Notes under the pieces: generated by a model | Databases searched by the model: none | What the model was told of the DNA's origin: nothing | Seen by the model: only the letters and a program-made list of their open reading frames with translations | Program-made: the position numbers and the translations under genes | Assembly (NCBI GenBank): GCA_038496445.1 | Contig: JALMLS010000579.1 | Location: forward strand, 62,001-126,000 | Direction: 5' to 3' | Length of the DNA stretch: 64,000 bases | Source: Trichosphaerium sp. ATCC 40318 | Lineage: Eukaryota > Protista > Tubulinea | Part shown: positions 1 to 64,000 of the stretch, in pieces | Layout of the letters: every line of letters begins with the position of its first letter | Position numbering within the stretch: the first letter of the stretch is position 1

Positions 1-1864
1 TTTCTAATTAAGTAAGTTAGTACGAAATTACTGTACACTACTAGTAGGGTCTACAGATAACAACACGTACTTGTGAGGGCGAGAGAAAATTTAGATTTTG
101 CACAAATCTGTGTTATCGCTGTTTTAAGTAATGCAATCTTTGTAGGAGTATAAGCATGCTTCCAGTGCCCAAGCCCTAGTTGTCCACAATCATTATTACC
201 CCACGCGTAGACGCTGCCAGATTCTACAAAAAAAACATTAGTTTTCCTTCGCGTATACCAAGCCATTGAGCTTGAAAGTATGAAGCCTCGCGCTAAAAAA
301 TTTGTGTACAAAAGTGATCACTTACTCGCTAATACCAAAGTGTGTCCACTGCCACAAACAATCTTATTAGCCTCAACGTCAGCGATTGGAATGAGTGTAG
401 GCTTCAACATAAATGTTACAGCACTACCCAAACCAAGGAAACCACCAGTTGAGCTGCCCCACATGTATACTTTATTATCGTCTAATCTCTCAATGAGTAA
501 CATCACCGCAGAGCCAGTATGGTGATTTTTCAAACAAGAAACCAAACAACGTACTTGAAATGGCACCAATACGTGTATCAGAAGATTCTTTATCAAAACC
601 AAGTGAGATACTGACTAGTTTTGTGTTGTTTGAAGGCAGAGAAAATCTCAACGTCTCCAAAGAATACCCAGATGATTTTAAAGAAGAGAAAGAACGTTGA
701 TTACCCCATAAATGTACTTCTCCATCTAATAACAAGTGAGCTGACTGATTTTAAACAATTTTGTTACACGTGTTTAGATATAAAACGCTGTGTCGTACCG
801 GCTATCGCTATAGTATTTTGGTCACTTGCATCAATAGCAGTGTATTTAATTTTACAAAATTCTTCTGGAAATTTGCTAACAGTGTACACTTTCTTGTCAT
901 GTGGACGGCCTAGTTTACCACTACGAGCATCTCCCCAACCATATATATCACCGCTAGCTATAACACCACGTGAGTACTATAAAAAGCGCCAAACAAGAGA
1001 CAATATGACACCATCACTAAAAAATGGCAAAAAAACACGACACCTCCTTGGGGAACAAAAAATACAAAAACAGAAAAAGTTAATGACAGTTCGTTCGTAC
1101 CTGTCAAAGCAACAGAATGTTCATTTGAACATCTTACAGATGTGAAACAAAGCGATAAATCAGTGTCTAGTTGGAAAAAAGATCCATTAATGTCCTTACA
1201 GTGTAGTTTATGCTTCTATCGATGAACAAGTAAGCAAGGCGTCACAAAATGATAAAAATAAAAAAACAAATCTCCAGTCGCGTCGTCTACGCCACTAAGA
1301 AGTTTCCTTCATTTTAAGGAATACAATTCATGTGTTTATGTACCTCTTGGCCAATACCCAACTGAGAATGAATATCCCATCCCCAGACATTTAGACTACT
1401 CCAAAGATCTCCTTTTTAGCATATTAGAATCACTTCTTTGGCATTTTTGATTTATGGTACCTCCAGAGCGATAACGCACGTCAAAGTCTGTAAAACACGA
1501 TACACATACCTATCAATGGTTTAGGGTAATTCGCAATTACTGTTTAGACCAAAATAGTGTATTTAGTCTGGAGGCATCACAATGCCGTGTAAATAGATGC
1601 TGGCGTACTCTGATCGGTGTATTGGTAATGTAGGACATAACAAGCTGGTAATTTGAGCAACGTTTACAGTATATATGGCCACAGTGCCTGCAATGGTGCT
1701 ATGACGTATCAGTACATTGTTGTACGCTCTCTATTTACCTTGCGTTTGAAAAGCCCAAATTCATCGTGACAGTGATAACAATTCTTCTGAGTACTATCTG
1801 GCATCCAATGGGAAGAATGGGTGGCAGGTGCACTATTTGCGATAGTTTTTGCAGGGCTTGTCAT
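1..1864 (-). CDS. FYVE zinc finger plus RCC1-repeat protein (multi-exon, 3' end outside window)
   Basis: Spliced translation gives WMPDSTQKNCYHCHDEFGLFKRK|HHCRHCGHIYCKRCS...RVCVSC (FYVE). RCC1 repeats follow: VWGWDIHSQLG, IYGWGDARSGKLG, VYMWGSSTGGFLGLG, VYAWGNNDCGQLGLG. Confidence 0.9.
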
Positions 1865-2449
1865 TTTCGAGCATACGTTACTTTGTATAACGCTTGTAGG
1901 GTGCAACTGAGACTTGGATACGTTGTTTTAATTCTCACGTAGAAAACTCACTTTTTTTCGTGTGTCGTGACACTGTTTGCAACTATCACAAGAAAAAGTG
2001 TTTTGACTAGTGAATATCGCGTTTTTAGTTGAATTCGGTTCGGGTATAGCGTTGTTGTACCAGAAGATCCGACAATGCTCGTTTTGCTCTCAAACGCTTA
2101 CTACAACGATCTAACACTTGTTTTGCCCTTTTTCTCCATTAAGAATTGAATAGTTTCCTAAATCGTAGTTGTACTGCAACAACAAGCGGAGTTTACCAAA
2201 AGCAGTTGTAACTGTTACAGTTAACCAGAACCCGTGCAAGTACTAGTAAAAAAAACCTGATATGAACCCACCTTTTATCTCTAACAACACCTCTTATGTA
2301 CACAAGGCCTTGACACTAACTGATTCCAACGTGGGACAAGCATAACAAAGGTCATTAAAACAGAACAAAGAAAAATAGCAATACGATCAAAAAACTTAGT
2401 TAAATCTTTTTTTTTCTAATGTGCATTATTAATTACTTTGTACAGCAAG

Positions 2450-5400
2450 TTACAGAATTTCATTGTCATTGTACTCAATTGGAGCATCCCAACCTTCTGC
2501 AATACCCAAAGGGTCAACTTTTTCATTAAAAGAAAAATCCTGTGGAAAAAGATCCGTTGAATTAGACCTTCGATTGCTAGCATAAAAATCGTTGAATCCT
2601 TGATGATGATGTTGTTGTAAATCCATCTCACCAAGATGTTGTTGATGATGATGATGAACATCATGATGATGGTGTTGTTGATGATGAAGATTATTAGTCA
2701 TCGGAGGAGGAGGATGAGGTTGTTGTTGATGGTACATAGGCGACGATTGAACGTACCCTTGACTGTAATGTGGATGATGCCCATAAGGGGCTACAATGTG
2801 GTTGTGCTGCATGTTGTACGAGTGTTGTTGTTGTTGCGTATGTGTTGTGTATTGTACGTGCTGTTGTTGCTGCTGCGTTGTGTGAATTTGATGAGGATGT
2901 TGGTAATGGTGACCTCCGTATACAGACGTAGCAGTATGACTGATTTGCATCTGTTGTAAATGGTGTTTCGCATATTCCATATTATGAAACTCTTGAACAC
3001 GTCTTTGTTGATGCTGTAATGGCTTACTACCAACTTGAGCAATATTAAAGTTAGGATCAATAGCAAACTCAACAGTAGGAGAATGTGTAGACTCGCTATT
3101 AGTCTCTGATCCTTGAGCAAAGCTCAAATTATACTCTTCGTTGCTCATTGACTCTGTAGAGTCTCCTGATATAGTATCAGACGTAGCAAGCGGTCTTCTT
3201 TGGATAGACTCCGTTTTTATAAACTTCTTCTTACTTCTTGAGCCTTTTGTCGTAGATTTAGTTGAAGCGCTTTGTCCGTTGCTTCTTTTACTTAAAGAAG
3301 ACGTAGAACTTGCACTACGAGGTAAACTAGACCTTAAAGATTCTTTTGTAGTACTAGTATTACGACAATGATTTTGAAGCGGCTTATTCGTTTTTTCGTA
3401 ATACTGTGTTCTAAAACACTTCATAGGTTTACCAAGTGCATAAATAACATTCCAGCCATTGTAAGGACCACTATTTTGGTTCCTCGCTATAAAAAAAAAC
3501 GAGAATGAGTCAAGAAAGCCGAAAAGTTTTTTACCATTTTTGGACAAAAAAAAAAAAAAAAAGGAAAAAAATGACCTCCATACAAAAAGAGTTATCCTTT
3601 GTTGTCTATGACGTACATTGGGCTACATGAAGTGCAAAAGTCGATAGGCTTTGGTATTGCTCGTTACGCCAAGCAATTTTACCTGTAGCGAGGAGTATCC
3701 CCGCGTCTGATTCAGGTGAATCTTTTTTAAAGTACAGTTTCTCTTTCGCAGATAATAAATTCGTTTTAAGTAGGTCTAATAGTGTTACCCTTGGGTTATC
3801 CTTCTAAAATAATACATCATGTAAGTAAAATAAACCTTGTATTTAAAAATAAAAGGAGTTGAAAGGTTGTGTCGCCAAAAAAGACAAAAAATTTCCAAAA
3901 AAAGAGAAACGAAAGGGCAAAAAGTACGCACGGTTTTAGAACGACGCGACTTCTTTGTTACAGCTGCTTTACGTTCTTTAGTAGCCTTTTTAGGCTTTTC
4001 TGTTGTTGTAGTCCTATTAGAACTAGTTCTACGACGTTTCTTGGGTGGTTCTGAGTCTGCAATGACAGATGAAGAACGTTTCATTTGAGTTCGTTTTCTT
4101 TGTCGTTTTGGCTCAGGAAGAATCGCTTTAGTCTTTTTATTGACTCCCTTGCGCTAGTAAACGATAAGAAAAACAAACGAAAACGCTTTTGGTAAAACGT
4201 ACTGTGCTAACAGGAGAGCTTCGCACTGGTGAGCTTATATCGCCTCTTTTCCTTCGACAAAAAGCGCAAGAGCATAATCCACGACAATAAAGACATTCCC
4301 AATTATTAGGGTCAAGTTCAGATATATTCTCATGGTAGTGGCGATACAAGCAACCTTTGCAGTATTTCTTAGTGCATTCATTCTATAACAAAGTTAGACA
4401 CTATGTATATTACAACAATAATAAAAAAACCGATTGAGCAAGGCACCCAATACAAGAAATGACAAACAAACAAAAAAAAAATGAAAAGTTTTTTTTGACA
4501 GTTGCACAAAAGAGCGTACTTTATGGAACCTGGAGCAATATATTACGCTTTCATGCTTTTGTTTACATTGGTGGCACCACATTAGAACGTTTTGTTGCTT
4601 CTTTTTTACTGAAGCCTGAAAATACAAGTTAATACGAGTAGAACAATAAACCCCGATAGAATACGTACCTTACGCTTTGATGGTGCTGGTTTTACGGTTT
4701 TAGGCACGACTCGTGACTTTCGGAGTGGTTTTGGAGTAACACTCTTGCTACGTGTCCTGTGGGGTCTATCACTGGCATCAATCTACAAAAAGTAAGCATA
4801 CAATAACCTCAAAAAGCAATAAAAATACATGTGTAAATGAAAATCAATAAAACATGTAGATGCTAAGAAAGGCAACTATTACGCACGTCAATGACTTCAG
4901 GCCCTTTGTAGAATGCTTGTGGTAGCGGAGAATTCAATAATCCCCAATAACCAGACCCTGTTTAACGGTTATTAGCGAACTTAGCCTCAAACAGTCTTAT
5001 GCGCACCATGCTTAGCTGTTATAAATATATCTGTGCGTGTAGTGATTTGAGCATTTAGTGTAGCCCACCATGTTACTGTCCCTGGTTGGTAATTTATGAG
5101 CATGTACTAGGACAAACAAAAGCGTTCTTGGGCGAAAAACAAAAACAAAAAAAAGCAGGTAGTGAACATTTATCGTATTATTTTTGCGTTAGCGTACTTT
5201 GTCTGCCAAGGCAAAGGGAGTTCCAGTTGTTATTGACGTATGGTACAACGTCTTGTTTAACATGGTAAAAGCGGCGTTTATGTTCCAAACCAAGGTTAAA
5301 TAGTGCTGTTACTGCGACTTCAAGCCTACCATAAACGTTATATTGGTACGTAATGCAAAAAAGAGAAAACGGTTCGCATAGCGATAACTCAATCTACGCA

Positions 5401-5792
5401 AGATAAGGACAACTGCTTCGCGTAGCTTCTCGCGTCATTCGCTATTTTGAACCCACAAGTCCAGTTGATTAGCGTACCATGTCTTGTCTCTATGCTTGAA
5501 TGTACAAGTGGTCCCTGTACAAGTAGCACACCTGTATTCATACGCTTCATCGCCTGGACCAGGCAGAATTTTTATGTACTCCAGAGTAGCTAGGCGTAAG
5601 CGTCAGCGTTAGTTAACCAGGTGAAGTCAAAACGTCTTTTTGTTGTTTTTTGAATAAAATAGGGCAATCCTTTTGCCTACCATGTGTTACGCAGCCACAC
5701 TGGTAGCACTTTACGTCGCAAGTGTACTCTGTGTCGTTGTTCGCAGTTGTCTTGCCATTTATCGACGCCTCGCTGGTACTAGGTGAAGCCAT
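2450..5792 (-). CDS. Multi-domain chromatin reader: atypical PHD-like Zn finger plus winged helix (ASH2L/Polycomb-like type), zf-4CXXC_R1 (CDCA7 type), RAMA domain, Q/H-rich tail
   Basis: ATG at 5792; hand-spliced exons stay in frame. Motifs in order: CYQCGCVTH..GDEAYEYRCATC..TWLEVAVTALFNL..VVPYVNNNWNSL..TWWATL..GYWGLL; WCHQCKQK..C..C..KYCKGCLYRHY..WECLYCRGLCSCAFCRRKRG; RVTLLDLLKTNLL..GILLATGKIAW..YQSLSTFALHV..NGWNVIY..GKPMKCFRTQY. Confidence 0.8.
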
Positions 5793-6027
5793 GTGTTTAG
5801 CGAAGTGAGGTGCCCGAAGAACCCCTTTCTTTGGTTCTGTTTATTGAAAAGGTGACGCTAGTATCGTATGTGTATAGCGTAACGCTTCATCTGCAACTGG
5901 CGCTAAGTACGTTCAGTCTCGTAACACTTTTCGCAGGTCTTTGCTAAATTTGGTTAAGACTGTGCAGTGACCACACTTTTTTGGCCAGGTCCTAACACCG
6001 AAAACGCTAACTTGTAGCAGGTTTAAA

Positions 6028-7580
6028 ATGTCAACTGTTTGTGTTACTGGAGCTACTGGGTTTATTGCAAGTCACATTGTGGCACAGCTTCTCTCTGCAG
6101 GTATGCAGCATTCGTAATAAATTGCAAAAATGTGACACCAACAAAAGGATACAATGTTAGAGGCACAGTGCGGTCACTTGAAAGAAGTAATTATGGATTC
6201 TTGAAACAAATGGGAGAAAAGCATGACAACAGGTTAACACTAGGTATTTACGCGTCCTTTTACTAAACGGGCTAATCACGCAATAGTTGAGGCTGATTTA
6301 ATGAAGGTTTGCGCTATTATTGTTCTATGGTTCTATGGCGTAACGTAATAACAAGGAAAGCTCTTTTGACGAAGCTATGAGTGGTTGTGATTATTGCGTG
6401 CATACAGCCGCTGTGGTATCTTTACACTCATCAGGGGACCCTATGAAGACTATCATTGAGCCAGCGATAAAAGGTAACAAGACATCTACAAATGTCGCTT
6501 ATTTAAGTGTTGAATAGGTACTCTGAACGTATTGAAATCGTGTGCGAGAGCCAAAACGATCAAAGTACGGTGTCAGACAGAAAAAAAAATTAATCCATTG
6601 TTAGCGCGTTGTATACACATCTTCTGCAGAAGCAGTAATGTCACATCGTGCAAAACCTCCACCAGTTACTACAGAAGAACACTGGGACACAAAATGCACG
6701 CAATCTAGTGGGTAAGGCGCCAAAAAAAGGAAATTAATAAAATCCATATTTGATAATATTAATACTACATTAGCGCATACATTTACGCCAAGAGATTATC
6801 AGAACAAAGAGCTTGGGCGTTTGTAGAAGAAACTAAGGCATTTGAAATGATTACTATTTGCCCACATACTGTCCTTGGACCGATTCTTGGTGATCGTGTT
6901 GCCTTGTCAAACTCTGCTGTAGAAAGTATTCTATCTGGTGCTTATCCGCTTGTTCCAGCGTTTAACCTTCAAGTATGTGATGTAAGAGATGTAGCTCGTG
7001 CACATGTCTTGGCGTTATCAAAAGAGCAAGCAAACGGCCGTTATATCGTCACTGGTAAGTTATGAGTGTAGGTAATATAGTATCAACCTTATGCAGGTCG
7101 CCCTGAAACCCTTTCTGGACTTGCTGCCAGATTACAAAAGCTGTTTCCGACAAAACCAATCTCATCTTTGGTTATGCCAGCCTATCTTATGTATATGGTA
7201 CGCCAATGCAGTGTTCTATTTGCTATTGTATTAAGTGAGTATAGGTTGTACCTTTTGAGCCAAGGTTAGACATGGAAGATGTTACAGGGTTCATATTTTA
7301 CAAACCTACTTATTGTAATGATAAAGCAATTCGAGATTTATCTTTAGAGTTTACTGACATGGATGTAACGCTTCGTGATACAGCACAAAGTATGATAGAT
7401 AAACACTTGGTAAAGTACGTGCACTTTGCTGATAGTTTCGAGTATATTAAGAGGAGAGGTTATGGAATACCTAATTTTTTGTATAGGACTGCATTCCATG
7501 CAACCAAAGAATTTTTTTATGGCGCCATTGCTTGTATTTTTGTGTTGGTAGCTTGTGGGTACTATTACTATGTAATATAA
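6028..7580 (+). CDS. NAD(P)-dependent epimerase/dehydratase (cinnamoyl-CoA/dihydroflavonol reductase-like extended SDR) with C-terminal hydrophobic anchor
   Basis: MSTVCVTGATGFIASH (GxxGxxA), VHTAA, VYTSS, YIYAK (YxxxK), DVRDVARAH. All introns are GT-AG. Ends FFYGAIACIFVLVACGYYYYVI. Confidence 0.93.
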
Positions 7581-7659
7581 AAAATTGTAAACACACGTTC
7601 AGACAGTTTAAGTTTTGTTTTTCTCTTTTTTTGTTTTTGAACTTAAGCGTGAACAAAGC

Positions 7660-9021
7660 ATGAGACTACAAGCTTCAGACGCTGTTAAAATGGATGGACC
7701 ATCTAGTAAGCGAGTTAAAACAGAAGAAACGCAAATGTCAGGTGTAAAGACGAAATTATTTGATATTATACCCAAAGAGGTGCCGTGGACTGTATTTTCA
7801 AACGATTATAACAGTTTTGTTAGTTCCTTCCGCTTATATTGAGAAACTTGACTAATAAACAGCTGAGTGTTACAGCACGCGTTTGTAAAGCATTCAGGTA
7901 ATAGCCAAACAACATGTTGCTTCAGAAGGCAATACGAAACGCTTTTTGCGCCAATTCTTGCCAATGACGTTACGTTTACAAAGCGTTCGTCATCATAGAA
8001 TGCAATCTCAAAAAACGCCAACCGACTTCGACTGAGTACCAATTTAATAGACTCCTGATATTCTATTCTAGGGACGCTACATACACAGAGTCCTTTTGGT
8101 GGACGTTCTGTCTTCCTAAGGCTAATTCAATAAGTTCAATAGGAAAAGAACGATGCGAAGGTAAAATTATTAGTTTCTGTTTTTTCTTTTTTTTTGTTCT
8201 CAGCTCCTACTTTTGTTTAATATCAACTTAGTAATGAAAAGGTTAACTATAATGGAACTACTGGATGAACAGGAATTGTCAAATGTGACAAGCTTGTGCC
8301 CAAATTTGGAGGAACTTAACCTTTCGTGTAAAAATGGAACAATAAGTGAGTTTTTTTTTTGAATAATTAAGTTTTTACTGCCTGTTGTACTTATTTGTTG
8401 CTGTAGCTTCTATAGACGCATTGAGTGACTATAAGCTTACACTACAGAAGTTATCTCTTCATTATTGTGACCATGTATCCGAAGAAAGTTACTTAACCTT
8501 GAAAGATTGCAAGCAATTACAATATTTGAGATTTTACCACTGTTGTACGCTTGATAATTGTCTTTTTTAAATCAACGCAACTCCATCTTCACAAAAAATT
8601 AGATATTGACATTTCGTATTCAACTCAGTAGCTGAAAATAATGAGAAAATCCAAAAAGCGTTTTTTTTGTAGACTACTTCGTGTGTTACTTACAATAACA
8701 CTTTTTTTTCTAGTGCATATCACGAATGATGTAGTGTATACGTTAGCAAAGAAAATAAGTTCTCTTGATGGGGTTTCTTACTCTCACTGTGCATCACTTA
8801 CACCAGAAGGGATGCAAAAAGTTTACACTGATTTTCCGCGTTTAAATACAATCGCTGGTGGCGCATTGGATGACTCTGATGATGAAGATGATGTAGAATT
8901 TGATCCTGATTGCAATTGGTATGAAAAAGATTATGAAGGTAGTGATCCAGATAGTTACGCAACTGACAATTCTGATGATTCTGTAAATCGTATTAATCTT
9001 GCTCGCTTGTACGAGGCGTAA
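7660..9021 (+). CDS. F-box/leucine-rich repeat protein with acidic tail
   Basis: F-box: LFDIIPKE|FLPLILRNLTNKQLSVTARVCKAFR. LRRs: CPNLEELNLS, LQKLSLHYCDHVS, LQYLRFYHC. D/E-rich C-terminus. Confidence 0.85.
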
Positions 9022-9326
9022 ACCTATTTGTATTGCTTTGTATAACCTCAATGTGAATGTTTTGTAAAAATAATGATTTCAAGTAGAGTTAGTTTAGAAC
9101 ATACATTCAGTGAAGTGTGGAATTTACCAAACGCTGACTTTGGTAAAACTCATGCTGTAGCAACGTAGAATAACGTACGGGTTGTGAGATTTGCATATTA
9201 GCTTAGTTTTTGTATATTGATGATCTTTTAGGCTAGTATTCCCTTTTGATCCCAAATCGTTAAAGGTCGGTGAAATAACTTAATAAATCGACTTATACGC
9301 GATTGACGTAAATTGCAGACGTTTTT

Positions 9327-12300
9327 ATGCAAGACGTTGCCCAAAATGACTCAAAAGCTCTGGAACTGTACCAAATAGCCAATAATCTAGCCAGAACGAA
9401 GAAATTTCGCGAAGCAACAGTGTTATATTCTCAGATTGTAGAGCTAGACCCACCATACAAAATGCGCTTGGCCGCATATCTAAAGCAAGGTGCTGCATAT
9501 GGCCAGCTACAAGAGTACGATTTGAGCTTTTTTGTTATTTCGGGGAGTTAAACTCGCACAGGTACGACGCTGCAGGGGATTCCTACGATAACGCGTTACA
9601 AATTGACCCACTTAACGAAGACGCGTGGAATGGTAAAGGAAGCGCTCTTTGTAATATGTGTCAATACGAAGCAGGCTTTGTATGCTTTATGCAGTTGTTA
9701 AAGAGCAACCCTAACCACTTCTATGCATTAAAAAATCATAATATTGCTGTTTCTGCTTTACGTGCGTATAACCCTTTGAAATACGCGATAATTCTGACGT
9801 TGATGTATTTAGTAAAAGCACAGGGCATAAAAAGGGATTGTGTAAAAGTAGAATTAGGAGAAAAAGGCATGTTGTTTTTAAGGCGTACGATACGCTTATA
9901 TACCTGGTTAGAGAGAGAGATTAGTAGGTTGAGAAGAACTATACAAGAGTTGGAGTTAACAGCAGGATGTGAGCCTTCCTATGGTACAAAAAGAAACGAG
10001 CTTGCAATGTTTTTATTGAAGATTAATGATGTTTTTCTTGCTAGATTTGACACAAGATGTAAAACGTCGTAACAGATCGTTGACTGCTACTTCGTTGTTT
10101 AAAAAGCAAGTACGGAATGTAAGTGAACGTAAGGAATCATTGGCTACAAGGTAAGCGATATTAAGGCATTCAGAGTAGAACAACAAATCATTTTATTTTA
10201 TTGTTTTTTACTAATTTTCGATAAAAAAAGCAGTTGTTTCATGTGTTTGACTTTTTGTTCTTTACAGGGAGAACAAACTCAAAGTTCAGGTAGCTGATTG
10301 GAAACAGAAAGTACATACAGTTCGTCAGAGTGTAACTGAATTAAAAGAACAAAGACAAGTTGACCATAGAGAGCTTCTTACACAGAAGCAAAACTTAACA
10401 CAAGAAAAGAGATCTTTAAAGGAAGAGCAGGATAGGTTAAGAAGTCTTATAGATGATGAAACAAGGTATATTCAACGTGGTATAGAAGATATACATATAA
10501 AAGAGAGATCAATAGAAAAACTAACAGTAGAAGTGTCAGAAGAAAGGTAAAGAAAATTCCTTCTGTGTTTTTTTTTTGTTTTAATCAAAAATCGAAGTTT
10601 CTTAACCTCTGATACGATTGTGACTAGGAAGCATATAGAAAAACTGCTATTGCATCAAAACCAGCCGTTGGGTACATATATTTTGTTTCTGAAGCCTTAT
10701 GTAATACCATCTATATGAGAGTGTTAATTTTGTTTTTTAGAGGAAGTCCTTGCAACGAAGTTATTTCTTGGTGTAAAACAGCTCAACATCGCTAAAGTTG
10801 AGAAAGCACTAGAAGCTGGTGCAAACAAAAAATGTAGAGATCCAAATAGAGCAACACCACTACATCATGCAGCACGACAAGGTAATATTAATTAACGAGT
10901 GATTTTATTTGAAGTAGTGATTTCTTTGTAGGAAACATGGAGCTTGTTGAGTTGTTACTCAAATATGGTGGTGACATGCCACCGTATGCTTCTTTAAAAG
11001 ATAGTACTGGATTACGTGCTTGGCAGTGGGCTCAAAAGAATGGAGCAAGTATGAAAGTACGTTAGTTGTAATGCTTTGGCGAATGCTCCTTTTTTTTTTA
11101 AGCTATTCGCTCTAACTTTTTTTAAGGCTGTTGATTTGCTGCGCATTAAGTCTAATCAAGAAGAGTATGAAGTACGTGGTACTATGGAAAAGCTTCTAGA
11201 AGATATATACAGAGGATTTATTGCATATAATGCAGCATTCAAAGTGTGCAAGGAAACAAACTTAGATACAGTTAACTTTAAGTTAATATCACAAAATCAT
11301 TTCCGATATAAAGATGTTTTCTATTGTATCTTAAAGGATACTTATCTATACATGCATCATACAAACAAAGATAATATTATACCATTTAAGGCTTATAGTG
11401 AAGATCCTTTGGAGTATTATAGACTTAAAGATGATATACAGTGGTTGTATAATGACACTTATGCTTTGCGAATTAAGTCTTTAAAGAAAGACAGAATTGA
11501 GCCTATTGAGAAAATGATACGTATTATGAACTCACCTTCTGGTTCTAAATATGAAATTGGTACTATATTAAAGTACTTCAATGGTATTGAAGAGATGTTG
11601 AAACCATTTGAACTTGAAGGTATGTGTACTTTTTTTTCTTGTCTTTTTTTTTGGTTATCTTTCTCGCATCATTGTTTGTTGATTATTTTTTCATAGTGTT
11701 AACTGTTGCGAATGTACTTCACGCAGCACATACAAGCTTACGTAAGGGTAAGATTGTTCGCGCTTTAGTAAATACAAAGTCTAGAGTTGCAGAGAAAATA
11801 AAGTCTCTGACTGTACGCAGATATTTCACCTATTTTATTTTTTTTGATGAAGTATTGATTTTGATTGTAGTCCATGCAAACATATTATGCGCATCTTAAG
11901 CAAAGAATACATCACTTAAGAAGACTTGTAGATTATGATTCAAACCATATTAGCACTATAGCTGAGATGGCTAAAAAACGTTATGCTGATAAACCTACTC
12001 CTGTACCTTCTTCTGTATCATCATGGAAACAAAAAGGATATTCACCTTCTCCTGTGCGTATTTTTTTTATTTTTATTTTCAACACATTTAACGCTCTACT
12101 ATGTACTTTATACTTGTACGACAAGCTTGTCTTTGAAGCGTTTTGTAGAGGCGTAATTGACTAATTTTTTTTTGTTTGTTAGAAAAGAGTTATGTCTCCT
12201 AAAGCTCTTGCTGTTGCACAAACTTTAAAGGGATCTTATCGTATCTCTGCTGTAGATCGTAATACAAAGGTACCAGTAAGAGATGACCTTATACATAAGC

Positions 12301-12830
12301 GATCATCATCTATGTTTGTTCATAGTGCTAATCGTAAACGTGCTGGAGAGGTTAGATCGCGTACGTTGCATCAAAAAAAAAGGCAAAAAAAATGGCTCGC
12401 GAGCAGTTTTTCAAACAACGAATTTTTAATTTACTTGCTGCAATACTCTACAAATATACCAATTCCCACATACTCAATATTAGAATTGCGTGTGAGAACG
12501 GAATTCGTCAAAAAAGGTTTTTTTTTAGTCACTTTCTCACAATTTTCTTACAGAAAAACCATCATCTGCTTTTGCTAAGAGACCAATAAAGACCCGAAAC
12601 CTATTCCACCACAAAGATCGTTTATTAGAGACTATATAAATAGAGGCGGACTTAGACATACAGGACCAAGCAGACTACAAAAAAGCACTGGAAATAGGAC
12701 TACAGTAAATATTGATGAAATGACAAGTACTCTTAGTAGAGACATTATTGGAAAGCCCGGACACAGAGAGAGTATAGACTTTACTTCATTAGCAAATAAA
12801 CTGCAAGTAGATCTTGCCGAGCTTGGATAA
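9327..12830 (+). CDS. TPR plus coiled-coil plus ankyrin-repeat protein
   Basis: TPRs (YDNALQIDPLNEDAWNGKGSALCNM), a coiled-coil exon at about 10269-10546, and ankyrin ATPLHHAARQG|NMELVELLLKYG. Exons splice in frame to TAA at 12830. The start is uncertain. Confidence 0.8.
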
Positions 12831-13276
12831 ATTAGACCGTCTGGAACGATAAAAAATCTGCTTAAAAAATAAAAATGTATTTATAGAAAATAGAGTACAA
12901 ATCATGCATTTGCTTCTTTGTAGTTGTTTCAATAGTTCTGCAGAATATTCGATACCCTTTGATGTTTCTTTGTATTTTCTTTTAGCAGGTGGCAAGAGGC
13001 ATCTTTACAAGTATTGTTCACGTGTTTGTAGTAGTACCATGCTAAAATAGAAATAAGATAACAAGTATTGTATGGTTTAAATACGCAACAAACTTAGAAT
13101 TACACATTTCATACCAGTGTAACTCTATTTGGTGCACATTCTTGTATACATACTCTATGTTGTAGAGTTGAAAAAGGGCTACCTATATTCACAAACCATC
13201 CCGAAGTACACATTAGCTCCAGCAAACAAAAAAACTCAATGTACAAGGACTATAGACTTTATTGACAAGTGGTGGG

Positions 13277-14522
13277 TTATTTGGTATTTGTGTCAACATC
13301 AATGTATGTAATATTCGATGGAAAGTCTCTTTTCATGCTAGCACATACTTTTAGTGTGTCATCTATCTTGCACTTTTGTCTTTTTTCTACATTGTTCAAA
13401 TCTTGCTTCATCTCTGGATATCTTATACAGTACACATGCACAGGTGCTTTAGGCCTCCTCTTTAGTAACTTATATACATATTCTGTTTCTTTAAAAGTGA
13501 TGTAACCCGCTCTGACAAGAAACATTAATCAACAAATAAAGAAGGAAAAAAAAAGAAAAATAGGTAATGCTATTTCATTGAGTTGATTGTACCTTGGTAT
13601 CACGATAAGTATTAAATCTTTTGCCATGCTAGGAAGCGCCATTAAGTACCCACAACTTGCTGCACTTGGATAAATCTTCTCTGGAGCAAGAAAGTCAACA
13701 TTGATGCACTTCTTCCTAAGAGTTGCTAAAAAAGGTAGGAAGCCTTTAGGTGGTCTAAAAAAAAATCACGTGATTAACAAATACAAAATCAATCAATTTC
13801 AACAATTATCTTACGCGTTACTCCAACCACCAAACGTCTTCTTGCCATTTATAACAGCCATGTCACCATCATACCTAAAGACGACGAAGTCAGTACAAAA
13901 AAAACGAAAAAGAAGAAAAAAGACTGAGTTGTTGATTGTCATCTTGTTTCTTTGATAAGAGCTTTGCTGTACCCAATAATATACTTATCACACTTTGCGG
14001 ATTTATGTACCCAATCACTACGTTGAACACAAGCACCTGTTTGTACATATCCTCCTGAAATCAATAATGTCTTTATATCAGTTATATTACCTCCCCATTG
14101 AGGTCTACGGTACGCAGGATCTCCACCAGTCCATAAAACACTTACACCACGATGCTGTATAATCTAAAACACGATTTTAATAAACAGTAATTGAGAGAAA
14201 GTCGGTTTTTGTATTTTTCGTTTTCGGAAAAGTATTCAATGATTTCGATAAAAATTGTTAAACTCCTTTGTAAGTATTAACCACGCCGTTTTTCGTACGT
14301 TTATTCCTATTGCGTCTGCCACACGTTGTAAAAAGCGTTTTTGTATTACACTATGCCCAGAGCAACCTATAAGCGCGCATACAGTCTGTTCTTTACCAAG
14401 CAAGCCCTTTTCCGTCAGTTGAGCCAAAACTTGGTGATAATCGCCAAAAGAATTTGTGCGGAATACTTCAACGCATTAGCAAGCGAAAGTAGATGAAAAT
14501 GCGCACCTTCTGGATTAAACAT
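13277..14522 (-). CDS. Hypothetical alpha/beta protein, possibly SLOG/LOG-like fold
   Basis: Five exons splice in frame: MFNPE|VFRTN..CALIGCSG..VADAIGIN|IIQHRGVSVLWTGGDP..DLILIVIPR|AGYITFKETEYVY..PVHVYCI. The gene is well supported; the fold is inferred. Confidence 0.6.
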
Positions 14523-14728
14523 TTGGGTATTGCGTTTATGTATTGATTTACGTGGTGTCGAAGTCCCACGTTGTTAAAGTGAATGTATTGTTACGTTTAC
14601 AGCACAGCAGACCAAATTTGACAAGTGGCGGTAACTAAATGACACAAATGTCCCTCGTGTTTCCAAAATGAACTCAGATGATAGTTACTTGCCTGCAATC
14701 AATGCTGACGGCGTAGTCAAAGAATTTT

Positions 14729-15173
14729 ATGCGTATCCTGGGCAAGGACCAGAGGTATGTATGGCCCAGTGTTTCGAGGAGCCATATTTACTACGGAAAG
14801 AATTTAAGCTATCACAGCAAAACTCAGAATGTATTCACAGGCTCGCAATGACCCTAATTACGCTCAACTAACAAACTACAGGTGTACTATGAAAAGAAAA
14901 GCTTTCGCTGAGTACGTTTAATGTTAAATCATTTATAAGCGCTTAAACTAACATTCATGCGCTTTTAGAATCTACACAGAGTTGTACAAATCAAGACAAG
15001 CACAATCAGGCTTCTATCTTTCATATCTAACAGAACGCAACAAAGAGCTCCTATATTTACTAAAAGACTACCAACCGTCACTATACAATCGTGCTAGAAG
15101 GTATTTTTTCAAACGAGTTGAACGCAGAATTATACCATTGGCACAGCGACAAAAGAACCCTAGTGTATCGTAA
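14729..15173 (+). CDS. Small hypothetical protein (start uncertain)
   Basis: GT-AG joins give MRILGKDQR|CTMKRKAFAE|IYTELYKSRQ...KNPSVS*. No recognisable domain. Confidence 0.4.
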
Positions 15174-15410
15174 TTGCTTGGTACACTTTAAAAAATGGCA
15201 GTAATTGAGTTTATTGGTCTATACTACAGAGTTGTAAATTTTTGTAAAGTAGTAAAACAGCAGTAAATTTGCTTCAAACTTAAAAACTGTGTCAAAGTTG
15301 CCTATAATAACTACACTACCTAATCGCTTCTTATTGCAATACAGTGTCGTGTATTTTGGTTTTACCTTAACTTAAAACAACTTAAGTTTTTGATTCAAAA
15401 ACCAACAAAA

Positions 15411-17466
15411 ATGGACGCATTAACAATGCAAGATCTTATAAAGACGGAGGATTCGTTTTCCTATGACTCATACAGTGATGAGATGATGGATTTCTTCGTT
15501 GGTGATTTAAAGTACGCGAGACAAACTACAAAAACCGAAAAACAATTAACCTTTCGTTTAGTGAAGAGCTAAGCGTAATCCCACCTCCTCCAGAGGCTAC
15601 AATTCCGCATTTGGAGGAACAAGCGGCACTTTGTGAGCTTCGGCACGAGATCGAACAGCAAGCACTCCAACTACAGCAAATTCGAGAGGAGATTGTGTTT
15701 TCAGAAGATACAAGCCATAATGAAATTAACGAAAGCGTTTTGTTTGCGCTTTCTAAAAAGCTTGAAAATCAAGCACAGTACTTGTACGTACCGAAATAAC
15801 CAACTGTTTTATGTACTATTTTATGTTAAACTTTTCGTTGCAGAGCAAACACAAAATCCCTCAGTATGCTTACACCACGCGATCTATATGATGTAGAGCA
15901 ACTACAACAGGACGTAAACGTCCAATACCAACATGCACACGTAATTCTAAACCAGCTCCGCTTTCAAACAAACACAAGCACTCATATACCGTACGTACTA
16001 GTTTATCATTAAACCCTTTTAAAAACCCAAGTTACCAGATACACCTTTTCTACCTTTTTTGGCCTACTCCTCTTTTGGTCATCTAAATAACAAACTGAGG
16101 GCTTCAAATCGTTGTATTTAAACAGAATATACGGTTTTTAAAAGTCTGATTGTCTGGACTCCCTTTTTTACGCCAAAAACAACGTCTACTCTGTAATTCC
16201 TCGCTTTCTAACTCGATTTTTTTAATATAGAGGACCATGTCTTGTAATAGAAAGACAACCAATGCCTTGGGTTTTTATGAAAAAACGTCAGATGAACGCA
16301 GCGGATGTAATCCGCGTTCGATTACTAGTTCCTCCTGGAATGGAAGTAAAGTACCCTGCTAAAGTAAAGCTTGTTCTTCAGCCTTACTCGTCTAAATTGA
16401 CGAAAATGGGTAAAGCAGTAGACAAGGCTGAAGCGAAGATTGATCCAAAGACAAACGTTGCTACATTTAATTTCACATTCGTGCAAGGTACCAGAATGGA
16501 CCTAGCACACTTGAAATTCTCTGCAACGTTATGTGTTTGGAACGGTCAGTCTTGGGTTACACAGCAAGTTGATTCTGCTGTTTCGAAGCCTATTATAGTT
16601 ATAACTAATGAGGCGCAGTTTCACGATGCGTTATATCGTCTCATACAGTTATCTGTGTTCGCACGCTCTGTACGTTTTTTTGATTTTTTTTTGTTGTTTT
16701 TTTTGATTTTTGGCTTATTTTTTATTTTAAAGGATTGTGCACCATGGAATCTTGTTGCAAATGAAATACAGCGCGCTTTCATACGCTCTACGTCTCAAGA
16801 TCGGGCAAATCCAGCGAGACCTTTATCTGTTCCTGATTTGTGTTTTTTTCACAATACTTTCTATGAGGGACAACCTTATGTATCTAGACTTCAGTTCGAT
16901 ACATTTTGGAAGATGTTCGGTAACGTCATCCAAAAATTGAGGTACGTGTTTTTAAATATAACTAAAAACCTAAATCGGGTTTTGATCAAAAACTTATTCT
17001 AAACCCTTTATTTTGTAGGTATTTTAAGCATTTGGCGTGTTTATGGTCTTCTGGTAAGATTGCTGGATTTATGGACCGCGAAGTACTTAACCAGTCCATG
17101 GCTACACTACCTGCCAACTCCTTTCTCGTATACTTTGCAAAGAGCACGAATGGCGAACTTGCAATAGCTTATCGAGTAAACCCAGCTAATAATGGAGGAA
17201 ACCCTATGAAGTATTATCTAATAACCCAACACGATATTCACTCTCATCGTAAATCGCTTCCAGACTTTTTACGAGATAAAGGTCAGTTCGTCTATTTACT
17301 CAAGACAGTAAGTACCAATCAGTATGGTAGACCTATCTATGTTACTGAACAGAAGGAAACTGCTCTTTGTTCGATGTATTCGAAAATATCACCTAAACGC
17401 CAACTTAAGATTCCTGGGTTTCAACCATTGTCTCCTCATGATATTCCTACATCTCCTGTACATTAA
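15411..17466 (+). CDS. Dictyostelium-type STAT (coiled coil, Ig-like DNA-binding domain, linker, SH2); SH2 and phospho-site degenerate
   Basis: CLVIERQPMP, FVQGTR, SKPIIVITNEAQF, PARPLS, FDTFWKMFGNVIQKLRY..LW..G.I.GF, KSLPDFL are co-linear with Dictyostelium STATs. Confidence 0.92.
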
Positions 17467-17856
17467 CGAGCCGACGTCTCATTAATATACACAAAGAGGT
17501 GACTGGTTTTATTGTGTTCGTGTTACAATACGAAGCTCAGTGGTCTGTGTTGATATTATTAATAAAAAAACTTTTCAGAAATCACGACGTGAAAGTACGC
17601 ATTAGTCTCCATGTTGCGTGTGCTAGTGTTTGTTGTCTTTTCTATGGACTTCATGTGAAGGTAAGGCATAACAGAACTGACCGTACCCCATCCTACATTA
17701 TGTTTCAAAACAACTCCCGATCTGTTGAATCACGTGACTTAACGTTGAACGAATAATTTCGTTTTTTGTGAAGGAGTGAATACAAAACGTATGAATTGAC
17801 ATTTTGTCGTTTTTTAACGTTAACGGCCTTAAAGTTTAAAAAGACTAGCGATAAAC

Positions 17857-19545
17857 ATGGCAACAACAGAAATCACTCAATATGACCAGTACGGCTTCGA
17901 AATAGATAAAGAGTATGTTTCAGATCCTTTCTACACTGCTAGAATGCGACACAGATGCTGGAACTGGTTAAAACTGGTACGCGTGAATTTTTATTGTAAA
18001 TTCAGGTTTTTTGTTTGGCTTGTAATTGCTTGAGCTGATAGCACTGCGTGAGGTTAATGTTGACGCACATATTAAAACAAGTAAAGTATCAGGTAAGTTG
18101 TTTATTTAATTAATGTAGCTTCTAAATGTATCTGTTAATAATAAGGTGGTCTATACTGGCGTTTAGCTAACTTACCTGTACGTTAAAGTTTTTGAATTAT
18201 TTTTTTTGTTATTATGATAAAGTTTCGTTTAAATTTCATCACAGAGGCACTAAAATACTTCTATAGGAACCTCCGTCCACAACTGATATCAAGGAAGATC
18301 TTGCCAGGACATTTCCAGGACATAAAATGTAAGCACAATCGAGATTTCCAGCAAAGTATGAGTGATGTTCTGGTGATTTTTTTTTACACTAAGTGTTAAC
18401 CCATCACGCAGTAGCGAAGGATAATATGTCACAATTTTATAGTTTTATTTATAGTCACCGGTGACATAAATTAGACTTTATTTTTTGTTGATGGACAGCC
18501 TGATTTTTTAAGAGAATATTATTTGCATTAACACGTGCTTTTTAAGGTTTGAAGATGAACATGGTGAGGGTCGGGCTGCAATGTATCGTATATTAAAAGC
18601 ATATTGCCTGTACGAGCACGTTATAGGTTATTGCCAAGGAATGAACTTTATTGCCGGTATGTTGTTAATAGTGGGTATGCAAGAAGAAGTAAGTCGTTTT
18701 GTGAGACAATTTTTAAATTCTAATGGGTTTTTTTTTCTTCAAAAGGAAGCGTTTTGGACGTTATGTAGTCTTATGCAATCTCTTAAACTATCATCATATT
18801 ATGAGCAAGGAATGCCGGGTATTAAACAAGACACTAAAATATTGAGAAGACGTCTACGAGCTGAGATGCCTGAGTAAGATTTTTATCTTTGAATGCAGCT
18901 ATCAACCATGTGTTTTTATAATGGCTGTTTTTAGGTTCATGGAAAAGTTGAATGATTTTGGTATACCGGTCATGTTATTCACTTCTAATTGGTTTTTGTC
19001 ATTGTACGCTTTTTTTTTTTGGCCAATACAAGCGTGCTTAAACCCGGTTTAAGTTTTGGTTTTTCTGGTTGTTCTTTTTTTTCCCCTAATGTTTGTCTTG
19101 TCCACTAGGTATACAGATTTGGAAAATTTCGGCCTTGTTTTAGCAATATGGTACACTTGCAAATTTTAAATGGACATCACGTGTATTTCACGTGTACAAA
19201 ATAAGATATAACCTTTTTTAACTCAATTTCAACTTAGGGATCATATATTCTTAAACGGAAGAAAGGGCATAATAGATGTAGCTTTTTATATCATAGAGGC
19301 TTTTAAAGATGAAATTATGGCAACAAAAAGACCTGAAGAAGCATTACCATTATTATTAAACGTAAGTACTAGGGTGTTCATACTGACCTTGAGTCAAACA
19401 CCAAAAACAAACAAGTCAAAAAAAAAATCCGGAAAAAAACATAAATTGTTTACTTCTGTTTTTTTAGCTACCAAAAAACAACCTTACAGTAGAGCGTGTT
19501 TTCCCTACTACAACAACGACAACAACAGAAAAGACAAATACATAA
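17857..19545 (+). CDS. TBC-domain Rab GTPase-activating protein
   Basis: YDQYGF; IKEDLARTFPGH (R finger); GYCQGMNFIAGMLL (Q finger); EAFWTL; WFLSLY; IWDHIFLNG. The splicing of the early exons is ambiguous. Confidence 0.92.
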
Positions 19546-20000
19546 CAACTAAGAAAAAATAAGGAAAAGGAAAAAAAGGAGTAAAGAACGAAAAACTGTA
19601 GCTGGCGCAGAAAAAAAAAAAGCAGAAAAAAAGGATTCTAATTGTACATACAACCGCTGTAACTCTTTACCAATAAAACAACATTTCATCCCAAACAGCG
19701 GCAACCATAAGAAGCATTACTTAGTACGCTAGTAACGCTTGAGAATCAAAAACGGCCAGTCGCTCAGAGACATACTTTTTATGTTACATCTTTAACAAAC
19801 TCTGGCTTTTGTACTCCCTCCTCCCTCCAGAATGACCTCAGGTTTTAATCTGCTGATAAAAACGGTATTTCAAATTGGTGGTATAACGAATAATAATGAG
19901 TTATAAACAGTGAATTATGAGCACACAAAAAACGTTCCCAGAAAACTAAATCTTTTCACAGTGAATTTTTTGTTGTTTAATGTTTTATTCTTCTGTTTTC

Positions 20001-22170
20001 TTATCTCTTCGCAGGCGCCATTATTGGAGCATTCTCAGGTACTTTTTTAAGTTCAAATGGAGCGTCTTTCTTATAATATTCCTGGGCTTCGATCTGTTTT
20101 TTTTTAGTCAGATATTGCTGTGCTAATTCAATCGATAGAGTTTTGGGTTTTAGCTGTGCGTCGTTGTATACTTTAGCCATGCCAATTGCAGAAAACTGTT
20201 GATACTCAAGCATAATCGCTGCATCTGAAAATAACAAAGTAAGTCATCAAAAAAACAAGAAGAAAGGACTAAGAGCAACACAGGCTTCCAATTCCTTGAA
20301 GGTTTTTTCAGCAAGAAAGTACATACCTCTAAGTGCACGTTTGTACGCCTTCTTTGCCTCTTCAGTGGCTTGTGGATCTTCAAAAGCCCTTTTTGCTCTG
20401 ATTATTCTTGCTTCCATATCGAAAACATTGTCAGAGTGAACTTGAAGTTGAGGTTGAGGTTGAGCTTGTGGTTGAGGTTGTGATTGAGGTTGCCCTAGCG
20501 GTTGAGGTAGCGACTAGAGGTTGGGCTAGAGGTTGGACTATAGGTTGTTGCAAGGGAAACTGCTGTTGAGGTTGACCTTGAGGCTGAGGTTGAAGTTGAG
20601 GTCCACCAAGTCCTCCCGCAAGTGAAGGGTTTGATGCGATGCCGGCAGCAGCACCAGCAAGTGCATCCAAACCATTACCAGCATTAATTGGAGGATTTAC
20701 AACTCCAAAGGTATCAGTATTGTGTACAACAGGGAACTGTTGTATATTGTTATTGTTATTAAACCCTTGGTTCTGTTGCTGTTGTTGTTGGTTGTTATTA
20801 AAACCATTATTAAAGCCATTATTGCCTCCATTGTTATTGAAGCCGTTATTACCTCCATTGTTGTTAAAGCCGTTATTGCCTCCATTATTGTTGAAGCCAT
20901 TATTAAATCCATTGTTATTATTGAAACCGTTTTGGCCTTGCTGTTGTTGTTGTTGTTGGTTGTTAAAGCCATTATTGTTATTGAAACCATTATTGTTACC
21001 TCCAACATTGTTAAACCCTTGGTTGTTATTATTAAACCCATTCTGTTGTTGCTGTTGGTTGTTAAACCCTTGGTTGTTATTGTTACCCCCAAACCCATTT
21101 TGTTGTTGTTGTTGTTGTTGTTGATTTCCTCCTGGGTTACCATGTGAGAACCTACATTTATTTCCGTATCTACAACCACCTGGTGTTTGGAAATATCTGC
21201 AAAGTTTTTTGTTTCCGTTATTTTTCCCTCCACCATTGTTCCCTCCATTATTGTTAAACCCGTTCTGTCCTTGCTGTTGATTATTAAATCCGTTGTTACC
21301 ACCATTGTTATTAAAACCGTTATTGCCTCCATTATTGTTGAAGCCATTATTGAAGCCACCATTGTTCCCTCCGTTGTTGTTATTAAAGCCGTTTTGTTGC
21401 TGTTGTTCAAATACACTGCCATTGTTATTAAAAAATCCAGGATTGTAGTTATTTCCATTCTGTATTACTTGTTTTATGTAATTATCCCTGTAACAGATTG
21501 TTATTAGGACACGTGGTTTTGATTTTTAGTTCAAAACGAAAAAAAACTGAAGATCAGTTTTTTCTTTTTTTTTTCTTTTATACCTTTTTTTAATATCTTC
21601 ATAGAACACGAAAGGGTTCAGTTTTAGTTGACCTGCTCTACTTCTATGTGTTTTAATAGTTTGTGTAATTCTAGATTTCTAAGAAAAAAGTAAGATGGAG
21701 CAGCATAGCGTCCACTGGCGACGCAAAGAAGAAGAAGAAAAAATTCTCTTCGAGAAAAAAAAACATCTCCAAAGAAAAAAAAAGGTACTTGCATGTTGCT
21801 CAATCTGTCCTTGTCTTTGTGACTTATAGGCATCCCATCTCACCTCCTCTTGGCTTATATCGCCTTCTAAAAGAGAATCGCTATCCTGAGGAGGAAGTGG
21901 AGCATAACAAGTAAGAAGCCAAACATTTTTTTGCTTGGCTTTTACACTGTTATTGTATTGACCCTCGAATAGATCGTCTCGTATCTTTGCTCTATTTTTA
22001 AAGGCGTCAGAGGCATAGAGATCACATTTGTTTAAGAGCTGATTGAGAAATTGCTTGAATGGCGTTGTTTTAACGGAGATTGAGTAGAACGTACACCAGT
22101 AGTTTCTTTGGGATGTTTTGTAGCTTGTAAGCTTTTTGTTGGTTGTTGTAGTTTGGGTTTCCTCCGCCAT
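20001..22170 (-). CDS. Nup42/CG1 (NUPL2)-like nucleoporin with CCCH zinc finger; apparent frameshift near 20511
   Basis: WLLTCYAP..GDISQEEVRWDAY (CG1 motif), CRYFQTPGGCRYGNKCRFSH (CCCH), and C-terminal FELKKVPENAP (Gle1-binding-like). Confidence 0.75.
20750..21430 (-). repeat. Coding low-complexity repeat: GFNNN(GG)/polyQ units
   Basis: Recurrent GGT/GGC TTT/TTC AAT AAC AAT units on the minus strand. Confidence 0.9.
21679..21792 (-). other. GC-AG intron
   Basis: CAT|GCAAGT...CTTAG|AAATCT is the only phase-0 donor I found that keeps the next two exons open. The nearby GT gives an immediate TAG. Confidence 0.7.
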
Positions 22171-22741
22171 TGTAATTATTGTTTTTACCTCTAAATGGAT
22201 TATTAGTGGTTAGTTTAAGCGTATTTTGGGCGTTTTAGTAGATGAGATATAATTTGACGCGTGTAAAAAAATTAAATTGGTTAAAGTGGTGTTATTATGA
22301 TGGTAGAATGTATTTTTGAGTTTTAACGCCTTTTTACGTGCCTGTAGTTATTATTATTGTTGTTTTTATGCTACACAGATATTACTTACACCCGTAGCAC
22401 TAGAATGCGCGTACCTTCTTGCCTTTGCCTTTCTTATTTTTATTTTTTTTCTTTGACCACATAATCGCAAGTGTTTATGCAATCGCACTACAATGTAACA
22501 ACTTGTTGTTGACTCAAATCTTCACGTTGCGGTTTTTTTTTCTTTTTCACTTATTTTGCGTATTCAATCTCTATTACACGTTATGTGAAGAGAAAGAGCG
22601 TTGAAGATTCCAAAGGTAATGTAGAAAAACAATTTGGCGGTAAGGAAGTCCAGTTTTTTAAACTGATTCTCGCGGTTTAAACTTGGGTCTGATTTTAGTC
22701 TGTTTTCTGGTAATCATTTATTAACTGCGTTCACGATAAAG

Positions 22742-24854
22742 ATGGAGTCATGTCCGATCTTTGACGAAAGTATGGGTACAGAGAAGCTTCCTTGTAGTGA
22801 AACGACGGCTTCTCCTCGAATGGTACCAACAACGTCGTTTTTTGCCAAGTCACCGCGAAAGGAGTTACCTTCACCACTTTTAAACTTAAAACGGTTACCC
22901 AGTTACAAATTATGTACCAAAAAACGTAAATCACCTTCAAAATCCATCAACAAGCATCAAGATATACAAACAACACCTCCAGCCAAAAAACGGTTGAAAT
23001 TCGCAGAAGAAAACAATCAAAACGTAGAAAACATCTCTGACGCAAGCGTACGCTTTGTACTACGTATGTAGTTAACTTACAGAGGTTTTTAAAGAAGTCT
23101 AGATTACCTATTCCAACATATCACAAAAATCCAAAAAAACAGTTCATCCAAGCAAAGCAACAAATGGAACAAGAAGATAAACAGTATGCGTCGTTTCAGT
23201 CTCAGAGACTCATTTTGGTTTTTTTTCGTTTTTTTCAGAATTTTTTTTGTTTGTCACGTGTGCTTCACTTGTGTTGATTTAATTACAATTCAGAACAATG
23301 GCACTGCGTCAAGAATTTAAAAAGTATATTGTAACGTCTCCTACTAAAGTTGTAGTACCAGCAACTCAGGCGCCAATATTTGATAAAGAGAACCATCGTG
23401 GTCATCATGTCGAACGTGTCAATGTCAACAATATAAGGTTTCAACGTACGGAAGGGTTTTCACGTTATCTTTAACAGCTGACGCTATAACCAGGCCAATT
23501 TTTTCACTATGTCAATGACTTCAATGTTGACATAGGAGCTGGTATCGTCGTACGTGAAACTGTTTTTTTTCTGAGAAAAAAATTTGTAACATGACATGGT
23601 AGATGCTTGACGAGGTTTTTACTATGGATGAGATTGTCCAAATCGAAAAAAACGCACGAGCGTCATTTGAAAGCAGCTCTCATGGACTTCTAAAAGTTGA
23701 CTCGGTTGCTCAATTTCCATTGTATGTTCATCCCTTGCTTACCTTTTTTTTGTATTTGTCGCCTTATTACTGATACTTCGAACAGTAGAACAACTTTGTT
23801 TTATGGACACCACGAACAATATGTCAAAACAGCTGAGAGACAAAAAGGTGTATGGAACAATGTACCTGTCGAACCACTAGAACAATGGTAAAGATTTACT
23901 CATCCAGCTTTGCAGGTAATAATTTTTTTCTTTAAGGATGACAAAGATTACCGATAGATTAAAACGTATTGGTGTATTCACATCCAAAGATCCTGATACA
24001 GTGACAATTGATTACATAAAACCAGGAGGAACAATTCCGCCTCACGTCAGTAGTGCTGACTTTGAACCTCTGTACGTTTGAAACTCATATAGTTTTGTGA
24101 TAATCACTCACTTTTTTTTTTTAGTATTGCCTATGTGTGTCTATTCAAGTACGTCCATAATATCATTAGACAGTATGTATGTTGATCTAATATGTTATCT
24201 AGCGAAACGGTAGTCAGTTTCGGAGGTAAATACAACCGTGATAATGCATTAAATGGCAAGGACTCAGAAAATATTAAATTTACTGTTCCCATAAGTGTTG
24301 GCAGTGTTCTTGTTCTACACGGGCGGGCAGTTAACAGAGTACTATTTAGTATAACCCCAGGATCACCGCTAACAATCTAAACGCGTAGATAACACATTCA
24401 ATAGAGCCCTCGGACGTCAAACATCAAACAGCGACATTGTGTATTAGGTACAGAAAACTCACAACTTTTTTTTTACCAGTCTTGATGCGAGGCTTGAAAC
24501 ATAACGTTCAAAGTACATTTTCCTTGCGTTTCGAAGCTCCTTTTGGGCTATACAATCAAACTGTCGGAAATCAAATTACCCCGAAATCGGACTTTTTCTC
24601 AAACAATAATCCGACCGCCTGGATATTCGATTTTCACAAACTACAAAATGGCAAAAACTTACTATTTTTGGACTACAACATATTTTCTTAACTTATGGAT
24701 GCTTACATTGTATTGTTAATGTTATAGAGTTGTTGATAAATGGAGTAAGAATGCACTTGCCTACAAATCAAGAGAGAACAGCCCAACACAGAGCAAAATT
24801 GACCATTTCTATTCAACATCACCCGAAAAAACCCAAGGACTACCCAAAACGTGA
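22742..24854 (+). CDS. ALKBH5/ALKBH9-10-like AlkB-fold protein with degenerate active site and basic disordered N-terminus
   Basis: Spliced sequence GIVMLDEVFTMDEIVQIE..GLLKVDSV..RTTLFYG..VEPLEQWM..KPGGTIPPHVS..FEPLIAYVCLFNETVVSFG..VPISVGSVLVLHG..ITHSIEPSDVKHQTATLCIR is co-linear with ALKBH5. Confidence 0.8.
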
Positions 24855-25212
24855 ATAGAGCCATGGTATCTTACCATGGCGGTTCTTTTAGTGTAAATTA
24901 ACCAATTCGTCTTGTAAAAAACCGGTACTTTTTTGGAACAACATGTACTTTAGTAAAACTGTTTAAACAAACCATCCACATCGTAGATACGCTTGAACTA
25001 CATTTGATATGCTCCACACGTTTCTTTTTTGGGCGGAAAATGCTTAAAAGGGATGATATCGGTATTTGTATTATACTCATTTGTTTAACTCGTAGTTTCA
25101 ATTTCGGGCCTTTTGTGGAACACGCAAGGAAAAAAAGAACTACCTTTTTGGAATAATTAGGTCAAAAACAGTCTCTAGTCCTTTACTGCAATAGCAACAA
25201 CAGCAAGACGCT

Positions 25213-26471
25213 ATGTCGGCTATTCACAACAACAATAAGCGTGTCTACAGTACTTCAACATACAATTGCACTAACAAGTACGTTAATACTCCATCAACAA
25301 CGCCTAAAACGCCCGTGTTCTATTTCAAACAGTCAAAATAGACTGTAAAAGAACGCAAGTTGCAAAAATTTGGGTAATACAACAGTTTGTACCATAAAAA
25401 GTTCGGGCTGTCTCGGGGTTGTACGAGAAAGTACGCATAGAGTAGTTTTCCAACAGAGGGAGAAACAGTAAAACCGATCGCTTTCTGATCGTTTTTTTAC
25501 GCTCAGTGCAACCTCATTCGCTCAGAATTGATACTGAAACATGTTTAAGGGCGAACAGTTTCCTTTAAATCCAAAAACAGACCATTTTTTGGTTTTCGGA
25601 AGATAGAAACAGTTTTTTCGGTTTTTTTTACAATTTGTCTGACCTTACATTTAGTGGCCTTCACTGCCTTGCTGGTCTACCTAAAGGCGTCCAAAGCGAG
25701 ATATATAACTTAGACGATAGAATACATAACATATGGCCGAAATTATGCCGCGTTCTAGCCGTGTGTTCCCGATATACGCCAACTTTACAAAGAAACGGGA
25801 CATTTAAGAAATTTTACCAAAACGATCAAATCAAGACTTTGACGAATTACAAGTCGAATACACGACATGGAAAGCGTATGACATGGTATCCAGATGGTAC
25901 TACTAGAAGCTCATTATCTTACAAGGCCGGTAAGCTTAACGGTAGTCATGTATGTTGGTATTCAAACGGACAAATTGAAAAAAAATGTTGCTTCAAATTA
26001 GGAAAACTTGAAGGTCCTCACGTGCAATGGTTCAAAGACGGACAAATGAGAACAGAAGGGACATATATAAATGATATGATAGAAGGTCCTTATAGGATAT
26101 GGCACGCAAATGGAGAGCTACAAGCTCTTCATTCATGTAAAAATAGTCAAATCGAAGGAGAATACAAATACTGGCATAAGAACGGTCAGTTAGCCTTTCA
26201 TATATTCTGTAAGGATGGTAAGATAGAAGGTCAGTATAAGGAATGGCATATAAACGGTAATCTGTGGAAAGTATGTTTCTACAAGAGCGATAAGATTGAT
26301 GGAGAATATCGTATGTGGCATGTCAATGGGCAGCTTTGGAAGCATTGTTATTACAAGAATGGTGTACTAGAAGGTGAGTATAAAGGGTGGCATGACAATG
26401 GAAGGTTATGGAAGCATTGTTTCTATAAGAGAGGCAAGCAAGCTAGTGTTATCTCAGCGACCTATTGTTAA
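25213..26471 (+). CDS. F-box-like N-terminus plus MORN-variant (MORN_2/YwqK-like) repeats
   Basis: Exon 25213-25277 joins 25654 in phase 2. LAGLPKGVQSEIY..WPKLCR is followed by about nine 24-aa repeats (G.Y..WH.NGQL...C.YK.GK). Confidence 0.85.
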
Positions 26472-26769
26472 ATAAAATAAAAAACTATACTTCAAGAATT
26501 CGCGTAACGATAGCTCCTGGCTTGTTTCTGAGCGCTCTAGGTTCAATTCTTTATATCTGTAACAGTCAGCAAGGCCTGAGTAGAATTGTGAATTAAACAT
26601 CAGCACAATGGGAGCTGTTCTCCTACTAATAGGCTCAACAAAACAAAAATATGTGAAGAATCAAAACGCGAAGTGACGCGACTTTTTTAGGAGACATTTT
26701 TATTGATTTAATTGAAAGATACCCAAACACAGTTAAAAAGATCACCTTCAACTCTTTAAACAACGCCTT

Positions 26770-29086
26770 ATGATACTTATTTTAAGTATAACGCTATTAT
26801 GTGTGTTTATAGCGCTTACGGTTCATAAGAACTGGAAAAAACGCTCTTTAAACCTCCCGCCTAGCCCAATTAGTATCCCTCTGATCGGTCACCTCCATCT
26901 ATGGACAGATCCAAAGAAAATGGTAGAGTACGTCCCCAGAGCGTTTAAAAAATTGCGGTTTGCATATTTAAAGCATCGCCATCTTTGGTAGTTGACTTCT
27001 ACTAGAATTAAAGCTATTTGTATTTTATTTCCAGTTTTGCCTTAAAAGCACTTAAAATACGTTTAGGACAGCTATGATGTATTCCAAGACTCTTGGTGGT
27101 ATATTTAGTATGAATTTTGGAGCTAAAACAGTACGTCAAGCAAGAACTCACAAACCGTTAGATCCAAAATTTTTTTCTGCTACTTCTTTTTTGGGATTGC
27201 TTTTTTCCTTCACGTGCTTTGAACCCAAATTGGTTATAATGCTTTTTTATTGTACCTGAAGTAATTCAAACCGTATTTGTTGATAGTTTTTCGAACTTCG
27301 TAGTTTTCTGGAGTGCAACCGTTTCATCACGTGATTAACCGTTTTTAGATGGTATTTATCGCTGATCCTGATCTTATTAAAGAAGCTGCAACAAAGCATC
27401 GTCAGTTACTTTCGGACAGGTAAGTTAACGATAAGTGGCACGGTAGACTTACTGGAATATAGACCTGTTAATGATTTTCTGGCTTTGAGAATGATATACT
27501 CAACAGATATGAAAGGAGGTAAGATATTAACCCCACAATCAGCTTCATACTCATCTCCTTTGTAGCTTGTGTTATGTCTGATCACAATGACTACCATAGC
27601 AACTACAGGACGCTGTTCAAAAAAGAGTTCGTATCAGGAGAAGGCATGAAGGTAACAAGGTTTCAACAAAAACGTAAATTTCTCACTTTGTTGTAGACTA
27701 TGATGCCAATTATAAACTATGAGATCACAGAGGCATTGAATAACTTACGAGAAAGTTCAGAATCAGGAGAAGTCGTATCAGCCAGTGATGTTTCTTACAG
27801 ATTGACGTTTAATATGATTTCTAAAACACTTTTCAATACACGTGCTTACAAACACGAAGACAAAGATATTGCTGATATATTTGAAATCACACATCAGATT
27901 GTAGAAGAGTCTTTAGTTCCGTTTCTACAAGACTTGTTCCCAGGATGCTCCATATTAGATCAAAAACGAGTGAGTACCTATTTTCCAAAAAACAGAATGG
28001 TTCTTTTTGTTTGGTTGCTCAAGCCTCTAACGTTCCTTTAAGGAAAACAAATTTAAAAAGACGATTGAGGAACGAGATAGGTTGTACAGAAAAGTGATTA
28101 GGCAAGCACGTGATACACATGTTAAGGGAGGAAAAAGACACTGGCTTGATATTATCTTTAATACTATGCCTGAAATTACAGAGGACCAATTAGTTGCCTT
28201 ACTTGTCGATATTATAGCTGCAGGTTTTGACACCACTGCCCATGGATTACAGACGTAAGTATACCAACCTCTTACAATCAATCTTTTTTACATAATAACG
28301 TACTCTAGCGCTGTAACCATGCTTGCAAAATATCCAAAAATTCAATCTGAGCTACGACAAGCATTGAAAGGAATGCATATTCCATCCATGGACCTAAAGG
28401 TAAGCACAGCGTCCTTTCATCAAATGAAATACCACAAGCTATAAAAACTCATTTCAGGAATAAATTCTGCACATACAGCTTGTTGCTATGTCTTACTAGT
28501 TTATAGGACTTACAAGCAATACCATATCTAAAGAATTTTATACAAGAAGTGTTCAGGTTCAAGCCTATATCTCCAATGTTGGTACCACATAAGGCAAGAG
28601 ATAATGTAAATATGGCAGGGTATACTATACCTAAAGGCGTATGTTACTCCTTATCTTGTTTCTTCTTAAATTTTCTCATTTTTTTCTTGAAGGCTGTTGT
28701 GTATCTTGTACATCACAGTGAATGCTATAATGATAAATGGAATAATCCTTCAGAGTTCAATCCAAAGAGATGGGAAGATCCTGCATGTAACATTAACCCT
28801 TTTGGGTAAGTAACACAAGAAAGAGCAAATTGTGAAGCAAAAACACATTTCTGGGAAAAGTTATTGAACATTCTTTACTAACATGCTGTATAGTCAAGGT
28901 ATCAGAAGATGTCCAGGAGAGCGTATCGGTAAAACTCTCTTGTATACAGCAGTAGCTTCTTATGTAAGATATTTCACGTGGACTGAAACAGAAACACCAA
29001 ACTCTACAGCATTTGAGTTTTCTTCAATTCATAAGTTTGCTACAGAACCAAAATTCTATGTTTCAAAAGTTGACACAACCACATGA
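26770..29086 (+). CDS. Cytochrome P450 (ER-anchored)
   Basis: N-terminal anchor, PPSP..PLIGHL, AGFDTT (I helix), EVFR (ExxR), FNPKRW, PFG|QGIRRCPG (heme Cys). Confidence 0.96.
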
Positions 29087-29382
29087 TGATGGAGATGCGC
29101 CTCCAATCAGTACCACAAAAAATCTAAATAACCTTTGGTTAGTACCATTGTTGTACTGTGATGCACAAATAAACGAATAGTAATCAGCAAAATCGATCTA
29201 ATACACGTGACCAAAATGCTGAGAATGTGTCCACCAAACGATGTTCAGTCTTGCGCAGATACTACCTGCAAACTATGGTACCAAGCATGCCACTTGTTGG
29301 CATTGTTCTCAAAAAAATCTGGGCATTGCCAAGGTTGGTACTACTTGTCATTTATTTAGTGAGTACATTCATTGATTAACCT

Positions 29383-30201
29383 TTAAACATGTGAACTAGT
29401 TATTTTTACACTTGAGCTTGGTCCTCTTATCGTTACAAGCAACCTCCAGTTTCCAGTTGGAATAGTAATAGCACGAAATTGTTCGTTATGTTCAACACCA
29501 AGTGTGTTACCGAGGATGCTCAAGGTCACTTGATCTCCAATAAAATTAACACCTTTTGGAGCGCTCTTTATCCCTTGTTTATACTCATTGTTGCCGTACC
29601 AGCCATAAAAAGAAGGCAAGAAATACGGGCTTTTAGCATCTAAAAACCTATCCTTTTCATAATCGTTTAGAATGCCCACACACAACAGGTAGTTGCCAAG
29701 GTTTCTGTCGATCTTTAATTTCCAAGTCACTCTCCTGTAAACATTCGTTCCAAGTAAGTTGTGTACCTCTGTGAGGATATATGTCCTATATGAGAGCAAC
29801 TCAATCTGTGAGCGCGTGGTATATTGCTTGGAGAATGTGTCTAAACTGAGCTTTGTTATCTTGGAAAGACCTAAGAAGTCTACAAGGTTCGCGAACTCTT
29901 CATCTCTGCTACAAGAAGCGAAGGTTGTGGAGATTTCTCTTGAACTCTTCTTTTGCCTGGCAGAAGATCTGAGCACTCTTAAAATTAAGGTAAAGTAATC
30001 TGGGTCAAAGTCCAGGAAGATAGTGCCGTTCTTGTCACGATTATGCTTGTTCCATCGTCCGTTGAACATAATTTCGAGAAAAGAGCCGGGAACACTACAA
30101 AGAGTACGTCTAGTTGTAGTAAAGAGCTTACCACCAATGTTTAACTCTATAATATCGTCATTTGTATCTTCAATAGCCTCGTTTTCTTTCTGTTGTGCCA
30201 T
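29383..30201 (-). CDS. Intronless KCTD-type BTB/POZ protein with beta-rich (SPRY-like) C-terminus
   Basis: IIELNIGGKLFTTTRRTL..PGSFLEIMFNG..IFLDFDPDYFTLILRVLR. First in-frame ATG at 30201. Confidence 0.88.
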   Translation of the reverse strand: MAQQKENEAIEDTNDDIIELNIGGKLFTTTRRTLCSVPGSFLEIMFNGRWNKHNRDKNGTIFLDFDPDYFTLILRVLRSSARQKKSSREISTTFASCSRDEEFANLVDFLGLSKITKLSLDTFSKQYTTRSQIELLSYRTYILTEVHNLLGTNVYRRVTWKLKIDRNLGNYLLCVGILNDYEKDRFLDAKSPYFLPSFYGWYGNNEYKQGIKSAPKGVNFIGDQVTLSILGNTLGVEHNEQFRAITIPTGNWRLLVTIRGPSSSVKITSSHV

Positions 30202-30692
30202 TTGTAAGATTGAGTTTATTTGGGGTTTTGTGTTTGCGTTGGAGTTCTTTTTCTCAGTGCTCCCACAGTGGACTAAGTTGTTTGGTACAAAAATAATTAT
30301 GTTTTTTAGTTTTATCACGTGACTTTGTTGATTCGTGGTTTTGATAAGCAAATCAAAGTACTATTAAAGAACAGTGGTGGGCTTGCACTGACATCACCTG
30401 CACAGGACTAGAACATTGTTTGATGGACACATTCTCAGTAATTGTGGTTGGCCATTGAAAGTAGACTTTTTTTATTATTTTGCCTTTCTCACCATCTAAA
30501 AAGGTATGTACAAATTTTGATAAATGCCTTTGCGTAACAGAGGAGTAGTGAAGTTGCGTATGGGATCTTGAGGTAGAGAAAAAAAATAGAAGAAAGAGCA
30601 TAACACCAAACCAATGCGTAAAAAAATTTGGGCTGATTTTTTTGGTGTTTTTCTTTTCCTCTTTTTTTTCCCTGTTGTTGTTGTTGTGTTGT

Positions 30693-33600
30693 TTAATACA
30701 CACGCTTGAATGGTGCAACGTGCTTCATCTCATCATCAAGAGGTTGGTCATGAACTGGTCTGTAGTCGAGTTTGACACTACCATCTTTGTTAAGGTAGGA
30801 CAAAGTGTGTTTCATCCAGTTTTCGTCGTCACGTTCCTATAACAATCAGTAAGAAAAACAAAAACTTATTGACTCGTTAACACCAACAAAAAACCAACAA
30901 GAACGAAAACACCAACTGAGAGAAGCGAACACAGACCCCTCAGTTAACAAGTCTTTGCAAAAAAAAAAATTTCTGTTGATCAACATGACGTACAGTGAAA
31001 TCTTCACGGGCATGAGCACCACGAGATTCTTTTCTGTTGTATGCAGAATGCATGGTTAAACGAGCGTTAACCATAAGATTTTGAAGTGCGAGAGAATCGA
31101 TAAGATCAGTGTTCCTAAACAGAAGACCATAAGAATAAGAAAAAGCAAAAAAAACGGTGAACATACCATGTACGAGAACGATCGTATGTTTTAATATCCT
31201 TGAGTTTCTCCCAGCATTCATCAATCTTCTTAACACCCTCAGCCATAACTTCTTCATTCCTAAGTCATTAATGTAAGTAACAAGAAGTTGAAAAAAAATG
31301 GAAACAAACCAAAGTTTGCTTTCAAAAAAAAAAAATTACCTGAATACAGCACAGTGATTTTGCATAGTACGTTGCATGTCATCACGGATATCAGCTGTAG
31401 GTGTATTTCCCTTGGAGTTAAGGAGGCTATCCAAATTGGCAATACTCTCTTCTCCAGTGCTAGCCTTCAAAGGTTTATGAGTCTCACCTGGCTTCATGAG
31501 TTCAGCGACTCTAATTAAAAACATTAGAAAAAATGAAACAAAAGGAAGAACAAACCTCAAAGCAGTAGCTCTGCCGAATACGACAATATCAAGCAAAGAG
31601 TTAGCGCCAAGTCTGTTGGCACCATGTACACTAGGTACAGCAGCTTCACCGGCAGCTAAGACACCAGGAATAACAGTATCTGGGCTAGCATCCTATATTA
31701 AAAAAAAAGTAAGTCTCTTTATACCGGACTTCGTTTCCGGAGTTAATACTTACAGTCTTTGTGAGACACTCGCCAAGATGATTAGTTGGGATACCACCCA
31801 TATTGTAGTGAACAGTAGGGAGGACAGGAATAGGATCTTTGTTGACATCAACACCTAGAAAAAAAAAACTTAGAGACCGGAAAAATGTCGGAGAAATAAC
31901 AGGTTTCATAGACAACAAAACATACCAGAAAAGATCTTAGCTGTCTCGGAAATACCAGGAAGACGTTCAGCAAGATGCTCTAAAAAAACCGTTAAATTAT
32001 TTCTACATACGTAATAACTAAAAGTGTAAAAAAGAAAAAAAAATAAATAGAAATAAATAAGTAGAACTCTTTCAACAAAAGCTGTACCTTTTGGAAGATG
32101 GCTGAGGTTCAATAAGATGTGGTCTTTACGTGGTCCAACACCTCTACCTTCCCTATAAAAATATGTCAGACTCATACAACGACATAGAAATTCATCAAAA
32201 CGTACATAATCTCAATAGTCATTGATCTAGATACAACATCACGACTGGCCAAATCCTTGGCTGTAGGAGCATAACGTTCCATGAAACGTTCTCCATCGCT
32301 GTTGAGTAGGTAACCACCTTCTCCTCTGGCACCTTCAGTGATCAAACAACCAACACCGTATACACCAGTAGGGTGAAATTGAACGAATTCCATATCTTGC
32401 ATTGGGAATCCAGCACGGGCCAACATGGCGTTTCCGTCACCAGTACAAGAGTGTGCAGATGTGCAAGAGAAGTAAGCACGTCCATAACCCTACGAGAATA
32501 CAAGTCAGATCGATTTCTAAGAGTGTAAAACAACCCTCTCTTGAAAAGAAACGAAAATTTTAACGAAATTATCAAAAATATTTGCTCTGAGGTTCACGTA
32601 CGCCTGTAGCGAGGATAGTTTGGTGGGACCTGAATCTGTGTAGGGATCCATCTTCAATATTCATGGCAAGAACACCACGTACAACGCCATCTTCAACAAG
32701 AAGATCTAAAGCGAAATATTCTACAAAAAACTTGCAGTCATGTTTGACAGCTTGACCGTATAGTGTATGTAATAAAGCATGACCTGTACGATCAGCAGCA
32801 CATGCAGTACGCATAGCTTGACCACCTAGAAGCGAAAGAAAATCAGTAAAAAAAGAATATCCAGAAATTTATTTCGTAAGACGGGATAAAACGGAATCCC
32901 CTTCCTTTGTAGGTTCGGAAATGCGGTTAGTACCTTTGCCGTATTCTAAGCTTTGTCCGCCAAAAGCACGTTGATAGATTTTACCATCCTTTGTGCGGGA
33001 AAATGGTACACCATAGTGCTCTAACTCAACGACAGCGCGAGGAGCCTCTCTAACATGGTTTCGTAAGATTAAGGTATTTTTTTCTTGTGAGTTTTTTTTG
33101 GCTTACCTGCACATGTATTGAATAGCATCTTGATCACCGAGCCAATCCGAACCTATACGAAATGAGTCGCGAAGTTTTAATTTTGAAGAAAACTAAATTC
33201 AATTGTTTTTTAGCGCTTATATTAAAGTATTGAACACGCTATTAGCATGCATACAGTTTGTAAGCGGAAGTAAGAAAATACGTAAGCTTTACCTTTAACA
33301 GTGTCATACGCATGCCAACGCCAATCATCTTCTGACATGTTACCCAAAGCAGCGTTTACACCACCCTTTACGTCAAATTAACAAAAATGAAGATAATGAA
33401 TTAACAAGTCACTAACTTGTGCGGCTACTGTGTGAGATCTAGTTGGGAAGAGTTTGGTAATACAAGCTGTAGAGTATCCTTCTTCTACCAAACCTACTAC
33501 TGCTCGCAAACCGGCGCCACCGGCTCCAACTACAAGCGCATCGTATGAATGATCAACGACGGTGTATTTGCTCGATATTTGTGACTATACGATCATTACC

Positions 33601-33765
33601 AAAAAACAATTGAATTTAACAAACCTGTGGGTCTTTTGATACTTCTGGGGTTGATTTAGCGATAACATCTCTAGGTGCTACTGATTTATGGAAAGCACGC
33701 TTGGTCTGTCTGTGTCTGACAGCACTTGTTTGTAATTTGGTACCGTAACGAAGGCCACGCAACAT
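30693..33765 (-). CDS. SDHA: Mitochondrial succinate dehydrogenase flavoprotein subunit
   Basis: Presequence, [60 protein letters not shown]. Fifteen exons, all GT-AG. Confidence 0.98.
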
Positions 33766-33942
33766 ATTAGGTTTTCTCGTTTCTACTTTATGCTCGCTTA
33801 TGCAGTTAAGCTGCTTTCTTTGCAAGTCAAAACTACAGGCTAATTTATTTACCCGTTACCTAGGAAAGGCGTATTACCTACTACGAAATTATACAACGTA
33901 CTCTTATTCACAAGAGCATCTTTTTGGTACATATACAAACTT

Positions 33943-35009
33943 ATGGAACAGGACGGAAGGCTAATTCCATGCAATGATTCCAAAAACGCGCCTCTTGCAA
34001 AAAAAAAGCTAACGGATGATGACGTACGCCGAAAAATCAGACTTAAAATTTTTTTATTTTTTTATTGGTTTGTAACGTTTGGATATAGCACAAAATACTA
34101 TCAAGCATTACTACATTGCTCCAACAAGGTTTTGCCATAATTAACCAGTCATCCGTTGGAGATAAAGAACTAGCCACCAAAGTGCTTTCAACAGCCGTTA
34201 ACTCATGGGCCGTTTACGCCAATCAGAGCAAAGAATATGAAAAGGAAATATGGGATACACACATTGAAAGAATGAATGAACAAATAGCTCGGTTGCTCTC
34301 TACAAACTTTGCGCTTTGTCATGATCTTTTATTATTGATTGCAAAATCACTTGACTTTCCTACAATAGAAAAAGCTAGAAGCGTATGTAAAAGGTGGAGA
34401 CAAGAACTGGGCGTTTCAAGCGTGTACAGAGCAAAGATTAGCGAAATATTTAATATGTCACAAGCCAAAATTGGCGTTTTGGACGAATCTCTCACGTGGA
34501 GGAGAGTATGTACTTGTATACATACAAGTACAAAGTATACAATGAAAGCAGGTAGTACTGATATTGGGAGAGAATTATTTAAAAAACTAGATGGGAGATT
34601 GCTACAACCTATAAAAGAGAAGGAATCACTCATTGATGCGAATAATAGATCAACGGAGTATTTATCGGTTTATGTCTTTTACAAGCCAGCAAGGCCTTTC
34701 TTATTAGAGATGGGGTGTACATCACGTCATAAGGTTACAGAAGCGTATTGGATAAGTTTTAAATCAATCGATGAAGCAGACCAGATTCAATTAGTTTATT
34801 TGAGCTCAATTTACAAAAAAAAAAACTTCAATTTCTGGGGTTTACAAGAATTTTGTAAGAGCTTAGACTTAGACATGACGGTAGACCAAGACCTTTCGGA
34901 GTCTTTTAAAAGATCTTTTATTCATACATTTGGCGATATATTCAACCAAACTAGTCTAGGAGAATGTCAGATAAGCATTAGCGAATATTACAGGGAATGT
35001 TTCTTTTAA
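33943..35009 (+). CDS. F-box protein
   Basis: Two exons; LCHDLLLLIAKSLDFPTIEKARSVCKRWRQ. Confidence 0.8.
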
Positions 35010-35278
35010 ATAAAAATGTCATTTTTGGCTCTTTATGACGGAAAAAAAAAACGTTTACCGCTCTATGTATAAGTCTAAGAAACCTGGGTAGTAATCTCGC
35101 GGGATTGGTCGATGGAAAGGGGGTTGTGATTATACTATTCTTTGGCAGCACCAAGATTTTGAATTTGATTTCTGTTTTCAATAAAAAATAGTATTCGTTT
35201 CCTATGTCTTACTTCTTCCTTCTTTCTTAACCTTCGTAGAAATGATCGTCAATCAGTACATAATTATCACGTGTACAA

Positions 35279-36773
35279 CTACGGTGTATGTAGACACTTT
35301 TTTATAGCGATACTGAGTGACCTACAAAAGTGAGCGAAAAAGCAGATGAAAGTGAGAAATGTAGGAAAAAAACAAGCAAAAAAAAAAAGTATCTTACCTC
35401 TGTTTCGACCTTGCTGTGTATTTACCACTAAACCGTTGCCAATCCCATTTATGGTTTGGGTAAACGATACCAAGAGCTTCTGGCCAATACGCAAGTAAAC
35501 CTCGAGCACCAAGTTGATTTATTTGTAGCCCAGAAACGCGATACCTGATAGAAAAAAAAGTTATTAAATACAGAAGTTTTTGATTTAATTGGGATTTCTT
35601 GATAAAACGGTAAAAAAATTACTACGCATACCAACCATCCAAGTTTGTTAGGTTTAACCTTTTAGCTACTGATTCTAGAAACCGTACTACAGTTGATGTG
35701 TCCCTCCAGTTATATCTATCCTTTAATACCCAATCATGCTCTGGATAGATAGATCTCAAGCAAAGAGTCAAGGAGTCACTGTAACTGTGAAAAAGTTATG
35801 TCAGTTCATTTTTGTTTTTTCGGTTTTTTTTTGGTATACTTGACGTACAATGAGAGTATGCCTCCTCCAGCGCTACCGTAAATAGATTTCTTTGGAACTT
35901 GGAGCCAACCGTCAAGTTGTTTAATATCAAGGCGTTGAGCAACAGCATTCATTGCTGATCTTTGGTTTTTCATGTCATTGAAATATGCTGTTGGTGAGCG
36001 TCTACAGTAGTTATTAGTACCCTGTTGTAGCTGTAACCAATTGAGATTGTACGTGAATAACCATGGTTCCCAATTATGTTCAGGGTACACTGTATTTAAA
36101 CATGAAGCCAGTGAGTCATTGTACCTTTTAAGAAGGTGAGATTAACAAAAAAAACTTCTTGCAAAAAAAAAGGCGTGCTGGATGGTTTCGCGTACATTCG
36201 CACAATTCCACCACCACCTATGGCAATCATATCACCCTTGGTTATAGTATACCAATCATCAAGAAGCTTGATATTGAGCAATCTGCCAAAATCATCAAAA
36301 GCTCCTCTTTGATTAGTAAGGCTTTTCCAGCAATTCTCTGGTATGTACCTAGCGTGGTAGACTTAGTGTGTTATAATAAAGCTAGAAAGTATGTCACCAA
36401 AAACGCACACAAACCGCCATGGTTTCCACACGTGTTCTGGGTACAAAGTAGAAAGACATTTGTAAACTGATGCGCTGTATCTTGTGAAGGGTTAGTAGGC
36501 TAGTCGTGAAAGGGCTACGTACTGATTAAGCATTTTTTTAGAGCCCATAGCCACAAGAACAGCGTAAGTTACACTGTACCACTCATTTATCGTGAATACA
36601 TCAATTTTGGGCGCTATTGTATTCAAATACTCTCTGTGTGCAAGTTGTTGCGTTGAATAAGCTCTAGACTGCGTTTTTAAGCTCACAAAACTCTCAGTAA
36701 GTCCCTGTATTAAATGTAATGTAAATAATTTAACGCAATCGCATTTTACGGTTCGAGTACGCATTTTCAGCAT
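35279..36773 (-). CDS. Uncharacterised ~70-aa tandem-repeat protein (WY.V...GG.G.L..Y..SL..CL...YPEH.W), probable mitochondrial presequence
   Basis: Four repeats after splicing, with introns at recurring positions. Basic N-terminus ending SRAYST. Confidence 0.8.
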
Positions 36774-36912
36774 TCCCAGAGTGGTTGTTTACCTTTTTTA
36801 GCGTATTGTGCTTTATAACCTTCATAATGAATGATTTACCAAGAGTGTCACCAAAAGGGTTAAATGTCAAGCTTTCAAACACATTTTTATTAATACTTTG
36901 ACATTACAAGAC

Positions 36913-37878
36913 CTACTCTTGCTTTTTCGCAGGCTCTTTTGCCTTTTTATATATTATCTCCTTTTCTCCCTCCTTGTGACTGGCATACCTTGCACTGACG
37001 AACAAGAAATCGCTCAACCTAACGGATGATTAACAAAGGCGGATAAGCAAAGTTAAATTGTACCTGTTGATGTATTTATACACAGAAGCGTCTACTTCAT
37101 TAGCCTAAGGAGGAATTATAAACATGTCAAATGTCAAATTTGGATGTACCTCATAAAGCGGTAAAACCTCCCGTTCTACTCTTCTACAAACTGCTCGAGC
37201 TACGTGTAAATTAGATGCAGTACATCCACCACCCTATAAGGACTTTTAGAGGTCGCTAAAGCAACAAGACTGACGGGCAGAATAAAATTTTTGAGAGGAG
37301 GTAGATTCTCATCCATATTGTCAATCCATCGTTCTAAAGTAGCAGTATTCTCTTCACCAAAGCTTGTTCTATCTGCGGGCGATGAGTTGACGAGAATGAC
37401 AGTAAATGTAATCATTACCAAGACGTTTTTGGTCAGAATTGACGCGAGGCGTAGCTATATGCGATCCAATGTCCATCAAACGCGATTGGACCTTCAAAAA
37501 CTGTCAGCGGAACAATTTTGATTTCTACGCTACCTCTTCAAGGTATGATACAATGTCTACGCTTGCCATACGCGCGTGTGTTGCTGAAACGCTAAGTAAA
37601 CTAGTTAGGGTGGAGAAATAGGCTTTTTTTCCATGTGTACCCAATATGAGCGTTTAATTCATCAGTGGCTCCTAGTGCTTGAAACACTTGATGGGTTTTA
37701 GGTTTTCTTTCGCCGTTAAATAAGCTTGATGTTCCTTTATCCCCAGTTTTTGTATAAACCTTGACACTACGCTTGTTAGAACCTAACTGAAGATACGGTT
37801 TTAAAATTAATGCCTTCTGTAACTTTTTCGCGTTGTAGCCCTAGAATTGCACGCTTTGCGCACTCCAATGCGTAACAT
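36913..37878 (-). CDS. MMAB: PduO-type cob(I)alamin adenosyltransferase, mitochondrial
   Basis: [65 protein letters not shown]. Confidence 0.95.
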
Positions 37879-38125
37879 AACAAAAGGTGGTTTTTTAAAA
37901 GCCAAGAATGATAAAACTCTAAAGTCTAAACTTAACAAAGTTTAAGCTCAATCACGTGACACGGATTTGGTGACGTCTAAACAAAGCCACTCCTTTAAAA
38001 CATGATATATAATTGTTGGTTATGTTATCTCTTGATCCAAAGAAATTACGGGCAGCTATTGGTGTAGTTATTACTTTTTTGATTTGAACGAAATGCCTTC
38101 CAAACAAAAAAGATGTCATCTTTAT

Positions 38126-38799
38126 TTAGTGTACTTTTGGTTTCTGGTCCTCTGCTACAAATCCAAAGTACAAGTTCAAAGCTGCGAAAAATCCACAAAC
38201 ACCTGAGTACATTTTTTAGAAAACATTTCGCACAAGTGATTGAAATGATGTTAACGGCCACCAATCGACATAAAAAATTTGCGTACCAACTTGACCCATT
38301 AGGTAGGAAGTATGCCATGCTCCAAACCATTCATTGCCAATCATGAGGTAGGTACCTTTTTAATATTGTTAGACAACAGTTTGTTCAACAATCAGATTAA
38401 AATACCTTGAGCAAGAGCGATGTAAAAAATAGCGCTAAAAAGTGTCAGACAGCTGAGTCATTTTTGTAAAACCTTCATGTTAGTCCGTACAGTGATCGTG
38501 CTACCATTTTTTTAGCGTTGTATGAGGTTAAACTAGCTGCTTGAATTGCTAGAAGTGAAAGAGCCAGAAACGCAGCGCTAAACTGTATTATATAAGAAAT
38601 ACTTGGCTTTGGTTTACCCCCATCCTGCTAGTAGCCCTACTGAAGGACCTGTGTACTTCTCGTCCAAAATTAACTTCAAAACCGTTGTAGGCTTCAAATA
38701 CATTACCTACTACCAATCAGACGCGTGCTTAGGTAAATGTACCTGTACCAAACTAAGCGGTAATAGTATAAAGCCTTGTAGTTGAAGAATACGGTCCAT
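38126..38799 (-). CDS. Small (~128 aa) multi-pass membrane protein, unknown function
   Basis: Six short exons splice in frame to MDRILQLQGFILLPLSLVQ|VMYL..AGWG|AAFLALSLLAIQAA..|AIFYIALAQ|GTYL..|ALNLYFGFVAEDQKPKVH*. It is absent from the ORF track. Confidence 0.7.
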
Positions 38800-38976
38800 A
38801 CAATGTCTGGTTTGTATTATTGCGTTTTTTCAACAAAATGACGAAAAGAACAGCGTTGAAATAACGCATATTCAAAGGATTTGTAAGTAACGCTTAGAAC
38901 ACTTTGTACGAGCTGAGTACGCCACTTCCTCAAATTTCACAAAGGAGAACTGAGAAAAAAACGTAAAAAGCCTGCC

Positions 38977-41900
38977 ATGTCTTCGAAAGGTATTATTTGG
39001 CGTTTTTGAGGTGATTTTAACGTATAATAAGGTGGTAAAAAGCGTAATTGGAGTAAAAGTGATCGAGCGAAACTAAAAGCAAAAAAAAAGCAACGAGCAA
39101 TAAAAGCACGGGAAGAGAAGCGATTACAACAAGATTCCACTCGAGAAAGAAAAAAAGATGACCCAATGGACGAGGACTTCAATGACTACAACGACGGTTT
39201 CATTGCGGACGTAGTCGCTAATGCAGACAACCTCCCATGGACTAAATCAGAAATTGAACCTGCAATGTTTGTCGGTGCTAAACTAACCGGTTTCGGTGGT
39301 CTACTAGAAGAATTTGACCCTGCAGAGTATCAAAAAATGCTTGACAGCAAAAAACGTAAAAGAGGTTCAAACGGTGCTTCAGACGAAAAAAAAGCAAAGA
39401 AACAGAAGTCAGTGCGTATTAAGAAAGAGTATATTGCTGCGCACGTTATTTATGGTAAAAGTACTGAACTTCATACAAAACTACCAAGTACAAAAAATAT
39501 CCTTGTACTCACCAAAAATGGCTTTGAAGTACTCATGCAGTATAACACTAAAATGTCTTACGTCATACGCATCCATAAAACAGAAATATCATCAATCACG
39601 TTCTCTAAGGGTCAAGTACGTAGCAAACCAAACAAACCAATAATGCTTCATTTTGGCACATGTCAGTTTTTTTTTTTTTAAAGACTTCGAAAATTGATTA
39701 CACTACCTTCTCTGTTCTCTCTTTAGTTTTTTTTAATACTAATGATCTGTTAGTTGTCCACTGATATATATATAAAAACAATAAAACCAATGTCGCTAAG
39801 AAATGGACCAAAAGGAGAATATGGACCAACAAAGAAAGCTCCATTTTATGCTGATTGTGATAAGAAAGGAACAAGAATAGTTCAAATTATATTCGATAAA
39901 GAACGTCTTGAAGGTCATATTCAAGGTATAATTAGTAAACACCAACTCCACAGCGTTAGTAAAGTAGCAGACGCAGAAGGTACGTATAGCACAAAGTGAC
40001 ATAAAACGAAATTTGTTTTATACCATCACTAGTAAAAAACCTTCAAAAACTAAACTTCTTTGATATAGAGGACATTGGTGATGAGCTTATTGATCAATAT
40101 GAAAATCATGAAGTACCTGATATTGATACAATCGAAATAGAACCAAAGGACGAAGAACGTAAGAAAGGAAATCATCAAAGAATTGTTTTTTTAACTTTTC
40201 TAAAATAGTAATGCAGAATTGGTCTAATATTGGCCTTGGAAAAGAAATTCAACTGGTAACTTATCTCGTTTGGTTTCCCTGTTTTTAATGACTATATAGG
40301 CTATGAGAGATGCTGGGTTTAATGGTCCTACTGATATACAACAGAGATCTGCTGTAGCAGCTTTACAACAGAAGAAAGATATCATAGGAGCAGCTCAAAC
40401 AGTACGTCACTAATATCTTTGCTCTTTTAGTTGTTTTATATACTAACTCTATTCTAACCTATAGGGTTCTGGTAAAACACTTGCGTTTGGACTACCAATT
40501 GTACAAAGATTAGTCTGGGATAACGACATTAATGCCACAAAAGTAGATAAATCAGAACGCTTCTTGAAGGTACAGAAAATAGAGCTTTTTTTTTTGGTTC
40601 TCTTACACCGTTGACGCTCAAGGTTTGGGTGTCTCGTTCCACGCGTTATATCCAAATACTTTATAGTAACTAAGTACAATCCCCTAGGCAATTATCATTA
40701 CACATAATCGAGAACTCGCCATCCAAATTACTGAACATTTGCGAGTTGCAGCAAAGTACACTAAAATAGGTGTTTTTCCACTTGTTGGTGGTATCTCAGT
40801 TTATAAACAGTATCGTTTTATAAGATACCATCCAGATATTGTAGTGGGTACACCTGGACGTATTTGGTTTCATATGAAGCACGGTGTATGTCACAACATG
40901 TCATGTTTAAAGTGATATAATAATCAATTTTAGGAGACTTCATTCTTATCAGATTTGACTCGTCTCAAGTTTATTGTGCTTGATGAAGCAGATCAAATGA
41001 TTAAAAGCGATCACTACAGGGAATTAACAATGATACTTTCAGCATTACCAAAATCAGTAACGTACGTCATAGATTCTTTCTATAAAGCTTGTTGTAAACG
41101 AAAAATCTTTAATTGCAGAATGTCTTTCTTTCTCTTTTTGTCGGCTTTGTTTTCTTGTAGAAGTCATATAATATTTTAATACGATTGTATAGTACACAAA
41201 GAAAGGAGAAACAAATAAAAATTGAAGCTAATAAGGAAGCTACATTACGATTTTTCGATACAGCTGAAAACCCATTATTATCAAATGAAGATAAATTGAT
41301 TTCAAAGTTGGAGAAGTCTGAGGGCAAGAGTTTAGAAAAAGTAAGTACTAATGCCCTAATATATATTATGTATTTACTATCGCAAAACTAATTCATGAAA
41401 AGCTTGAACAGAGGGAAGATGAAGATAAGAACATTATGTCATTTTTTGATATGGATGATGAAAATGCTGATTTTAAAGCGCCAATGCGTACGTTGTATTA
41501 TCACGTGTTATAATATTTTAATAATTTAAAATAGATACTGCCGTTGCCAAGCATAAGAGACAGATATTTGTCTACTCAGCCACATTGACTCTTGATCCAG
41601 AAGCAAGAAAACAAGTACGTTATTTATTTGCAAGAAATTAAAAACAAGCCACAAACTCTGGTTTTATCCTTTCCTTTAACTGTCGTATTAACATTTATTT
41701 TTCAAAAGAATCCTAAAGATGTTGTTTCTACAAAAGTAAAGAGAATTGCAGATGATCTTTCTATACTTGGTGCGTTGTTTTTTTTGTTTTTTTTGAACTT
41801 TCTGGACGAACAAGAAATCTCATTTCTTCATCTCTAGAGCACTTGGTCAGTTTTTTGCACTTTGAACGGCCAAAAGCTATTATTGATTTAACAAACAAGA

Positions 41901-43099
41901 AGCACCCTCTAGCGGACTCTCTTTTCGAAGCCAAGATACCTTGCTTAAAAGATGAGAAGGTAACTAATCGCAAAAAAACATGCACAAAGAAAAGTGTAAA
42001 GCACTGTATACAATCTTGTTGACATTGTTCTTTTTAGGAGATTATGCTTGCTTACTTTTTATTCAAATACAAAGGACGCAGTATTGTATTTACAAACGCT
42101 GTTAGCGCTGCAAAGCGTGTTGCTGCAGTCCTTACACTACTTGAAGTACCTGTATATCGTATGTATGCCGACTTGGAACAAAGAGCACGTCTCACAAATT
42201 TGGACTCTTTCAAGAAGAGTGAGTGGGGTGTTATTGTGGCAACAGATGTACTTGGTAGAGGTGTTGATGTTCCACTCGTTGATCACGTGCTTCACTATCA
42301 AGTTCCTCGTACAACAGAGGTACTAAACCCAGTTGCATTTGATTGGCTAACCTTTTTAACAGACGTACATTCACAGAAGTGGAAGAACAGCACGTGCTGG
42401 AAAAGAAGGATTGAGTGTTATTCTTCTATCTCCTGAAGATGTTAAACTATATAGACGACTTTGCTTCGTATTAGCAAGTGGTAAGAATCGTTATTTGTCA
42501 TCTTTTGTTTTGCGAAAAAAAGTTTATCTTACGCTTTTGAATAGAACGTATCAAGGATTTCCCTATTGATCAACGATACATATTTAAGATAAAGAAAGCT
42601 GTTAAAATAGCTACAGAAATGGAACTTATTATGTGGCAGAAAACAAAGGTAACGATACCATCCGCCCTTCAAAAAACAAGAACTAACTTTTATAACAGAA
42701 TTCTTTACTGGAAAGAAACGAAGACGAGATGGCGTCAGCAATAGGTATTGCAACTGAAAAGTACGTCCAAACTACATACCATTAAGGGGAACAATGTCAT
42801 ATTTATAAACATTCAATAGAGATGATAGAGAGTTCGAAGGATACGAATCTTCTGATGAGGAAGATGAAATGACTTACAGAGAAATGCAACGTGAGAAAAA
42901 ATCAAGAAAGAACTTATGGAAAAAATCAAAACAACTGTCTGTAAAGTTAAAGGAAGCTCTAAGTGATGACCTACTTCCAAAGGGTATAGATAAAGCTACA
43001 AAGATTCGTATGCTTTATAGAAGAAAACAACAGAAAAACTACAAGTCAAGAGCAATAGAAGACTTGAAAAATGGTTTAGTTTATCAAGCACCATTCTAA
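38977..43099 (+). CDS. DDX24: DEAD-box RNA helicase, DDX24/Mak5-like
   Basis: PTDIQ, DIIGAAQT|GSGKTLAFGLPI, GTPGR, VLDEAD, YSATL, ATDVLGRGVD, YIHRSGRTARAG. Also has the N-terminal GFGGLLEE motif and a charged insert after DEAD, as in Mak5. Confidence 0.88.
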
Positions 43100-43606
43100 T
43101 TTGTTCACATTAAAAAAAATAAATAGTCTCCTCCACAACAACATTACCACCAATGACTACAACATCTACTACTGTAATACAAACAACCTTCAAACAATAC
43201 AGCAGCCCAACATTCTTGTCAGTAACGTCAAGTTAGTAATCAACCTCTACAAAACTTGACTTACTGTCCACTTTTGTACACAATCTGTCAGCAAGCAAAG
43301 TACACTGCCTTACTCTGATAACAAATGAGAGTGATTTTTGATTAATCTGACACGTTAGAGTAAATATAGCGAGGCCGTAGCATAGGAGATGTTTTTTAGA
43401 TACAGAGTAGTATCTAGACAATTTACTGTACTGACTGAGCATCTAGAATCTTGTAGTAGCCTTGTGGCACTATAATGACTTTCGTTTTGTTTTCGCAGAC
43501 ATAAGTTCAACCGGTACACAGACTGGAAAATGTAGCCAAATAAAGTCTCTTTTGTTCAACAAAAACTGTTCTACTCGTTCACAAAATACCGCCGTTACAA
43601 GTAATT

Positions 43607-44801
43607 ATGATCACTAACGCACCAGATGAACTGCTTAGGATAATGAGTGGTCTAGATGGACAAGTAAACAACTTTGCGATTGACATAGTTATTAATAGTT
43701 CTTAAGGTCTACAAGCTATGGCCTACATTGTCTAGACGGTTTGCTATCGCTTCTCGGTTCAATAAGCAGTTTAAAAAGCATGGTGAATGGAGACGCTACA
43801 AAACAGACGAAACACAACTTTTACGCGTCTGGAACTTCAGAAATGGCCAGCAGTGTGGCGAAGAAACGAACTGGTACAACAACGGCACCAAACAGAACGA
43901 ACTACTGTACGCGACATCCAAACGAGGAAAAGACTGCTTATTCACGTACAACGAATGGCGGAATAACGGCACTCTTCTTTTAAAGTCAACAAAAAAACAA
44001 GGAGTCTATACTGGAGAACGTACATACTGGAGAGAAGATGGAACACTTTGGGAGAGTTGTGTATTCCAAAACGGGAAAAAAAACGGACCTTACACTCTTC
44101 GGTCCCTCGACGGTGCCTTGGTAGCACAGGGTGTACACCAAGATAACTCCCTTGATTACAATGTTAAAGAGTACAGAAGTGGCGTTCTCATTTCAGAAAA
44201 GAAACAAGACGATAAAGGCACTGTAACACATACTAGGTACAAAATAACAGGTGGTATATCTCTTACATGTGTTAATTACACTGATGGCAAGGAAGTCTAT
44301 ACTACTTACCATGATAATGGTATTCAGTTTAATGTTAAGGTTTATAAGAAGGGTAGCCTTGTTGAAAACACTTCTTGGTATGAAAACGGTGTTATGAAGT
44401 CAACCCATACACTTGATAAAAAAGGAAAGCCAAAAGGTTGTGTGAGAAGTTGGCATGATGATGGTTCCTTGGCACATGAGAGCAATTTTGTTCGTGGAAA
44501 GATGGTTGGAAAGAGAATGTATTGGTATAGAGATGGTAGTGTGGAGAAGGAGTGGACATATGATGAGTTTGGTGACGCACAAGGTGAGATGTTTTGGGAC
44601 AACGGAAAAATAAAAGAAAGATGTTTTTATAAAGATGGTGAGGCTGTAGGATCGTTTGAACAGTTTAATAGAGATGGTATTATTTTGGAAGATAAGTTAA
44701 TAACAAAGAATGAGAAAGAAGAGTACTTGAAAAAGACTCTTGAACGTACAGAAAAGTGGAACAATAGGCGCAATCCTGATTGGGAAGAAAATCCAGAATG
44801 A
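43607..44801 (+). CDS. F-box-like N-terminus plus MORN-variant repeats (paralog-like to 25213 gene)
   Basis: MITNAPDELLRIMSGLDGQ|VYKLWPTLSRRF is followed by WY.NG/W..DG repeats. Confidence 0.85.
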
Positions 44802-45280
44802 CCAAAAAACAACTAAGATAGCCCACGCGCGATTTGCACTCCCAAGCCTACACTGGCTGAACATTGAAACTTGATAAGTGCTTCAACTATTACTGGTTTG
44901 GTACCATCAGTGATTTGTATCAAGTTTAGGTGTTGTAAGATTGCAGTATTCTTTGTTAATTGCACTTAATGATAAACATCAATTTTTTTTAGTTTTAAAA
45001 CCGCTTCAACGCTAAGTGACTTCACCATGTATCAACGTTATAAACAGTCGACTTCAGGCGCATGGGTTGTACTTCAAGCTCAATTTAATGTCTCCACATT
45101 TACGATTGTGTTGTCTTAACTAATTGAAACATGTTACTAATATCTGGCACTTTGTGTAAGAGTAGTATTTCGAGTTGTTTGGGTTATCCATCATATTGTT
45201 TAGTTGTCTATTTTATGATGTATTTTTTTTTGGCTGAATTGTCGTTCACCGTGACTAACTCATTCTTTTCGAAATCCAAG

Positions 45281-45425
45281 GTACAAGGAGTGCAAGAAAA
45301 GGAGTCACAACTTACCAACAGTACCAACAGTGACAACAGCGGATTATAAACTACGCTGTTTTCTTGTTGGTGAAATTCTTACAACAGAAAAGAATTATAT
45401 CAATAATCTACGAAAACTCCAAACA
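45281..45425 (+). pseudogene. RhoGEF (DH) first-helix fragment
   Basis: LRCFLVGEILTTEKNYINNLRKL followed by a GTACGT donor. Downstream sequence closes quickly and has no DH continuation. Confidence 0.55.
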
Positions 45426-46280
45426 GTACGTCCAATTTCTTCATTTTTTTTCCTGAGTTTTGTGCCTCTCATTGTCATTTCTTTTGCTCACAATTTTATT
45501 AGGTTTCAAGACCTGCCGCTCTCTTGCTTATTGTATCCTAAATTACCCAGTACTACACTGGACTGTAGGTACGCGAGGCATCACCACACATTACCTTGTA
45601 AAGCTACGGTGCTTTATCCAGGTGAACATTTCCCAGGCAGCAAATTCTAAGTGAGCACAAACTATCTCGAGCTGTACTTCTCTCAAAGTCCTATGAAATA
45701 GAGGACTGACCTCATGAAGCTGAATGAGATTTACTCGTGCTCAAACAATCTATTCAACGAGAGGCCTAGAAGCACCTAAGAAAGGAGAAAGTTAACAGCA
45801 AAATCATTACTTACCAATGGGGTAAATGTCTGAAACATTCAGACATCAATGAGGGCTATATTAGATCACTTTGATAGTAAATAGGCGGGAGTTGATGTAA
45901 AGCTATTGACGTTTGTATTCATTTTAACGTGAATACACAAATGCACCATGGTAGTTTTATGTGAAAGCACAAGGATACTCAAAGATTATTGGTTTATTTT
46001 TTTCAAGAATTTGTTGAGAACACGTGAAATTAAACGTGACACTTGACATGATTTATTGCGAGGTGACAAAAGCTGTTATTAATAAGAAAGCACATATTCG
46101 TTATGGGAGGTACCACATTGTATGTTACGACAACTCACATGATGTGCTGTATGTTCCTTTTAACTATTAACTCAGAAGTCAAACCAAATCTGTTTGTGTG
46201 GCCAAAACAGTTTTTTTATTTTACTGTTATTCGCCTTATTGAATGAATTCCTGACTGTAATTTTTTAGAGTGCAGAAAAA

Positions 46281-46853
46281 ATGTGTTCTTCTTTGCTGGA
46301 TCTCCCACATGAGCTTCAAGAGTAGTAATATATTTGCACTTTAGTGTTGATACCCTCACAAAATTCCATACACTGTCTAAACGAGCAGCAACTAACACCC
46401 ATTTTGATGAAGCATTGGAGAGGAAAGGGAAATGAATTAGATGGTATAAAAGTGGTAGAGTACAGACTCACTTATGCAACAAATGGATTGTGTAAAGAGT
46501 GGTATGAGAGTCAACAACTTATGATACAATACATGGTAGTAGATGGTAAAGAAAATGGCCTACGCAAAGAGCGGCATGAAAACGGATAGCTAGAGGTACT
46601 GAGTATGTGGGTGGATGACAAGCTAAATGAAGAATTTATAGAGTGGTATGAACAGTGGAAAAATCAAAGATTGATGATAAACTAAGAATGTAAAGAGTAT
46701 GAAAACGGGCAACTAAAAGCTCAAACTCACTGGGCTGATGATAAACTAAACGGTGACTACAAATTTTGGGAAGAAAACGGGCAACTAAATGAACATAGCA
46801 TGTGGGTAGATGATACCAAACAATACTCAAGAGTACAACATGAAATAGGGTGA
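46281..46853 (+). pseudogene. Degenerate F-box-like/MORN-variant gene
   Basis: MCSSLLDLPHELQ then stops and frameshifts. Remnants include IRWYKSG, EWYESQQL, HENG*L, YENGQLK and YKFWEENGQL. Confidence 0.8.
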
Positions 46854-47023
46854 TATTGACCGCTTTTGTCACAGCATGATGCACTCACAAATCCTTGTAT
46901 ATTCAAGTGTTTACAAATAAAGCAAGAAGAATCGGAAAATGGGCTATTACAACTTTACCTTTTGAGAAAAAAAAATCCAGAGAAAAAAGTCAGTTCCTGT
47001 CAAGTTCCGTTAGAGGCAACAGG

Positions 47024-49661
47024 ATGACAGATCTTTTTCCCGTTGTTGATGGTTTAGATGCTTTTACGCCCTTCCCAGGTGACTGAGAGATAGGCTTAAA
47101 TAGTAAAGCAGTAATTAACGTTAAAACAGAGCTTGTGGATGATATCGATCTGGGGTTTACAAATCACGTTGATCATGCTTCATACGAGCCAGATACAGAT
47201 ACAACAGACGCCAGGTACGATTATGCGCTTGCCTAAATAAAACAAATCAAAAAACCCTTGCCCCCGGCTTACCTCTCCTGTAGGCCATCTCCTGAACCTA
47301 TACCTGATGAAATATATATTGGGCTTTACCAAAAACGACGTAACTCACGCGAATGGGTAGAAATAGTTGAAGGAGATCAAATACGAGTCACAAAATCAAT
47401 CGGGTAAAAAAAGTTAAAGTTCGGTTTTTTTTGGTAATTTGAAGGTTGGACACTAAAAAATCACGTGCTACCAAACGGTTTTAATTTTTTACGCCACTAC
47501 AGAATGCTTATATTATTTTCTTGTAGAAAACGCCTACAGATCCGTATTAGTGCTCATTTTCCGTTTAAAAAAGAGAACATATTGCTTTACCTTTTGGAGA
47601 GCAAGGATAATGATATAACAAGTATACCATTTATTTATGATGCAGATTTATGGACGTTTAAGAATACAGAAGAAGGTTACCTTGCAGAAAACGATGTAAA
47701 AGTTGAACACGCTTCGCGGTACGGGCACCTTAGCGTCAGTTTTTTTTTGTTTTTTCAACGATTGACAAAACGCTTCTACTATTTATTGTGCGTTGTGCTG
47801 AGTGTTGTTTTTTTCCTTTTAGTAAGGGCTATCTTCAATACCATGTGAACTTGTCAGATACAGGAGTAGGACATTCTGTAGTATTTCAGACACATGATAG
47901 CGGAAAGAAACCAAAGAAATTAAACGTTTCAAAACGAGATGGTGGATATATTTCATTTGCTTCCAAAAAAAGAAAACTGGATAAATGTACTGACAATATA
48001 TCACGTGAGAACGTCCACGTTATTCCAAGGTCATTACACGTTGACGTACGCTTAAAATCGAACAAACTCTGATTTAACGGATTTCACTATTTTGTGGATG
48101 TAAAAATAAGCTTATTTTTCTTTCGCAGGGTTCAGTATCAGCACAGTCTTTTTACAAGTTTTCTGATGTTCGTTTGAAAACTAATATTAAAGATCTTCAA
48201 GATCCTTTACCTACGCTAATGAAACTTAATGGTAAACGATATGAATGGGGAGGACAAGAAGCATCACAATTGGGTTCGTCTTTTTTTTACAGTTTTGAGG
48301 AAATTACACAAAGGCGTAATGCGTTTAAGTTTATTAATCGGAAAACGTATAGGTCTAGATGGCGGGAAGGAGATGTATGGATTTCTAGCTCAAGATATCG
48401 AACAGTAAGTCAGAATTAAATATGAAATAAGAAAAGTGTTTAAACCTGATGTCCTTTCAGGCATGCACCTTCTTGTGTAATGGACGATGAAGCAATGGGT
48501 CTTAAAGTTGTAGATTATACTGGTATAATACCATTACTTGTTGAAGCGTTCAAGACACGTGTTGAAGATGTTGATAAAGACAGAGAAAAAATGCATAAAC
48601 AACTTGATGAAGTTTCACGTGTTACAAAATACTTAAAATCTCTCGCTGTTATTGATAGAACACAAACACCTAGAGATGATCATAAAGATAAAACTAATCT
48701 TTTAAAATCATCGAAATCATCAAAATCATCAAAATCAACAAAAGAAAGCGAAGAGTCTGAAGAAGATAAACCAAAAAGAAAGGTACGAGTTTTAGGTTGA
48801 AGAAATATTTATTGATTTTTTTTTTCCTCTCAGGCTGACAATCGTCGCCCTTCCTTCAGTGTCTTAGCACGTATGAAAAGAGAAAGTGGAAGTGGTGGAA
48901 TGGCCGGTTTTAGGTCAAGTATATCAAGCAGTCTAAGCTCACGTATTGGGAGATCTACACGGTCGTCTAGTGTAGTAAAATCACCGGTAAATTTGTTTTC
49001 CCCTTGTTATTAGAAATCACATACGAAAGTTAACTTTTTTGTTTCTCAGGATGTGTTGTCCTCTGAGGAACCTATGACTGAACTAGAGGTTTCTGGATCA
49101 GAGCCAACAAGTCACAGCAGTCATAGCAAAACAATAGAAAAAATGAGCCAAAGGCAGAAACACTTCAATTCGTTCCAGAAGATAAAAAAGAAAAATACAA
49201 AGATCCCAAAGAAGGAAAAGAAAGAAAAAAAAGAGAAGAAACAAGTCGTGATCCCAAGATCAACAAAACCAACACGTGTTCATGTGAAGGGAGATAAAAC
49301 CAAAAAGAATCCCGTGGTAGACACAAACTTGACGAAACCTACAACAACAGCACGAAAAATGCCTCCAAAACCATTACCAAAACCGAAGAAAAAATCGACA
49401 AAACCGGAAAAGCAGCAGCCAGTTGTTTCTCCACAACCAATCCCGGTGCCTGTCAATGCACCCACCGTAGCTAAAACGCAAGTACGACGAAGTAATACGC
49501 AAAAAAATAGACTGGAAGCGAAACGAGCTCGTAAGCCGCGGGAAATGGATTTTGCCGCCGTAGGTGCTTCTCCAATATCTTATCTATGCATAAACATCGC
49601 TGTAAAAGCATGGAAGCGCTTCTCTCATGAATCTCAGGAAAATAAAGTTCGGAGCCGCTAA
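47024..49661 (+). CDS. Peptidase S74 / intramolecular-chaperone autoprocessing (ICA) domain protein, MYRF-like layout
   Basis: GSVSAQSFYKFSDVRLKTNIKDL..LMKLNGKRYEW..YGFLAQDIE..VDYTGIIPLLVEAFK followed by a coiled coil. A globular domain and KKRK lie upstream. Confidence 0.88.
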
Positions 49662-49861
49662 ATGTGTCCGAAAATAGTGTGAAATAAAGTAAATTGTATA
49701 TTCCGAATAACCAAACGCAATTTGCAAGTAATACAAGTACGAAATTGCGGAAAAATTTCAGATCGGGATCTTAAGTCATGGCTTGTTAAGTTTAGGAGAA
49801 AAGTTATCGCTACAACGCACTTTCATATTCCCGAGAAGTGTAGCAACAACACATCATCAAC

Positions 49862-50977
49862 ATGCATCAAAATAAACTCAAAGTAGGCATTGTAGTATGC
49901 TTCGTAATGGCTGCTCTACTTTTCGCTGTACGTTCACTAGTAAAACGCTGAACGCTAACAACCGCTCTAGACAGTATTTGTAGCGCTACCATCACAAAAC
50001 AAAAAGAGACACCACTTTGCTCCTCTACCTCAAAAAGTAGACTCATTCACAACGCTTAGAAGGTACGTATCCATAACACCGTTCGCTTTACGAGCTTTTC
50101 CACTCAATTCCCCACCTTTCTAGAAAACTTGTGTTTTCTGTCCCAGGAAGAGTTGAAGTTGAGAGACACGCTGTTATTCTACCAGACGGAGAGATAGAAG
50201 ACAACTGGTTATGGGTAAGCTTTCTTTGTTTAAATTCTCCGCTAATTTTGCGTATTTTTAATTTATCGCTACTATACGCTATTACGCGTTTAATATACAT
50301 GTATCGTATAGTAGTCGGGTGAATACACTAATACTTGAGCGTGGTAGCGCCTTTAACCAAAAAAAGCTCAGCGTTCCCATTTCTGTGATCAGAATGCTGT
50401 TTTTCCGTTGCTACAGAAAATCCATTTTATCGCTTTTTTCTGTATATACTTACTGTATTAAAGGTGCTTACGCCAAGTTTTGTAAACATTATGGCTCTGA
50501 CTGAAGACAACAAAGTAATTATTTTCAAACAAGAAAAATACGCCACAGGTACGTTAGAAATCGCTCATTCAGTAGGAGTTTGTGAGTTTTAACGCAACTA
50601 ACTTTTTTTCAGATGGATTCTCACTAGCGGCTCCTGGAGGACACGTAGAACCAGGTGAAGAGTCTCTACCTGCTGCAAAGCGTGAACTAGTAGAAGAAAC
50701 AGGCTACGCTTCAGATGAATGGCATTTCTTGGGAGAATACACAATGGACGCTAATAGAGGCGTTGGTAAAGGTTATTTATACCTTGCACTCGACGCGAAG
50801 AAGGTTCAGGAGAAAATGTCAGAGGGAGATGTTGAAAAACAAGAAATGATGCTTCTCACTCTTGAAGAGTTAGAAGAAGCGATTCTAGACAACAAAATGC
50901 AAGTTCTATCATGGTCTGCTACTATGACAATGGGTTTGATGAAGCTCAAGCAACTACAACGCACAAGAACAGCATGA
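49862..50977 (+). CDS. Nudix hydrolase (ADP-ribose pyrophosphatase/NudF-like) with N-terminal signal anchor
   Basis: Nudix box GGHVEPGEESLPAAKRELVEETGY. N-terminus KVGIVVCFVMAALLFA|TVFVAL. Confidence 0.9.
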
Positions 50978-51824
50978 ATATATAAATCACAACAAAAACA
51001 CTAAAGAGGAGGTGTGAACGCTATTACTATTTGTTTTACAGCGTTAGAAATGACGTTGACGTCAAAACAAATAGTTTTTTTTTAAAAACTGTATAATAGA
51101 GCCAAAAAGTAAATAAACAATAATAATTGGCGCTAGCGTAAGCGCTCCTATGTATTTTCTGTACATTCATGTCACATGAGAAAAGAGTGAAAAAAAAAGC
51201 GTGGACCACTTTCCTTTTTTAAACGAGCCTGACGTGCTGTGACAACATTTAAAAAAAAAATTGGTTCTCAATACCAATGGTTTCACGTGGTTATGTTGGC
51301 GTCATGTGCTCAACTTGCTGGTTTTCACGAGCATAAATGTGAAAAAGAAAAATCAATGTGAGGCTAAATATCAAAGACCCTTCTTACAATACATCAATGC
51401 GGCTCAGACAGAAAGGATACCGGGAAAACTATTGTGATACTTCTTCTTTGAAACACAAGGTGTAACGTTATGCAAATCATATGATGTTTTTTTTGCCTAT
51501 GGATATTGTGGTTTGGCTTCATAAAAAACATGGATTACAAGGTCCTTTCCATTTTAATCAGAACAAAAAACTGATTGAATTTTACAAAGTCTCCAAGTAG
51601 CAAGTCATGTTGGTGCTATACTCGCTGTCGAACCTCCAGTATTTACAGTATTCTATTACAGAATCATGGAAGGAAATCAGTGATGTTCACAGCTTTTTCC
51701 AACAAATACATTAGTAAATAAGCAAATAATTTATTTCAGGTAGAGAGAAACTTACAAACAAACAAAAAAAAAATATCACAATTTCATTTGATCAACCCTT
51801 TCTTCAATCTCTTTCCACCCCCAC

Positions 51825-54800
51825 TTACATATCATCAAAATCCCATAAACTAGGTAGAACAGCAGTATCAAATTCTAAAGCTTCCTTTTCAATACGAGAA
51901 AACTCAGTCTTAACATGCTCATGCTCTTTACCAAGTTTTGATTGAGTGCTCTCAATAGAGAACATACGTGCTAGACTTGCTTCACTTAATGTATGTATTT
52001 GTTCAACTGTTCGTGTCATTATAGTAGCTTGTCTAAAAAAGAAAGAAAAGCCATTAGCCTCGGTTGACAAGCCAAAAATCCAACAAAAAAAAAAAGAAAA
52101 ATTATATTGAACGGTACTTACGCATTTGCAGAGAGGAAATATGTGCGAACATTACGCATAATATTACCGCAAATCCTTGATTTAATATCTGAGAATATAT
52201 TCTCAGCAAGTGACTTAACATGTGCTGCTCGTTGATCATCTTCAACATCAAGATTAAACCTACAAAAAAAAAGTTAATATGAAACAAACATTCCTTGTTT
52301 CCAATAAAAGCTTTAAACATACCCTTGACGAGAAGACATGCCCCAATATATAGTCTGTGTACCATAAAACTCTTCCAAGCACCTCTCATAACACTGTGTA
52401 AGGGTTGTAGAGAGGTTCTGGCGATAGGACTGCTTCATAAAAGTAATAAAAGTAGGGTATCTCGTCAAGTTCAATTTACGTAATGCAATAGCATGTTGTA
52501 AGCGCTCACGCGTATGGAAAGCCGTATCAGTTACTATTGTGAGACGATAGAGTATCTCAAACGTCCTATCAAGTAATTTTCTTATCAAAGGCACTAATTG
52601 TTCTTCCGCAGACTTTCGCGCACGTTCAGTTGCCTATACAGGTATATAAGCATTGTATTATGTAATAAAAACGGCACGATAAATACATACAGTCCAAACA
52701 ACATCAACAGATCCAGCGTAAACCTCAAAATGCTCATCTTGGAGTGAAGTTTTCTTAGAAACCTTGGCGAACTCGTCTAGTAACCTGACAAGTTGAGCGC
52801 CTCCATAGAGTGGTACATCACCACTAACAACCTCTTCTTCGCGTATATTGATGGTATCCAACCACATAGCTATGTGAAAAGTAAATAGATGTAGACAACT
52901 CTTTGCGATACAATGAAATAACAAAAAACTAGACGTACAATGTTCCCGGTGTTCGTCTGATGTTTTTTGACCATGTAAATCCGGATTGCCTTCAACTGAT
53001 CCTTTCAATAGTCCTTGTATGACTTTAAGGTATGTAGTAGTATACCTCGCTGCGCGAGACCTGTAAAAGAAAAACAATGTAAGCAATATGGACTTTATTT
53101 GTGGACAGAAAAGAAAAGTTTTCATGGCATGTTGTTACCTGACGTTGTCTACAGTCCAAGAAGATGAAAGTGAGTTCAAATTATCCATTTCGCTTTTCAA
53201 CTGCTTTTTCTTTAAAGAAACGGCCAATCTAAGCTCAGGGAGAAAATCTAAAATCAAACAACAGTTAAAAAAAAGAAAACTTTGCAAGTTGAAGTCCATT
53301 CTACGAATGACGTACTCAAAAACTTTTGCCAAGCGAGTCTTAGTATACCCTTACGCAAAGCAAAAGCACCAACACGATCAGTGACACTATAAAATAAAAT
53401 CAGGTTTACATCAAAAAGAAACAACAAAAAAGTCAATAAAATCAAAACTTACTCTGAGCGTGTCAAACCAAGCCATGCCAATTGATGATAATCACGTGAC
53501 ATACACCTCCATATCCAGTTTTGGAATTTATCAGCCTTTCCAGCAAATCTTTGATGTACTGGATTTGGAGGCATAGAAAGCCAAAATGTGTTTTCACAAA
53601 GTTGTAAATCTCGTTCAAAGTGACCGTTGGCATTTTCAATACTCAGGTTCTCGAGGTACATGCCAAATTTTGTGTAAACCATAACACTGCGAGAAAACGT
53701 AGGATCAAGACGTTTAATCCATGCAGCAGCCATAGGAGATACTGTTCCACGCTTCTAAAGAAGTGTAAATATCGAAGAAACAGCAACACTACAACGAAAA
53801 AAAACACAACACTTACCTCATCTGCAAAGATTATTATGCGGTTTGGTTTACAAGCTTCTTTTATAACATACTCAGCTGCTTCGCCTTTTGAAAAAAATAA
53901 GTACTAATAGGTACACTTAACTATTAATCTTTGTACCATGAAGCTGTTCACAAGATGGAGTGTCAATAAGTGTTATATTCATAAGTGCATTTGTTTCGAT
54001 TGTTACATGTGTAGGTTCGATTGATGGCATGTTTAACTCACATAGCTTATCAGGAATATCTTTTAATATAATCTAAATAAAAAGTTATTACTACAAACAG
54101 CGTACTATCGCTCTTTTTTTGTACCTCTTCACCATTAATGAAGTATTTTGCTGTTGTACAGTCACTTCTCGATACAATATTATAAACAATCGGACGTTTA
54201 GTCCCTTGGTGGTCACCTAGCATTAAAATCCATTAAAACTTTAAAATCGGTACAATATTTTCAAATATAAATAAGAATTCCTGCGCACGTGTATTTTGTG
54301 CAATAGAATTTACTGGTTCGCCCAATATAGCCTCGATAATACTTGATTTTCCAGCACCTAAAAAAATGACATTAGTTACAAACTTCGTTTTGGAATCACT
54401 AGGTACCTCGTGGTCCAACAAGTATGATTTCTAGTGTACAATTGTTGTAAATGTTGAGAGAGCGAGAGTATGCCAGTGTCTTATGGTATAGCTGCGAATA
54501 ATAAGGTTAGACAATTGGTGAGAAATATCCAAAGAAACACGTACGTCTAATGGATAATTATGTTTGTTAAGTTTTTGTGCAACTCCATCTTTAGGTAAGA
54601 AGTCTCTATAAGATAGTGTCAGTAAAAGAGCCACCTGTTTCTTGAAATGTACTCCAAAAAAAAAACAAAAAAGAAAATAATGTTACACGCACATGAGTAC
54701 TTCTAATTCACGTTTTTGTAATTGAGTGATTGATTTAGGTGAGGGTTTTTGTGGTTGAGGAGGTGGTGTAGATTCTTTTGATGCTTCAATCGAAGCAGAC

Positions 54801-55647
54801 GGAGACTCAGGATGTAACTTCTTATCTGCTATCTTATGCTTTGAGTTATGACGAGAACTAACTTTTCTATGACTTCTCAAGCTAGTAGAAGTACGAGAAG
54901 ATGCTACAACATCATTGTGTGGTCTAGATTTTCTCAAAGATTTGGAACCTGTGTGATCCATTGATTGTCTTCTACTTTCCCCATGAGAACGTATTTTCCC
55001 ATCAGAATTTGCTCTTTCTGGATCTTCATGTCTAACCTGTTTTTTAAGAGAAAAAGTTAGTGTCAAAACCTTGCTTATATTCCGTTTATGTTAACATACC
55101 CTATGTACTGCAGGAAGATTACCAGTTGTGTTTCCTGTTTGGTTTAGATAAAAAATAAGTACAAAGACAAGCACGCGGTTGAAAATGATTTTGTATACAG
55201 TGTAGTAGTGGTAATTTATAAATGTATTAAATAAAGAGCGCACCTCTTGCGGTTTGAGCCAATCTCGGACTTGGTTTTGGGCTTTTTGATCTAGGGCTCT
55301 TATTACCTGGCGTAATGGCGTTTTTTGCCTGTTTTACGTCAGTAGGTGAAAAATAGCTAAAAAAAAGTCCTAACCGATCCGCCACCACTCAAACTTCGTC
55401 TGCTTTTCTTACTACCTGAGGAGTGGCTTTCTGTGTCCTTGATACGAGTGTCAGGAAAAGAGTTAGCTGATCTGTGTAAGTACCTTACGAGAGTCTTTTG
55501 ACGCGTCGTAAACACCTTTTAAGTTATCAGTTAGTGCGAAAAGGCAAAAATATAAAACGCCGTACTAGGTTCTGAAATAGTTTTACGAGATTTCTTATCG
55601 CGTTTACGCTGAGAACGCTTTCCTTTACTGTCTTGTTTTTTAGACAT
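51825..55647 (-). CDS. Dynamin-like protein of DRP5/Dictyostelium Dlp type with long basic S-rich N-terminus
   Basis: LVGPRG|AGKSS (G1), GTKRP (G2), LIDTPS (G3 variant), LDPTFSRSVMVYTKF (G4 region), LYGGAQLVRLLDEF. Confidence 0.85.
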
Positions 55648-55843
55648 TTTTTAACTGTCGTGGACAATAAAGGGACTACTATACGCGCAAGACAGCTGGG
55701 TTAGATGTTACAAGAATAGCCAAGCGTAGACTTATGTAATTAAGTTTACGCGAAGAAATCTGTCTCACTTTCTGCACCGGCGTTAATCTGTGTGCGTAAC
55801 TTAGCGAGAGTGTTAATGGTTAATTTGGCAGTAAAACATTAGT

Positions 55844-58800
55844 ATGGAAGCTCAAGTTGTTTCCACGTACGGAAATAGGCGTTTTTATGACCCATTCATA
55901 GTTTTTAGACCAAACGCGCGATATTCTAAAGAAGAAAACCCACAATCGCCTGTAACTAGAGATGATGCACAACTAGTGAGGTACAAACAATCAGAATGTA
56001 GTGGCTTTATTAACGGACTGCAAGAAAATCAAGTTCAAAAAAGGGTATCAATCCACCTATCCTTCGAGCGAGTGTACGTACCAAACCAATAGTGTTTTGC
56101 CGCAGCAAATATCTTTTTCTTTTGGGTGCTGTCAATTCGACGCTTCTAAACTATTGTGTCACAAACGGCCACGCTGGCACTCAAGGAAGACATCACGTGT
56201 GACAAAGATTAGGGTGCTTCGTCTAACTCGACTAAAGTCAACAACCTACGCTCTGCATGGGAAGAACGCATTCAAGAAGTAGAAAAGGAAGCAGAGAAAG
56301 CAAATGAACTTTTAGATAGCAAGACAGCGGCAGCTGTAAGACGTAACTTGTCAAAAACATTTTCAAGAAAGAACTCCTCAAGAACAGATACCTCATCAAC
56401 ACAAGAAGATAAACGAAAGAACTCTTCAAGAACAGATACCTCATCAACACAAGAAGATAAGCAAGAAGAAGAAGAGCAAAAAAGTACAACATTGCCAGTA
56501 CCAGTAGCTTCCATAGTGCAACGAAAATCTTCCTTGAAGCCTAATACTTTGAATAAATCAGTATCGCCAATAGGACGAAAGAAGAAGCCTATGATTCCTC
56601 CTATTGAAACGCCTGTACCCAAGCAAAACATGACAATGCTCAGCCCACGTAATGTAGTAAGAAAGTTCATTTTTTTTTTCGTTTATGTACACTAATGGAA
56701 TTTTAAGGCTTCAGAACAGGCGTCTTCTAGAGATGCTTACGCATACGTATGGAATGATGCATATCAGAGCCTTATGGATAGGCCAGGAGAGTCTAGAGTC
56801 AAGACACAAAAACTGAGCGCTCTTACAGCAGATTTTGTGCAGGTATATAGTTATCTTTTGACCTATTTTACTTTTGTTGTTTGTTTTCTTACTGTTTGTC
56901 TTTTAGGAAGCTAAAGTATATGGCAAGATAGTAATTGCAGAAAGGTTTCTGCCTGAAGATAAACAAACAATTCAAGCAAACTCAGAGGGCATGGTAAACG
57001 TCCTTTCTTATTTTTTTCTGTTTAAAGTCAACGGATAGTCAGAAACTTATCGATCTATCTAGTACATTGTAAATAACATTGAGTTCTGTTTTGCAACAGA
57101 TTCACAACTTGAAGAAGGTCAATGGTTCTATGGAGGCGATGAACCTAATCACGAGTATGCCATGAAGGTGGCAGGTCACAAATTTAGATGTACGACTTTT
57201 TTTTTGTTTTATTTTTATTAACTCTTTTTACTTACAGCCAATGATCACTTGGTATGTGCTAGAGTTCCAGGATTATCTTTCCCACTTCTTGCATTAGTAG
57301 ATTATAAAGGTGAGCTGTCACATGGTTAAAAAGATTGCTTACTGTAATCGCAAAGGGTACAGAGTTGTTGCTTGCCTTCGTGTACCAATCTCAATAGGAT
57401 CCCAATTGTGCGTAAATTATTGTAATCTGATATTATCACATGATCTAAGTAATTGTAGACGTGGATTTTCTGAAGGTTTTATGGTATTAAATAGTAACCG
57501 TGATGTTAAAAAGAAAATGGAAAAAATTGGTACTACCATTTTGTTTAAACTTTTGATTGAAACTCCTTTTGCTTATTATCTACATCAGGCAAGCAATTAA
57601 ATTTGGCTAAGCATAACCTTGTTCGTGGTCATGAACCTATCATTGGACCCGCTGATATGCGGTACGTTGAATAGAGAACAAAATATAAAAACTCCAAGCT
57701 TACTTTAGAACAGAATTTACAAAGGCCCTGATGCTCGTGTATATATAGTTGGCTCTGCGAGATTATGCCCTCCAGAAGCTAATGAGAAACGATTAGAACA
57801 AGAACCAGTGTCTATGTTGACATACTTGCTCCGTCCAGAGTATGTCTGATGAGGTGTAAACTGAGGTTTTTCTTATAGTTTGTTTAGACTCGTTAAAATG
57901 AGTACTACATATGACAAAGATGGTGTAGCAATACCTTGTCCATTGTCTTCTGATGCATATTCAATACGAAAGGATAATGCAACAAAAGAAATGGACGAAC
58001 ATAACCAGAATGTATCGAAAGTAAGAGCAGTGATTTTTTCTTTTTAGATTGAAATTATTTATTTTGAGAGTTTTTCTAATGTATTTAGCTTACACAATAT
58101 TTATACAACGAGGCAATACCTCAATTTAGTAAAGAGGTATCACAGTATGATATAAAGAAAGTATCTTTTACCAGTATTACTAGTACGTCTCTGCTTTCTT
58201 CTTTTTTTTTTATGGACATCGTTTCTAATATTTCTTATAGCCTACTTGCATACTGCAGGTATAAATATACGTCATCTAGGGCGTGTGCGTTCCAATGTTG
58301 TTAATAAGGGTATTTCTGATATGCTTTTATCACTCATGTGCGCTCGTATAGTAAAACAGATTCTCCAAGCCGGTTTACGACAACGTGCAGAAAGCTTAGG
58401 TTCGTATCAATTATTTGCTAAGTATCTCATTTCTTACACATCTCTCAGAACAAATACTTGTTGCTAGTGATGAATATGTTACAAGTCATGCATCTGATAC
58501 AGGTGCAAAGACTTGGATGGTCGGCGCTTTAAACATCATATCATCGCCTTCAAGCCACAAGTCTTTTTGGTGTAAGAAAGTCAAGAATGCTCTTGTAGCT
58601 AAGTTTGGTATGGGTTATTTTGGTATAAAGTACCTTATTCTTATGTATTATATTAAAGGTATTATGGCATTATCTGAGGAGGAGAAAACAGATAATTATG
58701 ATTTAAGTGATTCTGTCAAAAACTTTAAGTTAATGAGCGTTAAGTTCATTTGTAAGTATTGTGGTATAAATTTGAAGCAAGTTGTATGGAAGGAGTTTAA

Positions 58801-59948
58801 ACAATCTATAAAATCAGACAACTCCTTCAACTTTGTTTTCCAAGATATAGAAGGTACGTGATCCAACTTTTAGTCCCAAAAATGATAAAAGATATCCAAG
58901 TTGATTGCTCATTATGTGCTTCTTTCCATTGGATTTTTTCTCTTTTTTTTAATCATGGCGCGTAGATATTGTAGCAAGAGTTAAGAGTAGTTATCCTGCT
59001 CAATTTTTTGGAGGTGTTCATACATTTACTGATGCTATTAAGCAAGTACGAAAACGAGATACAGTAATGATAGTTGAATTGTTTATTTATTGGGTTTAGA
59101 ACGCACAACATCGTGAACAAAGGCGTATGCGTGCAGCTATTACACAGCTTCATTTAGCTCATATACAGGTAACAAGTGATGTCCGTGTTTGGTATTACTT
59201 GGGGATAGCAAATTACGAGGTAGCGGAACATTCATCAAACAACTTTCCTTTTTCTTGCACTGTTTTGTTTTTTTTTTTGATTCTGGTTGTATGTTGATAT
59301 TTACAATTTCTTTGATTTGTCAGAGTATTTTCTCTCCGTAAATTTTATATGAAATTTATAATTTTAAAGCACGTGATCAACAGTTTTGGTAATTTTTTTT
59401 TGATAGCTTGGTTTGATTTGTGGAGATTTGAAGCCAACTCATTTTGCTTTGGCCCATGCGCATCTTGCACGTTATACAAATACAGTAGCACTTACACCAG
59501 AGATTGCTATAAGACTAGTAGGTTGTAACTTTTTCTTTGCAGCACTTGGTACGCAAACTAAATTTTTTTTGTTTTTGTTTTTTGTTCTAACGTTTTTAGG
59601 TGCTGGTGGAAAGGCCGAAATCGATATTGGCAACAAGTATTATACTAGGATTAACCAAAGGTATCCTGATGTTGCTACGTCTATTGTTGGACATGTTTAT
59701 AAGTTCTTGGCTGTTGCTATATCCAAAAAAGGAGGTAAACATGATGCTAACATGTCCAAGATTGAAGGTACAATTTTTTTTCGGCTGTGTTATTGCATCT
59801 CCTCGATGGAGGCTTACTTTAATGAACTCACGTTTACTTTTTAGCATTTGTTGATAATTTTACACGTATATGGGAGGAAATAAAACTCCCAAAGAGTACA
59901 CTAGCAGAATGGAAGAAGAGAGATTTCAAGTTAAAATCAAACAAATAA
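55844..59948 (+). CDS. Clu (clustered mitochondria) domain protein with TPR-like C-terminus
   Basis: WNDAYQ, DFVQ|EAKVYGKIVIAE, AMKVAGH, PLLALVDYK|GYRV, LLRPE|LV, PLSSDA, LHTAGINIRHLGRVR. Confidence 0.88.
56366..56461 (+). repeat. 48-bp in-frame tandem duplication (RKNSSRTDTSSTQEDK x2)
   Basis: Two near-identical 48-nt copies that differ only at synonymous sites. Confidence 0.95.
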
Positions 59949-60158
59949 ACATTTAATTAAAACATACATGTCACTTTTTTGTCGTTACAGGTACTATTTT
60001 CGTGCCTAACTTTGAGGTACATAGCAAAACTACGATGGACTTAGTGATATTCTTTATAACTCACACTAGCAACTGAAGGCTTCAAGGGGTTTGTTCAACG
60101 AACGAAAACTGAAATTGTTTGACAAAAAAAACCTTTCATTGCAGTCAACGAGCTAGGC

Positions 60159-61184
60159 ATGATAACAAGACCATACACCCTTGGGCATCGAGGTGCCAGA
60201 GCACTGGAACCAGGTTCTTCACTTATAACTCAACGGTTCTTACTTTGATAGAGAATACGCTATTATCTTTTCGTACAGGTTTGTCGTTAGGTGTGGATAG
60301 GTATGAAGCTAGTTTTATGATCAAATACAGAAGTAGTTAACCGTTTTAAAGAGTTGAGTGCGATGTACATAAAACAAAGGATGGACAAGTAGTACGCGTT
60401 TTATATTGATTTTTACGCCTTATACTCGCTTTCGGTGGTTATTCATGATGATACATTGGATAGAACTACAAACGGCTCAGGACGCGTCAGTGATCATACT
60501 ATGGCACAACTGAGCGGTTTAGACGCTGGAAAAGGAGAAAAAATTCCTACTCTTCGACAGGTTCTTTTCAAACTCCTTTATGCCAATAATTAATCTTCAA
60601 ATAGCTTCTAGGCGTTGTTAAAGAGTATGGCAAAATACTTCACATTGAGTTAAAAGGTTTGACATTCTCAGACGCTTAAATCGCTTAATAATACTATTAA
60701 TAAGGTGATAACGTTACTGATGATGCAGTTCGTATTGTTAAAGAAGAAAACATGGAATCATTAGTCTTGTTCATCGCTTTTGACATTTCGAAATTAGTTC
60801 GTGTCAAAAAGATTGATCCAAACTTAAAAACTGGAGGACTCTTTTCGCATTGTAGTGATTCTATTGTTTCACAAGCAATCAAAGCGAATGTTGATGAAGT
60901 TGGTGTATTCTTTTTTAAGCTTAGGAAGAACCCAAAGCTTGTTGGTGCTTGTCATGATGCAAAGTTAAAAATCCATTGTTTCAACCCTGATACAAAAAAA
61001 GATATTTTGGAAATGAATAAGCTTGGTGTTGATGGCACGTGACAAGTTCAAAAGAAAAAAAAACCAACCACCGTCAAACTTGGTTGCTGTTTTCCATCCT
61101 TAATTATTATTAATCCCTCTCTCAGGTATGGGAACGAATAGACCTGATATTCTTGTACAAACCCTCAAACAATACAAAGAATAA
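60159..61184 (+). CDS. Glycerophosphodiester phosphodiesterase (UgpQ/GlpQ-like)
   Basis: GHRG..PENT, VECDV..TKDG.V|[26 protein letters not shown]|GMGTNRP. Confidence 0.93.
60392..60434 (+). other. Apparent GT-CG intron (43 nt)
   Basis: CAA GTA|GTACGC...CTTTCG|GTG GTT ATT CAT GAT. There is no AG before the catalytic HD, and intron retention gives TGA. Confidence 0.6.
61035..61125 (+). other. GC-AG intron
   Basis: GAT G|GCACGT...CTCAG|GT ATG GGA ACG AAT restores the conserved VDG..TN.P. Confidence 0.8.
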
Positions 61185-62047
61185 GTTCAGTGACAATGAC
61201 GAAGGTACAACCGCTGGAGGACGAACAAAGCGTTTCTTACGTAGAACATACTTACAAAGTAAACAACACAAAGAGAATCAGTAATACAATTTTATTTTCA
61301 ATTAGATACAATGCTGGATAAAGTCACATGAAGCTTTTATCTCTTGTTCTCATTGTAGCCAATCGTGGAAGTCATTTTTAGACTTTGGTATTATTTTTTA
61401 GTCCATTTCAACCCTTGTAATGAGTCATGTCGACCTTGTGAAGTTGTCAGTGGAAAGAAAGTCGTTGTAATATTTTAGGTTTTAATTAAAATGTAAATGT
61501 TGGACTACACGTTCTGGATTGCGCGGTACACACACGTCGAGATTCCATTCGCTTACACAAGCTGCAGGGCAACGTGCTACCTTGATACGCCCAGTGAACA
61601 CGCAAGTCGCTTGGTATTTGGCAGCAAGGGTTGGTTAAACGATTTAGAACTCGTTTTCCCGGATTGTTAATGCGCCAGTTGAGAAAATGAGGAACACTAA
61701 GGGTAATGTACGTACATATTAATCTGGGACTATACACGTATCGCAGTTGTACTTTAACGCCTAAAGGGCGTTCTTGGGTATTTCGCGCTTTCTGCTGATT
61801 ATGCCCTTGACATTTTTAGTTGCTTTCGTATGTTCTCTGCCTTTTGTAGCCAGAGCTTGATGCTTAGGTTGTTACAACAGGCATCTACTGGTGGCATCGC
61901 CAATGGTTGTTATACAGTAGCTCTCTAGCACAGTTTTTTGACTGGTACAAGGTGCGTCTCATGTTTTTGTATGATTTTTTGAACTAGTAACTTAAAGTAG
62001 AGATTGTTAAGTACGTTGCGGTAGCTTTGCCATTGCAATACAACGAA

Positions 62048-63415
62048 ATGGAACCACTAGGGACAATGCAAGGTACTGGCGCACTATTATGTCTTGGCGT
62101 TCCGTTGGGTTCGACTTTTGGAATTGATATGCGTGAATACACTGTAGGCCCTCTATTTAAGGGTGTCAAACTCATTCCACCAGGTCCTCACCTTGTTTTT
62201 TACAAGTACGTACCAAACTCATATTAGCTAACGCAACATACTAATTACGCGTAGTTTAAAGGACCAGAACGATAATATACGTTCTAGACTATGTTTCTTT
62301 TTAAATGTCAAGCCAAACGAGGTAAGTGTCAAAAATAGGTGGAAACACGTTTAAAATTAATCCTCCTTTGATTGTAGAATGTTTTCTCAGGAATTGTAGG
62401 TGTTTGTAAAAAAATGGGACCCACAGTTAGAAGACTTTGCTGATAGCATGGACAGCGATGAAACTGATAGATATATTCAAGGTGTAAGGAACTACGACTT
62501 TGATAAGAATCTTGGAGCTTATCCGAAAGAATGTTCTGTTAAATGGAAAGGATTGTCTCAGTACCTCTCTGGACATATTGTAGATAAGCTCAACCCTGTC
62601 AAACAGAAGCTAGCCGGTGTTAGCAAGCCGTTGACAATGCAAGAGGCTCAAACTGCTGGTGTTAATCTTACAGTACCACAAAATAGTAATCAATCGAATA
62701 GTTCTTATTCTAGGAGACCTTTTTATACTGTTATTCCAAAATCTAAAAAAGTTAAACCTGGTACATCAATACAAGATTTGACACGTTGGAATAGAGATAA
62801 ATCATTTATTTTGTATGACTTAATTAGAGAAGAGTTTAACGGAGGTATGTATCGTTTGTATTATGTTCTATGCGTTCTTTGTTAATTGTATATGCTTATA
62901 CAATATTTTTAGATCCTATGGGTATCATTGGAGAATTGCAATACGCGTTTATAACATTTTTTTTGGGAGAAGACTTTGAAGGATTTGAACAATGGCGTAA
63001 AATATTTGTTCTTCTTTGTAATTGTGATGAGGCTCTATCACGTTATCCTCAATTATTCGTGGCATTTATAACAGCTTGTATACCACAGTTAAAGCAAGTA
63101 CCAGAAGAATTTTTCACTGACATTGTAACTGGTGAGAACTTTCTGTTTTATTCACTACAGGCACGTCTTTTTTCTTCATAATTTTTTTTTCCTGTTGTTT
63201 TAAAGTTGGGACCGTTATCACGTGATACATTGCGTAAGTTATGCTTATACTTTCGTGTGTAGGGTTTCTTTGAACTTCTAGACGACGATTCATTGGCTGG
63301 AGAACTTAGAAAGCTAGCGCACAAATTCAAAGTCTTCGTTCAACAAAAGTTTAAATTTCAGTTTTCTGATATGGACACAGATGAGATGCCCATTGTAGTA
63401 GAGACCAATATGTAA
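62048..63415 (+). CDS. AAR2: AAR2 U5 snRNP assembly factor
   Basis: FGIDM..VGPLFKGVKLIPPGPH, FDKNLGAYP, IIGELQYAFITFFLG..GFEQW, PEEFFTDIV..NFL. Confidence 0.95.
63161..63262 (+). other. GC-AG intron
   Basis: CTA CAG|GCACGT...GTGTAG|GGT TTC TTT GAA keeps the AAR2 C-terminus in frame. Confidence 0.8.
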
Positions 63416-63583
63416 AAAAAGAAACAAAGAACTTAGTGAACACCGATAGCGTTTTGAAAAATAAAAATGTTGTTTGAGGAGAACAGTTAGGAAAAGCTCA
63501 AAAAGGCCTTTACGGAATAATTATTTTGGTCCAAACAAGTCATTTTTCGGATTTACAGCTGAACAGACTCTGAGTTACTGAGT

Positions 63584-64000
63584 ATGGCACAGCCACCACC
63601 AGGATGGCCACCAGGCTATAGACACACAAACCCGAACTATCAGAGAAACCCTAATCAACAGCAATACCAACAAAATGTTCCACCACAGCAACAGGGTTAT
63701 AATACGGCTCCTGTACCTTACGCAAGACCAGTTCAGCGCCAACAACAGCGTAGTAACAGCCCGTTATCAGCTACAAATCCTTTTGCGCGCCCACCAGTCC
63801 AACAACATAACCAACACGTATGATTTGTGCTTTCGCTAAAGGAAATAACAAGTTAATAAATAGATACCTATGGCAAGGCCCCATACGGCTCCTGCACCTC
63901 AACAAGGGACAAACCCATTTCGTAGAGCGCCTGCGGTACCTGTACGCATAAAAATTAAATTTACAAAGTTAACCACTACAAGAATACGCAACCAGTGCAG
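63584..64000 (+). CDS. 5' part of a P/Q-rich protein with NPF motifs (truncated by window end)
   Basis: MAQPPPGWPPGY...TNPF..|..TNPFRR with GT-AG introns. NPF suggests binding to EH domains. Confidence 0.65.

Follow-up and report, generated by a model that had tools for sequence, protein, structure and literature searches.

The minus strand of the 64,000-nt stretch of DNA analysed here (the window; Trichosphaerium sp. ATCC 40318, contig JALMLS010000579.1, positions 62,001 to 126,000) carries, between positions 5792 and 2450, a series of separate open reading frames that resemble pieces of DNA-binding modules. The locus thus raises the question whether these pieces belong to one gene and, if so, whether the encoded protein senses the modification state of DNA.

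Gene structure and expression

A reading made from the DNA letters only (the sequence-only reading) had claimed that the separate fragments splice into one in-frame gene, and this was borne out. On the minus strand from 5792 to 2450, 11 exons joined at GT-AG sites form one open frame of 777 codons, with the ATG at 5792 and the stop codon at 2452-2450, and 9 of the 10 introns are matched exactly by cDNA. All ten introns begin with GT, end with AG and measure 49-152 nt; the donor reads GT[AG]CG[CT] in nine of them and GTAGGC in the remaining one. In a public cDNA run (X2), a single 1461-nt contig extends from 5951 to 3632 with 0 mismatches, and its nine joints coincide with introns 1-9, base for base. 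Since this contig has a loose end that is reverse-complementary to the SMART template-switch oligo, it represents cDNA with a 5' end at approximately 5951, which gives a 5'UTR of 159 nt (5793..5951) containing a uORF of 10 codons (MKRYAIHIRY, start at 5890). A second run (X1) yielded an independent intron-1 joint as well as a contig (2421-2579, 0 mismatches) over the stop codon and 3'UTR. The locus is therefore a real, expressed 11-exon gene, and exons 1-10 are united on one cDNA. Because the X2 contig spans them, the modules described below, from the zinc module through the winged helix and the CDCA7-type finger to the initial two thirds of the RAMA domain, share one mRNA.

Zinc module and winged helix

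Exon 1 (5792-5681) carries the ATG and encodes the N-terminal half of a Cys/His zinc module, with C25, C29, C32, C34 and H37, and its joint to exon 2 (5681/5589) was recovered in both X2 and X1. The second half of the module (C58, C61, C66 and H70) is encoded by exon 2 (5589-5478, joints in cDNA), together with the start of the winged helix, which is preceded by only 75 residues. Scanned alone, neither of these two exons gave a significant Pfam match. The core of the winged helix, which is of the ASH2L/Polycomb-like (PCL) type, is encoded by exon 3 (5325-5198). This exon alone matched the Pfam family ASH2L-like_WH (PF21198; E 3.9e-4, 21.1 bits with a cut-off of 25, profile positions 7-48 of 104), and the best solved chains in the PDB were those of MTF2 (5xfr, E 1.4e-3) and PHF1 (5xfn, E 4.7e-3); a search of the Atlas with exon 3 gave no match. 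The score of the winged helix, like that of the RAMA domain, lies below the Pfam cut-off for the whole domain, each query being a single exon with part of the domain. Exons 4 and 5 (5081-5007 and 4957-4887, joints confirmed by cDNA) gave no family or PDB match when queried singly; their position and a wing-loop pattern that we take to be that of winged helices suggest that they encode the rest of the domain, with 'FITAKHGSGYWGL' as the presumed wing loop.

PCL winged helices bind DNA, whereby K269 and Y270 of PHF1 contact the backbone and a di-lysine in the W1 loop reads CpG. In the alignment, K269 and Y270 are replaced by R and F in the winged helix of the amoeba, which thus retains a basic residue next to an aromatic one. 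The wing loop, located by eye, reads AKHGSG and not KK. The winged helix is followed by a basic linker of 38 aa with 34% K+R, encoded by exon 6 (4782-4669, joints in cDNA).

zf-4CXXC_R1 finger

The first part of the finger (WCHQCKQK..., Cys 1-3) is encoded by exon 7 (4615-4520) and the main part (Cys 4-11) by exon 8 (4382-4203). Exon 8 alone matched Pfam PF10497 with 39.9 bits (cut-off 22.7, E 5e-10, profile positions 28-78 of 99) and the CDCA7 structure 8tle in the PDB (E 7.5e-9). Exon 7 alone gave no Pfam or PDB match; its motif aligns with CHQCRQKT of eight metagenomic CDCA7 sequences. These eight full-length canonical CDCA7 fingers, all from metagenomes, served as the comparison panel, and in the alignment with them the eleven-cysteine pattern is complete. 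Judged by its score above the gathering cut-off and the eleven cysteines, the finger is a member of the zf-4CXXC_R1 family.

The CDCA7 finger is located in the major groove of DNA, where R274 contacts the methyl group of 5mC by van der Waals interaction and pairs with the neighbouring G, Q275 discriminates against a second methyl group and R304 touches the backbone; R304H is an ICF mutation. By the definition of Funabiki et al. (2023), class I zf-4CXXC_R1 proteins conserve each of the three ICF residues (R274, G294 and R304). Among the CDCA7 contact residues, the amoeba finger retains, besides the 11 cysteines, only Q275. R274 is replaced by K in the alignment with the eight panel fingers, R304 by H, with an R at position 303, in the alignment with 8tle, S330 by A and G306 by H. 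The region around G294 is rearranged (C3-x7-C4-x4-C5), with no Gly at the equivalent position. The C-terminal helix (TG[IV]L..LA…) is absent; instead, FCRRKRG is followed by 'DISSPVRSSPVST' and then by a basic linker. In the panel, S330 is present in 8/8 fingers and the helix segment in 7/8, the remaining one (L029) running off after TGG. Because the arginine that contacts 5mC is a lysine here, any sensitivity of this finger to 5mC could not work exactly as in CDCA7. The basic linker, encoded by exon 9 (4153-3932, joints in cDNA), contains 39% K+R and the NLS-like motifs PKRQRKR and PPKKRRR.

RAMA domain and C-terminal tail

The N-terminal two thirds of the RAMA domain are encoded by exon 10 (3803-3617), which is covered by cDNA as far as 3632. 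This exon alone matched Pfam PF18755 (E 5.4e-8, 33.2 bits with a cut-off of 35.2) over profile positions 15-75 of 107, a match covering about 60% of the domain. In the Atlas, 24 of the 30 nearest named clusters were RAMA clusters, with a top score of 0.91, and phmmer found no match among solved chains. Exon 11 (3486-2450) is an open frame of 344 codons up to the stop. By continuity of the frame, its first part (3389..3486) would encode the last third of the RAMA domain (…GPYNGWNVIYALGKPMKCFRTQYY). The remainder (2453..3388) encodes an S/T-rich stretch, an H/Q-rich low-complexity tail (18% H and 17% Q in residues 151-344 of the exon) and, last, a short acidic-hydrophobic segment (…EGWDAPIEYNDNEIL). 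Queried alone, the beginning of exon 11 had no Pfam, NCBIfam or PHROG match, and the entire 344 aa matched no Pfam family at E values up to 10. The domain order claimed in the sequence-only reading, i.e. zinc module plus winged helix, zf-4CXXC_R1, RAMA and Q/H-rich tail, thus holds, with winged helix, finger and RAMA each recovered from single exons and the tail by composition.

Proposed function and DNA methylation

We consider it probable that this one expressed gene encodes a nuclear protein of approximately 777 aa with three DNA- or chromatin-binding modules that acts as a multivalent adaptor on chromatin or as a regulator of transcription. Each module would make modest contacts with double-stranded DNA, mostly at the level of the backbone or of dinucleotides, and the modules together with the basic linkers would confer avidity for DNA of a particular kind or for linker DNA. 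The S/T-rich and then H/Q-rich tail with its acidic-hydrophobic end may recruit or concentrate partner proteins. Both the nuclear location and the binding of DNA are predictions. Sensitivity to 5mC or 6mA is possible, making the protein a candidate methylation reader.

The claim that each of the modules reads a DNA modification was not supported. It amounts to a combinatorial reader in which the winged helix would recognise unmethylated CpG, the finger hemimethylated CpG and the RAMA domain 6mA, such that 5mC and 6mA signals are integrated. All three homologies are real, Q275 and the 11 cysteines of the finger are retained, and AMT1-type 6mA is present in amoebozoans, its readers being unknown according to the literature. 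However, the finger has K, H (as in the ICF mutation) and A at the positions of R274, R304 and S330 and lacks the C-terminal helix, while the eight canonical metagenomic CDCA7 fingers keep the features that are changed here (the helix segment in seven of them), and the di-lysine by which PCL proteins read CpG is not evident in the wing loop. As for the RAMA domain, the selectivity for 6mA is disputed in the literature. In MPND and CcrM, this domain binds the backbone of dsDNA without base contacts, and the binding of MPND in vitro was unaffected by 6mA, whereas Kweon et al. (2019) are reported to have found 6mA-selective binding by the RAMA domain of MPND. We therefore regard a combinatorial reader as unlikely. 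A dedicated reader of AMT1-type 6mApT, in which the RAMA domain would sense 6mA near transcription starts, the winged helix and the finger the CpG state, and the tail would signal to the transcription machinery, is in our view quite unlikely.

A survey from 2025 names the finding of eukaryotic 6mA readers as key, and according to a review from 2026 no 6mA reader is known in fungi. A RAMA protein with two domains of 5mC/CpG-sensing families may serve as a concrete, clonable candidate for a 6mA reader. The occurrence of a CDCA7-type finger in a new setting and with altered contact residues bears on how generally zf-4CXXC_R1 can be equated with a sensor of hemimethylated CpG. If the modules are plain DNA binders, the gene would encode a lineage-specific chromatin protein.

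Junction of exons 10 and 11

With regard to the single transcript expected from the sequence-only reading, cDNA placed introns 1-9 on one X2 contig and left the joint between exons 10 and 11 uncovered. Intron 10 (3487..3616) is predicted; it measures 130 nt, reads GTACGT...TATAG and contains a long T tract. The X2 contig ends at 3632, 15 nt short of the donor, exon 11 has no contig in X2, and the joint 3617/3486 is bridged by no contig in X1 or X2. These observations would fit two products: an mRNA that ends in this region or keeps intron 10 and encodes approximately 436 aa, with the RAMA domain cut short, and a frame of exon 11 that forms a gene of its own or belongs to an alternative isoform. 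A gap in contig coverage proves nothing, however, and several features argue for the joint. Retention of intron 10 would lead to a stop after three codons, in the middle of the RAMA domain, and the match to the RAMA profile is broken off by the end of exon 10 at position 75 of 107. In type, the donor matches those of the other nine introns, and the acceptor is the sole one that opens the frame of 344 codons. A frame of this length is not expected by chance in DNA with 37% G+C, and its first in-frame ATG comes 20 codons after its beginning. X1, which is derived from RNA as shown by its spliced contig, contains the end of exon 11. From donor type, unique acceptor, stop upon retention and broken RAMA match we infer that exons 10 and 11 are joined, and we consider two separate products very unlikely.

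Comparison with known protein families

CDCA7 and CDCA7L, which belong to class I and act as sensors of hemimethylated CpG and adaptors of HELLS, share with the amoeba finger the 11 cysteines, the CHQC.QK start, Q275 and the CRG.C.C.FCR end. On this basis, the protein could be an orthologue of CDCA7, or resemble the fungal class II protein CDCA7F, and recruit a HELLS/DDM1 remodeller to hemimethylated DNA, with extra domains added. In contrast to CDCA7, where the finger is C-terminal, it is central here, between winged helix and RAMA domain, and a HELLS-binding leucine-zipper region was not recognised in the protein. We rejected the identity as CDCA7 orthologue, which is highly improbable, as 0/3 of the class I ICF residues are retained and both the C-terminal helix and S330 are missing. 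Fungal CDCA7F has been described as free of other annotated domains except for one chromo fusion, whereas the amoeba finger lies between a winged helix and a RAMA domain. Diverged zf-4CXXC_R1 proteins, among them the IBM1/JMJ24-type 'class III' of plants and others also reported from Amoebozoa and Naegleria, are likewise characterised by a short Cys4-Cys5 spacing and ICF residues that are not conserved. These proteins contain a JmjC domain, which the Pfam scan detected in no exon of the amoeba gene, where winged helix and RAMA are the partners of the finger.

The zinc module directly before a winged helix recalls the N-terminal PHD-WH of ASH2L and the PHD2-EH of PCL proteins; a divergent paralogue of either, targeting a COMPASS or PRC2-type histone methyltransferase, is nevertheless just as improbable as a CDCA7 orthologue, and both identities were rejected on their defining features, with no match to the SPRY of ASH2L in ten exon pieces (all exons but the linker exon 6; E up to 10), no Tudor or canonical PHD match in the Pfam scans of the exons and no evident di-lysine. 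ASH2L carries SPRY/SDI, with a DPY30-binding motif, C-terminal to its PHD-WH, and the PCL proteins PHF1, MTF2 and PHF19 carry a Tudor domain and two PHD fingers ahead of the winged helix; the zinc module of the amoeba is, unlike theirs, not recognisable as PHD, and its wing loop is shorter than the di-lysine loop of PCL proteins. MPND carries MPN/JAB C-terminal to RAMA, whereas in the amoeba protein the part after RAMA, in exon 11, matched no Pfam family, and bacterial RAMA proteins of the CcrM type share the RAMA domain with it but differ in having a methyltransferase or nuclease domain.

An apparently new domain architecture

On exon-limited searches, the union in a single protein of a winged helix of the ASH2L/Polycomb-like type with a CDCA7-type finger and a RAMA domain appears to be a new domain architecture. 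The remark that it is not known from any characterised protein agrees with the literature on zf-4CXXC_R1 and RAMA architectures and with these searches, in neither of which it was found. The RAMA fusions reported by Iyer et al. comprise JAB, SET, PHD, chromo, Tudor, bromo, BRCT, ARID, MBD, PARP-zf, AT-hook, RING, ankyrin and Dam, and include neither zf-4CXXC_R1 nor an ASH2-type winged helix; Amoebozoa are not among the lineages named there. No relative with the same architecture was found in exon-limited searches of sequence collections and of viral and metagenome contigs; as single exons served as queries, this absence of relatives is weak evidence. As no homologue was found, conservation of the architecture is not available as an argument for function.

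The individual searches were as follows. With the RAMA exon as query, phmmer retrieved one match among 1.84 billion representatives, a fibronectin-repeat protein of 4212 aa whose score was summed over repeats, which was rejected; a word search with the first part of exon 11 gave 0 candidates. Two open reading frames of the window, looked up by exact match, had no record, and the proteins of this genome are apparently absent from that collection. The RAMA exon had no match in viral contigs, 8-mers of the finger exon had none in metagenome contigs, searches of NCBIfam and PHROGs gave no match, and the PDB queried with exons 4, 5, 7 and 10 returned nothing useful. In tblastn searches with every exon against 57 metagenomic loci, which had been collected by scanning metagenome contigs with a degenerate finger motif, only the finger was found, with no winged helix or RAMA domain nearby; a weak exon-3 match in L003/L044 (E 0.21) was taken as chance. 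The 57 loci encode canonical CDCA7 wherever the remaining finger shares the open frame of the motif, and many short ones show only the CRGICNCSFCR end.

Gene structure and transcript support

Manual splicing, followed by a script check, gave a minus-strand gene of 11 exons (5792-5681, 5589-5478, 5325-5198, 5081-5007, 4957-4887, 4782-4669, 4615-4520, 4382-4203, 4153-3932, 3803-3617 and 3486-2450) in eukaryotic DNA of approximately 38% G+C with short introns. The spliced frame contains 777 open codons with the stop at 2452-2450, in exact agreement with the extent of 2450-5792 that had been proposed for one in-frame gene. All ten introns are of the GT..AG type and 49-152 nt long, and their donors are remarkably alike, with GT[AG]CG[CT] in nine and GTAGGC in one. 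The sequence CTAAC or TTAAC lies close upstream of the acceptor in several of the ten.

Two public sequencing runs, X1 and X2, yielded assembled contigs matching the window. One X2 contig of 1461 nt spans 5951 to 3632 with 0 mismatches and omits nine segments (plus-strand ends CT..AC) that correspond base for base to introns 1-9. The loose end of the contig, at 5951, carries the SMART template-switching oligo in reverse complement, which identifies the contig as cDNA and 5951 as the 5' end of the mRNA. The resulting cDNA-supported 5'UTR of 159 nt contains an upstream ORF of 10 codons (MKRYAIHIRY, 5858-5890, minus strand). The intron-1 joint was also seen, independently of X2, in X1, which identifies X1 as RNA-derived, and a perfect 159-nt X1 contig runs across the stop codon and the 3'UTR (2421-2579). 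Based on the X2 joints, one mRNA carries everything from the zinc module through the winged helix and the CDCA7-type finger to the 62nd RAMA residue. The single transcript is thus confirmed by cDNA for introns 1-9, while the joint between exons 10 and 11 is bridged by no contig of X1 or X2, and X2 has no contig on exon 11; a gap in such public runs proves nothing by itself.

We infer that exon 10 is spliced to exon 11, because its donor (GTACGT) matches the type seen in the other nine introns, no other acceptor opens the 344-codon frame, retention of the intron would lead to a stop three codons in, and the end of exon 10 cuts the RAMA match at profile position 75 of 107. The motif GPYNGW near the start of exon 11, which we take to fit the end of RAMA domains, also argues for this joint; with the start of exon 11 alone, a RAMA end was detected by none of the tools used.

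An X1 contig over exon 9 (3968-4118) shows two differences from the assembled genome (4025 A>T and 4084 T>C), and X1 therefore probably stems from a different strain or allele. The X1 depth of about 1600 at 2554-2680 comes from short contigs with 90-95% similarity; it is due to the CAT/CAA (His/Gln) low-complexity coding repeat, which draws contigs of other organisms, and is no expression signal.

Domain composition

Domain searches were run exon by exon, and the scores refer to single exons rather than joined domains. Exon 8 matched zf-4CXXC_R1 with 39.9 bits (cut-off 22.7) and the solved CDCA7 finger 8tle with an E-value of 7.5e-9. Exon 3 matched ASH2L-like_WH (E 3.9e-4, 21.1 bits, profile positions 7-48 of 104), and its best solved chains were the Polycomb-like proteins MTF2 (E 1.4e-3) and PHF1 (E 4.7e-3). 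Exon 10 matched RAMA with an E-value of 5.4e-8; the score of 33.2 bits lies just below the cut-off of 35.2, and the exon covers only 60% of the profile. Among the 30 named ESM-Atlas clusters nearest to exon 10, 24 were RAMA families. These exon-wise matches support the three homologies claimed by the sequence-only reading. Exons 1-2 contain nine Cys/His in a pattern recognised by no domain library searched. Exons 6 and 9 consist of 34-39% K+R, with the motifs PKRQRKR and PPKKRRR, and exon 11 is S/T-rich after the RAMA part and then rich in H (18%) and Q (17%).

Apparent novelty of the architecture

Funabiki et al. describe zf-4CXXC_R1 either without a partner domain or with chromo, DDT/WHIM or JmjC. 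The RAMA partners compiled by Iyer et al. are numerous and include neither a zf-4CXXC_R1 finger nor a winged helix of the ASH2 type; Amoebozoa are absent from the RAMA-holding lineages that they name. A full-text literature search for zf-4CXXC_R1 together with RAMA returned only Funabiki et al., with a single occurrence of 'rama' in a passage outside the sections consulted. With the RAMA exon as query, phmmer found no relative among 1.84 billion representatives, the sole match, a fibronectin-repeat protein, being spurious; a word search and viral and metagenome scans with single exons gave no relative either. The 57 metagenomic loci with a CDCA7-type finger motif showed nothing but the canonical CDCA7 finger, with no winged-helix or RAMA exon nearby. 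A weak match of the winged-helix exon in two of them, located on the strand of the finger and about 1.1 kb downstream of it (L003:10743-10814 and L044:2779-2850; 37% over 24 amino acids, E 0.21), was judged to be due to chance. The missing relatives are weak evidence, since the queries were single exons and the collections are poor in eukaryotic genomes and lack the proteins of the source genome.

Recognition of DNA modifications

Wassing et al. (2024) describe how CDCA7 recognises DNA: R274 contacts the methyl of 5mC and forms a pair with the guanine next to it, a second methyl clashes with Q275, and the backbone is held by R304 together with S330. A disruptive effect on DNA binding is predicted for the ICF mutations R274C/H and R304H. 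We assigned the corresponding residues by HMMER alignment to 8tle and by alignment to eight complete CDCA7 fingers from metagenome contigs, all of which keep R274, R304 and S330 (helix segment in 7/8). The amoeba finger shares all 11 cysteines and Q275 with CDCA7, but carries K instead of R274, H instead of R304 (preceded by R at 303), H at 306 and A instead of S330. Its Cys3-Cys5 segment is rearranged and lacks the G294 glycine, and in place of the C-terminal helix it continues with a proline/serine stretch followed by a basic linker. Under the definitions that Funabiki et al. (2023) give, these changes rule out class I CDCA7 identity, and the finger resembles the diverged class III-like fingers. 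Judging from these residues, it cannot act exactly as CDCA7 does.

In PHF1, a pair of lysines in the wing loop reads CpG, and K269, Y270 and K326 grip the backbone. K269/Y270 align to R/F in the amoeba winged helix, whose wing loop, compared by eye and located in small exons, is shorter and lacks the di-lysine. For RAMA, discrimination of m6A was predicted from gene context (Iyer et al.) and selective binding was reported by Kweon et al., whereas the MPND crystal-structure paper describes backbone-only contacts and an affinity unaffected by 6mA. AMT1-type 6mA, a mark of transcriptionally permissive chromatin, occurs in amoebozoans, and no reader of it is known.

With finger and wing-loop residues changed and the effect of 6mA on RAMA disputed, the sequence comparisons indicate that the three homologies are sound, but not the transfer of the three specificities on which the proposed combinatorial 5mC/6mA state reader was built. 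The observation behind that proposal is confirmed and its interpretation partly supported: the protein is best read as a lineage-specific, multivalent, predicted DNA/chromatin-binding nuclear protein in which three known modules follow one another in a novel order, and is a candidate methylation reader.

Neighbouring features

A divergent plus-strand gene, beginning MSTVCVTGATGFIASHIV (a Rossmann GxxGxxG start), has its ATG at 6039. Since only about 88 bp separate this ATG from the cDNA 5' end at 5951, the two genes are probably driven by one very short bidirectional promoter. An exon-like ORF further on in the direction of the divergent gene (6847-7062) has no Pfam match. The next same-strand ORF downstream of the gene under study (1709-1906, minus) matches part of the FYVE zinc finger with a score below the cut-off (E 3.2e-4). 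Long ORFs at 25635-26471 (+), 43728-44801 (+), 29383-30351 (-) and 34116-35009 (+) carry MORN_2 repeats (two ORFs), BTB_2 and F-box.
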